From NCBI GenBank assembly GCA_907165135.1, contig OU015567.1:2418001-2482000 (forward strand): a DNA stretch of 64,000 nt, in the 5' to 3' direction. Below, piece by piece: positions 1 to 64,000 of this stretch. This DNA is from Oikopleura dioica. Taxonomy: Eukaryota > Animalia > Chordata. The translations under genes were made by a program, and so were the position numbers. How positions within the stretch are numbered: the first letter of the stretch is position 1; every line of letters starts with the position of its first letter. The notes below the pieces were generated by a model. It did no database searches and was not told the DNA's origin. It saw only the letters and a list, made by a program, of their open reading frames with translations.

Positions 1-918
1 CATCTCTCGTGTTTCTACACTTTCACATTCGAAAAACGGACAAGGACAACCATGAGGGCAGGTCTTTTCAAACGGGCAAACTCCATCAATTTCTCCACCA
101 TCACTTAACAAAGCTCTGCACAAAGTTTGACATTTCAAAACATCTTCTTCGTGAATTTTCGGACATAGATCAGCACAAATTTTCGAATCTAAAAAAATCA
201 ACTTGTGAACAAATTGAATCTTTACCATAAAAAGCAAGCCTTTTGCAACGCTTCAAATTTATTTTCTGTTCTTCCTCGGTATATGTCCTATTATCAATAA
301 TCTCTTTCTCCTTGATAACAATCATTTCTCCCGAAGGAAAGTCAAAATCCCCAAATTCTTGCATGCAACGTTTGAACCTCGGATAACATTCATTGAATGA
401 AAAGTCAATCATACAATCTTTGTAGCTTCTCCCACAACTCAACGTTTTGAACGTCAGCGTTGGCCCAAGCTTTTCAAGGCCGGCATAATTCGTAGCGAGA
501 ATAATCGTCTGCCAGAATAAAAATCCGAAAAAAACGTAGGTATATTTCTGCTTGTCTGTTGATGATCCGCTAGAATAGAGTAAGAACGAGACTAAGGATC
601 GTTATCTTACTGAGGTTTGAGTTCGAATTTTGCGACGTCATGATAACGGTAGAGTGGTTTTGATTTCTCTGGAACCAGGATTGCATTTCCTTCTAGCCTC
701 CGCAAGACGCCAGTACAATGGCATTCCATGCACTACAAGAATATTTGAAAAGTAAAATAGAGAGTCTCAACCTGAATTTTCTCCTGATCCCTCATTTCAA
801 CGAAGAAAATAAGATTTGGTTTTGGTTTGTACGGAACGCAACGTAAAAAAGGCGCCTCGGAAATGCCAAAAAGTGAACTTTGACAAGTCTGATCTTTCAA
901 GCTCCGTTTCGACGCCAA
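1..918 (-). CDS. Multi-exon Cys-rich protein, partial (runs off the window start; 5' end unresolved)
   Basis: The ORF at 170-442 extends upstream in frame. After a gtaaag...tttag intron (~190-225) it continues as ...AFYDSKICADLCPKIHEEDVLKCQTLCRALLSDGGEIDGVCPFEKTCPHGCPCPFFECES. Further exon-like segments lie at ~590-740 and 770-918. Confidence 0.5.
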
Positions 919-2161
919 CCTTGCTATTACATTGCATTTTTTCTCAACAAGTTGGAGGGTTCGTCAAGAGTTTGCACTCCGAATGTCGTATAATTTTCCA
1001 TTACGTAAAGATCGTCTTGAATAGCAGACGAACTATTTGATCAGTTTTACGTCCTGATAGATCAGATTTATGGCCCAATAAAAGGTCTATTCCTTATATG
1101 GAAAACGAAGCTAAGTGGGAGTATCAATTCGGATGGAATTTTTCACCGCCATTTGAGTTCAATTTTCTATCTAGCTAGTCACAAAATTTCATTGACTTCA
1201 AATAGCTCTGGCTCCGGAAGGACACATCGGGAGACGGTATCCTGTTCTTTTCAGACTCTCGCATTGTCTCAGTTTTTCAATGGATTGCGTCGAAGCCTCC
1301 TGGGAATAGAAGTGCTCAAACTTTAGAAATCTCCGGGGTGAAGAAATCACAGATTAGCTTAGGTCGTCTGTGCTTGTGAAAGGTGTAGAAGGCATTGACG
1401 TAGAAGCGGGAGAATATTTCCGTTGGAATAATGGAGCTTATCCGCCACAGCTGTTGCCACCTTGCTAATCCATCTCAGTGAAGGCAGACTACTAGTTACT
1501 AGACTTTCGCTGATATCAGGCAAGTTTAAACTTCCCTCAAATATTGGTTCGCTCAAGCTTCGAAAGAAGCTTCGAGAACAGTGTAAGATGTTTCTCGAAA
1601 AACAAATGGTCTCTCAAGTTTAAAATATTGCTCTGCTCTGTCTCATTGCTCAAATATCGCTCTTATCTCTGTCGAATGAGAAGCTATTCTTGAATTTTTT
1701 CAATCTTCGTCAATCCTACCATTTTCGATACACACTGCTACGGTCACCAACTATCGATTAAAGACTATAAAAATTATATCGAATATCTATATTAAATCGA
1801 ATAAAGATTTATAGTCTTACATTATATTATTTTTCTTCGTCGTTTCTGTTTTTTAGTTGTCATCGTCTTCAGGAGGCAAAAATGTGTATGTAACATACAG
1901 TATGTTCGATTGAATAAGGCAATTTTTGACTATGCGATCTCCTTACTTTTCTCGCCAAGACGAGGATTATGAAATTCAAATAAGAATCGCCCTCGATTTC
2001 ATCATACTCGTGTCTGGGTTCTCCTCCGGGTTCACAAAAAGAATAGAGTCCTGGTTACCAAGCAGGTAACTTTCTTGCGTTTGAAATTGCGCCATCTTCA
2101 GTAAACAGACCAATCACTTTATAAGGCGCTGTAGTGTAGAACTTAGTTGCTCAAAGGTCAA

Positions 2162-4284
2162 ATGGCTCTCAAATTTTTACTTTTTGTCTTCCTTGATTTC
2201 AAGGGCAACACTTTTGCGTTTGAACCAGAAGCGATCAAAGATGATATCACAGGATTCATGGAGTTTTCCCCGTATGGACTCGAGAATGTCTTGAAAACGA
2301 CTGAAGATTCTGAGGAAATCGGTGAGCACATATTTATTTAGAATTTTAGAGAAAATTCTTTTCTATGAAGAAAGTCCAAGATAAAGATTTGTATTAAGAA
2401 CTCGAGGGCGAATTCGAAAGTGAAACCACTCAAGCCTTGTTTGCTGAACTCATCGATGGGGTTATCTACAGAAATGGTCCTGGAAAGTTCGAGTTCGGCA
2501 ACACCTCCTTTGGCCACATCTTCGATCCTTCTGCCATTCTCTCAGCAACACGAATCCGGGATGGAAAGGTTTTCTTCCGACAGAGATTCGTTCAATCTTC
2601 CAATTTCAAAAACAACACGGAGAACAGCCGGATAATTAAGCCAGAAGTTGGAACCTATGCCGAACCTGATGATATTACTACGGATAAAAATGGGTACGGT
2701 CGACAATCATTTCCTGTTTTTGAGAAATTATTTCAGAAATGCTTATGGCCGCCGCGAAGTGTTCAAAAACAGACGAAAATTTCTCTTTGAGGAAGGTTTA
2801 TCGACCGACAATACAGTCGTTAACGTCATGCATGTCGCTGGTCATCTTATGTCGCTCACAGATTCTTCTTACCGGCATCTACACGATTTCGAAACCTTAG
2901 AAACTAAAGATCGAATTGACATCAACTACTCACCAAATATTCCGCACGGTATTTTCTGCATGACCACTTCTAGTCATCCGGTCTTGGACAAGGAAACAGG
3001 TGATTTGTGGGACATGGCTGGTTGCCTCGACTTCATGACAAACGAGTATAACATCCCAAAGGTATTAATTTCCCTTTGCTTTGAATAAAAGAGTTACTAG
3101 ATCCATATTCACCCAATCGTCTGGCGTGGAGTGGGACATCCAAAATCTCAATACCCCACTCCTTGGACCAAAGAGCAGATTTTGTCTTCAATCGAATTCG
3201 GTCCTGCAATTGACAGCCCAAAATGGCCCGATCATCCCTCTGCAATGCCATATTTTCACTCCCTCGCCCGCGCCGGGAAATATCTCATTCTTCCTGTAGG
3301 CGGCACCGTCCTCGACATGATTCCGATGCTCAAGAATGGCATAAGGAAGAAAAAACCAATGATCGAAAGTTTGATGTTTTTGAACACCTCGCCTGCTAGA
3401 TTCTTGATTTTTGACCGCGAAAAGATGGAATGGGAGAGTGTTCAACCTCTAGCGCAGGCTTTTTCGCATTTTCACGTGGTAAACAGTTTCATTGATGAGC
3501 AAGATCAATTAAATATTGATATCATCGAAGGTTAGGGTTAAAACAAATTCGACCAATTCTAAGTTTTCTGTAAATATTTTCGCGTTTTTAACCCTGAAAA
3601 AGCAAATCCAAACGTCATGCAAGCTCTAGAACTCGACAACCTCAAGACCACCAAAAATGAATACCTTGAAATTTGGTCAAGTATCATTCCTTCTGGCAAG
3701 CCTGTGCGCTTCATCCTCGGAAAGAGAAGAGAAGAGTTTCTTCAATGGGCTGATGTAGTTCAGAGTCCTGGAATAACACCATCACTGAATTTTCCATGCT
3801 TCGAAAACGGAGGGGTAAGGATCGAAATCAAGGAAGATAAAACCATCATTGAATTTTCAGATCGACTTTCCAGTTTTGAATCCGTTGCATTATGGTAAAG
3901 ACTACAAGCACTACTGGACGTGCGGCTTCGGCGAATTGCTGTCTGATAGAATTTACTACGTCAACATGGAAACTGGAGAAAGAAAAATCTATCGAGTTCC
4001 GAACTACCATTTCTCTGAACCGGTTTTTCTCACGCCGGAAAAAGATGACCTTTCTGAAAATCAAGGAGTAATTGCTTCAACAGCAAGTCCTTTGAATCCG
4101 GAAGACAGGGCTTTTATTGTCTTTCTCAACGCAAGCAGTAAGTTTCAGAATCTTTCAACTACCCTTCTCATTCAAATTTCTAGCGATGAAAGAAGTTGCC
4201 CGGTTCTACTTTCCTCAAGGATTCAAAGTCCCGATCAGCTTCCATGGAAATTACTACAGACGAGAAGAAACAACTATAAACTAG
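2162..4284 (+). CDS. Carotenoid-cleavage oxygenase (RPE65/BCO/NinaB family), multi-exon
   Basis: Spliced translation gives GVIYRNGPGKF, HIFDP, EVGTYAEPD, TDNTVVNV, TSSHP, YFHSL, HFHVVNSF, IDFPVLNP..YGKDY, FSEPVF, ENQGV and PISFHGNY, so all four Fe-binding His motifs are present. The stop TAG is at 4282-4284; the start codon is uncertain. Confidence 0.9.
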
Positions 4285-4627
4285 CCTTTTAAACAATTTA
4301 AATAGCCCATTTTTACCTCCTCAAGTTCAAAAATATACTTTTGTTCACATGTTCACATGAATAAACCCAAAGTTATAATCAGTGTGATATCTCCTTATAT
4401 TAAATTATTATACACATAATGCGCATTTGGCAAAGAACCCAGGCCTCGGCGAAACATGAAAACGCATTTAGCTACGGAGTCTCCCGGGAGAGAGCCCGGG
4501 GCGCGTACTTAGAGACTAACAAACTCGCGTCACTTCTTACTGTCTAAAATAAACAAACAATCACTTCATTTCGCCACGAAGCCAGAAAAATCCGAAAGAA
4601 ATTTTTTATTACAAAGAAAGAGAAAAA

Positions 4628-5891
4628 ATGGATAATATACAGCCAGTTCAAGCATTGACGAAATACAAGCTCGTGTTTTTAGGAGAGCAGGGGGTCGGAA
4701 AAACGAGTTTGATCACAAGGAATTGGTTGAGTTAGAATGATTGAAATCAAGGAAGAGAATTATTGCTGGTCAACCAGTGTTAAGATTTATGTATGACTTA
4801 TTTGATCAGCATTACCAGGCAACGATTGGGATTGATTTTCTTTCAAAGACACTTCAGATTGATGATAACACAGTTAGATTACAGGTAAAGAAATAATTTG
4901 GAAGAAATGAATCGACTTTTGTAACCTTGTTTGACTAGTACCTACGATCCATCATAATGAGGATAAATACGAAGTAAATATAAAATTTAATGAATTCTTT
5001 AAAAAGAAATTTTACCCATATCCAAATCTGCGAGTCCTCTTTTCTGAAGTGACTATTCTGATCTGTTTCTGAATGATATCTCTTGTTCGCTGGGCGCTGA
5101 CTGTCATAGCTTCTGCTTGAGAAGGAATTTCCAACAAAGACGAGTCTATGCTCGCAGTTTTTGCAAAATATTTCGTAGTAGTTATATCCTGTCATGCGCT
5201 CGTAGTAATCGCAGTTGTCACAGTAAAAAGTCTGCGTTTTGATTTTCATGCTCAAGTCTTTGAAAAGAATACCTCTTTTTGTACACGACATATATCATTT
5301 TACGACTTTTGTACTATAAAACTGCTAAGTCGTTAAAATAGCTTAAATTCAAGCCATAAACAAAATAACTAAATCGATTATTTTAAGCTCTGGGACACAG
5401 CTGGGCAAGAAAGATTCCGATCTCTCATCCCAAGCTACATCAGAGATTCTAATGTTGGCATCATTGTCTACAATGTCTCGGAAGAAAAGTCTTTCGCGAA
5501 AATTGACACGTGGATAAAAGACGTCAAGGATCAAAGAGGCGAGGACGTCATTATTTTTCTCGTAGGCAATAAGGTTCGTACCTTAGCTGAAAAAAAGAAA
5601 ATATGAGCATTTATTTAGACAGATTTGGAAGACAAGAGAAAGGTAGAGACTTCGACGGCGGAGAAGAAAGCAGCTGAGCATGGGGTTCACTTTATTGAAA
5701 CAAGTGCGAAAAGTGGCTACAATGTGAATACGCTGTTTCAGCGCATCGCAAGGGCAATCACAGGTATTATCAAAAGAATGAATAATATCAAACTTCTCCT
5801 AGTGGTCAATACAACAACCCAACAAAAGGACATCCTGATCGTCTCTCAAAAAGGACCGGACTCCGAACAATCCTCATCCTGTGCCTGCTAG
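4628..5891 (+). CDS. RAB6: Rab6-family small GTPase
   Basis: Spliced translation: [81 protein letters not shown]. It ends in a CAC prenylation motif. Confidence 0.93.
4935..5291 (-). CDS. Putative small zinc-ribbon protein nested antisense in Rab6 intron 2
   Basis: ATG-initiated 118-aa ORF with FYCDNC-x15-CKNC, lying wholly inside the 4885-5387 intron. Confidence 0.45.
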   Translation of the reverse strand: MSCTKRGILFKDLSMKIKTQTFYCDNCDYYERMTGYNYYEIFCKNCEHRLVFVGNSFSSRSYDSQRPANKRYHSETDQNSHFRKEDSQIWIWVKFLFKEFIKFYIYFVFILIMMDRRY

Positions 5892-6823
5892 TATATCAAG
5901 CTTTATTTCTCCCCTAATTCGCAGCTTATATTCATGATCAATAAAGACTTCTCTATTTCTGTTTATACTCTTCTCCCTTGAGCTGGAATTCCAGCGACCC
6001 GGGCAGCCCATAATAAACAACAAGTAGTTGGGATTTTAGACTTTTCAAAATTTAAGCTGAGCCACCACACTAAGCGCGAGATTACATTTGTCCTAGATCG
6101 GTTAGACTAGCGGTTTTTTTTTTGCGAAGAAAAGGACTAATGATGAGAAGTTTCTCGATAAAGAAAATCAGATTTACATAAAGAAAACTTAATTACAATC
6201 GCCCGAACCCGGGGCCGCCGTTCTAAGTAGAGTGATTGGTAAAGCAAAAGACAATCGACCAGAAATAACAAGTTGATCCTTGAAATAATCCCCCTTTTTG
6301 AAAAATGAAAAGTCAAGATCTTCCAGCAAGAGATGAATCTATCGCCAAAAAACGCATTCATCTTTACCGCGAAAATCTGGCAAAGGAGAGTTATATCTGC
6401 TGAAAAAGAAGCTGAAAAAAAGTAATCGCTTGACAAGTTGACAAGCAAGGGCTTACCAGGACCATTTCATTTAGAGACTTTCATTGATTCGCGGTCACTC
6501 TCGACGGCCGCATTTTTCTGATTTTCAATTCCTTCTTACTTTTTTTTGAAAAGAGAGAAGTGGTTAAATATTTGCGTGTGGCTCATTATCGGCCCCCTTC
6601 TGTTACCACCTCGATTAAAAAAATGACGTGAACACAAAGTTAAAAAATTCTAACTCAAAAGAAAGAGAAAACCGGCGAAAGTCGAAGTGGTAACGGAAAA
6701 GACCAAATTAATGGTAAATTGCTCTATCAGGTTAGTTTTTTATTAATTTTTTTCATAAAACAGGTATCGTTACTTTGATTGAAAAATACCGGGGCGGTGT
6801 CCCGGATTGTCAAATAACTCGAA

Positions 6824-6903
6824 AAATTTTGCGTGGGCGGCTACTCGGCTGCTGATTGGCCGGTTAGCCGAATCCAGGCTTCTGATTCGTTGAAAATTTC
6901 CAT
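6824..6903 (+). repeat. Dispersed ~80-bp repeat, copy 1 (copy 2 at 52095-52174)
   Basis: aaattttgcgt(g/a)ggcggctactcggct...tggccggtt....gaatccaggcttctgatt(c/g)gttgaaaatttccat is shared by both loci. Confidence 0.8.
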
Positions 6904-6992
6904 GCAAAATTTGTCGGGATTTGTTGACAGTTCCTGATAAAAAAGAAGAACCCCCATTTAAAATATAGATACAGTAATACGGTGTTTTTTAG

Positions 6993-7432
6993 TTGTATCC
7001 ATGGAGAATGCATAGAAAAATGGAACGGGCACAAATGTTTGTGCGATCCTTTTTGGTCTGGTGAAAATTGCGATTCAATATGGAAGTTTCTCATTTGCAC
7101 TGCAGTGTTTTTCACGGGCTTCTTTGGAATTCTTGCGACACTTTCGGTGAGCATCTTGAACCCCTTTTTGAACCCGTTTTCTTGTTAAAAAAGAAGATTT
7201 AGTGCACGTTTGGAAATGACGCCTCGAATGTTTTTCGGAATAATCCGTTGTCAGAGTGTGACAGGAGTCGGCTAAGCTAAACAAAAAAAGGGGTGTTAGC
7301 ATAAATATGAAAATGTTTTTCGCTTATCCGCGGGAAAGCGACGGCGAAGATTGCGATGCATGGCGGCCCAAAGATCCGAAATACGATCTGGCGCAGGATA
7401 AGGACGTCAGGGATCAGATCGAAAACGTCAGG
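6993..7432 (+). CDS. EGF-like domain plus transmembrane helix protein (internal exons only)
   Basis: CIHGECIEKWNGHKCLCDPFWSGENC has six-Cys EGF spacing and is followed by hydrophobic FLICTAVFFTGFFGILATLS and a gtgagc donor. A later exon ends at gtatgt (7433). Confidence 0.55.
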
Positions 7433-7530
7433 GTATGTTCTAATATTTTTAAGATGAACACACGATCCTCTGAATTAACCTCGACATGCATTTTGCGCAA
7501 TTTAAAGTCGCTAGAATTTAAGAATATTAA

Positions 7531-7926
7531 GGGGGTAGAACTAGATTTTTCGAATTTCCGTGATTTTCGGGAGGCACACTTTAATAAGTAAAACCTGTTT
7601 TTACTTATGATATCGCATTTTCCTCAAAAATGTTGCTAGATAAAGGGTTAAACTATCTTAAAATGAGATTTAAAAATTTTGGCTAGTCACGTGACTCGAG
7701 AAATTTGAGGACGCGAATACGCTAAAATTGCGACTTTCGAAGAGGTGGGTTGAAGTTTCGCTCTCTAACGCCAAATTGTCTTGACGAAAAAAAATTTTAA
7801 GAAAAATGTTGTTAGATCTAGGTTTGATCTTTCTTCAGCCGAAGAGAGAATTTGAAAATCTTAGCTCTCCTGGCTTTGAGCGCCGGTCTAGAATCGGCTA
7901 TTTTCGAAAAACCTAGTTCTACCCCC
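7531..7926. mobile_element. MITE, ~396 bp, with terminal inverted repeats and TTAA on both flanks
   Basis: ttaa-gggggtagaactagatttttcgaa (7527-7554) matches ttcgaaaaacctagttctaccccc-ttaa (7903-7930) in reverse complement with one mismatch. There is no internal ORF. Confidence 0.85.
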
Positions 7927-8214
7927 TTAAACTTCTTTTTTAGAAAGATGCGATACTAGAATTGAAAAAGATCACGATATGAAAAATTAGGCTTTGAAAA
8001 ATTTATGATTTTTGCCAATAAAGAAAGAGATTGAAGCCTGAGAATTTGCTGCTTTCTGGTTTTGAATAAGATGAGCCTCTAGCGTGGCACTTGGAACGGA
8101 TTTGAATTTTTGCCACGCCGTAAAACTCAATTATGAAAAGAAGCGAGTCCCTAGTTACCGTCTGTGTAACTTAATTTTATTTTAGCGGATTGCACAAAAA
8201 GCTCAAATAATCAT

Positions 8215-8861
8215 TCAGAAAAGATTAATGATGTTTTCTTTTTGAAATATCCCATTACATTTCGGGCACCGGTTGCTCATGTCAAAGTTTGCCTCAATAC
8301 AGGCCTTTCCGAACATATGACCACATGTTGTAATGCATGCTTTCCGGTGATTAGTTGTGTTGTAGATGCGTAAACAAATGTCGCAGGAAGGAAGCAGATC
8401 TTCGAAGAGTTCACGCTTTAAATGGTCAGTATCTTCGAAGGATGACAGTTTCGCTTTGATGTTTTTAATTCTATCAAGATTTTCATTCCTTTCTGCATCA
8501 AATATTGACAGTTTTTCTTCACACATATCAACTCGGTTTCTAGCCCAATTTAAATTTTCTCGCTTGACAAAATGCAAGTGCTCTCTTCCACGTAAAAGTT
8601 TATCAATTAAATCGGGATTCTCTTCGACGAACTCGCAACCCTCTCTCATAAGAGTCGCAATTTGTTCCATGATGTTTTTGGCTTTTTTGTTTTCTCAATA
8701 TCTTGACTGATATGATCATCATTTTCTCGAAGAGTTTTCAGATCAGCTTTTGAATCGGTCAAAGTTGATTCCAGTTTGTCTCTTTTTTCTTCGAAGATTT
8801 CGGTCAGCTTTTCGTCTAAGGACTGTAAAAATTGCTCGTCTTCAATATTTGGCTCAGTCAT
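8215..8861 (-). CDS. Coiled-coil plus RING (C3HGC3, RFWD3-like spacing) protein, intronless, with a 1-nt frameshift
   Basis: CDIC...CGHMFGKAC...RCPKC...IINLF is present. ORFs 8646-8873 and 8215-8670 join if one base is added in the A-run at ~8685-8696. Confidence 0.7.
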
Positions 8862-9222
8862 TTCGAAAGCCAAAAAAATTATAAGATTCTAAATGCGCTC
8901 ACAAATTTGCCGATGATATTTACACAAGAAGAAATTGCTTTTGCGTTTAACAAATTCACACGTCAAAAGAAAAAAACCAATCATTAACTTTTTAAATGGA
9001 AGCAAATATAGAACGTTTTCCATAATGAGAGTGATTGTAGTGTATTCACGCAGTCAGCGCAGCGCGCGGAGAAACGATGGCGGTAAAGAGCCGCGCGCGC
9101 TCTTCGTTGTCGCGATCAGCAAGCTGGAAACTTTTTGAGTTTTTGAAACATCGATAAGAAAATAACGAAAGACTGTTTTACAAGAGAGATTTAATTTGAT
9201 TCACAGAGATTGCGAAACCATC

Positions 9223-9252
9223 ATGACCGAATATTTGCGAAGACGAATTCAG
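9223..9252 (+). CDS. Candidate first coding exon (MTEYLRRRIQ) of an unresolved long-intron gene
   Basis: An acceptor-like ttcacag lies 16 nt before the ATG and a cag|gtaatt donor follows the exon. Downstream exons were not identified. Confidence 0.3.
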
Positions 9253-10835
9253 GTAATTTCTTTTTCTAAAAAAAAAATTATTTTCAATCCATATTTTTTG
9301 ATAATTAAATGAGGAATTTTATTTATTCAAATTTCGCTTTTAACTGGATGAAATGAAAAAAGAGAATCGAAAACTAAGCAAAATGATTTTACTTTTGAGA
9401 AACCAAATTAATGGCTTATATCCGTTGACGGGTTAAATGTAGGAAAAGAACTTTACGGCTGAAACACTCATAAGGTCCTAAATTTTGAAGTGTTTTTGCA
9501 AAATTTCAGCCTGATTCTCAGAAAGCATAAGAAATGTCCCTTTTGACAGGTCAATAATTTATGAAAATATATTCAAAGTGGGCGGGATAATTTTGATTGC
9601 TCATCACTTTAGCCCCTTCAAGTGTCTGGTGGAAGAGGATGATCTGGCGAGTCTGTGTGAATTAAGTGAATCGTTGGAATTTGGTAATTTTACACGCAAG
9701 ATAGGTTTTTTGAGTCTTTGATCAAATTTTCTGTGGTTAGTGATTTTAACCACGTGGTTCGTGGCCGACGTAATTGACGTTTTTTCTCATTGGGAGCGGT
9801 TTTTAGGGTCAATTCAGAAACCGCCTGGTTCAAATAAACTCCGCCAAGATGATCAATCTTTGGATTTATTTCACAAATATTCGTGTTGAGAAAGAACTTT
9901 AGAGAAATAGTGACGGTGGTTCTTCTTGTTTGGCTCAAAATCGTATTGGAAAGCGGATTCCAAAACGTATATTGTGAAAAAAGTGACGGCTAAGAAGCTT
10001 AGCTAGGATACAAAAAACAGGGTGGAGCCTTATTTTTGAGTTCCAGCGCGATTGTTGACAGAAATTCACAGAAATCGACCATTTTGAATGATTAATTTTC
10101 TTATCTTCTTTTTTTCTTTTCATAACCAATCAGGTTTTTTCATCATTTTTAGTGTCAAATCAAAAAGAATAAAATTTAATCTTTTCCATAAAACTGCCTT
10201 TATTTTGGAAAAGCATAGTTTTTCTGCTTTGATCATCATTTTTTATGAAAAGTCGCTGCCCAAAATAATCAAATTTCAAACAAGAAAAAAGCAGAGCCAT
10301 GTTGATGATCTTTTTCTTTAGCGGGAAAAGAGGAACCGCGCCCGTTTTCCGTAAAAATAACTTGACATCATCGGCTTGGGATTGTTTATTGTTACGAACA
10401 GAGGCCTTTTCTCCCTAATGATTAGGGCCTAATCACAGAATAACTCGAAAACGAACATGCTCTCTTTCCCGAAAAAACGCTCTAAAACGAAATTGAACAG
10501 TTTTGAAAATAACAGTCTAAGTAAGGTGTAAATATCCTCCGAAAACGCTCCGACGCGGAATTAATTGATTTTGAACATTTTAAAAATTCGACGAGCTGCT
10601 TTTGGCAAAACTGTCGGAGGCGTTCAAGAGAAATATGGACGGCGTAAGGGGCACCCTTTACTTTATGCAGAAAAAGTTGTAATGAAAAAAGATACGACGG
10701 GATTGATTCTTGAGGATTTCGTAAGCTGGCTTTGGGATTATCACGCTTTTAGACAGTTTAAAATTGTATAATCTTATTACCGAAGTGGACCGATTTTCTA
10801 GTCGAAAGGAGGAGACACTCGGCAACCTCGGTTCG

Positions 10836-10926
10836 GAACCCTGTGTAGACATCTGAGTCAGGGTTTTGAAAGAACTTCAAAATTTAGCCTTTCCCAAACC
10901 CTGACTCAGGTTTCTACGCAGGCTCT
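10836..10926. repeat. Inverted-repeat hairpin with TGACTCA cores (related copy at ~11295-11345)
   Basis: Perfect 14-bp arms ctgagtcagggttt (10853-10866) and aaaccctgactcag (10896-10909) extend imperfectly outward. accctgactcaggttt recurs at 11316-11331. Confidence 0.6.
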
Positions 10927-13900
10927 CGAGCCCATGGACAAAATTACAGTCCCTTTCTTCCGGGCAGAAAAATTCATGGAAGCTCTTCGTTGGAATCCGG
11001 ACATCCGGCTCCACCTTCGAGCTACCATCGATCCGACGAGATATTTTACAAGAAGTGGTCTTTTACGATTAAATTATAATTTTCAAGCCGTCTCTTCGGG
11101 GAAAGACATTTTTTTCTGAAGGTCGGCCGATTTAACGCGCAAAGGTTTGCCACCAGCTCACGTGACATTTTAAAAGACAGCTAAGAGTTGACAATGCCAC
11201 GAAAAATCGGTCACAACAGCGTTCTAAAATCAGAAAAGGAAAACAAATTCTCTTGGCATTTTTAGCTGCTAGGCTCGGCTACCTGTGAGGAATTTCTGAA
11301 TCAGGACTTTTGAGTACCCTGACTCAGGTTTTCCACACTGGTTCCTGAGACTAATATTAGTGTCTGGAGTTTTTGAGTCGAAAATTTAGACTTTGAAATT
11401 CTTAAAACGAGCCCATTTGGGCGTAAAAAATTCCTTAAATGTTGTGAATATACTTCTCTAAATCAGAAGTATTAAAAATTGACACCCTAAGGTTCATGAG
11501 CAAACTCATTTTTACAGTCTTATGGCTTTGGTTCTTAAAAATCTAGAAAGTTACTTTTCGATAAGCCCTTCATAAAAGCAGGGGGATTTTTTATGAAACA
11601 CGGTCCGATAAACTTCCCGCAGTCCACTTCTAATATTTGACGCTAGGCTTAGCGATTTTTTGAATCCTTGTTGATAAGCTTAGGAAACGTTGATATAAGC
11701 AATTCGACAACGCGACCTCCAGCTCGTAATAATAATCCCGCTATCTCGCTAAAACCATTAGATTATTTTAGTCATGGTTTTTTTGATGCACGATATAAAA
11801 TATTTTCAAAACGAGAAATGTCGAAAACACGTGACTTGAAAAAATTGATGCATCTTGGGAATGGCCGAAATTACGATTTTGGCGAAAATGACGCGAACAT
11901 GTTCACAATATGATAATTGCAGTGCAAGTCGGCTGACCCCGTCGCGCTTCGCAAGTCCCTCTGATGCATTTTCTCGCTCTGTCTTATGCAGAAACTCACA
12001 CGGAGGAGATGTTAAAATTAAATAACTTGGGTTAAAAAAGCATCAGACAAATTCTGTCAAAAACGAACTTCTCTCGAATTTACCGAAGTATCTTTCTCCT
12101 GGCTGAAATGTGAATTATGTTTATAATGCTCTCTAGAATAAATTGACCGCAGTAATAATTTGGTCGAACAAGATAGGAGCTGTTTCCAAAGCAATTATAA
12201 AAAGTTGATGGTGACGTTGAAACATTGCTTAGCATCAAACTCATAATCAGCAAACGAAGAGAAGATTTTTAGCCAGATTTTGGAAGATTTAGCCAATTCT
12301 TCCGCCAAGAAAAGAAATCGAATTGACCCATTCCAGAGAGAGAGAGGAAAGTTTAATCAAGTCACTTTATTTTTTTTCAGTCCTCTTTTTTTTTGACTCG
12401 CGGGGCGAAGCCAATTTCGCGCAAATTCGCGTTCACCGTGTTCACCTTACTCGAAAATAATGGATTTCGGTCTCGAACCAAAATACTGCGGCGATAAACG
12501 GACGGCATAATCCCTTTTCGAAAGCTGTCAGCTTTTTTCAGATTTCTCGACTCGTATTTTCATCACATCATATCAAAAAGAAAGACATCGTCACATTTTT
12601 GCCATCTGTCTGTTAGAGAGTGACTTGCAGGGAAAGATACAGAAATTTACAGGCTGATTATTACAGTTATAAAAACGAGCATTTTTGAAACAGAGGATTG
12701 TCGGTAGACCTTATTGTTTTTGACTGACCACAGATTGAAAGGGCACTGACTTCTCTGACTCGGTCACTTTTTCGGTCACGTGGCTTTCTTTATTTGTTGC
12801 GGCAGTTGTTTGGATTAGAAACGATTTCTTGGCAAGCATTTTTCTCAGAGCAAAAATCGCTTTAGTGATTTTCTTGCTTTTTCATTGTGACACCCTTATT
12901 GTGGTTTAGCAAATTGCTGTTTGAAACAGAGAAAAAAGAAAGATAATTATCTATTCCGGACGTTTGGTTTTCTTTTCAATTACAGATAGCGTCGTTAGAG
13001 AATCTCTTTCTCAAGAGCACTCTGAATTGAGCAGCTAGTCTGATAAGGATCACGTGCGCTAGCTCCGTGAATGGTCAAGTATTCCAAAATCAAAATTGTC
13101 AGTCTTTCCGTTTTCGTCCCTTTTCGTGAACGTGTGTAGCACTCGAATCGTGTGCCTGATCGGAATTAATAATAAAAGAAGAAAGTGAGACGCCAGGGCG
13201 AGGCACCGTGGTTGCTTTCTTCCTGGCTTAGTGGTGGGCTCTCTTCGGGGAAGGAAATTGTAATACGCCGGTGGAATGTCGATCTCAAAGTAGAGACACC
13301 TCAACCACCAACTGTTCCTCCAGCAAGAGCTGTTGGCATACAGCAGAAAATGGCGAAAAGGGGAGATCAGCCCTATGAAGCAAACAGGCTTTATAAAGGT
13401 CAAATACAGCGAGTCAAAAGCGGTTAGAAACGCATGAGAAAGTACGTGACGATGCGGTATGTTGTCGTAGCATCACATCAAAAATCTACAGATGTCGATT
13501 TTTACCTCCGCTCAGCAACGTTTTTTTCTTGAGCCCTCTAACTACCGCTTTTTTTGATTTCTTCTTAGTTGATCAATTAATTGACTTCTACGAGCTATAT
13601 TTTCGGAAATGTTCTGTTTGTTGTATTGATTGTCTAATCTCGGAAGCACGGGACATTTTATTTAGAGAAAGGATGTTATTACTATCAGTTTCCTAGATTA
13701 GGAGAGACGACCCACGTATGCCTGTGTGTTTGGAAAAGAAACATGACAGGAAAGAAAAACCGCCTTGCGCATAAAAAAGTTATCTCCAAATCGCCAAAAA
13801 AAGGTGAAGCGGTTTTTCTTCGTTATATTTTCTTTCTAAAAGGAAAATGACTGTACTTGGTATCTGTTTTGATGAAACCATCGTTCGTCTTCCTCCATAA

Positions 13901-14998
13901 TATAAGTCAGCTCAAACCTTCTTCTAGCTACTATCTCTTGATAGCCTTAACTTGGTTCGAGCTTCGTTGTTATCGTGAATGTTTAAACACGATCGGCTTT
14001 TTTTCCTTATTCTTCATTCCTTATCTCAAAATTCGCAGATTTTATGCCTCACTATAGAGGCCGAAGATGCTCAACTCAAACTCAAACTTAAGGAGTTTCA
14101 GATTTTTACGATAAACGAATAAGTTTAATTTGTTTGTCTATTTTCAAATCTGGACGGGGCTCTTGATATTGTTGAGTTACAAAAATTGACAAAATCTTGA
14201 AGAAATTTTTTTTTTAAAGTTGATTGGTCTATCAGCTTTTTAACTTCAATTGAGAGTTATCAACTGAAAATCTTTCCTGTTGCTAAAACGGAAGAATAAA
14301 AAGATTGAACAAAGAACAACTTGTATTTGAGTCGGTTATCTTAAGTACCCCTCGAGAGCGTAAAAATTCACATCTAATGATCTCAGCCTGAGACCCCTCC
14401 ATCCGGTTTATGCAAACCGGCGACCACCGAAGCGGTCATTTTTCGACAAACGAGGGGCGTCAAAGCGACCGGTTCGACCGTTCAACAAAGCCGCCACTGG
14501 TTTTGTCTAAGCTCAAATCGACTCCCTTCAGATTTCATGCCACATTAATTTTTTATTTTATAAATTTGGACGGATCGATTAGCCTCGACCACGTTTTTTT
14601 ATCCAATTTTTCGAGTCTTTGAAAGTCTTTTTTTAAACTTGGCGGCAAAAAGCTCTTCCTTTTTGAAATAAAGCTTCTGTATTAACCGCGTTTTAAGAGA
14701 CATCCGGGAAGCTTGAGATATCGTCAGTATCGGAAATTGACTCTTAAAGCGCTCCATTGAGATATCCGCTTTGAAAATGCAAGGAAGGAATTTTCCTTCC
14801 GTCCTGTGTCTTACCCTAACGTGTCTTCAAACTCAAAAGGCTATATTTTTCCGTCTTGACGAGTGAAAATTCGAGGGGCACTTACTTTTGCCACTTTTAT
14901 CAAGATTCTTATTTGTCAATTTTGAAGTTATTTCGATTCGAAATTGTCCAAAATCAAGGCCAATTTTTTAGAAAAAAAAAGGGCTTAATTGATAAAAA

Positions 14999-15189
14999 CT
15001 ACTCCCTGGGGACATTTTTAGCCCTGTTGGATGATTCATAACTAGCTTGACTCGGTCTTGTGGTTGGCTACAGGAATTTTCGATAGCACGCCTCGAGTCA
15101 AGCGGCCAATGGGCCATGGTCCATGGCCCATGGAGCGCTCAGAAATATAATGGGTGACTCATAGGGCTAAAAATGTCCCCAGGTAGTAG
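14999..15189. mobile_element. MITE-like element, ~190 bp
   Basis: A perfect 21-bp TIR core cctggggacatttttagccct (15005-15025) pairs with agggctaaaaatgtccccagg (15163-15183). The near-palindrome gggccatggtccatggccc is internal. Confidence 0.8.
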
Positions 15190-15440
15190 ACTTTCTGCGG
15201 CTTGATTTTTTGGACGCAGAATCCGTTATGATTTTTACGCTGGATGACAGGCGTGCTAAGTCAATCACGTTGCTCGGTACCGGGGCGATAGGAGTTACCC
15301 AAACGTGGATTAGATTTCAGCGGTTGACACGAGCGAGATTTTTCCACGGATTTACTCGGTTCGTGTTATTATATCAAATACTCTTCCCTAAAACATTTTT
15401 CATGACAACATAACGGGCGAAAATTTTGAGCGATTTTGGT

Positions 15441-16324
15441 TTATTGGTTTGAATAATGATTTGACAAGAAATTTTTCTCTTTTTCAAAAAAATCATCGAT
15501 GAAAGAAGTGTTACAGAGGAGAAAGCTCGCGGGACAATTTTCTGGCAGAGTGTTACTAGAATTCATCATGACTGAAACAATAAAGATCCTTAATTTACCG
15601 GGGAGCCAGATGGATATCATTGAAGATCGAATAGAATGACATAATTTCTTTGTCGTAAAATTTGATATCACCGAGTAACTGCCAGATAAGAGGAGTGGTT
15701 TTGATGCTGATGAAGACTTTCAACTCGTCGCCGGTGCAATTCGGCACGAAAAACGACTCGAGTTCTTTATCATATCTCTTTATTATTTCGTTCATTTCCT
15801 GGAGATCAACGCAGCATCGAAATCTCTCTGTTGATTCGTATACTTCGTATTTTTTGTACTTTAGATCGAAAATGCTCGTGGCATTTTTAAAATCGACGGT
15901 ATTTGGTAACATAAGCAAGCTTTTGACAGCGGCGTCGTAAAAGCTCATCGAAAAATTTTGAAAGTTTGGATCGATCAATGAATAATCTTAAAAATAAAAT
16001 CGAAAAAATAAAATTGTCGGAAAAAAATTAATAATTTACCTTCCGTGAGCTTTGAGTCATCAGTAAAAAAGTCCTTGGAAAGTCGCTCGTATGAACTGTC
16101 GTCAATATTGAAGAAAAAGCATCCCAAATTTAATGAAACGCCAATAACGACTGAAATAACCATAAAAACTTACGTTTATCAATTTCTTCTAAACATACAT
16201 TCCTCGTCATGATCTGAAACAGCTCGAGTCCCGAACAGTTTTGAAAGAAACGAGTTTCCTTCCCTCTCAAAGAACAGTTTGTCGTGGAGAAAAAAACAGT
16301 AGACCAATAAAAGAAGAGAAACAA
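15441..16324 (-). CDS. Multi-exon protein of unknown function
   Basis: Consecutive same-strand ORFs (16130-16324, 15975-16163, 15595-15978, 15441-15671) are separated by short intron-like AT-rich gaps. No recognisable motif was found. Confidence 0.45.
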
Positions 16325-16553
16325 TCATGGCTCCAAGAGCCATTTTAAATTTAAAAATCGTATTTTCTAAAATAAAAAATGGAACAGTTTTTCAGCAAAG
16401 TCGGTAAGCGCTAATCATTCAGCCATGTCAGTTTATTCAGCAGAGGCTTGGAAAAAATTGAATTTCCAAAATGTACATATGGTGGAACCAAGAGGGGCAA
16501 AAGCGCCGTTGCCGGGGTCGATTTTATTTTAGAGGTGTTCTGGTAAATGTCTA

Positions 16554-16886
16554 CTAATGGTGTTCTGGGGTCGCCTGCTGGCACTTCGGCGACGCAAATC
16601 TCCCACCGTCACAGGCTAATGACCGGCCCATCCGGCTCTTTGGCCGAAAACCACGGCACAAAAGCCTTTTCTCCTCCCTTTTTCGAGGTTGATAAATTGC
16701 AGGAGCCGCATTTTTTTCTGGCTCAGCAAACAAGACAAATGGCCTCTCAAGTCTTCTCGTGAAAATATCTTTTTGACTTTCGGTTGGATTTTCGACATTC
16801 TTGCGTTTCTTTTGCGTTTCAAACTTGTATTTCTCAACTGGCCTGGGAGAACTCGCTCCTACTCTAAACTCGCTTTGAAACGCCAT
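16554..16886 (-). CDS. Hypothetical basic protein (MAFQSEFRVG...)
   Basis: ATG-initiated open frame in a locally GC-richer segment; no motif recognised. Confidence 0.3.
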   Translation of the reverse strand: MAFQSEFRVGASSPRPVEKYKFETQKKRKNVENPTESQKDIFTRRLERPFVLFAEPEKNAAPAIYQPRKREEKRLLCRGFRPKSRMGRSLACDGGRFASPKCQQATPEHH

Positions 16887-18061
16887 TTTGAAAAACAAGT
16901 AGAAGAAGCCGCATTTTCGCCTGTTTTCGAGATTGACCGGAACAGAGTACAACGCGCAACGGAAGGTTAACAAGAGCGCTTTCCCAGCGTTTTGATAAGG
17001 ACACAGCGTTTTGAGTCATAAGAAAAAGAAAGGAGCACTTTTTGGGACGCTGATTTTGTGGTTCTTGCGGTTTTTCGCGAGACATACCAATTTCCTGTTG
17101 GATTTTGAAGGAACTAAAGAAGCGAGTTTTTTTTTAGTTTTTTTTTTGATTCGCGGTAAATCGAAATCGAAGAGTTCTTTAATTATCTTGAAATGCAATC
17201 AACGATCATTTAAATTTCATAAGAACGTATTCGTGGTTCCGCCCAGTCGCAGGGCCGGCACGTGATCAACATTCCAGGTCCGGGGCCGAATTCTAAATCA
17301 AGATTTAGAACATGCGCACATAACTATCTTGAGCATAAGTACTTTGTTAAAAGAACGCTTTGGAAAAAAAAAGATTCATTCCCAACTCTCGCGGAATTCA
17401 TCAATGTTCAAATTCATTGTTTGAATCATATCTCGGTTGTATTTCTAACTCCCGTGAAAGTCGTTACCGCCCGCTTCGTTTTTTTATCAATGTTCAAGAA
17501 ACCGCTCCTTTGAAGAACCCCCAAATTGAAAAATTGCCGCTTTCGCTTTCGTAAAAACGACGCTTTTGTTTATCAAAAACGTGCCCTTTTTTGAATGCAC
17601 GAAATTAACGAAAATTTACAAAACTCGATCGTCGAGTCCGAGTTTACGAAAGCTTCAAAACAAAGTGGATTTTCACGAAATTCGGAATTTTCCGAAAATA
17701 AGGAAAAAAAAAGAAAATTTTAGTTTGGAAAAATTTCGTGAAAATCGATGTTTTTCTCGGTATGAGAAAAAATTGCACGATTTCTAAGCCAGATCGGAAA
17801 AAAATAAGATAAAGTCGAACTAAAACGGTAGACACGACTTCCTCCGTGGATTCTAGAGGAGGCGTAAAAACGCGAATGTGGGCTTGAGCTTGAGAGCATG
17901 GCAGATCGATTACCGCAGATGGATTATCGAACCGGTGAATCCACGAGGCTAATTTCGCTAATTTTCTAATCAAATCCGTAACTGTCGGTTTCTGGCCACG
18001 AATCAGCGAATTTTCAAGCGCCAAAAAGTTCAACTTCTTTTCTCAAATTGCTTTTCAGGAA

Positions 18062-20728
18062 ATGGACTCAGACGACGAAAAACCCGCCGAAAAGCAGATT
18101 CAACTTGTCAAAGCTCTTCACAAAGAAATGGTCGATCGGAGAATCGTGCTGACAACAGTCAAGAAGAAAAAGAAAACGAAACGGGCGAGAAATCTGACCG
18201 CTACTCTCACTCTTCCAACGAGCAATTCTTCTTCTGGATCGGAAGGAGGAGCAAAGATTTCGGTAAAATTTATTTTTTTAAATAAAAGTTTATATTTAAT
18301 ATTCAAAATTTGACCTAAAAAAATTTCTTCATTTTTTTTAATTCTATTAAATTATTAAATTGATAATTTTTTAATAAAAAATAATTTTACGAAATCTCGG
18401 ATTTTCAGAGAAGTTTGATTACCCCTACGACATTTATTTTAAAATCCGCTCATTTTCATAAAATATTTATTCAACTCGTCTCATACGAGAAAGGGCGAAA
18501 CGTTACGTCGTCTGTCGGAAATTACCTTTTCAAAATAAACTCTTTATAACCGCCAAATCCTCCTTTTTGCTCTCCAATTAATTGGTCATTTAGAAGTTTC
18601 AAATCGAGCAAGCTGTGTTCAATTAAGATCATTGCTACTTTGAGCTTCTTGCTTCTTTTTCTAATGAATAATTTTAGAGGGCGAAGAGAGAGTTGCGCTC
18701 AAGATCGGCGACTCGTGATGACTCCTATTTGACGACAAGGTGGAATTCAATTGGACTTACGGCCAGCTCGGATTCGGAGCTGTCGATGATGGATGAAGAT
18801 AAAAAAGAACAGGTAAAGATAAATTTATTTCGAGGAGTTAAGGGTGTCAACAATAATTTCGCCAAATCATTCCAAAAAAAACGGTGCTGGAAATGCGAGT
18901 TTTTTTTGGTTTATTCGATAAAATTTTCATTTTTATTAAATTTGATTGGCCAAAGGGCCGAATGAAGACATCTCATTGGTCAAAAATTCCTGTCCGATCT
19001 GTCAAATGCTTTTGTTCATTTTTGTCTCTTCCATTTTCTAAAAACATAAACAAAAAACGACGATAATGAAAAACCGACCCTTTTGAAAAACGAACGTGTT
19101 CCAGATAACCCTTTTCTAGAGGCCTCCTTATCGGAAAACCCTCCACGTGACGATAATATTTTCCGCGGCTTAGAAGGGCAGGAATGAGTTTGGCTTTCTC
19201 TTCCGTCATCTTTGAAGCCGGGTTAATTCAGTCGCTAATTCAGTCGGCTCAGCATAAACGGGCCCGATTTCAATCAAAAATATTAAGCCAGATTAAAAAT
19301 ATTTAAAACGGGAGTGGCTGAAAGTAAATATTTTAAACTTCCGAAAAGGATTTATTTTTTTTGAATTTCGATATTCTTTCTTTGAACAAAATTTGGGTCG
19401 CCCTTTGTTGCTCGAAACAAAATTCAGATGAAGATACCGTCTTTCAATAAGGTGCGGCCAGATGGGCTTGGCTGGTAGAATACGAAATTGACAAAAATTC
19501 CACCCAAAAGCGTTTGCGTTCGCTGACGCTTTAGGACAACTAAACCAGCCCTAAACCACCTGGCATTTCCGCCCCACGCTGAGATCAGTCGAAAAGTCTC
19601 CTTTTTCGGCTCAAAAACTCGAATATAAGAAAAAAGGGAAAAGAAGTTATTCTTGATAGTTTCGAAAAAAAAGTCTCAATTGATTGCTTTCTCGGAAGAG
19701 CTCAGCTACTTCCGTCTGCAGGACCTTCTTTTGCCTTCTTTGTTAATTGGATTTGTTCTAGAGCTCAGCAACGTCGATCGCCGCCGTTACGAAGAATCAA
19801 CTGGCCGCGGCGCGGGTCTCCTCCACCGAGATTAAGGAACGGGTCATCTTTTCTCACGCAAAAACGTTTTCTCAAAATTGAATTGAAAATTGACCTGGAT
19901 GAAGCTTCAAACTTTCTCTCAAAAATTAACTCAAAGAAAAGAAAAACTTGAAGAGCTACATGGAAAATTAAAAGTGAAGAAGGAAAATTTAGTAGAAAAA
20001 GAGCGAAAATTGAGGGAGTTTGAAAAATCAGTTCAGGAGAAAGAAAATTTGATCAAAACAAAAATGGCGGCCATCAAGGTAGAAAATTGATAATGACGAA
20101 AATTTTCAATTTATTAATAAACATCGACCTATCTGTCCTAATTGTCGTTTAATTTTCTTGTCCATCTTTTAAGATGCTTAATATTTTTACGAAGAAAAAT
20201 CATAAAATAATTATGGTGATTATCTGAAGTTATCTTGAATTATTTCAGGCGAAGGATGATAAATTGAACGCCGAGCTAAAACGCCTCGAAAAGCTGGAAT
20301 CCGACCTGTCCTCGAAGCAAAAGCTCGTTTCTCAAAAACAAGCCGCAGTTCAAAATGTTTCTCCAGCTCCGAAACCCGCTTCTCCCGAAATACCTAAACA
20401 AGTTAATAATCAGAGTGCGCCCCTGAAGTCAACCCCAGCCGTCGTGGTCGGCAAACAGCCGCAAACAAAACCACAAGCTCAAGCACAAACAAAAACAACA
20501 ACGACTAGCGTCGCCGCCGCCTTGCCGAAATCAGGGAGTAGTATCGTTAATCAAAACAAAATTCAGATTCCGGCCGCGAGTTCGAAGCCAGTTTCAGTTC
20601 CACTGAAAAGCATAAGCAAACCAAAACCGATCCTCCAGAGCGCTGAAAGACGCGCTAAGGATCAAAATAAACGGATTTCTTGGGCGGACTCGGCCATTTC
20701 TTCGCAAAGTCCGAGCTCAAATAGGTGA
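18062..20728 (+). CDS. Coiled-coil protein with S/P/Q-rich low-complexity tail, multi-exon
   Basis: Phase-compatible GT-AG exons lie at 18059-18263, 18678-18812, ~19761-19842, 19905-20078 and 20249-20728. They include a K/E-rich heptad region (LQTFSQKLTQRKEKLEELHGKLKVKKE...). Confidence 0.6.
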
Positions 20729-23212
20729 GAGAATTTCTTTATTCGGCTGGAAGTTCATTTTTGATGAGATGTTTGATTTCCGTCACAAGATGATGATGCT
20801 CTTCTTCGGCAGAGTTCCAGTAATTGGATAGATAGGGGAACAAGTCATCAAGTGTGTGCTCTTCCATCTTAAAATGAGTTGATAGAGCGGTTCTTAAGGG
20901 TATCCCCTATTTCTTTTTGCTCTAGAATTCTTTTATAGATACATTTCAATACCCCTAAGGGTTAAACTTGGGACCCCTAAGGGTATACATGCAGTGAACG
21001 CAGTTTGAAATTTGCGAGATAAGCGGGAGGAGATCCTTAATAAGAGTAGCTTCCTGGAGACTTACACTTTGGTAAAGCTTTCCATGTGCAATAAAACTGG
21101 CTGTTATATCTTTAAGGAAAACATTCACCAACGAAAATAAAAATCTCATGATATCCCCCCTTTCTAAGAAAAAGGAGCTTATAAACCGATTCTTGATAGA
21201 TGATTTAATAATTCAAGAAGTGCAAGTCTCTCCCTTACGCACTTACTGTCAGATTCTGTCAGCTCAAAAGTCACAGTCATGCATTCTATATGATATAGAC
21301 TATATCTTTCTTCTTGGAAAAAAGCCTTGAAAGCTTCGAGGTCCATAACTTACCAAAAAGCAAATCTGTTCCTCTCTGGTCATGTTTACACGCACCACAC
21401 CTCAGATAACATCTTCAGAAGCTCTTTCTAACCTAACTATCCCTGCCCCCTTTTTCGCTCTTCCAAACGCTAGAATGATAAAATACCTGGACGAAACTAG
21501 ATCGAGTGCTGATCTATTAGGTCATGTTTTGCGGAAGAGGCGAAAAATCTGCAAATTTGAAATGGAATAATCAGCAATTAGGATTAAGACTTGACCGTGA
21601 AAGCGGTTTGGGCTTGATTTCGGGACACGCTTTCTAAAATGGTTAAAATGATAAGAGCTCTAGAAGAAGCGAGGCTCGATTTCAAACAGAGCAGATTTGA
21701 GTGAGGCACGTGCTGGATTATGATTACAAAGGGATGAGTTTCCGCTGCAAAAATAAAAATCGAAGTGGGTTTAAAATTGACCACTTGAGATCAATCTCAA
21801 TGAAGATTCCGTACTTTCCGAATAGGATTAAAAATTCCCTTAAAATGACCGTTTTTGATTGGTCAAGGCTATTTTTTCTGAAATCTGATTGGCTCACCAG
21901 CCGAATGTGGCCATCTGATTGGTCAATAATTTGACCAAAATCATATTCAAGTTTTTCTATTTCTTATCATTTTTGCCCCTTAAAAATCTCATTAGTGCTT
22001 AGTGCGTTGTCCATAATTGCCTATCTCCTCCCTTTTTCGTGCTTCCTTAGCCGCTGTCTCCTCCCTGACCGCCTTGCATAATCGGCGATTACCATTTGCA
22101 CAACTTTAACAAAAAATATTCAGCTCTGACGATGACGTCTCCAACCTGTCCGTTCGCGCTCGACTCAAACGCTTTGAAAATCGAACGATGCTATAAATTT
22201 TATTTTCGAATAATTTATTTCAATGTTCCATGTGCATTTTTACCTTTTTCATAAAAGCGAAAAAGGAATTGTAAAAACTCCAAAAGCGAAAAGTCAAAGA
22301 AAAAAACAACGGTGACGAATGATAGAACTGTACATACGATTCTTTTCTGTCGAACAACGAACGTGAATAAAGCCTTTCTGTTCTGCTCTTTTTTAAAAAA
22401 CAAAACAAAGTGTTGTTTGAAACTCAGCAAAAAACACGTGGAGAAGACATGATGATGCAGAAAGGAACATGCTTTTCATGCTGCAAAAGAAACTAACGAA
22501 ACTTATAGACACCAGATTTTTTGACCCACTTTATCTGAAATAAGGTTTCGGAGACAAAAAGGAAGAGGATCGCTTTCTCGATTTGACAGAAAAATTAATT
22601 TTTCGCGACGATTTCAGATGATTTTTGAAGATAACCCAGAAACAGAAGCCCGAATAAGCGACACCAAGCGGGCAATTGACTTTTTCTTTTTTTGCCTGGA
22701 GGACCCCTCTTGCTGGAAGAATTATCAGTTTAAAGAAGAATAATCTTAACACTAAGGACACTATGATTCATAGTCTATGAACAAAACTGTATTTTAAGTG
22801 ACTTTATTTGACATTATTTTAACCTCTCTCTCCTGTTCCTTATCACTGTCAGGTCCCCTTAACGTGTATGCGTGACTGCGGAAAAAAGACTTCCAAACGA
22901 AGGTGTTAACAAAAAAGAACGGGAGACAGGTGCACTTCAGGCTTATCTTCGTCCTAGTGGCACTAGTGCTCTTTTAGTCGGAGTACGCAAGTTAGAGAAT
23001 TCCGCTTGCGATAAATATTTGGTGATAGTCCTCGGCTGGACCGGGGTTATCTCAAAGCCTCTAATCGCTGCGAGGAGGTCACGTGGCTACGTGGACCAAA
23101 TTCCGTGCGCTGAACTGAACTATTTACTCAAACTGTAATTACAAAACAACAAAACACTTAGACGATGAATGCTGCGCAAAACAACGAAGCAAATTTATTG
23201 TTAGCAATCAAG

Positions 23213-24428
23213 TCAGCGCCCATTATTAACTGTCACTGCCGATGCCCACCAGGCAGATGTCCACCAAGGTTGCGTGGTAGTCGTAAAGACAGTAGTTGTT
23301 GTAGCTTCAGTTGATCCTTGGGTCGAAGTTTCAGGCGAAGTTGTTTCCTCAACATGACCATGGAGAAAGTCTTGTCTGCATGGAGCACGGGTGATTTCAA
23401 GATTGTATCGGTAAATCATCCTTTTTCGACGAGCAATTTTTCGGCTGTCTTTTCGACTGTTCCAGTTTTTGTCGCCATAATTCGTTTCAAATCGCTCGAT
23501 AATCGCGTCTAAAAACCAAATATTTTTCATAAAAAAAACAAGAAAAAAACCTTGGCAGCCAAAATTCTGAAGCCAGAGTTCAGTCCCTTCAACCAAATTG
23601 CTCGCAACGGTGCAAGGATGAGCATCAAGATTGGAAAACCATGTGTTCATGGCCGTAGAAGGATCGATTAACCATGGCTTTGCGCAAGTATCAGGCCTGT
23701 CGAAGCGATCCATTCGTTTCTTGATTGCGGCAACTCGTTGTCGCATTTTCTTATCTTTTCTATTTTGAGGAAACGAATTATCACGGGATTTTATTTATGG
23801 AAAACAAAAAATAAAACGAGTTTCACACAAATCGATGATTGAAATTTATTTTTGGGACGCGTTTCGGCCTCAAGGGGCCTTCGTCAGCCCTAAGTACAGA
23901 TTTAAATGAACGTTCAAAAACAGGAAAAAACAGTCTCTCACCTAGAGTGGACAATTTCGAATGAAGGCAAAGATTGAAAACATAAAAACATAATTCGCTT
24001 TCGCGGGCAGATGTAATGGAGCGCCAGAAGAAAGCGAATTACAAATGCTCCATTACAGAAATTTAAATTTTCCTGTTTTTGAACGTTCATTTAAATCTGT
24101 ACTTAGGGCTGACGAAGGCCCCTTGAGGCCGAAACGCGTCCCAAAAATAATTTCAATCATCGATTCATGAGAGGTCAACTTTGGCAATCTTTTACACAAA
24201 TTTATAATCTTGATGCATTTAGAAAATATTTTTTAACAAAAAAAAAATCAGCATTTTCGCACTTGAAAATAAGTATCCCCTTCTTGTAACCCCATTTTTC
24301 TCTCCGAATCGGTGATACTCCCAGAGAAGCAAAAAATCATCAAGATCGGATACAATCAGATCTTTATAATACCCTCTCTCTTGAGCAGACGCTACCGCGG
24401 AAAAAGACAGAAGCTTGAAAAATCGCAT
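23213..24428 (-). CDS. Secreted protein with Thr-rich tail (oikosin-like, inferred)
   Basis: Signal-like MRFFKLLSFSAVASA, then a Cys-containing domain (TCAKPW..HPC..LWLQNFGC..RAPC) and a TTSPETSTQGSTEATTTTVFTTTT tail. Intron 1 holds the hammerhead mini-element. Confidence 0.7.
23854..23890 (-). ncRNA. Minimal type-I hammerhead ribozyme motif
   Basis: The minus strand reads gggCTGACGA-A-GGCC-ccttga-GGCC-GAAAC-GC-GTC-cc: catalytic core, stem II, palindromic ACGCGT stem III and a GUC triplet. Confidence 0.75.
24106..24142 (+). ncRNA. Minimal type-I hammerhead ribozyme motif (inverted copy)
   Basis: gggCTGACGAAGGCCCCTTGAGGCCGAAACGCGTCcc, identical to the minus-strand copy. Confidence 0.75.
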
Positions 24429-24811
24429 GATTTTTTCTCAAAGAAATTATCTTCTATGATGCAAAATGGAATGAGACGGTCGCTTAAGTATCCTTGCACT
24501 CTATGTTTAGACCAAGTAGGTAATTATAATTCGAAGGATTGTTATTCAAATAAACGATCTCAAGAAACTGTTTTCCCTCGAAATAGTATGGTTCTTGGTC
24601 ATTAACCTCTGATAAGCTCCATTCGCTCCAATTTTACATTTAATAGAAAAAGAAGAAAATTCTTTGAAAAGTCGGCGAGCTCGGTAAAGATGATCTCATA
24701 ATTTGACCAGAAAGAATTCTTCAAAACATGTTTTTCATGTCAATTTTTGTGACACCTTTGAGCATTTCTGACAGCGCATTTTTAATCCAATTTTTAAGAC
24801 ATTTATAAGTT

Positions 24812-27800
24812 TCAAAGGTTCATTGAAAATGGAGATCTTCGAGGCTTTGGCTCAATTGTTATTTCTTCATCCCTTCGAGTCAGGACGATTCTCTCGTCGA
24901 TTTGTCTTTCGCCTTCAAAAATACATGAAGCTAAAATGGCCCTTAAAAGACCCTGAAATAGAGAAAATGAGATTACCGATATTTTGCGGGGCGAAAATGA
25001 GCTTTGGAATTCTATACTCTTCTTCGTCTTCTGCCAAAAGCCGATCGCGGAAATTTTTTCGCGCTTCCTCCATCATTTCCGCCTGTTTCTTCCATTTCAG
25101 CTGATTTGCCCGAATCCGCCGCTGCTCAGAAATAAGCAGCAATTCGTCCGTCACGTGGCTGGGTCGTCTGATAAGATTTTGACGGAAACGATCAGAAGGT
25201 AAAAAATGAACAAACAGAAACGAAGGTATTACTTGTCGGTCCCGACTCCGAAGATTTTCTCTGGAGAGTCGCCATCTCCTCGTTTGCTGTTGAATCCTCC
25301 TTTGATGAAGAATTCGATGATGCGTTGACCGAATGTCAGAATCTATTTCCTTTTTTTAGTATCTTGGTCTCATAACTTATGAGTCATAAGACTTTATTTT
25401 GTTATTGATTGTTATTAATAATTTGCTTTAATTTTAAGCTGCGCATTATTTTGCATTTGAAATCATTGTCAAAATCAAAATTGTTAATCAAAAATTTACA
25501 AGTTTTATTTTTATAAAGAAAATTATGGTTTCTGAAATTTACTGATAAATGATTCACGATCAACCTTACCGATAACATATTGATTCCAAGAACCAGTCCA
25601 GCAGAACCACCAACGTCCGAGATAAATTGAGGAGTGGTATAAGTTGCTAATTGAAATTGAATGAAGTAAGCTTTATATTGTTTGAATAACTCTTCGTAAG
25701 AGTACCTTGTTCTTCTTCGAGAACATTCGTTTCCTCCGCCAAATTGATGACAATGGAATTCATGCTCATGTCTGGGTCGTTTCGTTTTATTGCTTGGGAA
25801 ATCTGAACGCGAATCATGTTTGAGGGGAAAACCCGCGCGCGAATTGAATCACCTTAGTATTTAGCTGAGCGTACTGAATGGACTCTTGAGAAAAGGAGAA
25901 ACTGTCACATGCCGGGAGACAGTCAGTAATCCACTCACGATTGTTGATCATTCTTGAGGCGCAAGTTGCATGGCGGAAGAAGGTGCATTTTTTCGTGCTA
26001 GAAATTTGATAAAGAAATGATGGGAAAAACTAATTGACCAGTTGAGCGGCTTCATTTCACGGGCGATAGCGATGTAGTTCGGAAAGCATCCACAAACGCT
26101 GCAGATGTCCTTCAGAAGATGTTCCATTTCGCATTCGTTCTTTTAAACCTGTCATTACAAGTTTGAGACGAAAAAGGGGGGCTCTCAGTGATAGGCGGAT
26201 TAACGATGTTAACTCAGTAAATAGTTGTTTGATGACGATTCCCTGGGAGTAAAACTCATGATGTTCTCGATGCTCAAAATGATGTTCCATGTCGCTGAAA
26301 TTGTTAGTCGCCAAACTTGGCTTGCACTCCGTGAATGGTTTATCTAGAATTTTTCCAAATAAATTAATAAAAAAAGGCTTACTTAAAAACTTTCTCTGGA
26401 CATTTTGAAAAGTGACAATTGGCGTAACACTTTCCGAAACAAGTATTTCATGGAGTTGATCTTCAACGTTATCTGCAAAGTGCATGTAATAGATTCCGTA
26501 GCCAGTAACGTAGCCATTCCAGCCGTAAGTGATGTCGCTTTCGTTTTGGACGACGGAGAGGCTGAGGGAGACCTTTCGCATGTTCGACGAGGCGATGAGT
26601 GGATTTGGATCTTGGAGGATGATAGGAAATATAACATTAATTTCAGATAAAGGAAAGGGCAAAGGGTTTTGAGAAAAGGGACAAGCTGAAAATATTCCAA
26701 AAGAGGGAACTCAAGATGGCCAAAACACTAGTTTCCCTTTTATACCGGTAGTTTTCCCGTCACGTGTCTTCTCTTCAGAAAATAACTAATCATCCTTTCC
26801 GAAAGCTAGACAATGTCCAATCAGCGACTTTTCGAATCGCCAAAAGTGCTTGCAATCGTAGCTGTTTAACTTACAAGTCCTCAATCTAATTAAGCTCATG
26901 TAATGAAAATTGAAGCTTTTCTTACATGTATTCAGGCCTTGTATTCGCCATGAATTCATCGAGGTCAATTTTGTTCAATGTCGTCCAGGGTTCTTGAAGG
27001 TTTTCCTCGATTTCGAGGATTTTACGAGGATCTTGGAGATATGCCATTGCATATTCTTCTGCCGACATATTCTCGATTTTATCTAAAAGCGGACTTACAG
27101 AAGAATGGATGACTAAACTAACGGAAGATGCCATAAAGCTGGATGAGTATTTTAAAGTCGATATTTGGATATCTCGCTTCCAGAGACCGCCTTGCAGTGA
27201 CTCCTCGAACCGGGTTTACATATATTTGAATTATCCAGTGTATGAGTCATTCCTAGAATGCATGGATTGTGAGCAAAGTTTGATTTTCGGAAAAGAAATC
27301 GATGTTGTTCCAGGAGACCGACGAATCATCGAGGGGAAGCTTTTGTAGTCTTTGTTGATATCACAAAAGAAATTAAAATTTTATTTTATTATGCAAGTTA
27401 GAATGACCTTTTATTTGATGATTTTCGCAAAAATTAGTGTGTTCAGATCCGCATAGAAGATAATTATTTATCATACATTTGAACAGAGATTCACGCGCTC
27501 AAATTCCAGCGATTATTAACGATCGTAAATAATGTTAATCTCTTTATTGTTTTCCCTTGCTTGAATCTAATCAGGGGATTTTCCTTATAGAAATTTCCCC
27601 AAAAAAAGGAAAATCAAAGACCTATATAAACGATGATAGGTTGCATAAATTCACAGAAAATATCGTGTTTAGAGAAAAAAATACTCGAGAATATTTTTGT
27701 AAAAAAGATAAACGCAAGACTCGATTCGATAAAGAAGAATATCTTATTGAGAAATTTACTTTAGTATTTTTAACAAATTACACGCAAAACTCATGCATCA

Positions 27801-28000
27801 CGATGATGGAAATCCCGATGAAAACTCCCAAGACTTCTACCGAGATATAAATGAGTACGTCGATGATCATGAGATTTATGATAACTCTGATAGATGTAGC
27901 TAAAGAACACGAAAATTAGAAGACCGCCGGTCTGGCAGTTTTTTTCTCTGCGTTTTTCTGCCTCTTCAATCATTCGTCCTGTAGATTCTTTGCTGTTCAT
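24812..28000 (-). CDS. DEG/ENaC (ASIC-like) ion channel, multi-exon
   Basis: SISFPKIKLCSQ (post-TM1 motif), CKLNSYDC..F....IGHCLAF, YSQNEC...C..CGCFP, DCLPAC and TM2 YTTPQFISDVGGSAGLVLGINMLSILTF are all present. The 5' exons and start are uncertain. Confidence 0.85.
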
Positions 28001-29944
28001 TCTTTATTATTTATTATTATTTATTTATCTATTTATTTCAAGAGTTTGTTGAATTCAACGAACTCATTTTGGACCAGTTAAACTTAATAAAACTGTAAAA
28101 AAACATTATTGAGGCTTTCTTCGATCAGGGGAAAACAAAGCAATAACATTTTTCGTTATGAAGAGACAATTGACTCGTAAATAATCAAAAAAAAAGCTTT
28201 TGTTATAAAAAGAAATAAAATGAGCTGAACGCGAGAAGAGTTACTTTTTCTTGACATTTTCAAAGGAGAAAACCTCGAAAACTCGGTTTTTAGGTTAAGG
28301 CTCTAGGCGCCGATAAGCATAAGGGTAAGGTTTTAACTTTTACCTAAAATGAAACAAGATAAAGGAATCTACATTTATTGTTTACATTCGTCATTAATTA
28401 TTCGTCGATTTTAGAGCTCATCCTTATAATAAAATTGACTTTCTAATCGCCCAACTTCGATTGACCGTGGTTAGACTTTGAGAGAATTTCCTCGAACACG
28501 AATCGAGAACTAGAATTAGACCTTATTTATCACGTGATCGTATTATAAGAATCACAAAAGGGTCAAAGAAACCAGTGCAAAAAAGCCATTTTGAGGTTGA
28601 CCCCATAAAAACAGATTTTTTGAGAGGAGAAAAATTTTTTTATCGAAAATCCGCACAATTTTGCCATTTTCGCTGAAAAAATATTCCGGAATTGGGCGTA
28701 AGAACTGTTTCTGAATGACGCTTCTGACAAAAATGAGTGTCATGATTCATGAGAAATGCGGAACTTTTTATTTTAAAAATGAATACTGTCTTTTTTATAT
28801 TTGCGTATCTTCTGACTAGATAAAACTCTTCTTTTTCTTAGAAAATAGTAATGTGATGACTAGAGTTCTTAGTGAGTGTTCAACAGTATGATGAAGTAGA
28901 ATCACATTGAACATTGGAATCATTCATTGACAATCATTAAGTTCCTTGGCAAAATAAATAGTTTTCCTTTTTCCCTTAAATTTCTTTTATCCTATAAATT
29001 TGAAATTCCAATAACAAACATAAACGTCAAACAAAAGGAAAACCATTGGGATTCCTTGTTTGCGAATCATAAAAATGCGTCATTGAGTCTATCTTTCAGT
29101 GACTCCGAGCTCAACTGAGCGCCTTAGCTACGCATTTATGTTTGTCTTTTTTCGCGGCCCATCAAGATGATGAACAAAGAGATCCTTTTCCCTTCGAAAG
29201 CTTTAAATACTCCTCGCGAGAATGTTCCTCATCAGAACTCAAAAAAAAAATCGAGAAAAAAGACTAAGATATGGACGGCGAAGATAACGGTACTTTTTAT
29301 GAAGATCTTACCTCAACGGCTTATGGAAACGACGTCTTTGACTCCGATAAATGTGCATAAAAATATGAAAAATGAAAAATACGAATATCCTGGCTGGAGA
29401 TAATGAGAAGAACGTAAAATGAAAACATGAAGAAGTGGACACATTTAATGATGCAGAATCGGCTGAGTACTAATAAATTTAACTTGACTATAAATCTGCC
29501 ACTGCTATTTTTGACTGATTATTTTCCTTAGTGCGAATAAAAATTGTGATATTTTAACTTCCTGAAAGACTTCCAATAATTGCAAAAATCGTGTAGCATA
29601 TTCCTAGCAGGTAGAAAAAGTACCAAAAAATACGGATCGAGCTGTATCTCTGAAAGTCCATCTTCAAGTCCGGCAAAATGACTTTCCCGAAGCGAGAAGA
29701 GCCAATTATGCCGATAGAAAGTAACAAGTTTTGACATTTTAAGTGCAGGATTTGCCGAGTCTAATTGACAGGAAAAACTGGATTAGAAGGACTTATTGAT
29801 TTCGATTGGTAAATTTCTCGTGTTGAAGCAGAAACCTCAATATCTGCGTATAATGTTCATATAAAATCAAAGAGATAAGAATCGGCCAGAACAATTTATT
29901 AATATTTAAAAGAAAAGAGTTCTTTGCTTCGAACAGAAATAAAA

Positions 29945-32900
29945 TTATTGTCCGTTGAGTCGAGCTTGTCGCTTGGCCTGCTTGGCAGCCCATTCGCCCT
30001 TGGACATCTTCTTCTTCTTCTGCCACTTCTTCTTCTTCTGTGGCTTGGCCGATGGTCCCTTGTTGGCGGGCTTGGCGGGCTTGACTGGAGCAGAAACTGG
30101 CTTTCGGTGAGATCGAAGAGATGGGTGGAACTTAGCCTTGTCGTCGAGCATGTGGTTCAAGCAGTTGGAAAGACCCTCGACTAAAACACTTGGTAGAGAT
30201 AAAATAGAGTACAAAAAATACCAGTAGTAGTCTGAAGATCATTGTAAGCGTCTCGCCAGGTCTTGGGGACCATAGCGATTCGGAAAACAAGGAGATCATC
30301 GATATCAGCGGCTTCCTTGGTGTGTCGGATATCAAGAACAACCTAAAATTGAGGTTATTCGAAGTTCTAGAAATATTTCTTACCTCAATGTTGCTAGTAG
30401 TTATATCTCGAGCAGTACCATCTCGGAGGACAAGTGGGTTGTAGTGAGTCTCCCAGACTTGGACGGCACCATCACCGAACTCAGAAGTGAATCCTGGGTC
30501 GACGTAGTCTCCGTATGGGTAGACGGAGAGAATGTTGTTATCCTTATTTTTTCTTATTTTTGAAGCGATATATATAATTTACCTCAAGAGTGGAAGGCCA
30601 GACAACGACCAAGTAGTGACCCTGGCTCCAGTCCCAGTCAGCAGACTCGAAGTTGGCAAGAGCAGTGGTCTCGATTCGGCCAAGAACCTCAGCCATCTCG
30701 AAGTCCCAGAGATCGGCCTGGAGAGTGTTGTGGAGAGGATCGTTGATGAAGCTGTTTCGGAGGAATTGGAGTTCACCGGTGTAAGTCTTGAACATGCTGA
30801 AAGAGATAATTGAGAATCGAAAGAATACATAAGAATGAATAAGTACCTGACTGGGCATGTTGTATCCGTAATGCACATCTCTTCTTCGGTGAGTTCTCCG
30901 AGGAAGTCAGGTGATTCCCAGTAACAGTCGGATTTACCGTCACAGATGCACTGAAAGTCAAACTAATTTTCGTTTTGAAATAAATTCTTACGTGGATAGC
31001 TCCATCAGTTCCTCCAGCGTTGGTGGCTGGGATGGCATCTGGGTCAGCACATCCAACTTGGTAGGATTTAACCTTCTCTGGCTCACCAGCGAAGGGACCG
31101 AGAGTGGCAAGGTTGGTGAGGAATCCGTCAGCGTTGAGGCAAATGTTGAAGTCAACACAGGAAGTAGAAGTAGCGACGCATGGATCGACATCCTTGACAC
31201 AGACAATTGGCTCCTGATCGACCTGGCAGGCGTAGGCATGAGTGGCGGTAGCGCAATCAACAGATCGCCAGAATCCATCAGTATCGACAATCTGGCATTC
31301 GAAGCCAGCGGCGTCATTTGGATGACCTGGTCCCCATCGAGAGTAGTCAACATTGGCGGGGTTGACAAAGTAGCCGGTAAGACCGAGGTTATCAAGCCAT
31401 TGCATGTAGTCGCCATTAGGAACTTCGACGATTCGACCAGTCAGGAGCTGACAGTGAGCTTCGGCATTAGCATAGGTATCTGGAGCAAACATCTTGATGC
31501 AAGTCTGTTCGTCGTTCTCGCAAGCCCAGGAAGTGTCAATTGGTGGACCAGCAGACCAGTCTCGAGTGTAGCCGTAATCGCAAACGCACTCACAGGCGTA
31601 GGTGCTTGGGTTGTACTTGATATGAGAGTTGGGGGACACGAGAGCCTCTGGCTTGGGGCATGGGTTGGTGTATTCGATTGGGCAGCAGAATCGGACCTCG
31701 AAGTCGGCGCAGACCTCATCCTTTGGCTGTTCATCATTGATGCACCAGAAACCTTGGTCGTTATCAAGATGAGTGACAGCAGTGGAGCCGGTGGAGCCAG
31801 TGACGACAGCGGCCTCAACAGCGAGTGGGTCCTTGCAGACAATGTAAGCTGGGAAACCATCCTTGTTCTCCCAGTCACCAGATTCAATTGGATCATCTCG
31901 ATCAAGCCAGACAGTCCATCCATAACCTTCAGCGTCGCAAGCGACCTCCTTCATCTTAGGGCAGCAGTATCGGACCTCGAAATCAGCGCATTGAGCACCA
32001 TTTGGCTGCTCAGAGTTATCGCACCAGAAACCGTAGGCAAGGTCGACGTGAGTGAAAGCGGTAGAACCAGCAGTTCGTGCTTGAGACTGGATGGCAATTG
32101 GATCTTCGCAGACGGATCCTTGTGGGTAAGAGAATCGTGTTTCGTAGTCTCCTTCTCCGATTGGATCATCTCGATCAAGCCATTCAGTCCACTCGTAACC
32201 CTCTTCGTCACACTCAAAGTCGTCATAAGTTGGACAGCACCATCGGACCTCGAAGTCGGCACAGTCGGCAGCGTTCTCCTCATTGAGGCACCAGAAACCA
32301 ATTTCGACATCGATGTGAGTGTTGGCAGTGGCACCAGCACTGGCTGGGTAGGCCTGGATGGCAGTTGGGTTGCTACAAACCTTGAGTTCGGACTGAGACT
32401 GAATAGTTTCCCAATCACCAGTTCCGGTAAGTGGAGAATCTTCGTTCATCCACGGAGTCCATTCGAAGCCCTTGAGCATGCAGTGATCATCGCCGTTGGA
32501 AGAGTGTCCCCATTTAGGGCAGCACCATTGGACCTCAAAGTCAGAGCAAGTATCGAACTCGTCGTTCATGCAAACAAATCCTTCAGAGACAGAAACTCGT
32601 TTCATCTCGTCGGGGGAGTCAGTACCGTTGATGCCCTGAGCAATAATGCCAGTTGGAGCGTCGCAGACTTGGTATCCGGTGAAGCCGTTAAGGGTCTCGA
32701 AGTCACCCTGTCCATCTGGATCATCAGAATCGAGCCATGATCCCCAAGTGTGACCGTATTCAGTGCACTCGCCCTGGTCAAGCTCTGGGCAGCAGAAAGA
32801 GACCTGGTAGTCGTTGCAAGCTTCTGGCATATTTTCCTCATTGATGCACCAGAATCCAACATCATTGTCCATGTGGATAATGCTGTTAAGTGGGCTTCCA

Positions 32901-35900
32901 TCAAGAGTTCGGACCTGGAGAGCAGCTGGCTTGGCGCACATATCGTCGCTTCGCATTTCCCAGTCACCAGATTCAAGAGGATCGTCATTGTTGTACCAGT
33001 CGGTCCAGTTGTAGCCAGTTGGGCAATCGCCAGTGGCAAAGACTGGGCAGCAGACCTGGATAGAGAAGTCCTCGCAAGCGCCACCGTCCTGCTCGCTGTT
33101 GACGCACCAGAAACCGATGTCAAGATCGGCATGGACTGGCCAGGCACCAAGACCAGTATCGAGAGCCTGAGCTCGGAGACCAGTTGGATTAGCGCAGATC
33201 TGATGGGCATCGAAGCTAGAGAGGAGCTCAAAGTCACCCTCAGCATCAGCAGTGTCAAGAGAGAACCAGCTGGACCAGGCGTGACCGTACTGAGTGCAGG
33301 AACCCCATTCCATAGTGAAGTTGCCATTGATTGCTGGGTAAGGAGAGACATTGGCAAGACACTCGCCATCCTCGTACTTGGTGAAATCTTCGCTGTCTGG
33401 GTCGACGGAGAAATCATCATCACCACATTTGCAGACTGGGCCGTCTTTGGTTTCGAGGCACCACTCGTTCTCAGAGCACCATTCTTCTTCGGCAGTCTCA
33501 CAAGTCATGGTCTCGTCGGTTGGGCAGCAGAAAGAGATTTCGAAGTCAGCGCATGGCATACCACTTGGCTGTTCCTCGTTCAAGCAGTAGAATCCTTCAA
33601 GAGAAAGATGAGTGACAGCATCGGAAGTACCGTAGTAGCCGGCCTGTGTATCTCGGACCTTTGCTCCCATTGGGTTAAGGCAAGCCTGGTTTGGCTCAAG
33701 GTTGTGGAGCATTTCCCAGTCACCAGTTCCAGAAGCATCATCAACGTTGTAGAAGGGAGTCCATTCCCATCCCTTGACGTTACAAGTACCGACCTGCATC
33801 TTGGGGCAGCAATATCGGACTTCGAAATCAGCACATTGTCCAGTGCTCTGCTCATCGTTGAGACAGTAGAAACCAATGGTAGTGTCGATATGAGTGTACT
33901 CAACAGAGCCATCATCAGTAGCTTGTGCCTGAGCAGCGATTGGGTTGGCGCAAGCTTCGTTGCCGGAGTACTTGGAGAGTGTTTCATAATCACCAGCTCC
34001 AGATGGAGTGTCATCGTTAAGCCAGTCGGACCATTCATAGCCATCTTGATCGCAGGATCCGTAGACAAGACTCTGTTTTTGGGTTCACGGACTGGATTTA
34101 TGAGCGTATTTAGAATGAATGGATCAGAAAACCCCATTTTATAGCGACAATATAGCGATAGCCACCAATATAGCGTAAAGCAAAATTACGATCTAAAACC
34201 AGTTACAAAGCGGCAATAAAAAATCTAACGCTGTTTTTTGTAACTTAGCAGAAGCAGATCTAGTGAGCCCATGAAAATGATTTGAAAAAGTTAAAATCAG
34301 GTCAAAAGGTATCATATCTTTAAATTATTTTTTCATGATAGAAATATCTATTGACCCTGCCCTCTCCGTTAACCCCAAACTGTTCACAGCAGAATCTTAT
34401 CTCCATATCGACACATTTGTATTTGCCACCAGCTGCGGTGTCGAGCTGCTCGTCGTTGTAACATCGGTATCCATCGAGGTCAAGATGCTGGATGAGGTTC
34501 AAGGAGTAGTCCCACATGGTGTTCTGGAAAGAAGTTGATCCAGTTGGTCGGACTCGGACTTCAGCGCCAGTTGGTGACTTGCAAGCTCCACCATCACCGT
34601 AGATCTGGTTGAGTTCGAGTTCCTGCTTGTTGGAAACCCAGAGACGCTCGTTCTTCTTGTTCCATTCGTCGTTGTACCAGCCAGTCCAGGAAGCCTGTGG
34701 GCCTTCACAAGTTCCAACTCGGAATCGTGGGCAGCAGAATCGGACTTCATAGTCAGCACAGCCATCATCAGTGTTTTCGTCATTCACGCACCAGAAGCCA
34801 GACTCCAAGTTGAGATGAATGGCATCGGTCTCGTTAGATTTAGTTCGGGCCTGGACACCAGTTGGGTTTCCGCAGACATCCAATCGGTTGAACTTGGCAA
34901 GTGTTTCGTAATCACCCTCACCAGCTGGATCGTCAGCGTTGAGCCAGTTTGACCAGCTCATAGTTCGGTCAGTGCACTCACCTTCATTGACAACGTACCA
35001 ACCATCAGCATCAGCTTCAGTGCTGACAGCTGGGCAGCAGAATCGAGCCTCGAAATCGGCGCAATCAGTTGGGTTCTCCTCGTTGATGCACCAGAAACCT
35101 TCTTCGGCGTCGATGTGAGTGATTTCAGTAGAGCCAGTAGTTCCAGCAACTGGTCGAGCTTCAACACCGACAGGCTTGGCGCAGACATCAGCTTCTCCCC
35201 AGTAGGTTGGTGTTTCGAAATCACCGAAATCGAATGGAATATCTTGGTTAAGGAATTCAGTCCAGGCATAACCATCTTCAGTGCAGTCGCTTCCAGCGGA
35301 GTATTTCTCGCAGCAGAATCGGACCTCGTAGTCAATGCATTGACCACCAGCTTGCTCGTTGTTGATGCACCAGAATCCGAGTTCTCGGGAAATATGTGCG
35401 ACCATTGGGGTGGTATCGGAAGCGTCGACTCGCTGAGCTTCCACAGCCTTGGGGTTGATACAAGCCTGGGTCATATCAGCCATTCGGAGAGTTTCCCAAT
35501 CACCGTCATTTTGTGGGTCATCCATGTTAAGCCAATCTCCCCATTCGTATCCGTCAGTGCAGAGACCGTCGTAGAGAACAGAGTCGGTAGTGGTGTTGAG
35601 GCAGGATCCATCTTCGTATTTGGTGTAGCCAGGAATGCACATGCACTCTGGGCCCCAGCCAGTCATAACACAGAAAGCATTCTCGACACATTCGACGTCA
35701 TTGCAAGATGGGACAACTGGGATACACTCAACATTGAGCTCGGTACCGTAGACACGGTTGGTCCAGTTCTTTGGAGCGAATTGTGGGCATCGCTCACCAA
35801 TTCCGTCAGAGTAGTAGGAGTATGTGAAAGTGTTGGCGCCCAAGAGCCATCCAACATCTTCCCAGTAGTAGATGATACCCTCGCCGAAGACGTCATTGCC

Positions 35901-37361
35901 GCTGTCGTCCTTGCCGAGAACTTGTCGGTAGGTAATGGCGTCGTTGAAAAGGTCGGTCTGGAGCTTGTACAGACCTGGGTAGTTCTCATAGTATTCAATG
36001 AGCTCTGGTGGGTTGTCGTCTCGGGCGGTGACTTCGAGGAGTGGGCAGCAGTCTTCGCAGCAGAAGCTGACCATGTACTCGTGACAGAGATCAGAAGGAT
36101 CTTGGTTGGCGTTATCACAAGTTCCAGATCCGGCTTCATAGTCGATATCAATGACTTGGAAGGTCTCGGTGAGATCAGGGTCTTCGAGATCCATCATCTT
36201 CATTGCGGCAATCTGTGGGTACGGGCATTGCATGATTGAGTTAGAATAGAGTTCCTGATCGATTCCGTCATCGACAGTGTCGGTGTTCTCCCACCAGGTC
36301 CAGTTTCCTGAGTAGCAGGTTCCAGAGTAAAGAGGGTATTTGATCGGATCAGCAGCAACTGTAGTGGTCGTTGTTGGTGGTGTAGTGGTGGTTGTAGTGG
36401 TAGTAGTGGTCGTTGTGGCACCACCCTTGTTTGAAGGATCTTCGACAACGCAAACCCAGTTGACGGCTGGTCGCTGCCAGTTGGAACCAGTAAAGCCGAG
36501 ATGCATGTTACCATACCAGTTTCCGCCGCCGCCTGATTTGACAATGTTGTAGTCGGCATCAAATCGGAAGAGCCAGACGTTCTCGTTGGCAAGATCTCCG
36601 ACCTGAACGACTTCCTTGAAGGGAGACCAGAAGTCAATGATACTGATTTCACCATCGAAAGAAACAAGGACGTAATCGTTCTCTCGGACGGGAGTAGCGC
36701 CCTCGACGGCAAAGTGGAGGGTCATAGATCGTCGCCAGGTGGCAAGAGAGTGGACGTTGCCCTGAGCGTAGCCGGGATTGAGCTCGGCCTTGATGTCTTC
36801 TGGGGTGGCGATATCTTCGGGAGAGTTGGTGGCGGTAGTACCAGTGATGGTTGGAGAAATACCCTGGCAGACCTCGACAAAGTCGACAGCATCGATGTAA
36901 AACCAACTGACGGGCTTGTTGAGGAGCTGGAACTCGAAGTATTGAGATGGGTTGCCATTCTGGATATCTCGACCTGACTCGTCATCATCGACTTCCATGT
37001 AGAGAACCTTGGACTCGGTGAAACCGTATCCACATGAGCACGTAGCGCAAACGCAGTCGGTACAACCGTTAGTGTTCTCTTGGCCAGCTGGGACGCCCTG
37101 GAGACAATCCTGGTTGGTTGGGTAGTGAGGGTTGACGGTCAACATGTTGACGTCGACAAGGAAATGGACCAGAATGTAGGTCTCATCGTTGAGGACGAAG
37201 TTTTCGAATTTATTGCTGTTATCGAAATCAATCGCGAGCTGGGCCTGTTCGGCTCCTCCCCAAGCAGTGGTGATTCCGGTTGACCATCGAGATTGGTCAA
37301 TAGTACGACAGGTACCGGCGTACCCATGGGCAAGCCCAATGAGTAGTGCTGACAGCAGCAT
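29945..37361 (-). CDS. Oikosin-1-like house glycoprotein (~2,300 aa) with 13 mucin-type Cys/WxxW repeats
   Basis: Signal peptide MLLSALLIGLAHG; 13 counted repeats of type W..W.D.DDP.G.GD.E...C...Y/F.V.FCCP; a poly-Thr patch; EGF-like modules; a C-type-lectin-like module; a basic C-terminal tail. It has two giant exons plus small 3' exons. Oikosin-1 is known to have 13 such repeats. Confidence 0.9.
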
Positions 37362-38804
37362 CTTTGACTTCGACTGAAGAATATTTTTATTAATAAATAC
37401 AAATTTTTTATCTCGATATTCGAATTAAATATCTCTCGAAAATTCACTTACTTGCTGGACGCACCGACTCAAAGATTAATCCTCTCTCGCCGCGCGTTTC
37501 TTTTTATGCGCAAAGTTTAGGTCAAATTCAGCATTTCGAATCGCAGTTTTTCGAATTTGCGGTTAGCGAGCGATATTTCCAAAAAGTCAGATACCGAAAA
37601 GGTGCGATTAAATTTAATCCTGGCTGGAAATCATTCTTCTTTTTATCTGGAAGAAGCTTGAAAGTTGCACAAAACATCGTTGATTACCTAGTTACTCGTT
37701 ACTTGGTATGTTAGAAAATGTCTCGAAAGGTTTTCAGATTATCGAAGGATATGGTAACACGAATCGAAAAGTTCAACTGGATTTCAGTCATGAGTAAGTA
37801 AAATAATGACACATGAAGAAATGAATGAGGAGAGAATCTGACATTATGAAACAGTCTTAAAAGTATCTGCCGACTAATCTCGTGGGGATCGAGTTGTAAG
37901 TCATATTCTAAAAATAGATCGCTTCGACGTAAAGATGTTCTGTATATTTACAAAGAACATAAAGGTCTTTTGCGTTCTCGTGTATCGTCCTGAATCCAGG
38001 TGGAATTATCATATCTGTGGGATTATTTGTTTCTCATGATTCAGAGCTGTAAAATCTTTGTCATATGCTGAAATTATGTTCATGACATGCTTGGTCATCA
38101 GACGTTTGAATATTTTCGTTTATAAAGACAAACCAAATATGCTCCCAATTCTGCCGAGAATCGCCACTCGCCATCCTTGAACCCAACCGATCGAGAGTAA
38201 GGACTTTTAAGGCTAACGTTTTTGATTTTATCTCAACCTTGCTTGACAATTTTTTTTTTCGATGATTTTAGGATGATGATAATCGCTATTTTTTCGAAAA
38301 TTCTCGAGAAATCGTTATTCGAGAAATTTCCCAACAAATAAAATAGACAATTATATAAGATAGCTAATCTTGGAAGTCAGCACTTTCAGCGGATATTATG
38401 ATATTTCGTCTCCAAATCCACGCGAAATCAGATTCAAATAAAACCAGCGACAAAGGTTGTTGTATGAATTCTGAGCGCACGACCTTGTCAGCGTTGAAAA
38501 TCTAATCTGATCGTGCCGGCTGATTTTAAAGGGTCAGCCTTTTTCTTCCTCCACTAAATGTTTCCTTTCATCATTTACGGTAAATCGATGATTGCTGTCA
38601 GTCACAATGACTTTTCTGCGAAAATCCCACCATAACTCCCTCGTATCTAAGCACCTTTCTTTTTGACATTTTCAAGAAAATCGGCGGAGGAATAACTCCG
38701 GCTTGACTAGAAAATCCGCCAGAGATGGCGCTGTAAAATCAAGTATTTAACCAGTCAATGCTAGTTACGGAGCAATCAGACTTGTTATCTTCTCAAAAAG
38801 AAAC

Positions 38805-39714
38805 ATGAGATTTATTTGCATTCAAGGATTCGCCTTAGTAGCAGCTGTCAGAAGTCCTCTAAGACTAAATGAAGAACCCTCAATTTCGGACATCATTTCA
38901 AACTATCTTCTAACTTCATCCAGCAAATCGCAAAATTCAGACGGTTACATACTGATACGCACTTCAAGAAACAACCACGAAGGATGTCGTCTAGAAAAAG
39001 ACAGATACACGGAAAATCAAATCGTAGAAGACCTTCTGTGTGGAAACGCAGTTGCGAAAATGTGGCTCGAGCGGAAGGTAAGGAGAAGATTTTTAACTCT
39101 TCATTTTCTTGATTGATTCTTTCTTTCAACCTTCGAGTCTTAAAATGATTTCCTTTGTTAAGGTTTGCCCTGGAAAAAGAGATTGTTTCAAATGCGATAG
39201 TTCAAGTATACGCATCCCACTAGCCGAAAACGGACTCGATCTGAACACATGCATTTCTCCAGTAATCAACAAATTTGATCGAATGGCCTCGAAGTACCTT
39301 TGCCATGACAATACTCAAGCTCATTCATGGGGTCTCTGCTCAGGCCCGCAGCAGCTAATGAATTCGCCACGATGCCCAAATTTCTTGCTGTCTGATCTTT
39401 TTGGTAAGAAATGAGGTTAGAAATCTTGTGCTTAAAATGAGACTCAGATCATCGAGCGAAGCATCTGGTCTTGTACGAATGCTGCAAAACAGAAGTTCAT
39501 GAGTTGGAACGACCAATAAGATGCTATCCGAGCCAATACAGAACCATAAACATGAATCTGTAAGTAAACGATAGGTCTCGTCCATGAGTTTATTTTTTGT
39601 TTTGAAACCCAAATTGACCAAAATATCTTCAGATACATCTCATTATACAACGGTGCGCGAAAACATGTCTCCTTTCCGATAAAAACTCCAACAGCCTGCT
39701 GCTTAGATCTCTAG
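38805..39714 (+). CDS. Secreted Cys-rich protein, four exons
   Basis: Signal-like MRFICIQGFALVAAV; phase-compatible GT-AG exons ending ...LYECCKTEV..RCYPSQYRTINMNLYISLYNGARKHVSFPIKTPTACCLDL*. Confidence 0.65.
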
Positions 39715-39874
39715 TCCTTGATCTTGTATGTAACATACAGTATGTTTCATTTTTCACTCTAGCTTTGCTAATTTTTGTACATCACTGTCTAAATCCGCTA
39801 ACAATAAACCGCTGCTATTGAAAAAGTAAGTGTTAGTAAAATATATTCTGTAAGTAAGCATAAGTTGTAAAAAT

Positions 39875-42800
39875 CTAAATCTTCGTTTCATTCTTCTCAG
39901 TCAAATATGGCCAATTTTTGGCAGCTGCAACATCTTCGTCGATTCGCCGGAATCGCTTTCCTTTGTGCCGTTTTCGCTGGCATCGCTTGACGAAATTCCA
40001 GAGCCAGTCGCGCGAAATGAAAACTTCCTCGAAAAAGTAAGCAATGACGATTTGAATCGCAGCAATGACTACCAATCTGAATATTTCGTTGGTCAAATCA
40101 TTTTTAAGATATTTTTTCAAACTTACATCCATCTAAATCCACCATAAAAGTCATCACCAATCGTCGGAATCGGCGGATAGTAAATGTCACCCGTCGCATT
40201 GGCTGACAAAAACCCAGATTCCTCATCGACGGTGAAATCCATCGCGAATGTTTCGTAAATTCCCTTAGAATCAATCAGCAGGAGGCAGAAAGTAGCTGCG
40301 AGGAGCCCGATACAGACGAGAATAAGGATCCAGTTCGTAAAAACGGGCTTCCGGAAGGGGGCGCCACGGGAGAAAATGATGATGTAGAAGAGGTATTGGA
40401 AGCAGGTCATGTAGAAAAGAGCTGAAGGAGAGGTATTTAAATAATAAAAAGAAAAAGAAACTCACATTGAGTGATGTAATTAGCATTTCTCATCTCGTAG
40501 TCATAATCTTCCGGGTCAAAATCTTCGCATCTTTCCATGTCCGTATTCAACGAAATATGTTCGCAACTTCCAGCCCTTTCGCATACCGGGTCACCGTTTA
40601 TTCTTTCATAGATGCCCAAGATATCGCCATCGTTATCCCGAATGAAGCAGTCTGGCTGATCAGAAGAAATACTGCAGTACCATTCCTTTTATTTGGTTCA
40701 ATAAAAGTTGACCTTCAACAACCATGGAGAAAATGACGTAGAACCTCATTGAGAGCTACTATCATTTGATACAGTTCCTGTACCGGGCGCTGTTTGACCC
40801 TGTTCGCAGTTAAACTTTTGAACCGTTCCTGATTGACTGTGTACACATAGACGGCTGCTTGCGCAATTGCAACGAGCAGAATGTGTACTGCTGTCGAGGT
40901 CATTGTGCGCGCTGTCAAAAGACGGGCGTCTGGAATTCTTTTCGATATGGTGTCATAAGCTGCTGTCAGACCAAAGGTCAGCGCAAGCGGTTCAAGCATA
41001 AACAGGTCAATGTAGAGGTAACTCCAGTCTGATAGGTTGGAGAGGTTCCAGTAGGAGATGAGGATGGTGATCATTTGGATGAAGGAATAAAGCGCGATCC
41101 ACTGAAAGTCTGAGAACAGAAAACAAAAGAAACTGTACCTTAAACATTCCGACCGTTGTGACCAAGCTGCATCTCCCCTCCTTTATCAACTCCTCCACAC
41201 ATCTGATATCTGCTACCTGAGATGTAAATGGCGCAGCAACACTGGCTTCAAGCTCTGACAAAGAAATTCCAACACTTGCCCGCTTCAGCGCCGCGACATC
41301 ATTCGCCCCGTCTCCGCAGAAGCTCGCAATTTGATCCATATCCTCGTATTTTGCGACAATTTCAGCTTTTTGATTCGGTGACACTCTTGCGAAAATTGAA
41401 GTCTTTGCAAAAATCGATTCGACGAGATGAGGATACTCTGCAAGTAGCTTTTCCAAGTCCTTTCCAGTCATGGCGACAGTAAATGAAGATGATTGAGTAA
41501 CATCAATGCTCTGGACATATTCTTCTTCATTAGACGCTTTTCTCCAAATGAGCCGGTTTCCTTTGTATTCTTCTTTGCTGTCAAAGCTTGGCTTGATCAC
41601 TTCTAATTTCTCATCGAAGAGATTGCATTTCTTGGCCACAGCGATTGCCGTGTTAATATTGTCACCAGTAACCATCAAAGTTCTTATTCCTGCTTCTTGA
41701 AGGTTCTTCAAAACGCCAGCTGTTTCCGGCTTCAAGTCATTTCTCAAAATCGCGAATCCTTCAAAATTCACCTTGTCCTCCACGATAAATCTATCTTTTC
41801 CCGCGTCTTCTTCGCTACCTTCCTTTTGTGCATAAGCAATGATTCTCAATCCTTCAGACGTGAACTTTTCCAGAACTTCATCGAAATTCTCCGGCAGACT
41901 CGTTTCATCGCAAAGACCTTTTATTACTTCCGGCGCGCCTTTTACCACAATTTTTACTTCTCCTGTCGCTTTGTTTTTCGCGATCACTGTTTGCCTCGCC
42001 GTTTCGGAAGTAAAAGGAAAGGTGTTGATATGAGTCCATTCTTCAGAAGATTTAGGGTCTTTGACAACCAAGTTTGTTGATTGAGAAGATGGGAGTTCCC
42101 ACCCTGTGGCTTCGAAGAGCGCGACTTCCAGGGGGTCGCCGGAGAGCTTCTTCTTTATGATTGTTAAAGTGTGGCATAAAGCTAAAAGCGGCATCATAAT
42201 CGCCTCCGTGCTCAAAATTCTTCCATCTGTTCCTTTTGGAACAACTCCAGCAAAATTCAACCCGTCTTCTGTCAGCGTACCCGTCTTGTCAAACAAGCAA
42301 ATGTTGATTCCGCCGCCCAAATTAATCCGATTCGGTGTCAAAGTGAAGATTTTCTTCTGAACAAGCCTTCTTTGCGCGTGAATAGAGCCAATCGCCATTG
42401 CCATCGGCAAGGCTGGTGGGACAGAAATTGTGACCAAATCAAGACCTTTGACAACAATTTCACCTCCTGGAATACAGCCGTAGTAGTGGGTGATAACGGT
42501 GTAGACAAATCCAAGCAGGGCGACGAGAAACATTCCAATCACGAACCAAAATGCATCAGACTCGAATTTAACCTTTACCGGTTTCGGGAACAAAATCGAT
42601 CGGACCAAGTTCCCTCTGGTGGTTAAAAACCCGGTGCGGTAGACCACAGCTTCTACAGATCCCCTGGTCTGGAGAACGATTGTGCCTGAGGAAAGCATCG
42701 AATTCTTGAAGAGGTCGGGAGTAAAGTAACTATCCCCCGCGGGAAGTGGCAATTTCACGACAGGAACCGATTCGCCAGTAAGCATTGCTTCGTCAAGGAC

Positions 42801-43752
42801 GACTTCACCACTTATCAAAACCAGGTCGGCTGGGATGACGTCACCCACAGACAGTGCTATTTTGTCGCCTGGAACAAGGTCGCCGGCTGAAGTGGAAACT
42901 TCCTTCCCGTTGATGATTTTTGTCACTCTGTCAGCATTGTTTTTCTGGACCATTTCAGATAACCGGGTTCGATTCGTCTTGATGTTATAAATCAAAATCA
43001 CGACGGAGATGAGCGTCAAGATCAAAATCGACATTGCATAGGCGAGGTACTCATCGATGCTCCACAAGATGACGCTGAAGAGCTGAAAGACGTAGAAGAA
43101 GTTGAAGACTTCTTTGTAGAAAATCTCGATGACGCTTGGTACTTTTACGATGATCTCGTTTCGACCGAAGATCTCACGCGATTCTTCAGTATTGTTGATT
43201 TCTTGTCCGTTGGTCAAGTCAGATGTTTTTGAAACTTGAAGGGAGTCAACTTGTGTGAGGGTCTTTTCGCCAGTCAGAAAGAATCGTTGGGCCTTGTGCC
43301 GGAAAGAAAGAAGATTTGGTACTTCGACGAGGGCATTTTCGACGGAAAAATGACGCTTGATCTTGTTCGTATCCCAGTAATGAGCGCTGTGGATAAAGTA
43401 CTCGTCATACGATCCAGTTTTTTCGTGGATAAAGATTGTATCGGCAGAGAGCAGGTCGACTCGTTTCTTGTTGCATTTGATCCACCAGTTTGGTTTCCAA
43501 TGCAGCGCTAGAAAATGAAATATGGAACAATGAACAGCTGGCTGATTTACTTAAGAAACTGATGCCAGCCGTGAGAAAGTAAGAAATAATCGTCAGAGTT
43601 CGCTTGCACTTGTCAGTAGCATAGCTTTCAGCAGTAAAATCAGTATCGTCTTTCGTGAAGCTCACGGATGACGCACTAACAGGCGCTAGAATGAACTTTG
43701 TTAGAAGATTCAAAAAAGAAAAGTTCTTACATGGAGCGATTTTGCCTGTCAT
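39875..43752 (-). CDS. ATP13A: P5B-type ATPase (ATP13A2/ATP13A3-like)
   Basis: LTGESVPV, the P5B signature PPALP, phosphorylation motif DKTGTLT, KGAPE, MVTGDN, FARVSPNQK and CGDGANDVAAL. Confidence 0.93.
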
Positions 43753-44216
43753 CTGGGTTTGCGGAGATTGTAGAAAATGAGAATTATTGGTGTTCTTTTT
43801 GGTTGGCTCTAGATTTTGTCAGAAAAAAATAATAAACTCGGAGAAGGAAGTTCCCTTTTTCTCTGGATCCGTGACCGCAAGATTGTCAATCAAGGATTGA
43901 TGATTTCCGAAGATATGACGATTATGGCGTCCTTTTTCTTCGGAACCAGATGATTAATGAAAGGAAACACTATTATTTTGCGGTTGAAAGGTCGTTTATA
44001 AAATAACTAAATCTTGCTAATGAAAGCAAAAAGAAAAAATGAAAGAGCCCAATAGAGCGGATACACGCTTGAAAAGAGAGCTGTTAGGTTACTACGGTCA
44101 TTTGATAGTGAAAAGAATTTCTAGAGCCCGCCTGAGGCGCATAAACCGCCGAAAAAAGCTATCTTTTTTAAAACTTTTCGATAATGGCCACGTTCTAAAA
44201 TATCAAAATTAATTTT

Positions 44217-44495
44217 TTATGAAGATTTTAAAAGTTGAATCGTTTTTTCTTTCAGTCGTGAAGAAAATTCTCTCGTCTCTGAAATAGTAGCCTTGATTAC
44301 AAGGGGACTAAGCTTTTTTGCATGTCGCAAATATTTGCTTCTCGGACAGACTTGCACAAATTTCGAAATGTGAAACTTGCCGGCGCTGGCACCAGCAATT
44401 TTCGTTCTAGCCTGACCGATTTCATTTGAAGAAGAATGCAATTTAATCAAGCAAGGACCTGTTTTGTTGCTCGAGGACAAATCAGATGACAGCAT
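44217..44495 (-). CDS. Small intronless ORF (92 aa), possibly an operon member
   Basis: The ATG is directly preceded by an acceptor-like ttctag|c and lies ~70 nt after the MDH1B stop. Confidence 0.5.
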   Translation of the reverse strand: MLSSDLSSSNKTGPCLIKLHSSSNEIGQARTKIAGASAGKFHISKFVQVCPRSKYLRHAKKLSPLVIKATISETREFSSRLKEKTIQLLKSS

Positions 44496-44563
44496 GCTAG
44501 AATTATGTCAAAGCAATGAATCAAGCTTTTTTTTAAAGAAATATATTTGTAAAATTGAAAAGA

Positions 44564-46321
44564 TCAGCATTTGGAATAGAACTCGTTTAAGATATCGAGC
44601 CGTTCTTCTGTAGGAGTGTCGATAAGTGTTTCAAAAAGCATCAATTTTGCCGAAATTTTACGGATTTTTTCCTTATCTTCTTTTTGCAGCTCCATTTTAC
44701 TGACTTCGAACTTGCCTTGTTTGAAAGAACCGGGAACAGCGAAAAATCGCATGCTTTAAAATCAGAATTGATTTGTCGTGAATCCATGATTAGGTACCTG
44801 AGATCAAGTTCAGCATATTCATCTGGCAAATCCGGAGTCGGCTGGACAAGACTGAGAATTTTCTCCTCGTCATTGTCGATGAAAACTTTGAGGGTCTCGA
44901 CAAGTCCTTTTGTTCTTGCTAGGATACCTAGCTTTTTCGAAGCGATTGCGCTCTCAAAATTCTAAAAAGACTTCAAGAACAAAGAGATAACAAAATGTGA
45001 TAACCTCGAGAAATTGTTTCTTGTAAATAATTGGCCTCAAAACTCGTCTGAATCCTGAGGGTCCATTTATGGAACTGTCAATGTCGTCAAGTTGGATTGA
45101 ATTCACACCAACGTATGCTTCACTTGCGCTCGTGGAGCCTTAAACATTCTATCACTTATTACCAGAAATTGAAGCGAACCGAAGACTTTGATATTCTTGA
45201 CTTGGTTTGTTGAAATTTTGCCCTCGCTTTCCCTCGCAATCATTGCGCGAATTGAGTTCTGTAAATCAGAAGCAGATGCAATTATCGTTCCCTTGAATCC
45301 TTCAGAGTCTAGAATTGCGGCAACGACAGTTGGATAAACGCTGGAGAGGAGAACTTTACAGCGAGAATGATTTTTGAGCGAATTCGCGATATTGACGTAG
45401 TGATCTTTATTCTTCCCAAGCCAGCTTATTTTGGTGGTAAAATGGATATTATTAAGGAAATCACTCACCCGAGAATTCCATCAGTACCATCACCTTCTTC
45501 CTTATCGAAAATAACAGCGAATTCTAGCTCGTCCTCCTTGATTTTGACATCATCTAAGATTCTGCCGCAATGTACCATCTTCAGCTTTCCATCAGCCGTA
45601 TCGAAAAGCTCCAAAGCCAAGCCCTCGCAAGTTTCCCCAATCAAAGTAATTCCCAAACCATTTTTTAGCTTTTCCTGATGAAAATTTTCGGCGATGAGGA
45701 AGTTGCAGAATTGATAGGCAAATTTTGAGTCGGCGTTAAAAATCGCGATTCTCAGAGGGCGCTCTTCATTTACTCGCTGTCTTTCTCTTTTTTCTGATTC
45801 TTCGGCAGATACTTGATTTTCTTGTGTAATCTTTTTAATCATTTCTGAGCTCATCTTCAGATTCTTTCCATAGTAAAGATTGGCATATTCGGCGAAGTCA
45901 GAATAATTGCCAATCAGATCCGCTCGACCTCCGGTATCCGCAAGTTCTCGATAAACCAGTGGTGATTCTGCCCAAGTAAACCGATTTTTCTTACAGACGG
46001 AATTTACCAGCTGAGACCATGACTCGGGGGAGCATGATTTTTTCTCCACGGTAAAATTTGGGTTATCCGCTCGGACAAGTTCTGCCAAGAGCTCACACTT
46101 TAAAATATGATAATTAAATTCTTAAGTTCATCAGCTTTTGGCGAAATATATTTTGTAAGTAAACGGTTTATGTTTTTGTATTTTAATTCTTTAAAAACGA
46201 TATTTTACAATTTATTATGGTTTCCGGGACTTTTCCCGTTTACCGGATGTATTCCTAAATCACTCATTACCTTTGTGAATCCATGACAGTTATTTTTCCC
46301 TGAGACTACTATTCTCACCAT
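44564..46321 (-). CDS. MDH1B: Malate dehydrogenase 1B-like protein
   Basis: MVRIVVSGKNNCHGFTK|CELLAELV..SPESW..VCKKNRF..SPLVYRELADTGGRADLIG.YSDFAEYANLYY matches the characteristic MDH1B N-terminal domain, followed by MDH-like exons. Confidence 0.87.
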
Positions 46322-46427
46322 ATTTTCTCAATCTTTATTATGATTCCCCGTTGCTATGGTAAAAAGCTCCCCCTCCGCGCGGAAAAACAGACTCTTTTTT
46401 TGTTCAAAATTGCGTATTTTCTTTTAT

Positions 46428-48800
46428 TCATCTGCAGTTTCATTATAAGCTGTCATTCCTTGCATGACTTCCACGGAATCATCCGTGATGTAATAGTAAT
46501 AGACAATGTAGCAGATGAGAAATCCGAAGAAAGACAAGGGGAAGAGAATTCGACATTCGATTTCTAATTTTGTTGACAGCTTCTTGTAGTACTCCTGGGC
46601 TTCTTTATTCTCCTTTTTTGCCTGAATTTAGATTGATTACTGATACAACTATGAATTGTTGATGTGACCTTTGCGAGTTCAGCTTCGATCGACTGTTTAT
46701 TTTCCTCTGGACTGTATTCTACGTAGTACTCTTCCTTGTTGTCATAATACGGATCCATTTGGTTGTTCAAAGAATACTTGTCGATATGTCCATTCGAATA
46801 GAGATCAGATCGGTGCTTGTAGTTGTTCCGCTCTTGTTTTCGGTGGTTTTTCCTTCGCCGCTTAGAAAAATGTCAAATGTGAATTTTCTCATGATAAAAT
46901 ATGGATAAATTTGGCAGTTGCTCGATAAATAAGCCAATGCTTCTGTAACAAGCATTGAACAATTTTTCATTCGATAAACATACATTCACCGCTTGTGAAT
47001 CCTTCCCTCCATTTGATCGACTGACAATCTTATGCAGCAACTGCTTGAGTTCATAAGTACGGATCGAGTTTTTATAAAGAATTCCATTTCGCTGGCGACT
47101 GAGATAATTCGCCACGGCGTATTCTAGCAATGCCGCGAAAACGAAAGCTGAAATAAAGCCTCATTCGAGCTCTTCGCACTTGAAAAACTTACCCATACAT
47201 AAAGAGAGCCAAATATCGATAGCTTTAACGTACGAGACCTTTGGCAATGAACTGCCGGCCTCGCTACGCATCGATGTTATCGTCAGCACCGTTGTGATGC
47301 CGAGCTTTTTACGGGCTCATTTTCGATTCAGCCGTTCTATCGACAAATATGACGACAGTTCCGTCAAGTTACTAAATCACAGCTAATATATGGAGACCTG
47401 AAGATCGAAAGAATGAGCCCGTCACGAGACGCGAGCTGGCGTCGCTTCAACTGCTATCCAAAAAGAAACCCAGCTTTCCTTAAGTTGAAATCTATATTCT
47501 TTTTCCCCCTAAGGCCTAACCATTCTCTTAGTTCTATATTTTCTTCCTTGATTTCAACTTTTTCCTGAGAACGACGATTAAAAAGCTGGGAATATATATT
47601 TGAATCATGTAGTATCCAATCTCTCGCTTGAGGACAAACGTCGCCCGCAGGCACGTGTATTGCCCGGAGGTATATGATTTGGTACAGTCGGCCAATTTGT
47701 GGCCCATAATCTTGAACTGCGGCAGGGCTATTCCTCCTGGCATGTCGATTGGTTTTTCCTCTGACCACTAGTATAATTGATTATTGAAAAGTTCGTGGTC
47801 AATGGGGAAGGAAAACGACAAAAAAATAGGTCAGTTACCTTGAAGGCTAAATCATTCATATTGTAGCCGAAGGACTCTGCCTGTATGTAACACTGCTGCA
47901 TATCCATCGGAAACTAGACAAACAAATGTTAAGTTCAGTCTTTTACGTAAATTCTCGACCTTTTCAAGCTGCATATGGCAGGAAAGTACAATAGAAATCC
48001 TAATTGACACGTAAATCGATCCATTTGGAGAGATTCGTAGCAGCCTGTCTAGAAATTAGTCCATAAATTTGACATCAGGCCTTTCTTTAGAATATACTTT
48101 GCGTGATGATTTCGTGAAAAGCTGCTTTCTTCTCGTTGAAGAAGAAGAGGTCTGGAATCCAAATACCGTGCCTTATCTTTTTGTTAATTTTTAAAATCGC
48201 TAAATTTACTTACGAAGACTTTCCGTCAAGCAAATCTGGATGAACTGTCAAACTTGTAGTTCCCTGGTGGGCGAGGCTTAAAATTCTAATTATCCTTTGA
48301 ATCGATAGTAATCCCCTGTTGATCGTGTTTGAGATGTTGCAAGTTCACCGAAAGTAATTAAGTGCATTTTTTACCGAGGGTCGATCCATCGCATGCGAAG
48401 AAAAACAGTCAGTCGATAGTCCATCGTCGTCTCCGTAATACTGTCGATCGAGGACACGTAGAGCGATACATTTACCTGAAACCAGTTTAATTATGCAACA
48501 TCTAATCTTTCAAATGTTCAACGAAATACAGAGTTATTACAAATGTACAGTTACTTCAGTGCAAAGGAAAGTGCACTTACATTAGTCGGAGTGCCACCAG
48601 CATTAGGCCGTATTCTCCTGTCATAACATGTCGGGTCTTTTAGCTTTGCGTAGATGAACTCTGTTGGGTCCTAGAAAAATCCAGTTTGGATTGATTTCTA
48701 GCCAGACAAACCCCATAATTGTTGATAAAAGAATTTCCACAATCAAGCGACTGGGCGCCAACAGAGCGAATTCCATCAAGAATCTGTAGATGGGATGCAT
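46428..48800 (-). CDS. Cys-loop anion channel, glycine-receptor-alpha-like, multi-exon
   Basis: [28 protein letters not shown], Cys-loop [22 protein letters not shown], loop [15 protein letters not shown]1 [17 protein letters not shown]2 [13 protein letters not shown] and TM4 RILFP. The 5' end is uncertain. Confidence 0.92.
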
Positions 48801-50955
48801 TTTTTATCTTTCAAAAACGAGCAAATGATTGCCAAACGCAAAAAATAGCACTTGTCAATAGTTGATGGAATAATTAATCAGCTGCTCTTTCAAGAAAAAG
48901 TGTTTTCATTTCCTTGCCTTAGAGGTCAAGCAAGGGAAAAGCAACAAAATTAATAGTCTTTGACTTTCTTATTGACTCTTTTATTAAAAATCGAATATTA
49001 CTTATTGAAAGCCTTTATTCTCGACTTTTTGTCTAACAGACAATTTTGGCATCCCAAAAGAATTTTTAATACAGACTGGATATTTTAAGCCATTTGATTT
49101 TCAGTTCGCAAATAATTTTTTAAATAGATTTAAAGCTTATGAATTCCTTTTTTTTTAAATTGAGGCCCCTTATTTAATTATAATAAATTGGTATAGATTG
49201 AAAAATAATCAAAAAAAACTCGCTCTTGTTGAAAAAATTTCATCCCTTTCGCAGAAACCAGAGCATTTTTTACTTCTTTTCTTCTTCTTTTTCAATTTTT
49301 CTCTGTGCCCGATTTTTCTTCTTCAAAATATTAATCTCGTTCCTCGTGTAACATGATTAAACTAGGTGATTATTGCTTTTCATCGGTTTTTTCTCCACTC
49401 AATTTCACCTCGAGCGCGGCTCGGTCGCACTGTACTTTCTTTGATTAAAAAATAAAAAAGGTAGATTCAGAACAACGATATTTTTTCGATTTTGTAATTG
49501 AAAATGGGTTGAAAGGGAGGTCAAAGCGAAAACAGAGTTCGCGTGAATAAATCCTCTATTTTTGAATAGTAAATTGCAGCTTGTCGGGCGGCTCGCTGGC
49601 GAAATATATGCGCCAATCCATTAATTTATAAAAACCAAAGCCGACAGTTGGTCACCCGAAGAGTTGACATAATCTTGATAAAGCATACTCAATGCCAACC
49701 AAAATCACAAACTTTAGTAAAAGACTATTTTGGAACTTCCTCTTCTTGCTTTTTTGATGATTCAAAGCAAAGTTCATGAATGAAAAATTTTAATTTTTTA
49801 TTTTTTTCTTCTCAAAAAAATCTAATAAAATCGAGTTTTTACGAAAAAATTTTTTAATAAAAAGGTAAAGAAGAAAACTGTTAAATAGCTTCCTCTGAGT
49901 CATGCCCTAGTTTCAGAAATTCAAATTTACAGTAATGCAGCTGGGAAAACGCCGGAATTCAGCAATGCAAAAGTAATTCTTTATCAACTTAGAGAAGCAC
50001 GTGAGGTTGCGCAAAAATGCCTAGTATTCTCGAAAAAAAACGAACAACATAACAGTTTGTTTTCCAAGACTTATCACGGTCAGCGTAAGACTCTTGCGGT
50101 AGTTTCAGTGCGATTTTCGGCACGACTCTTTCGATTATCCGTGTTTTTCGTCAGGAAGATACGTCGCGAGATTTAGAATCCGGTTGCGGTTAAAAAAAAG
50201 ATGTTCTTATAAGACCGAATGACGGTTTTTAATGCCGCATTAACTCACTTTCCTTTTTTGACAAAAATCGTATTTCAATAGAAATCCTTTTTTTGCACGT
50301 TTCTTCCTTCCTGCACGCATTAACTAGGTCTCCGCGTAAGCCTTCGTTGACCTAGGCCGCATTAGGCTTTTTCTCCGTCTCACGGAGCTACAATAATAAA
50401 TTTCATAAAGAAATCGCTTAAGGAGGGAGTCGACGAGAATCGGGATTTTTCAACCAAATTTCCGAAGATACCTGCTATCATATAAAATTTCTGATTGGTC
50501 AGGATTCTCCGCTGAAAAAATCGCGGCTAAATGCAAACGCTCCGAATTCAGCAGCCCTGGCGGGTAGGCTAAAAATGACAATTTGGCGGGGTAAGGTTGA
50601 GCGAATTTGTTTATTTTTTGGTTTCAGCTCTCAGAATTTTTACATACAGGAAAAATCGGAAACGTGATTATACATTATCTACAGGTAAATTTGCCGCTAT
50701 TTCGGCAGTTAATCTTCATCGCTACATTCGATCATGATCGTTTTTGACTTCCACTTGCGAGGTCCTTCTTTCCGCGATATGATAACCCGATTCCTAAAGA
50801 AAAAAGGTTAACGATAAATCGTTAAAAACGTCGAGTAATTACCAATTTCTTGTGTTTTCTTTAATTTGCATGCATTTTGGCAGGAAAATGGAACCCCCAG
50901 GATTGCTCCAATGCGAAATCGCTCAAAAAGGCTCAAGGATGAGAAGACTCGCGAA

Positions 50956-51830
50956 TCAAGTATAAATATGAACCTTTCCTTTGCAGTCTTCTTCGATATT
51001 TTCCGCGCGATCAGTGAGTTCAAACACGGAGTCGTTTGATGTGACCAGGATTCCGCTTTTCTGGCATTCGAAGTTGTAATCAATTCCCAATTGAAAACTT
51101 CCCTGAGATTTGCACACAGGGTAGTCTACTGATGCTTCGAACTGATATGGGTCACAATTTTTTAAGAACAATATTATTAAAAAACAATTAATTCGAGTTT
51201 AGCTCAATAAAGCAAAAATTGTGACCACCTCCCTGTGGCACCCATCCAACGCCATGAGGCACAAAGCGCACTTCTCTCCACCCTCCTTCGAAGCATCCTA
51301 CTCTAAAGTTCGTCGGGGTGCTGATGCTTGGCTGCTTGTGGCATCGAACTTTTGAACACTTTTTCTGTGTTTTGAAAATTTTTAGATTAACATCAAATAA
51401 ATTTTATATATGCGAGATAAAAAAATAATCATTTTGCCTATCGACCACCTGAGCTAAATTCAAAACACTTCCGGGACATATCTTTGTCTCGAAAAACTGA
51501 CGGAGCTTTTAAATGAAAGCTTTTCGGAAGATCCCGGAATTCTGCATCCGGTATAATCCCACAAAAGCTCTTCGTCTGGCTGCATTCCTTCTAATTTGCA
51601 GCCTGTTTTTCGGGCTTTCTCGCTGATAGCAAAAGCTTAAAAAAAGAGTTAAAAATAGAAAACTTTTTTGGAAGTTACCTGGCCAAATGATTGAAATCTT
51701 CATATTTTTTTCTTTTGAGCCTTCTCTTGCTGCGATTTTCTTTCGGAGCTCCTTTATCGGAGACCCCTAGTTGGGAGATGAGAAATTGGAAGCCAGTCTG
51801 CTCGTTATATAGTTGACCAAAGGGCGCCGA
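50956..51830 (-). CDS. Multi-exon protein of unknown function (fragmentary model)
   Basis: Several open segments bounded by splice-like sites (e.g. PFGQLYNEQTGFQFLISQ..., CDPYQFEASVDYPVCKSQG...). No family was recognised. Confidence 0.4.
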
Positions 51831-52094
51831 AGGAGAAGTTCAGGACTGAAGATAATTAAGTATGGTTTATATGATAAATTATATATAATTATATAATAAT
51901 TATATAATATGGATATTACTCAAATTTAAAGCTATCTCTGCGCTTTGCAACTTAAACGCGATCGGTCACCTTAAAAAGGCGGTCGACGAGAAATTTTGTT
52001 TGCTTTTTCAAAACTTCAGTTATATTTTTGGATTCCTTAATAAAAATGGAGCGTTTTTGATCGTGATGGTGTCTGGAACAGAAAAAAAATGGAC

Positions 52095-52174
52095 AAATTT
52101 TGCGTAGGCGGCTACTCGGCTCCTAGTTGGCCGGTTTGTAGAATCCAGGCTTCTGATTGGTTGAAAATTTCCAT
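52095..52174 (+). repeat. Dispersed ~80-bp repeat, copy 2 (copy 1 at 6824-6903)
   Basis: Direct sequence comparison with 6824-6903. Confidence 0.8.
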
Positions 52175-52318
52175 CATAAAATAGATCAAGGGTGGTGGCC
52201 CAGGACGAGAGTACATTGGGTTCGTCTTATAGACTAATCCCAACACCCTCGACTTCGGTAAAATTCTCTATGAAAAATAAGCAAAAATGACGATTTTAAG
52301 GAAAATCTCATTTTTAAT

Positions 52319-52568
52319 GGGGAGGTGTCTGATACCGACAAAAAATCCCGACAAAAATTTTTAATTATTAATTAAATTAATAATGGTCCATTATCTTCTT
52401 GGCTGACAAAACTTTCCCAAAACTGCCTAGAAATGTCCAATTTCCAAAGCCATTTCTGTACAGTTCTAAGAAAAAATTTTTCTCAAAAAATTTCTAGAAT
52501 TTTTTTTCTGAAGCGTCTTTTTTCAAAACTTTTTGTCGAGATTTTTTGTCGATTCCAGACGCCACCCC
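52319..52568. mobile_element. MITE-like element with imperfect ~45-bp TIRs
   Basis: ggggaggtgtctgataccgacaaaaaatcccgacaaaaa on the left compares with the reverse complement of the right end, ggggtggcgtctggaatcgacaaaaaatctcgacaaaaa. Confidence 0.65.
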
Positions 52569-52892
52569 TCTTTAATTTATAGAAAATTATAGGAATTTCA
52601 AGAAAAGCATCCCTCTTTTTATTGTCGCCGCTGTATTTTCAAGGGTTTAAAATTACTATTTATATTATTTGATGGAGAAAAAAAATCTTTTTATCCATAA
52701 GCTTCGCTCTCAAGTCTTTTAGGCACAGAGATGATAAGAGTGTAGAAAAGTACAGTGGAGAAAAGTAAAACAAGCTGATCTTCACGGCTATCGCTGATGC
52801 TGATGGCCCATCAGTGATGGGTGATCCACGGCAAGCTCCTTCGTAAAGAAGTACCTGTACATGTGTTTCATCAAACAAAAATTGATAAAATC

Positions 52893-53164
52893 AATTCTTC
52901 GGATAAGATGAGGCTCTTTGAAAAATAAAGCCGAAGCGCCAAAGAAATAGACGGATAAATTCTCGTTTCAACGATTAAGGGCCAAATTGCCAATAATTGA
53001 ATAATTCTCAATTATTTTCTGACCACGTTATATTTCATATGTCTAAAAAATTGAGCTCAATTCAATCGAAATTGATGTTGTTGTTGGAATGTAGTGGAAA
53101 TAAGACTTCCGGAGCTACAATTATAAATCATAAGTTAGAAGAACGAAAATAATCTTCGCTTGAT
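52893..53164 (+). repeat. ~280-bp duplicated segment; the second copy (54068-54182 plus 55517-55686) is split by the Penelope insertion
   Basis: Shared blocks such as ggataagatgaggct and atatgtctaaaaaattgagctcaattcaatcgaaattgatgttgttgttggaatgtagtgg. Confidence 0.8.
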
Positions 53165-54040
53165 CAGATGTAGCAGGGTTCGTCGCTTCCGTTGCATCAT
53201 GAGAATTGGCGTCTTTGTAGTTGTTGCAGAACTGATCCGTCATTTTTAGCTCCTCTCGAATTTTATTGATGACTTTGTCGCAGCTCTTCCAGGCAGCGGC
53301 AGCATCGCTGATGCCTGTTTTCATTCCAGAAACTTGGTTCAACAGCTGATTCGTGATGAGATGTTCTTTTCTCCCGCTTGAGCGACTCTTTCATCGAACG
53401 AAGTTCTTCGATATCAGGTCGGCTTATGTCCAGCAAGTCACTCATCTCCTTCGCTGAGGACTGTCTGGCGGCTACTTCTAATAAGAAAGCTTCGACATGG
53501 CCAGTTGTTCGCTCGTACTCGCGGCGGGAAGTGATGAGTTTCTCTGTCATCTCCGCTTTTTTCGCTGCATTGGCTTGTATGCTTATTATAATTGAATGCT
53601 GGTATTAAAAATTTTACTTGTCAAGTTTTTGTTTTGACTTTTTGATCCGCTCTTGAAGAATGTTGATTTCTTGAGGAGGACTTGTGTCTGAGATCTCGTG
53701 GGCTTTGGATTTTACTGTTCGGAAAAGATTTGCAATTTCGGGGATTTCGCGTTACTGCCGATCGTAATACGAAAAATTGTACCATTCGACTCCTCAGAAC
53801 CTGCGCTACAAGATGAGCACAAAAAACATTGGGGTCCCGATTTTGCTCCGCAAAAGTCATTTTCTTCGGCTTAAGAATCAGTCGATTCAATCTCTTCTTG
53901 CTCAATGTTTGAAAAGCCAAGCTTCACTGCTGCTAATTGATTCTGCCGCAGTTGCTTGAATTATGAGTTGAGTTGAGCAAGCTCCTGCTGCCCTGCAAAG
54001 CCTTACTTCAATTCAGCGATTGAAGAGTTTTGCTCGACGG
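53121..54040 (-). pseudogene. Degenerate coiled-coil gene
   Basis: Coding-like frames are broken by in-frame TAA at 53961-53963 and 53871-53873 and by a frameshift in an A-run near 53367-53370. Confidence 0.55.
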
Positions 54041-54200
54041 GGATCGTAATAAAAATTTGCTAATATGAATTCTTTGGATAAGATGAGGCTTTTTGAAAAA
54101 ATGAAGCCGTATCATCAAAGAAATGGACTAATTAATTCTCGTAACAACGATAAAGGGCCTAATTGTCAATAATTGAAAGATTTTTTTTCTCGTTTATTTG

Positions 54201-54239
54201 ATAACTACCGGTTTCGGATAAAATCCTTCATCAGGCTTA
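54201..54239 (-). ncRNA. Minimal hammerhead ribozyme motif in the 3' pLTR
   Basis: The minus strand reads gcCTGATGA-AGGATTTTATCC-GAAAC-CG-GTA-gt, with palindromic ACCGGT and a GUA triplet. Confidence 0.7.
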
Positions 54240-54394
54240 ACAGACAATAAACAATTATTCCGATGTAAAGTAAGTTACCGTGAGGCGGCAAAAAGCACGA
54301 CTGAGTTAGCAGTGTAAAAAGCGAAAACAACAAAGATCTAATCGTAACAGAAACGGCAAAAGGGGCGCCAAGAATGGATTGATGTATGCCCCTT

Positions 54395-55300
54395 TTACAG
54401 AAAATTGACACTTTTGCTCTGAATTTGACGGTTTAAGATCGGGTCTGACAGCTTAATGTGGAAAGCTTCGCCAGTTTTTCGTTCATGATAATTATCGAGG
54501 GAAGTTTCAGTGATAGAAATGAGATCAGATTGAAATGCGAATTCACAAAGAAGTGTAGCGAGGGAAGTGTTTTTTCTTCTGAATTTAGCCAGAGTGCTTG
54601 GATCACTTTGAAAATTATTAAATTTGTCCATAAATTTCTTACAACCCATCGAGTGTGACCTAACAGGCAAATTAACTGCAGGTAAATCGAAATGTTCATG
54701 GAATCTTTTTTCTAAAGGTCTCATAGTTTCTCCTTGATATCTTATGCCACAAAAACATTTGTACTCATAGATTACGCAAGATTTCTTTCGAAGTGGAATT
54801 TCTCGTTTCAACTTTGGGTAAATAACAGATTCGAGGCGAACTGTTCGCCAGGCCATAACTATGCGAAATGACGGTGTCACTTCCCTAATAATCTTTTGAA
54901 TCTTTTTGCCAATAGAATCGCACCTTGCTTCAGTAAAAGTAGCTTTGAAATAATGGACGACCTCCGATTCATTTGATTGAGATGGCTTAGTAAAATTATT
55001 ACTTCGCATGTATCTTACTTTCTCATTTACCAAACTCGGAGGATAACCATTATCTATAAATTTACTTTTAGCTCGCTCAAGGCCCTCTTCGAGCGCCTCG
55101 GTGCAGGTACAGGCATTATTGATACGATTTAACTCTCCAGTAAGTAGTGCGATTTTCTGTGATTGTGGTGAAATATTTTCTGTAAAGTGGGGAACACAAT
55201 TGGAATTTGATGGTTTTATATAATGATAAAGATCGAGTTTATTATTTACATATCTTATTTCACAATCTAAAAATGGAAGTCTGTTGTCTTTCATTTTCAA
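54395..55300 (-). CDS. Penelope-like ORF remnant: RT C-terminal/thumb region plus GIY-YIG endonuclease
   Basis: LPFLD...YIKPS..., NGYP, and CVIYEYKCFCGIRYQGETMRPLEKRFHEH...E. The RT catalytic YxDD core is absent. Confidence 0.9.
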   Translation of the reverse strand: MKMKDNRLPFLDCEIRYVNNKLDLYHYIKPSNSNCVPHFTENISPQSQKIALLTGELNRINNACTCTEALEEGLERAKSKFIDNGYPPSLVNEKVRYMRSNNFTKPSQSNESEVVHYFKATFTEARCDSIGKKIQKIIREVTPSFRIVMAWRTVRLESVIYPKLKREIPLRKKSCVIYEYKCFCGIRYQGETMRPLEKRFHEHFDLPAVNLPVRSHSMGCKKFMDKFNNFQSDPSTLAKFRRKNTSLATLLCEFAFQSDLISITETSLDNYHERKTGEAFHIKLSDPILNRQIQSKSVNFL

Positions 55301-55439
55301 TCCATTCTTGGCGCCCCTTTTGCCGTTTCTGTTACGATTAGATCTTTGTTGTTTTCGCTTTTTACACTGCTAACTCAGTCGTGCTTTTTGCCGCCTCACG
55401 GTAACTTACTTTACATCGGAATAATTGTTTATTGTCTGT

Positions 55440-55478
55440 TAAGCCTGATGAAGGATTTTATCCGAAACCGGTAGTTAA
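55440..55478 (+). ncRNA. Minimal hammerhead ribozyme motif in the inverted 5' pLTR
   Basis: gcCTGATGAAGGATTTTATCCGAAACCGGTAgtt. Confidence 0.7.
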
Positions 55479-55716
55479 CAAATAAACGAGAAAAATGCCA
55501 ATGGTCAACTAGAGATATAATTGAAAGATTGTTATTTATTTTTTGACCACGTTTTATTTTATATGTCTAAAAAATTGAGCTCAATTCAATCGAAATTGAT
55601 GTTGTTGTTGGAATGTAGTGGTAATAAGACTTCCGGAGCTACAATTATAAATTTAGAAGAAGAACGAGTATAATCTTTGCTTGATCGAGGTTTTTATTTT
55701 AATCAGTTTTTTCAAA

Positions 55717-56153
55717 TCAACATTTCTTGTGAGTTCGTTTGCAAATGACGCCTTCGCAGTTGAGAGTGAGGACAACTTCGCCGTTGATCAGTTCCCACTT
55801 GAGAGTGGTCTCTCGACCGTCCCACTTCTCGGTGATGGTGAAGCCGTTCAAATCACCGACAAGGGTGGACTTGACCTTGCGCCCGTCCATGGTGGTGACG
55901 TCCTTTTCGACGCCAGGCATGAAGAGCTCGTTGGCGGACTTGACGGTCGACTGGGTGTTGACTCGGATTCCATCGCCTTCCTGAGTGATTTCAGTGGTAG
56001 AGCTGACAGTAGCACCGGCTTTTCGAAGCACCCAGCTAACCCCGACCTTCTTCATGTACTCGTCGAAGTTCTCACTGAATAACTGTTTTATCTTCTGAAT
56101 TAAAAATCAAGGTTTTACTTTTTATCGAGCTTCCATTTTCCAGCGAGCGACAT
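55717..56153 (-). CDS. FABP: Fatty-acid-binding protein (FABP/CRBP family), two exons
   Basis: MSLAGKWKLDKNENFDEYMKKVGV..LRK...TTMDGRKVKS...LTL...VICKR, joined across one GT-AG intron. Confidence 0.93.
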
Positions 56154-56709
56154 CTTGACTCTCCTTTTCTCAACTCTATCAAAGTCAGAATGAAGAAAGA
56201 ACCAACTCTTCCCGGCAAAAATCAAGAAGGTAAATATTTTACGCAAATAACGATTTACCAAAAACTTTTCGCCTCGGCAAATATCACCATGTTTTACGAA
56301 CAGATACACCCAATCTATTTGACCTTGATTTTCGTTACCGACCTTCAGTAATTCAAATCATTTATATTATTTGCTATTCTATCTTTATTAAATTTTTCAT
56401 AAACATATTCGGTGCATGCTTACATGTTACAGATCTTCTCGCAAATCAAATATGTAACGTCTCTCATCATCAATAAAATTTTTGTCACACAAAGAAATAA
56501 CAGTATTTGAAAAGGGAAAATGAACTCAACTGCAAACTTTATTCTTATCTTGAAAATATTTGACTTATTGACAGTAGTCCTGAAGAGTAAATTTGAAAAA
56601 GGATCGGGCGGATCCGATCCGCATGAATTCATAAGGCCACTGTATAACTGCACAATCAGCTCGAGCATCTATGAGCTACAGTTAGCTTACGAAAATTGTG
56701 ATTATCAGT

Positions 56710-58639
56710 ATGATCGGCCAGGTTCTGGAAGGCCACTATGAAGTGATGCATGAGCTGAGAGAAACGAGAGAAGGAAAGCTTTATCATATCCTTGAGGACC
56801 GACAGGATGGTGAGCAGACTGTAAAAGTGCTAAATAAGATGCTGTTAATCTAAAATTCGGAGTGGGCTTCCTTCTTATTGAGGGAGGGGGGGGGGTCGAA
56901 GAGAATCGGGATTTTTGTAACCAAAAATCCAGGAAAACCTGATTAGATAGGTAAAATATGAAAAAACTGGTGAATAAAAAAGGGTTGAAACAATCTATCG
57001 GCGAGGGCTAGAAAATATTTCGGCCAGAAAAAGTCTGTGAAAAATCTTGTCAAAGTAGAGCCATTTTCGCAAAAATCCACCAAAAATGACCATTTTTTGA
57101 CAATTTTCAGCCCCTAATTTTTATTTTTATCAAGTGATTATAGGCTCAAAAGATTAAGGAGGATCTGTAGATTCCAAAAATTTGAATTTCATATGCAGAC
57201 TGTGTGTATACGCGAAATTACGATCAATCCTGAAAAAATTCTCGTCGACCCCCCCCATAAACCTTCTAACTAGGCATTAGAACTTGATTATTGAATATCA
57301 AATCATATTTTCAGAAAATAAAAGGAAGATGTTGAAGGGAATTGCACTTCTTGGACCAAGAGAAGAAAATGATGCGATTTTAGAAAGAGATACTCTTCAA
57401 GAACTAGAAATGGATTTTTTTTTTCTGGAAAATTTGAAAATTGAGAATCTTAGCTGAAAATAATAACGGGAAACCGAAAAAAGATCACGAGAACGTTATA
57501 AAAATGCTTGACCATTTCGAATTCTCTGCTACTAACGGATTCCGATATTATGCCATGATACTTGAATACCTTCCTGGTGGAGATTTAGCCCATTTTTTTC
57601 AGCGAATGCAGAATTATGGTAAGCCCTTTAAAATTAAATCGCATAAATATTGAAAAGATGAACAAACGGAAATGCTCTGGACTCAAAAGGGTGCTTTGCG
57701 AATTGCTGCCTAACTAGTTTTTGGTCTGAGTAAGTAAAAATTTTGCGATGCAACTGTACTTGTTGTTCACTCAATTCCTTGATAGGTTATATTCATGGCA
57801 AAAATATCAAGCATAGAGATCTCAAGCCTGAAAATATTCTTCTTACAGCTGATAGGCTGCAGGTTAAAATTGCTGATTTCAACATCTCTCGAACATCCGA
57901 GGAAACGATTGAGACAGGCGTCGCCGGATCGATGGAGTACTTGTCACCAGAAGAAATCAATGTTCAAGGAAATTCAGTTCCAGTCACCTTCAGTCAAGAC
58001 ATGTGGCCGCTTGGGATCATTTTTCAAATGTTGTGTACTTTTAGGAATGAGCTAACTTTTCTTCGATCCAAAATTAAATTCAACTTGTTAGTTTTCATAA
58101 GACATCCGTTTGCGTTTGGAAATCACTATCAGACGATGACGAATATCATAAATAATAATCGAGAACCCGCGGAAGTTGATTTCCCAGAGATGGAAGCCCT
58201 CATTCAACGATGCTTGGTTGTCGATATAAGCGAAAGAGCCGAAAGTGCTTCTGCATTGATGGCTCATCCTTCTCTATCTAGCCTTATACAACAGCTAGAA
58301 GCAGGAGTTCGACCGGCCGATTTGATTTTTCCATCGTCACGAGAAGACCCACTTTTAAACACGATCGAGTGGCAACGCGGGGAAATCGAACAATTAAGAA
58401 ACGAGCTCGCAGAAACACGACAGATGCTACATACAGAGACAGAGGGACTTGGCCATCTTACTGGAACCGAAAGGCGTCGACGTCCTCATGATACTGAAGT
58501 CGTGCGACGAATTTTAAGGGCGATGGCAGCAGGGGCGATCAATTTCAATTTTTTGGAATGGGATACATGTCACTTTTTCAGTGAAAACATACTTTTCTTG
58601 ATATTATCGCACTTTATTTATCCTAATGATAAAGTTTAA
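56710..58639 (+). pseudogene. Ser/Thr protein kinase gene with a premature stop
   Basis: MLK (beta3 Lys), LEYLPGGDL, YIH..IKHRDLKPENILL, KIADFN, YLSPE, DMWPLG and HPF are present. An in-frame TAA at 57711-57713 sits where Q is expected (IAA*LVFGLSYIH). Confidence 0.75.
56886..57256. mobile_element. MITE-like element in kinase intron 1
   Basis: gggggggtcgaagagaat (to 56906) pairs with attctcgtcgaccccccc (57238-57256) with one mismatch. Related end sequences occur near 50425 and 51980. Confidence 0.7.
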
Positions 58640-59080
58640 ATACGACAGAGAATTGAAAGTAACAGAATCTGGATGGAGACTCGAACATTCAACAAATATA
58701 AGAGGAAGAGACAGCGGCTTTTGGAAGTTGTTGCTTACTCACAATGGTTTGCTTAGCCAACTTTTCAATATAATACTGTATTTGATTTAAATTATCAATT
58801 TTCCTTAAGGCAGACGAAAGGAATTCGAAGCAAGTGGAGAGGACATTCGCCGTGGAACTGGGAGGAGCGAAAACTTGAAACAATATTTGACTCCGGACAA
58901 AAACGGTATTGTACGAATTGAAGGAAGGCATACGTTTATTAGATGGAATATAACAATGAAGAAATAATTTGATACTTATTCTGATTTTTTTATTATTTTT
59001 TTTTCCTTTTTAAATAAAAGAAAAGAGCTTAAAAATGTTGCTTATGATGATAAGAATACTCAAAATCTGTATGATAAGCT

Positions 59081-60730
59081 TTATTGCATCATCTGTGAAG
59101 GAAATTCGAAAATCGTCGCATAATACAGATCCAAATCACATTTTCCATTTTCATCGGGAACGACAACCGTTGTTGAAAACTTTCCAATAACATCAACCTT
59201 TTCTAAGCGACAGCTTCCTGTGTAGACAAAGTGGCCGAGTTGTATCGCCGAGCTGAGCCAGACACGTGACTCGTTTAGCTTCCCAAGCGTGGTCCACCGG
59301 CCGCTTTGATATCGTAATACATTTTCGGGAGATCTTCGTTGTCCGCCAAAGAGGAATATAGATTCTTGATCGGTGGTTAGAACATGTCCGGAGATTTCAG
59401 CCACCGAAAGATCCGGCCCATAAGTCCAAGAGCTATTTAATGATTCGAAAGAAGAAGATATATTGCAAAAACCCTTCTCAAAATCAAGAATCAATTCCTT
59501 CCGTCAAAAAACTCCATCTTATTATGACAAATGCCGCCAGCACAACCACCAACAGTGACCAATTGGTTCTTAAAAAATCTTTTGCGAAGCATTTCAAAAA
59601 AGCTTATACCTGAAACGTGACCATACTTGCCCAATCATGAGCAATCTGCGAATCGTTTTCAAATTCTTCTTGAACCTCTCCTGGCCGCCAAGAGTTGCAA
59701 GACTTGCTCAATCCTGTATAGAAACAGAGGCTCACTGCGTCGGCAAAAACGCTGCAAGATCCATAGTATCCATCAACATGCGGAATCGAGAGCTCTTCGT
59801 CCTGTACTTCTAGAGCGTTTCTGCCGACGATCGCGATTTGTCGGTACTGGAAATAGCTTCCCAAAACGTATGGCACTCCTCTGAAAACGACAGAGCAGGA
59901 GTCCTCGATGTCTAAAATCCTTTTAACCAAAAGCAAGGCGGATTAGCAACCAAGTTCGTTCAGCTTTGGTTCGTAAAGTGTCAACAAAGAAAGATTACTT
60001 ACTCGCCGGATAAGCGTAATCATAATCCACGGCCGTGTATGTTTGGGAAAATGTGTCGATAAGAAGGCCTTTGCCAATGCCGGCCTGTCTTGGGTTCAGG
60101 ATAAGGAGGTCTAAAAGGGACCAGAAAAATTCGCTCAAGTTCAATAGAAAATGTTCCAGAAAAAATATGCTATTGACTGCTACTTAATTTCGGAAGATCT
60201 TTTGAATCCAATAGCACCTCTAAAAGTCACCTAATTCAAGCCCCACAAGCTGTATCAAAAAGCTCTTGTGGTAAGGTGTTCGACCAGTTTGCGGTAACAC
60301 GCTCTTACTGAGTGTTTTCTATTTGAACAAAATCAACAGTTACGTAGCTATTGAATTCTGAATTGCTTCTGTGTCTTTTCCTCTGTAAGAACAAAATTCA
60401 TTTTCTGGACACGAGTCGCATATTGGACAATTCGGCCCACACGGACAATTTTGAGTACAATCGAGGAATTCGCCCTGGCATCTTGTAACACATCTAAGAC
60501 ACTTATATACTTTTTCTCTCTCACGAAGCTTACGAAAAATCACCATCTTGGCAGTTTCTAGAGCAGTAATCTAGATCGCCTGAACACTTTGATTGGCACC
60601 TCTCTCCTTTGCTCAAATCTCTTAAAAATATTTTTCATTACAGTAATGACTGTGAGCTTGGGACTTCTTACGGGCAAACGTCAGCTAATGACTTTGCAAT
60701 AAGGGCGGGGAGTAAATATCCAGTTCTCAT
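59081..60730 (-). CDS. Secreted Cys-rich plus Kelch/beta-propeller protein (expanded family), complete copy
   Basis: Signal MRTGYLLPALIAKSLA; CQSKC..YCSRNC..CVTRCQ..DCTQNCPCGPNCP; Kelch-like blades DSCSVVFRGVPYVLG, LVTVGG, IFLFGG..VLRYQSGRWTTLGKLNESR. Confidence 0.75.
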
Positions 60731-61419
60731 TTTTGAGTAATTTTTGGGAGAAGTTCGGAGCGGACCATTTTCAATTTTGGATAATGAAGCAAAAACACGT
60801 GCCGCGCTCTCAGATGAAAATAAGTTCGTTCTACTTTGTATTCCGCTCTTTGTGTTCGACGCTAGAAACAGACTCTAAAACCTAGTTGACCGAAGTGCAG
60901 GTGAAAGGAAAGAATGAATACAGCTTATTGGAAAGTTGAGGAATTTTAGTTGAATAAGAGTGGGGGAAGCGGTATGTGGATAATGATACCGCACAATATG
61001 TAACTTACGTACAACTCTAAGACGATTTTTCCTCAAAGAAGAGGGGCTTGAGATAAGAAATTATGCGATAAAAGGATTATAAGACCGAGAAAAATACCCT
61101 ATCAAAAATTAATTTAAACTTTGGCAAAAAAATAAACACGAAAACGACAGGAAATTCAAGATAAAAATCGAGCAAGAGTACGATTTGACAGCTGATTCTA
61201 ATCAAGCGCTTCTTTGAAATTCTAGAAAAAAAGTGTTGTCCCACGCCAAGATCAATGGACTGCCAGCTGGCAGATTTTCCGACAAGCTGGAAATTGATAT
61301 GCATCTGTTTCACTTCCCCTGCCACTCGAGGGCTGTATCATTCCAGTGGAAGCGAATAAATACGAGGAGAAGAGGCTCAAAAGTCATAATTAAAACACAA
61401 ATCAACAAAATCACCAGCA

Positions 61420-61611
61420 ATGATCTCCAAAACAACCATCAAGAACATCTTCTCCAGCAAGAAACACGAACGATTCGGGACTGAAGAAAAAGCAATGAAG
61501 GAATCTTTCAAGCACCAGAAATTCGACAATACTGAAATTCAACTTGCTTCTGCTACGAAGAACGACAAGCTCAAGAAGTTCTCTTTTGTGCGAAAATATG
61601 AACAGCTATAA
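61420..61611 (+). CDS. Small ORF or terminal exon (63 aa)
   Basis: An acceptor-like ccag lies just before the ATG and the stop is followed directly by aaataaataaa. Confidence 0.35.
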   Translation: MISKTTIKNIFSSKKHERFGTEEKAMKESFKHQKFDNTEIQLASATKNDKLKKFSFVRKYEQL

Positions 61612-62024
61612 ATAAATAAAAAACACAAAAAGCAAAATCAAATTCTTTCATTTTCAATTATTGAACGGTTTTCAATATTTTTATCAAGTGCATCCGCTGA
61701 TAAGCAGTCAGCACTAGAAATCTTTCCATATTTACTTCCGGACTTCAAAATAATCAAACGTTGCCACGAATCCTTTTAGAACTTGACTGGATATTAAACC
61801 AAAATCACTTTAGGTCGGCCTGAACGTGGCATTCCCCAAAGCCGACCTCGTCCTTGGAAGTCATTTTCAGTAAATCTTATTTATTTTTCCCTTTCTTGCA
61901 CTTTTGAGTCAAGTTTACCTATAATAATTGATCTCTCCTTTGAGATTATAAACATCTGTTTGATCGTACATTATATTTAAAGTTTGTAGTGCCAAGTCGT
62001 TTCAAATCATCAAGCAGCCCAAAA

Positions 62025-62808
62025 ATGAAACTTTCTTTGACCTTATTTCTCGCTGCTTCGGCTCAAGATTTGGCCGACCAACGATGTGTAGATTACAATC
62101 TTGGTCAACGATGCAAATCCGAATGCAATGGCGCTCTCTTCACTTGCGAGTCTGCTTGTGATCCCAATGACTACACGTGAGTTCGTTTTTTTTTCTTTCG
62201 ACAAGTTCATGGCTTATTTTTCTAGCTGCCAAACTCGGTGCCAATCAACCCACCTCGATTGCACCAACACCTGTCCTTGTGGCCCTGCTTGTCCTCTCGG
62301 GTGTAGTTCTAGCGATGGCTGCGCTCTTAACAGTTTCTGCTCCTACAGAAGCGTTCTGTTGATCAATCACGAGTGTGTAGCTGCTGCTTTCGTCATCAAC
62401 ACGGAAGATGATAGTGTCAAGGGGGCGGCATTCGACTATAATGTTCTCGGTAATCGAAGATCGATAGGTGCCAATGAAAACTTGTTTAGACATTGAGGAC
62501 TCCTGCTCTGTTGTGTTCAGAGGCGAAGCCTTGATCATCGGTGGTTATCAACGACCAAGGCAAATTTCGAAGCTCAATGAGTCGGGAACGTGCGGCATCT
62601 CTCACATGGTAATTATAAGTTTCATGGTGAAAGGGAAAAATACACTATAATTTTTAGTCTATAAAGATTCATTTTGAGAAGAAATATATATTTTTTTTCT
62701 AGAAATTGTTTTTTTAAGAATCATTTTTGCAATTTTTTTTCTAAGATTTATAGATAAAAGGAACATCTTAATCCTTACAGTCGAACACATGGATGGTATG
62801 TACTGCAA
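62025..62808 (+). pseudogene. Cys-rich/Kelch paralogue, apparently 3'-truncated
   Basis: MKLSLTLFLAASA..RCKSECNG..CQTRCQ..CTNTCPCGPACP..DIEDSCSVVFRGEALIIGG. No further blades are found before it meets the opposite-strand duplicate. Confidence 0.65.
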
Positions 62809-63783
62809 GATCCATAGTATCCATCAACATGCGGAATCGAGAGCTCTTCGTCCTGTACTTCTAGAGCGTTTCTGCCGACGATCGCAATTTGTCGGTACTG
62901 GAAATAGCTTCCCAAAACGTATGGAACTCCTCGAAACACGACGGAGCAGGAGTCCTCGATGTCTAAAATCCTTTTAACCAAAAGCAAGGCGGATTAGCAA
63001 CCAAGTTCGTTCAGCTCTGGTTCATAAAGTGTCAACAAAGAAAGATTACTTACTCGCCGGATAAGCGTAATCATAATCCACGGCCGTGTATGTTTGGGAG
63101 AGTGTGTCGATAAGAAGGCCTTTGCCAATGCCAGCCTGTCTTGGATTCAGGATAAGGAGGTCTAAAAGGGACCAGAAAATCAGCTCAAGTTCAATAGAAA
63201 ATAGTTCAGAAAAAATATGCTATTGACTGCTACTAAATTTCGGATGATCTTTTGAATCCAAGAGCACCTCTAAAAGTCACCTAACTCTAGCCCCACAAGC
63301 TGTATCAAAAAGCTCGTGTGGTTAGGTGTTCGACCAGTTTGCGGTAACACGCTTTTACTGAGTGTTTTCTATTTGAACAAAATCAACAGTTACGTAGCTA
63401 TTGAATTCTGAATTGCTTCTGTGTCTTTTCCTGTGTAAGAACAAAATTCATTTTCTGGGCACGAGTCGCATGTTGGACAATTCGGCCCACACGGACAATT
63501 TTGAGTACAATCCAGGAATTCGCCCTGGCATCGTGTAACACATCTTAAAGCGCGTTAAAATTTTTACATTTTCTCTCTCACGAAGCTTACGAAAAATCAC
63601 CATCTTGGCAGTTTCTAGAGCAGTAATGAAGGTCGCCTGAACACTTTGATTGGCACCTCTCTCCTTTGCTCAAATCTCTAAAAATTTTCATTACAGTAAT
63701 GACTGTAGGCTTGGGGCTTCTTACGGGCAAACGTCAGCTAATGACTTTGCAATAAGGGCGGGGAGTAAATATCCAGTTCTCAT
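62775..63783 (-). pseudogene. 3'-truncated duplicate of the 59081-60730 Kelch gene
   Basis: Near-identical to the 59752-60730 part of copy 1. It diverges after ...HVDGYYGSCS and stops at 62775. Confidence 0.7.
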
Positions 63784-64000
63784 TTTTGAGTAATTTTTGG
63801 GAGAAGTTCGGAGCGGATCATTTTCAATTTTGGAAAATGAAGCAAAAACACGTGCCGCGCTCTCAGATGAAATAAGTTCGTTCTACTTTGTATTCCGCCC
63901 TTTGTTTTCGACGCTAGAAACAGACTCTAAAACCTAGTTGACCGAAGTGCAGGTGGAAGGGAAAGAATGAATACAGCTTGTTGGAAGATTGAGGAATTTC
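62803..64000 (+). repeat. ~1.2-kb direct segmental duplication of 59752-~60948 (continues to the window end)
   Basis: Colinear high identity including introns and upstream sequence. Confidence 0.92.

Follow-up and report, generated by a model that had tools for sequence, protein, structure and literature searches.

A short element with two inverted hammerhead motifs in the Oikopleura dioica genome: a probable abortive insertion of a Penelope-like retroelement

The short element described here, which carries hammerhead ribozyme motifs on opposite strands, is very probably the remains of a single abortive insertion of an endonuclease-positive Penelope-like element (PLE) into AT-rich DNA, probably within an intron of a minus-strand gene. 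It is found in a 64,000-nucleotide stretch of the Oikopleura dioica genome (hereafter the window; all positions are counted from its first nucleotide), where it spans positions 23833-24191, or 359 nt, as judged from the window sequence and its alignment to other copies in the genome. The insertion consists of three parts, namely a 234-nt copy of a PLE 3' end, a 98-nt copy in the inverted orientation, and a 26-nt tail, and contains no open reading frame (ORF). Our reading draws on what is directly observed: how the sequence is built, which family it is related to, that the target is duplicated and a tail stands on one side, and that the hammerhead fold covaries across PLE families. Two-strand priming, which would have produced this arrangement, we infer from the anatomy and from in vitro work on PAc, an Anolis element.

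Anatomy of the insertion and its family

The insertion is framed by a 10-bp target duplication at 23823-23832 and 24192-24201. The left copy, TCACACAAAT, and the right copy, TTACACAAAT, as read from the sequence, match at 9 of 10 positions; the final 3 nt of the left copy may instead be the end of the element. Next to the left duplication lies the longer of the two 5'-truncated PLE copies (23833-24066, minus strand), which aligns to the 3' end of L031, a coding copy of the same family (reference positions 2860-2624), with 96.6% identity over 237 nt. Besides the entire 3'UTR, it takes in the stop codon (24053-24055) and, ahead of it, the closing 3-4 codons (..KFL*) of an ORF for reverse transcriptase (RT) and endonuclease (EN); when aligned with other copies, it leaves the family body sequence after ..GAAATTTAA. 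Within its 3'UTR there is a 12-bp perfect hairpin, TAATTCGCTTTC / GAAAGCGAATTA (23991-24041, minus strand), which is conserved in other copies. The longer copy has no tail.

The shorter 5'-truncated copy (24068-24165, plus strand) is the last ~98 nt of the same 3'UTR, inverted with respect to the longer copy. Together with the tail it aligns to reference positions 125-1, with 90.5% identity to L031 over the 126 nt of arm and tail. The tail itself (24166-24191, plus strand), which is the reverse complement of GATTGCCAAAGTTGACCTCTCATGA, stands outside this arm only, and is the counterpart of the tail of 30-40 bp known from PMC8557442 and PMC11167929. The two copies face each other as inverted arms at 23843-23928 and 24068-24153, which are 86 nt long and 99% complementary, and reach approximately 98-99 nt at 99.0% once a 1-nt indel is allowed.

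These boundaries change the picture drawn in an earlier note on this DNA, made from the sequence alone. The extent given there, 23830-24165, has to be redrawn as 23833-24191, with the 26-nt tail at 24166-24191 belonging to the element and the 10-bp duplication bounding it. The inverted arms of ~98 bp were recognized correctly inasmuch as they are near-identical, but they are not two 98-nt arms around a separate spacer, since they belong to copies of one sequence that are unequal in length (234 nt as opposed to 98 nt). What had looked like a spacer is the continuation of one arm, because every copy of the family matches positions 1-240 of the query at one of its ends.

We searched for copies over a genome of 64.28 Mb in 19 contigs, and found at least 93 matches to the family, of which there are roughly 25-30 insertions. 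Coding copies exist, and the 3' end of copies encoding RT and GIY-YIG endonuclease shares 95-97% identity with the window element, so that the Penelope-like origin proposed earlier is borne out. L031 (2.8 kb) has a 614-aa RT ORF with the Pfam domain RVT_1 and, behind it in a different frame, an ORF of 145 aa that contains GVVYHFQCPCGKTDYQGETKRQLGTRIREH; in L037, the two are fused into a single RT-EN ORF of 602 aa. The RVT_1 matches of L031 and L037 score 33.8 and 41.9 bits, respectively, at a cut-off of 29.6, and the endonuclease motif GVVYHFQCPCGKTDYQGETKRQLGTRIQEH..EAFSIKL..LN is present in the ORF. The Pfam GIY-YIG model gives no match in the EN region of the genome's own ORFs. Among the 27 homologues that were found, some show GIY-YIG in Pfam searches, at 22.8 bits for P0024 (cut-off 22.6), 22.5 for P0013 and 18.9 for P0002.

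A PDB sequence search with a single ORF returned marginal RT matches only. A profile of the family matches RTs of group II, retrons and telomerase, the last more weakly than the other two, and its C-terminus matches T4 endonuclease II, a GIY-YIG enzyme (2wsh, E 0.007). In the protein atlas, the ORF is grouped with animal clusters of RT + GIY-YIG (score 0.97). Endonuclease-positive Penelope-like elements are built in this way, with GIY-YIG behind the RT, and it is on this predicted architecture and on the insertion anatomy that we assign the family to this type.

All copies share a common build: a tail, an inverted arm, a body 5'-truncated at varying points, and a 3' arm, with AT-rich duplications of 10-14 bp around the whole. 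The flank alignment of 15 copies places the conserved extension of 26-29 nt, GATTGYCRRNGTTGACCTCTCATRAAT, outside exactly one arm in every case, and the direct duplications of 10-14 AT-rich bases lie beyond the tail and beyond the opposite arm. Bodies are truncated at reference positions 1232, 1986, 2064, 2194, 2441 and 2624. The inverted arms of the family are 200-220 nt long and 99-100% identical within one copy, compared with 93-97% between copies. As the arms match this closely within an insertion while copies differ by 3-7%, and as variously truncated bodies abut full arms, it follows that the inverted arm is made anew at each insertion. Inheritance of the inverted arm through RNA was considered and rejected on the ground that 5'-truncated bodies abut full-length arms.

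One regularity concerns the inner end of the inverted arm, which lies 6-14 nt (median 9) past the stop codon in 14 insertions from 4-5 families or subfamilies with 3'UTRs of ~156-220 nt. Shorter inverted arms exist, and none of ~20 arms enters the ORF. We have not found this relation between arm end and stop codon in the PLE literature cited here (PMC8557442, PMC11167929, PMC4209133). Simple premature termination does not account for the near-constant length of the inverted arm in the other copies.

The window contains a second PLE of 1.3 kb, also 5'-truncated (54184-55516, minus strand), delineated by sequence and ORF analysis. Its inverted arms are 199 nt long (99% identity), its ORF for the RT C-terminus and EN lies at 54395-55300, its hammerheads are at 54212-54234 (minus strand) and 55445-55467 (plus strand), and it has a 21-nt tail (55496-55516) and a 14-bp target duplication, ATAATTGAAAGATT. 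As the earlier note had supposed, it belongs to a different family: its stem II is GGAU/AUCC, its palindrome is ACCGGU, and its amino-acid identity to L037 is ~40%.

The hammerhead motif and its covariation

The string CTGACGAAGGCCCCTTGAGGCCGAAA is found in both arms without a single difference, at 23862-23887 (minus strand) and 24109-24134 (plus strand), and in each it is followed by CGCGTC|CC. The motif thus reads CUGACGA-A-GGCC-CCUUGA-GGCC-GAAA-CGCG-U-C. Minimal type-I hammerheads can be drawn at 23854-23890 (minus strand), with predicted cleavage between 23856 and 23855 and AAUAAA after the cleavage site, and at 24106-24142 (plus strand), with predicted cleavage between 24140 and 24141 and AAUAAA destroyed by a 1-nt deletion. 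The core positions (C3-A9, G12-A14, A15.1, U16.1 and C17) are complete in both arms. Stem II is GGCC/GGCC, beginning with the G10.1-C11.1 pair, one unpaired A follows A9, ACGCGU is palindromic, and the base at the cleavage site is C. The identical CUGACGA/GAAAC core, the GGCC stem II and the palindromic ACGCGT had all been noticed earlier and are confirmed from the sequence. That the motifs lie on opposite strands is because each PLE copy carries the minimal type-I hammerhead of its 3'UTR; hence one hammerhead is sense to any transcript, also as previously stated.

Stem I of the window copy has two G-C pairs only, followed by G.A and A.A, compared with 3-5 bp in sister subfamilies; it was rightly suspected to be weak, and the window copy has no helix I of 4-5 bp. 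Rfam gave no hammerhead match, either over the whole window at the gathering score or for 23700-24300 at E<=10, its output for the window consisting of spurious hairpin matches such as MIR8562. The Rfam hammerhead models (RF00163, RF00008 and others) presumably need helices I and III, which are absent from minimal hammerheads.

Structure prediction is dominated by the inverted arms. For the whole element, the predicted fold is a hairpin (-204 kcal/mol, z = -26) in which both hammerhead strands take part, in agreement with the long RNA stem foreseen in the earlier note. Any transcript through the element is therefore predicted to bury its ribozyme in this hairpin, in a duplex of ~100 bp. The isolated hammerhead motif folds no better than shuffled sequences (z = -1.1). 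Folding is uninformative for so small a motif: applied to monomer and dimer, RNAfold and RNAcofold recovered stem II but neither the three-way junction of a canonical hammerhead nor a helix III between molecules (z from -0.7 to -2.6).

The exact pattern CTGANGA..GAAACGCGT occurs 46 times in the genome, compared with 2 occurrences of a reversed control, and the hammerhead motif is not a chance string. A loose pattern, CTGANGA..GAAA, matches the window 22 times against 12 expected, which is not an enrichment; the full motif alone is enriched. We used a looser pattern to gather the hammerheads of other PLE families of the same genome, and the helices were found to vary in a concerted manner. Stem II is GGCC/GGCC and GGUC/GACC in the subfamily of the window element, whereas a sister subfamily has GGCAC/GUGCC. 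The 54-55-kb element of the window combines GGAU/AUCC with the palindrome ACCGGU, and further stems in the set are GGAGU/ACUCC and GGAAU/UUUCC (with palindrome ACUAGU) and GAGC/GCUC. Stem I covaries too, e.g., GGGG/CCCC versus GGGA/UCCC.

To measure the covariation we aligned 35 distinct sequences, which represent at least five PLE families of the Oikopleura genome. The sequences were chosen by the core pattern, so that the core and G10.1/C11.1 are biased and the rest of the helices are not. Paired cells amount to 83.8%, versus 64.9% in shuffles and 20-47% in controls with slid partners, and the covariation score is 0.441, whereas shuffles give 0.120 and slid controls no more than 0.124. Changes on both sides are seen in 9 of the 12 pairs (4/4 in stem I and 4/5 in stem II). 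The core columns are invariant, and the unpaired A16 and the pair G17-C31 are present in 35/35 sequences. The palindromes ACGCGU, ACCGGU and ACUAGU covary as well, with 97% of cells paired. Since the hammerhead fold covaries over at least five PLE families, the motif is under selection. In every PLE family of the genome, AAUAAA lies 4-10 nt past the cleavage site.

Cervera and de la Pena (PMC4209133) list four features that their descriptor does not impose: covarying consensus families, an extra nucleotide after position 9, the G10.1-C11.1 pair, and a palindromic helix III. All four are present in the Oikopleura hammerheads. With its complete core, unpaired nucleotide after A9, G10.1-C11.1 pair and palindromic helix III, the window motif is of the minimal type-I kind of PLEs, to which it had been ascribed at the outset.

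Origin of the insertion and its present effect

In the mechanism that we propose, the GIY-YIG endonuclease would make cuts in both target strands, staggered by some 10 nt, and both exposed 3' ends would prime reverse transcription from the 3' end of the element RNA. Priming at the distal site would retain the 26-nt tail, and the other priming would start at the proximal site. The cDNAs would halt at different lengths, one at 98 nt, the other at 234 nt; they would then be joined head-to-head, and gap filling would duplicate the target. An inverted arm made anew at each insertion is what two-strand priming predicts.

The earlier note had favoured a non-autonomous Penelope or retrozyme-like unit. 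A propagating PLE derivative or animal retrozyme would have its transcripts cut by the hammerheads, circularised, and re-inserted by the autonomous PLE. Such an origin is in keeping with a PLE-derived sequence that carries hammerheads, with the existence of a second short element of similar size, L043, and with a 2026 preprint (10.64898/2026.07.22.740005) that links animal retrozymes to the pLTRs of PLEs. Orientation and junctions largely refute it, and we regard it as very unlikely. The two hammerheads face opposite ways, leaving one sense copy per transcript, so that cleavage cannot free a unit at both of its ends. The same holds for the family at large, where 13 of 13 close hammerhead pairs are inverted, facing outwards, and direct tandems account for none of the 13 pairs in the genome.

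L043, the only other short copy of similar build, is 316 bp long and 77% identical. It combines ~217 and 71 nt, with a 14-nt insertion and the tail on the long arm; in the window copy, where the lengths are 234 and 98 nt, it is the short arm that bears the tail. Because junctions and tail sides differ, the two are independent dead-on-arrival insertions; a propagating short family made up of the window element and L043 was rejected for the same reason. A genome search found the window junction in no further copies.

As for the host, an in-frame solution exists on the minus strand, in which a putative intron of 613 nt (GT..AG, 23760-24372; exons translated separately) contains the insertion. Putative exon 1 (24428-24373) would encode the signal-peptide-like MRFFKLLSFSAVASAQER, and exon 2 would begin in frame at 23759. 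The donor GT would be at 24372 and the acceptor AG at 23761-23760, and the intron would measure ~250 nt without the insertion. An intronic location, as read from this gene model, is plausible.

The relic is most likely inert in its present place, given that it has no ORF, a stem I of 2 bp, and a single sense hammerhead per transcript that is predicted to be locked in duplex. In either transcript, the sense hammerhead comes downstream of its own complement. The ability to draw an in-frame GT..AG intron around the element, the orientation of the long copy and its hammerhead (sense to the putative minus-strand gene), and the predicted hairpin of -204 kcal/mol would all suit a co-opted element, in which the sense hammerhead or the long intronic hairpin regulates the host gene by self-cleavage of the pre-mRNA, as a Dicer or ADAR substrate, or through splicing. 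We nevertheless think co-option highly improbable: the insertion is young, as its arms are 99% identical and the copy is 3-5% away from its relatives; stem I is 2 bp, compared with 3-5 bp in sister subfamilies; the ribozyme would be sequestered in the predicted hairpin; and PLE minimal hammerheads cleave poorly in vitro (PMC4209133).

Finally, a MITE, i.e., an internally deleted DNA transposon with terminal inverted repeats in which the hammerhead-like strings are incidental, would resemble the element in its near-perfect terminal inverted repeats, short length, flanking duplication and AT-rich target, but is extremely improbable, as the larger relatives encode RT and GIY-YIG and not transposase, the arms are the 3'UTR of an RT-EN ORF, the ends are asymmetric with the tail on a single side, the duplications vary in length (10-14 bp), the points of body truncation vary on one side only, and the hammerhead covaries across families.

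Wider meaning and comparison with known systems

The window locus itself, understood as an abortive PLE insertion, is of little consequence: it is a young dead retroelement stub and probably a neutral passenger of an intron. Opposite-strand minimal hammerheads of truncated PLEs have been known since 2014, and tailed inverted PLE copies were described in 2021 and 2024. PLEs were reported to be nearly lacking in the OKI2018_I69 assembly of Oikopleura dioica, in which 44% of the predicted repeats are unclassified (PMC8008620). The several small PLE families that exist in the genome of this species are compatible with low numbers, and because of their inverted arms they resemble MITEs and are easy to misannotate. 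Their regular anatomy, with arms always inverted, exactly one tail, and arms never in the ORF, amounts to natural data for a model of two-strand priming that has so far been shown only in vitro.

The role of the hammerhead in these elements deserves a comment. Predicted cleavage would take off the terminal ~24 nt and the tail, and since in PAc this stretch holds the RT start sites, cleavage looks counter-productive for an element with only a 3' sense hammerhead. It is conceivable, if rather unlikely, that the conserved minimal hammerhead is a structural module of the 3'UTR and not a self-cleaver, serving, for example, RNA-RNA dimerisation or RT recognition via the palindromic helix III and thereby setting up coordinated reverse transcription from both target strands. 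Removal of the RT start region by cleavage, one tailed arm in 15/15 copies, and a second cDNA that ends 6-14 nt past the stop codon are observations that would fit such a role. The arm ends suggest a defined barrier or RNA end at the boundary of ORF and 3'UTR, such as might be provided by a bound protein, by a ribosome in the course of termination, or by a 3' fragment from endonucleolytic cleavage. If this is true, a template jump set off by the barrier at that boundary would join the two cDNAs.

Among known systems, the closest are the canonical endonuclease-positive PLEs (Penelope/Poseidon, Neptune and Nematis; Evgen'ev and Arkhipova; PMC8557442). Craig et al. (PMC8557442, 2021) describe PLE insertions that are often 5'-truncated; an inverted 5'-truncated copy stands beside the main one, and a tail of 30-40 bp is confined to a single end. 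The Oikopleura family shares with canonical PLEs the single ORF in which RT is followed by a C-terminal GIY-YIG endonuclease, the frequent 5' truncation, the terminal repeats that are formed by the end of the element itself and enclose a hammerhead, the inverted 5'-truncated copy adjoining the main copy, and the short tail at one end only. It differs in that 13 of 13 pairs are inverted, with no direct pLTR tandem, in that the tail measures 21-29 nt instead of 30-40 nt, and in the near-fixed inner end of the inverted arm, 6-14 nt past the stop codon.

Minimal hammerheads in PLE repeats were described by Cervera and de la Pena (PMC4209133, 2014), including opposite-strand pairs 100-700 bp apart that were attributed to truncated PLEs, and the window pair matches these. 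The likeness to the metazoan set extends to the type-I topology, the G10.1-C11.1 pair, the consensus families with compensatory changes, and the palindromic helix III, which is very short and for which pairing of two copies has been proposed. Cleavage by the metazoan PLE hammerheads is weak, and requires either a dimer or a longer helix III. Helix II is 4-5 bp here, in contrast to 7-8 bp in the minimal hammerheads of Schistosoma; other differences from the metazoan set are the 2-bp helix I of the window subfamily and the presence of AAUAAA within 4-10 nt of the cleavage site in every family of the genome.

The in vitro work on PAc, a Poseidon element of Anolis carolinensis, showed cleavage as well as extension for both target strands, and a reverse transcription that starts at two adjacent internal sites, with the stretch between them becoming the tail (PMC11167929, 2024). 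Inverted arms with a one-sided tail are what two-strand cleavage and extension from two adjacent RT starts would be expected to leave; in Oikopleura this outcome is known from sequence. Unlike the window family, PAc sits in direct pLTR arrays. Animal non-LTR retrozymes, for their part, are similar to the window element in being short, non-coding, hammerhead-bearing and related to PLE ends; they are, however, direct tandem repeats with same-strand hammerheads and give circular RNAs.

Inverted arms and the ORF/3'UTR boundary

In 14 insertions of Penelope-like elements (PLEs), drawn from four or five families or subfamilies with differing 3'UTR lengths, the inverted upstream arm has its inner end 6-14 nt past the stop codon in the 3' direction (median 9). 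Examples of this regularity are the genomic copies L031, L032, L034, L035, L037, L038, L040, L041, L045 and L064, and the element at window positions 54184-55495. Where the main copy is truncated has no bearing on this position. Arms of lesser length exist too, but among roughly 20 arms not one reaches into the ORF. Arm ends close to the stop codon, with none inside the ORF, suggest that a barrier or an RNA end may be located at the ORF/3'UTR boundary.

The 3'UTR of copy L045 is interrupted by the insertion of a distinct repeat, some 456 bp long (L045:1100-1555, or G000:C4:5928199-5928654). This repeat has terminal inverted repeats of roughly 36 nt and represents a MITE-like family, apparently of recent age, with about 20 other full-length or near-full-length genomic copies, mostly 95-98% identical.

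Poly(A) signals and tails

In every PLE family of this genome, the site at which the hammerhead is predicted to cleave is followed within 4-10 nt by a canonical AAUAAA, for example at window 23833-23853 on the minus strand, at window 55468-55495 on the plus strand, and in copies L044 and L047; the poly(A) signal would thus be lost on cleavage, along with the element end and the tail. The tails of the two window families, 55496-55516 and 24166-24191, have TGCCAA and a core of GTTGAC/GTCAAC in common, although their arrangement is partly inverted.

The host gene, other stubs and genomic distribution

The putative host gene of the window stub (23213-24428, minus strand) apparently codes for a secreted protein of small size, which combines a stalk rich in Ser and Thr with a hydrophobic C-terminus (..TTTVFTTTTQPWWTSAWWASAVTVNNGR). 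A typical intron, some 47 nt long, is predicted near 23505-23551.

Double-truncated head-to-head PLE stubs are a recurrent product in the O. dioica genome examined. Two more, both of other families, are L044 (G000:C1:3819304-3819633), with 129-nt arms 69 nt apart, and L066 (G000:C2:9432305-9432679), of about 213 and 183 nt. The 2.9-Mb contig G000:C3 carries a disproportionate share of PLE copies; should the genome be that of O. dioica OKI2018_I69, C3 would be the equivalent of the Y-specific region, which is rich in repeats.
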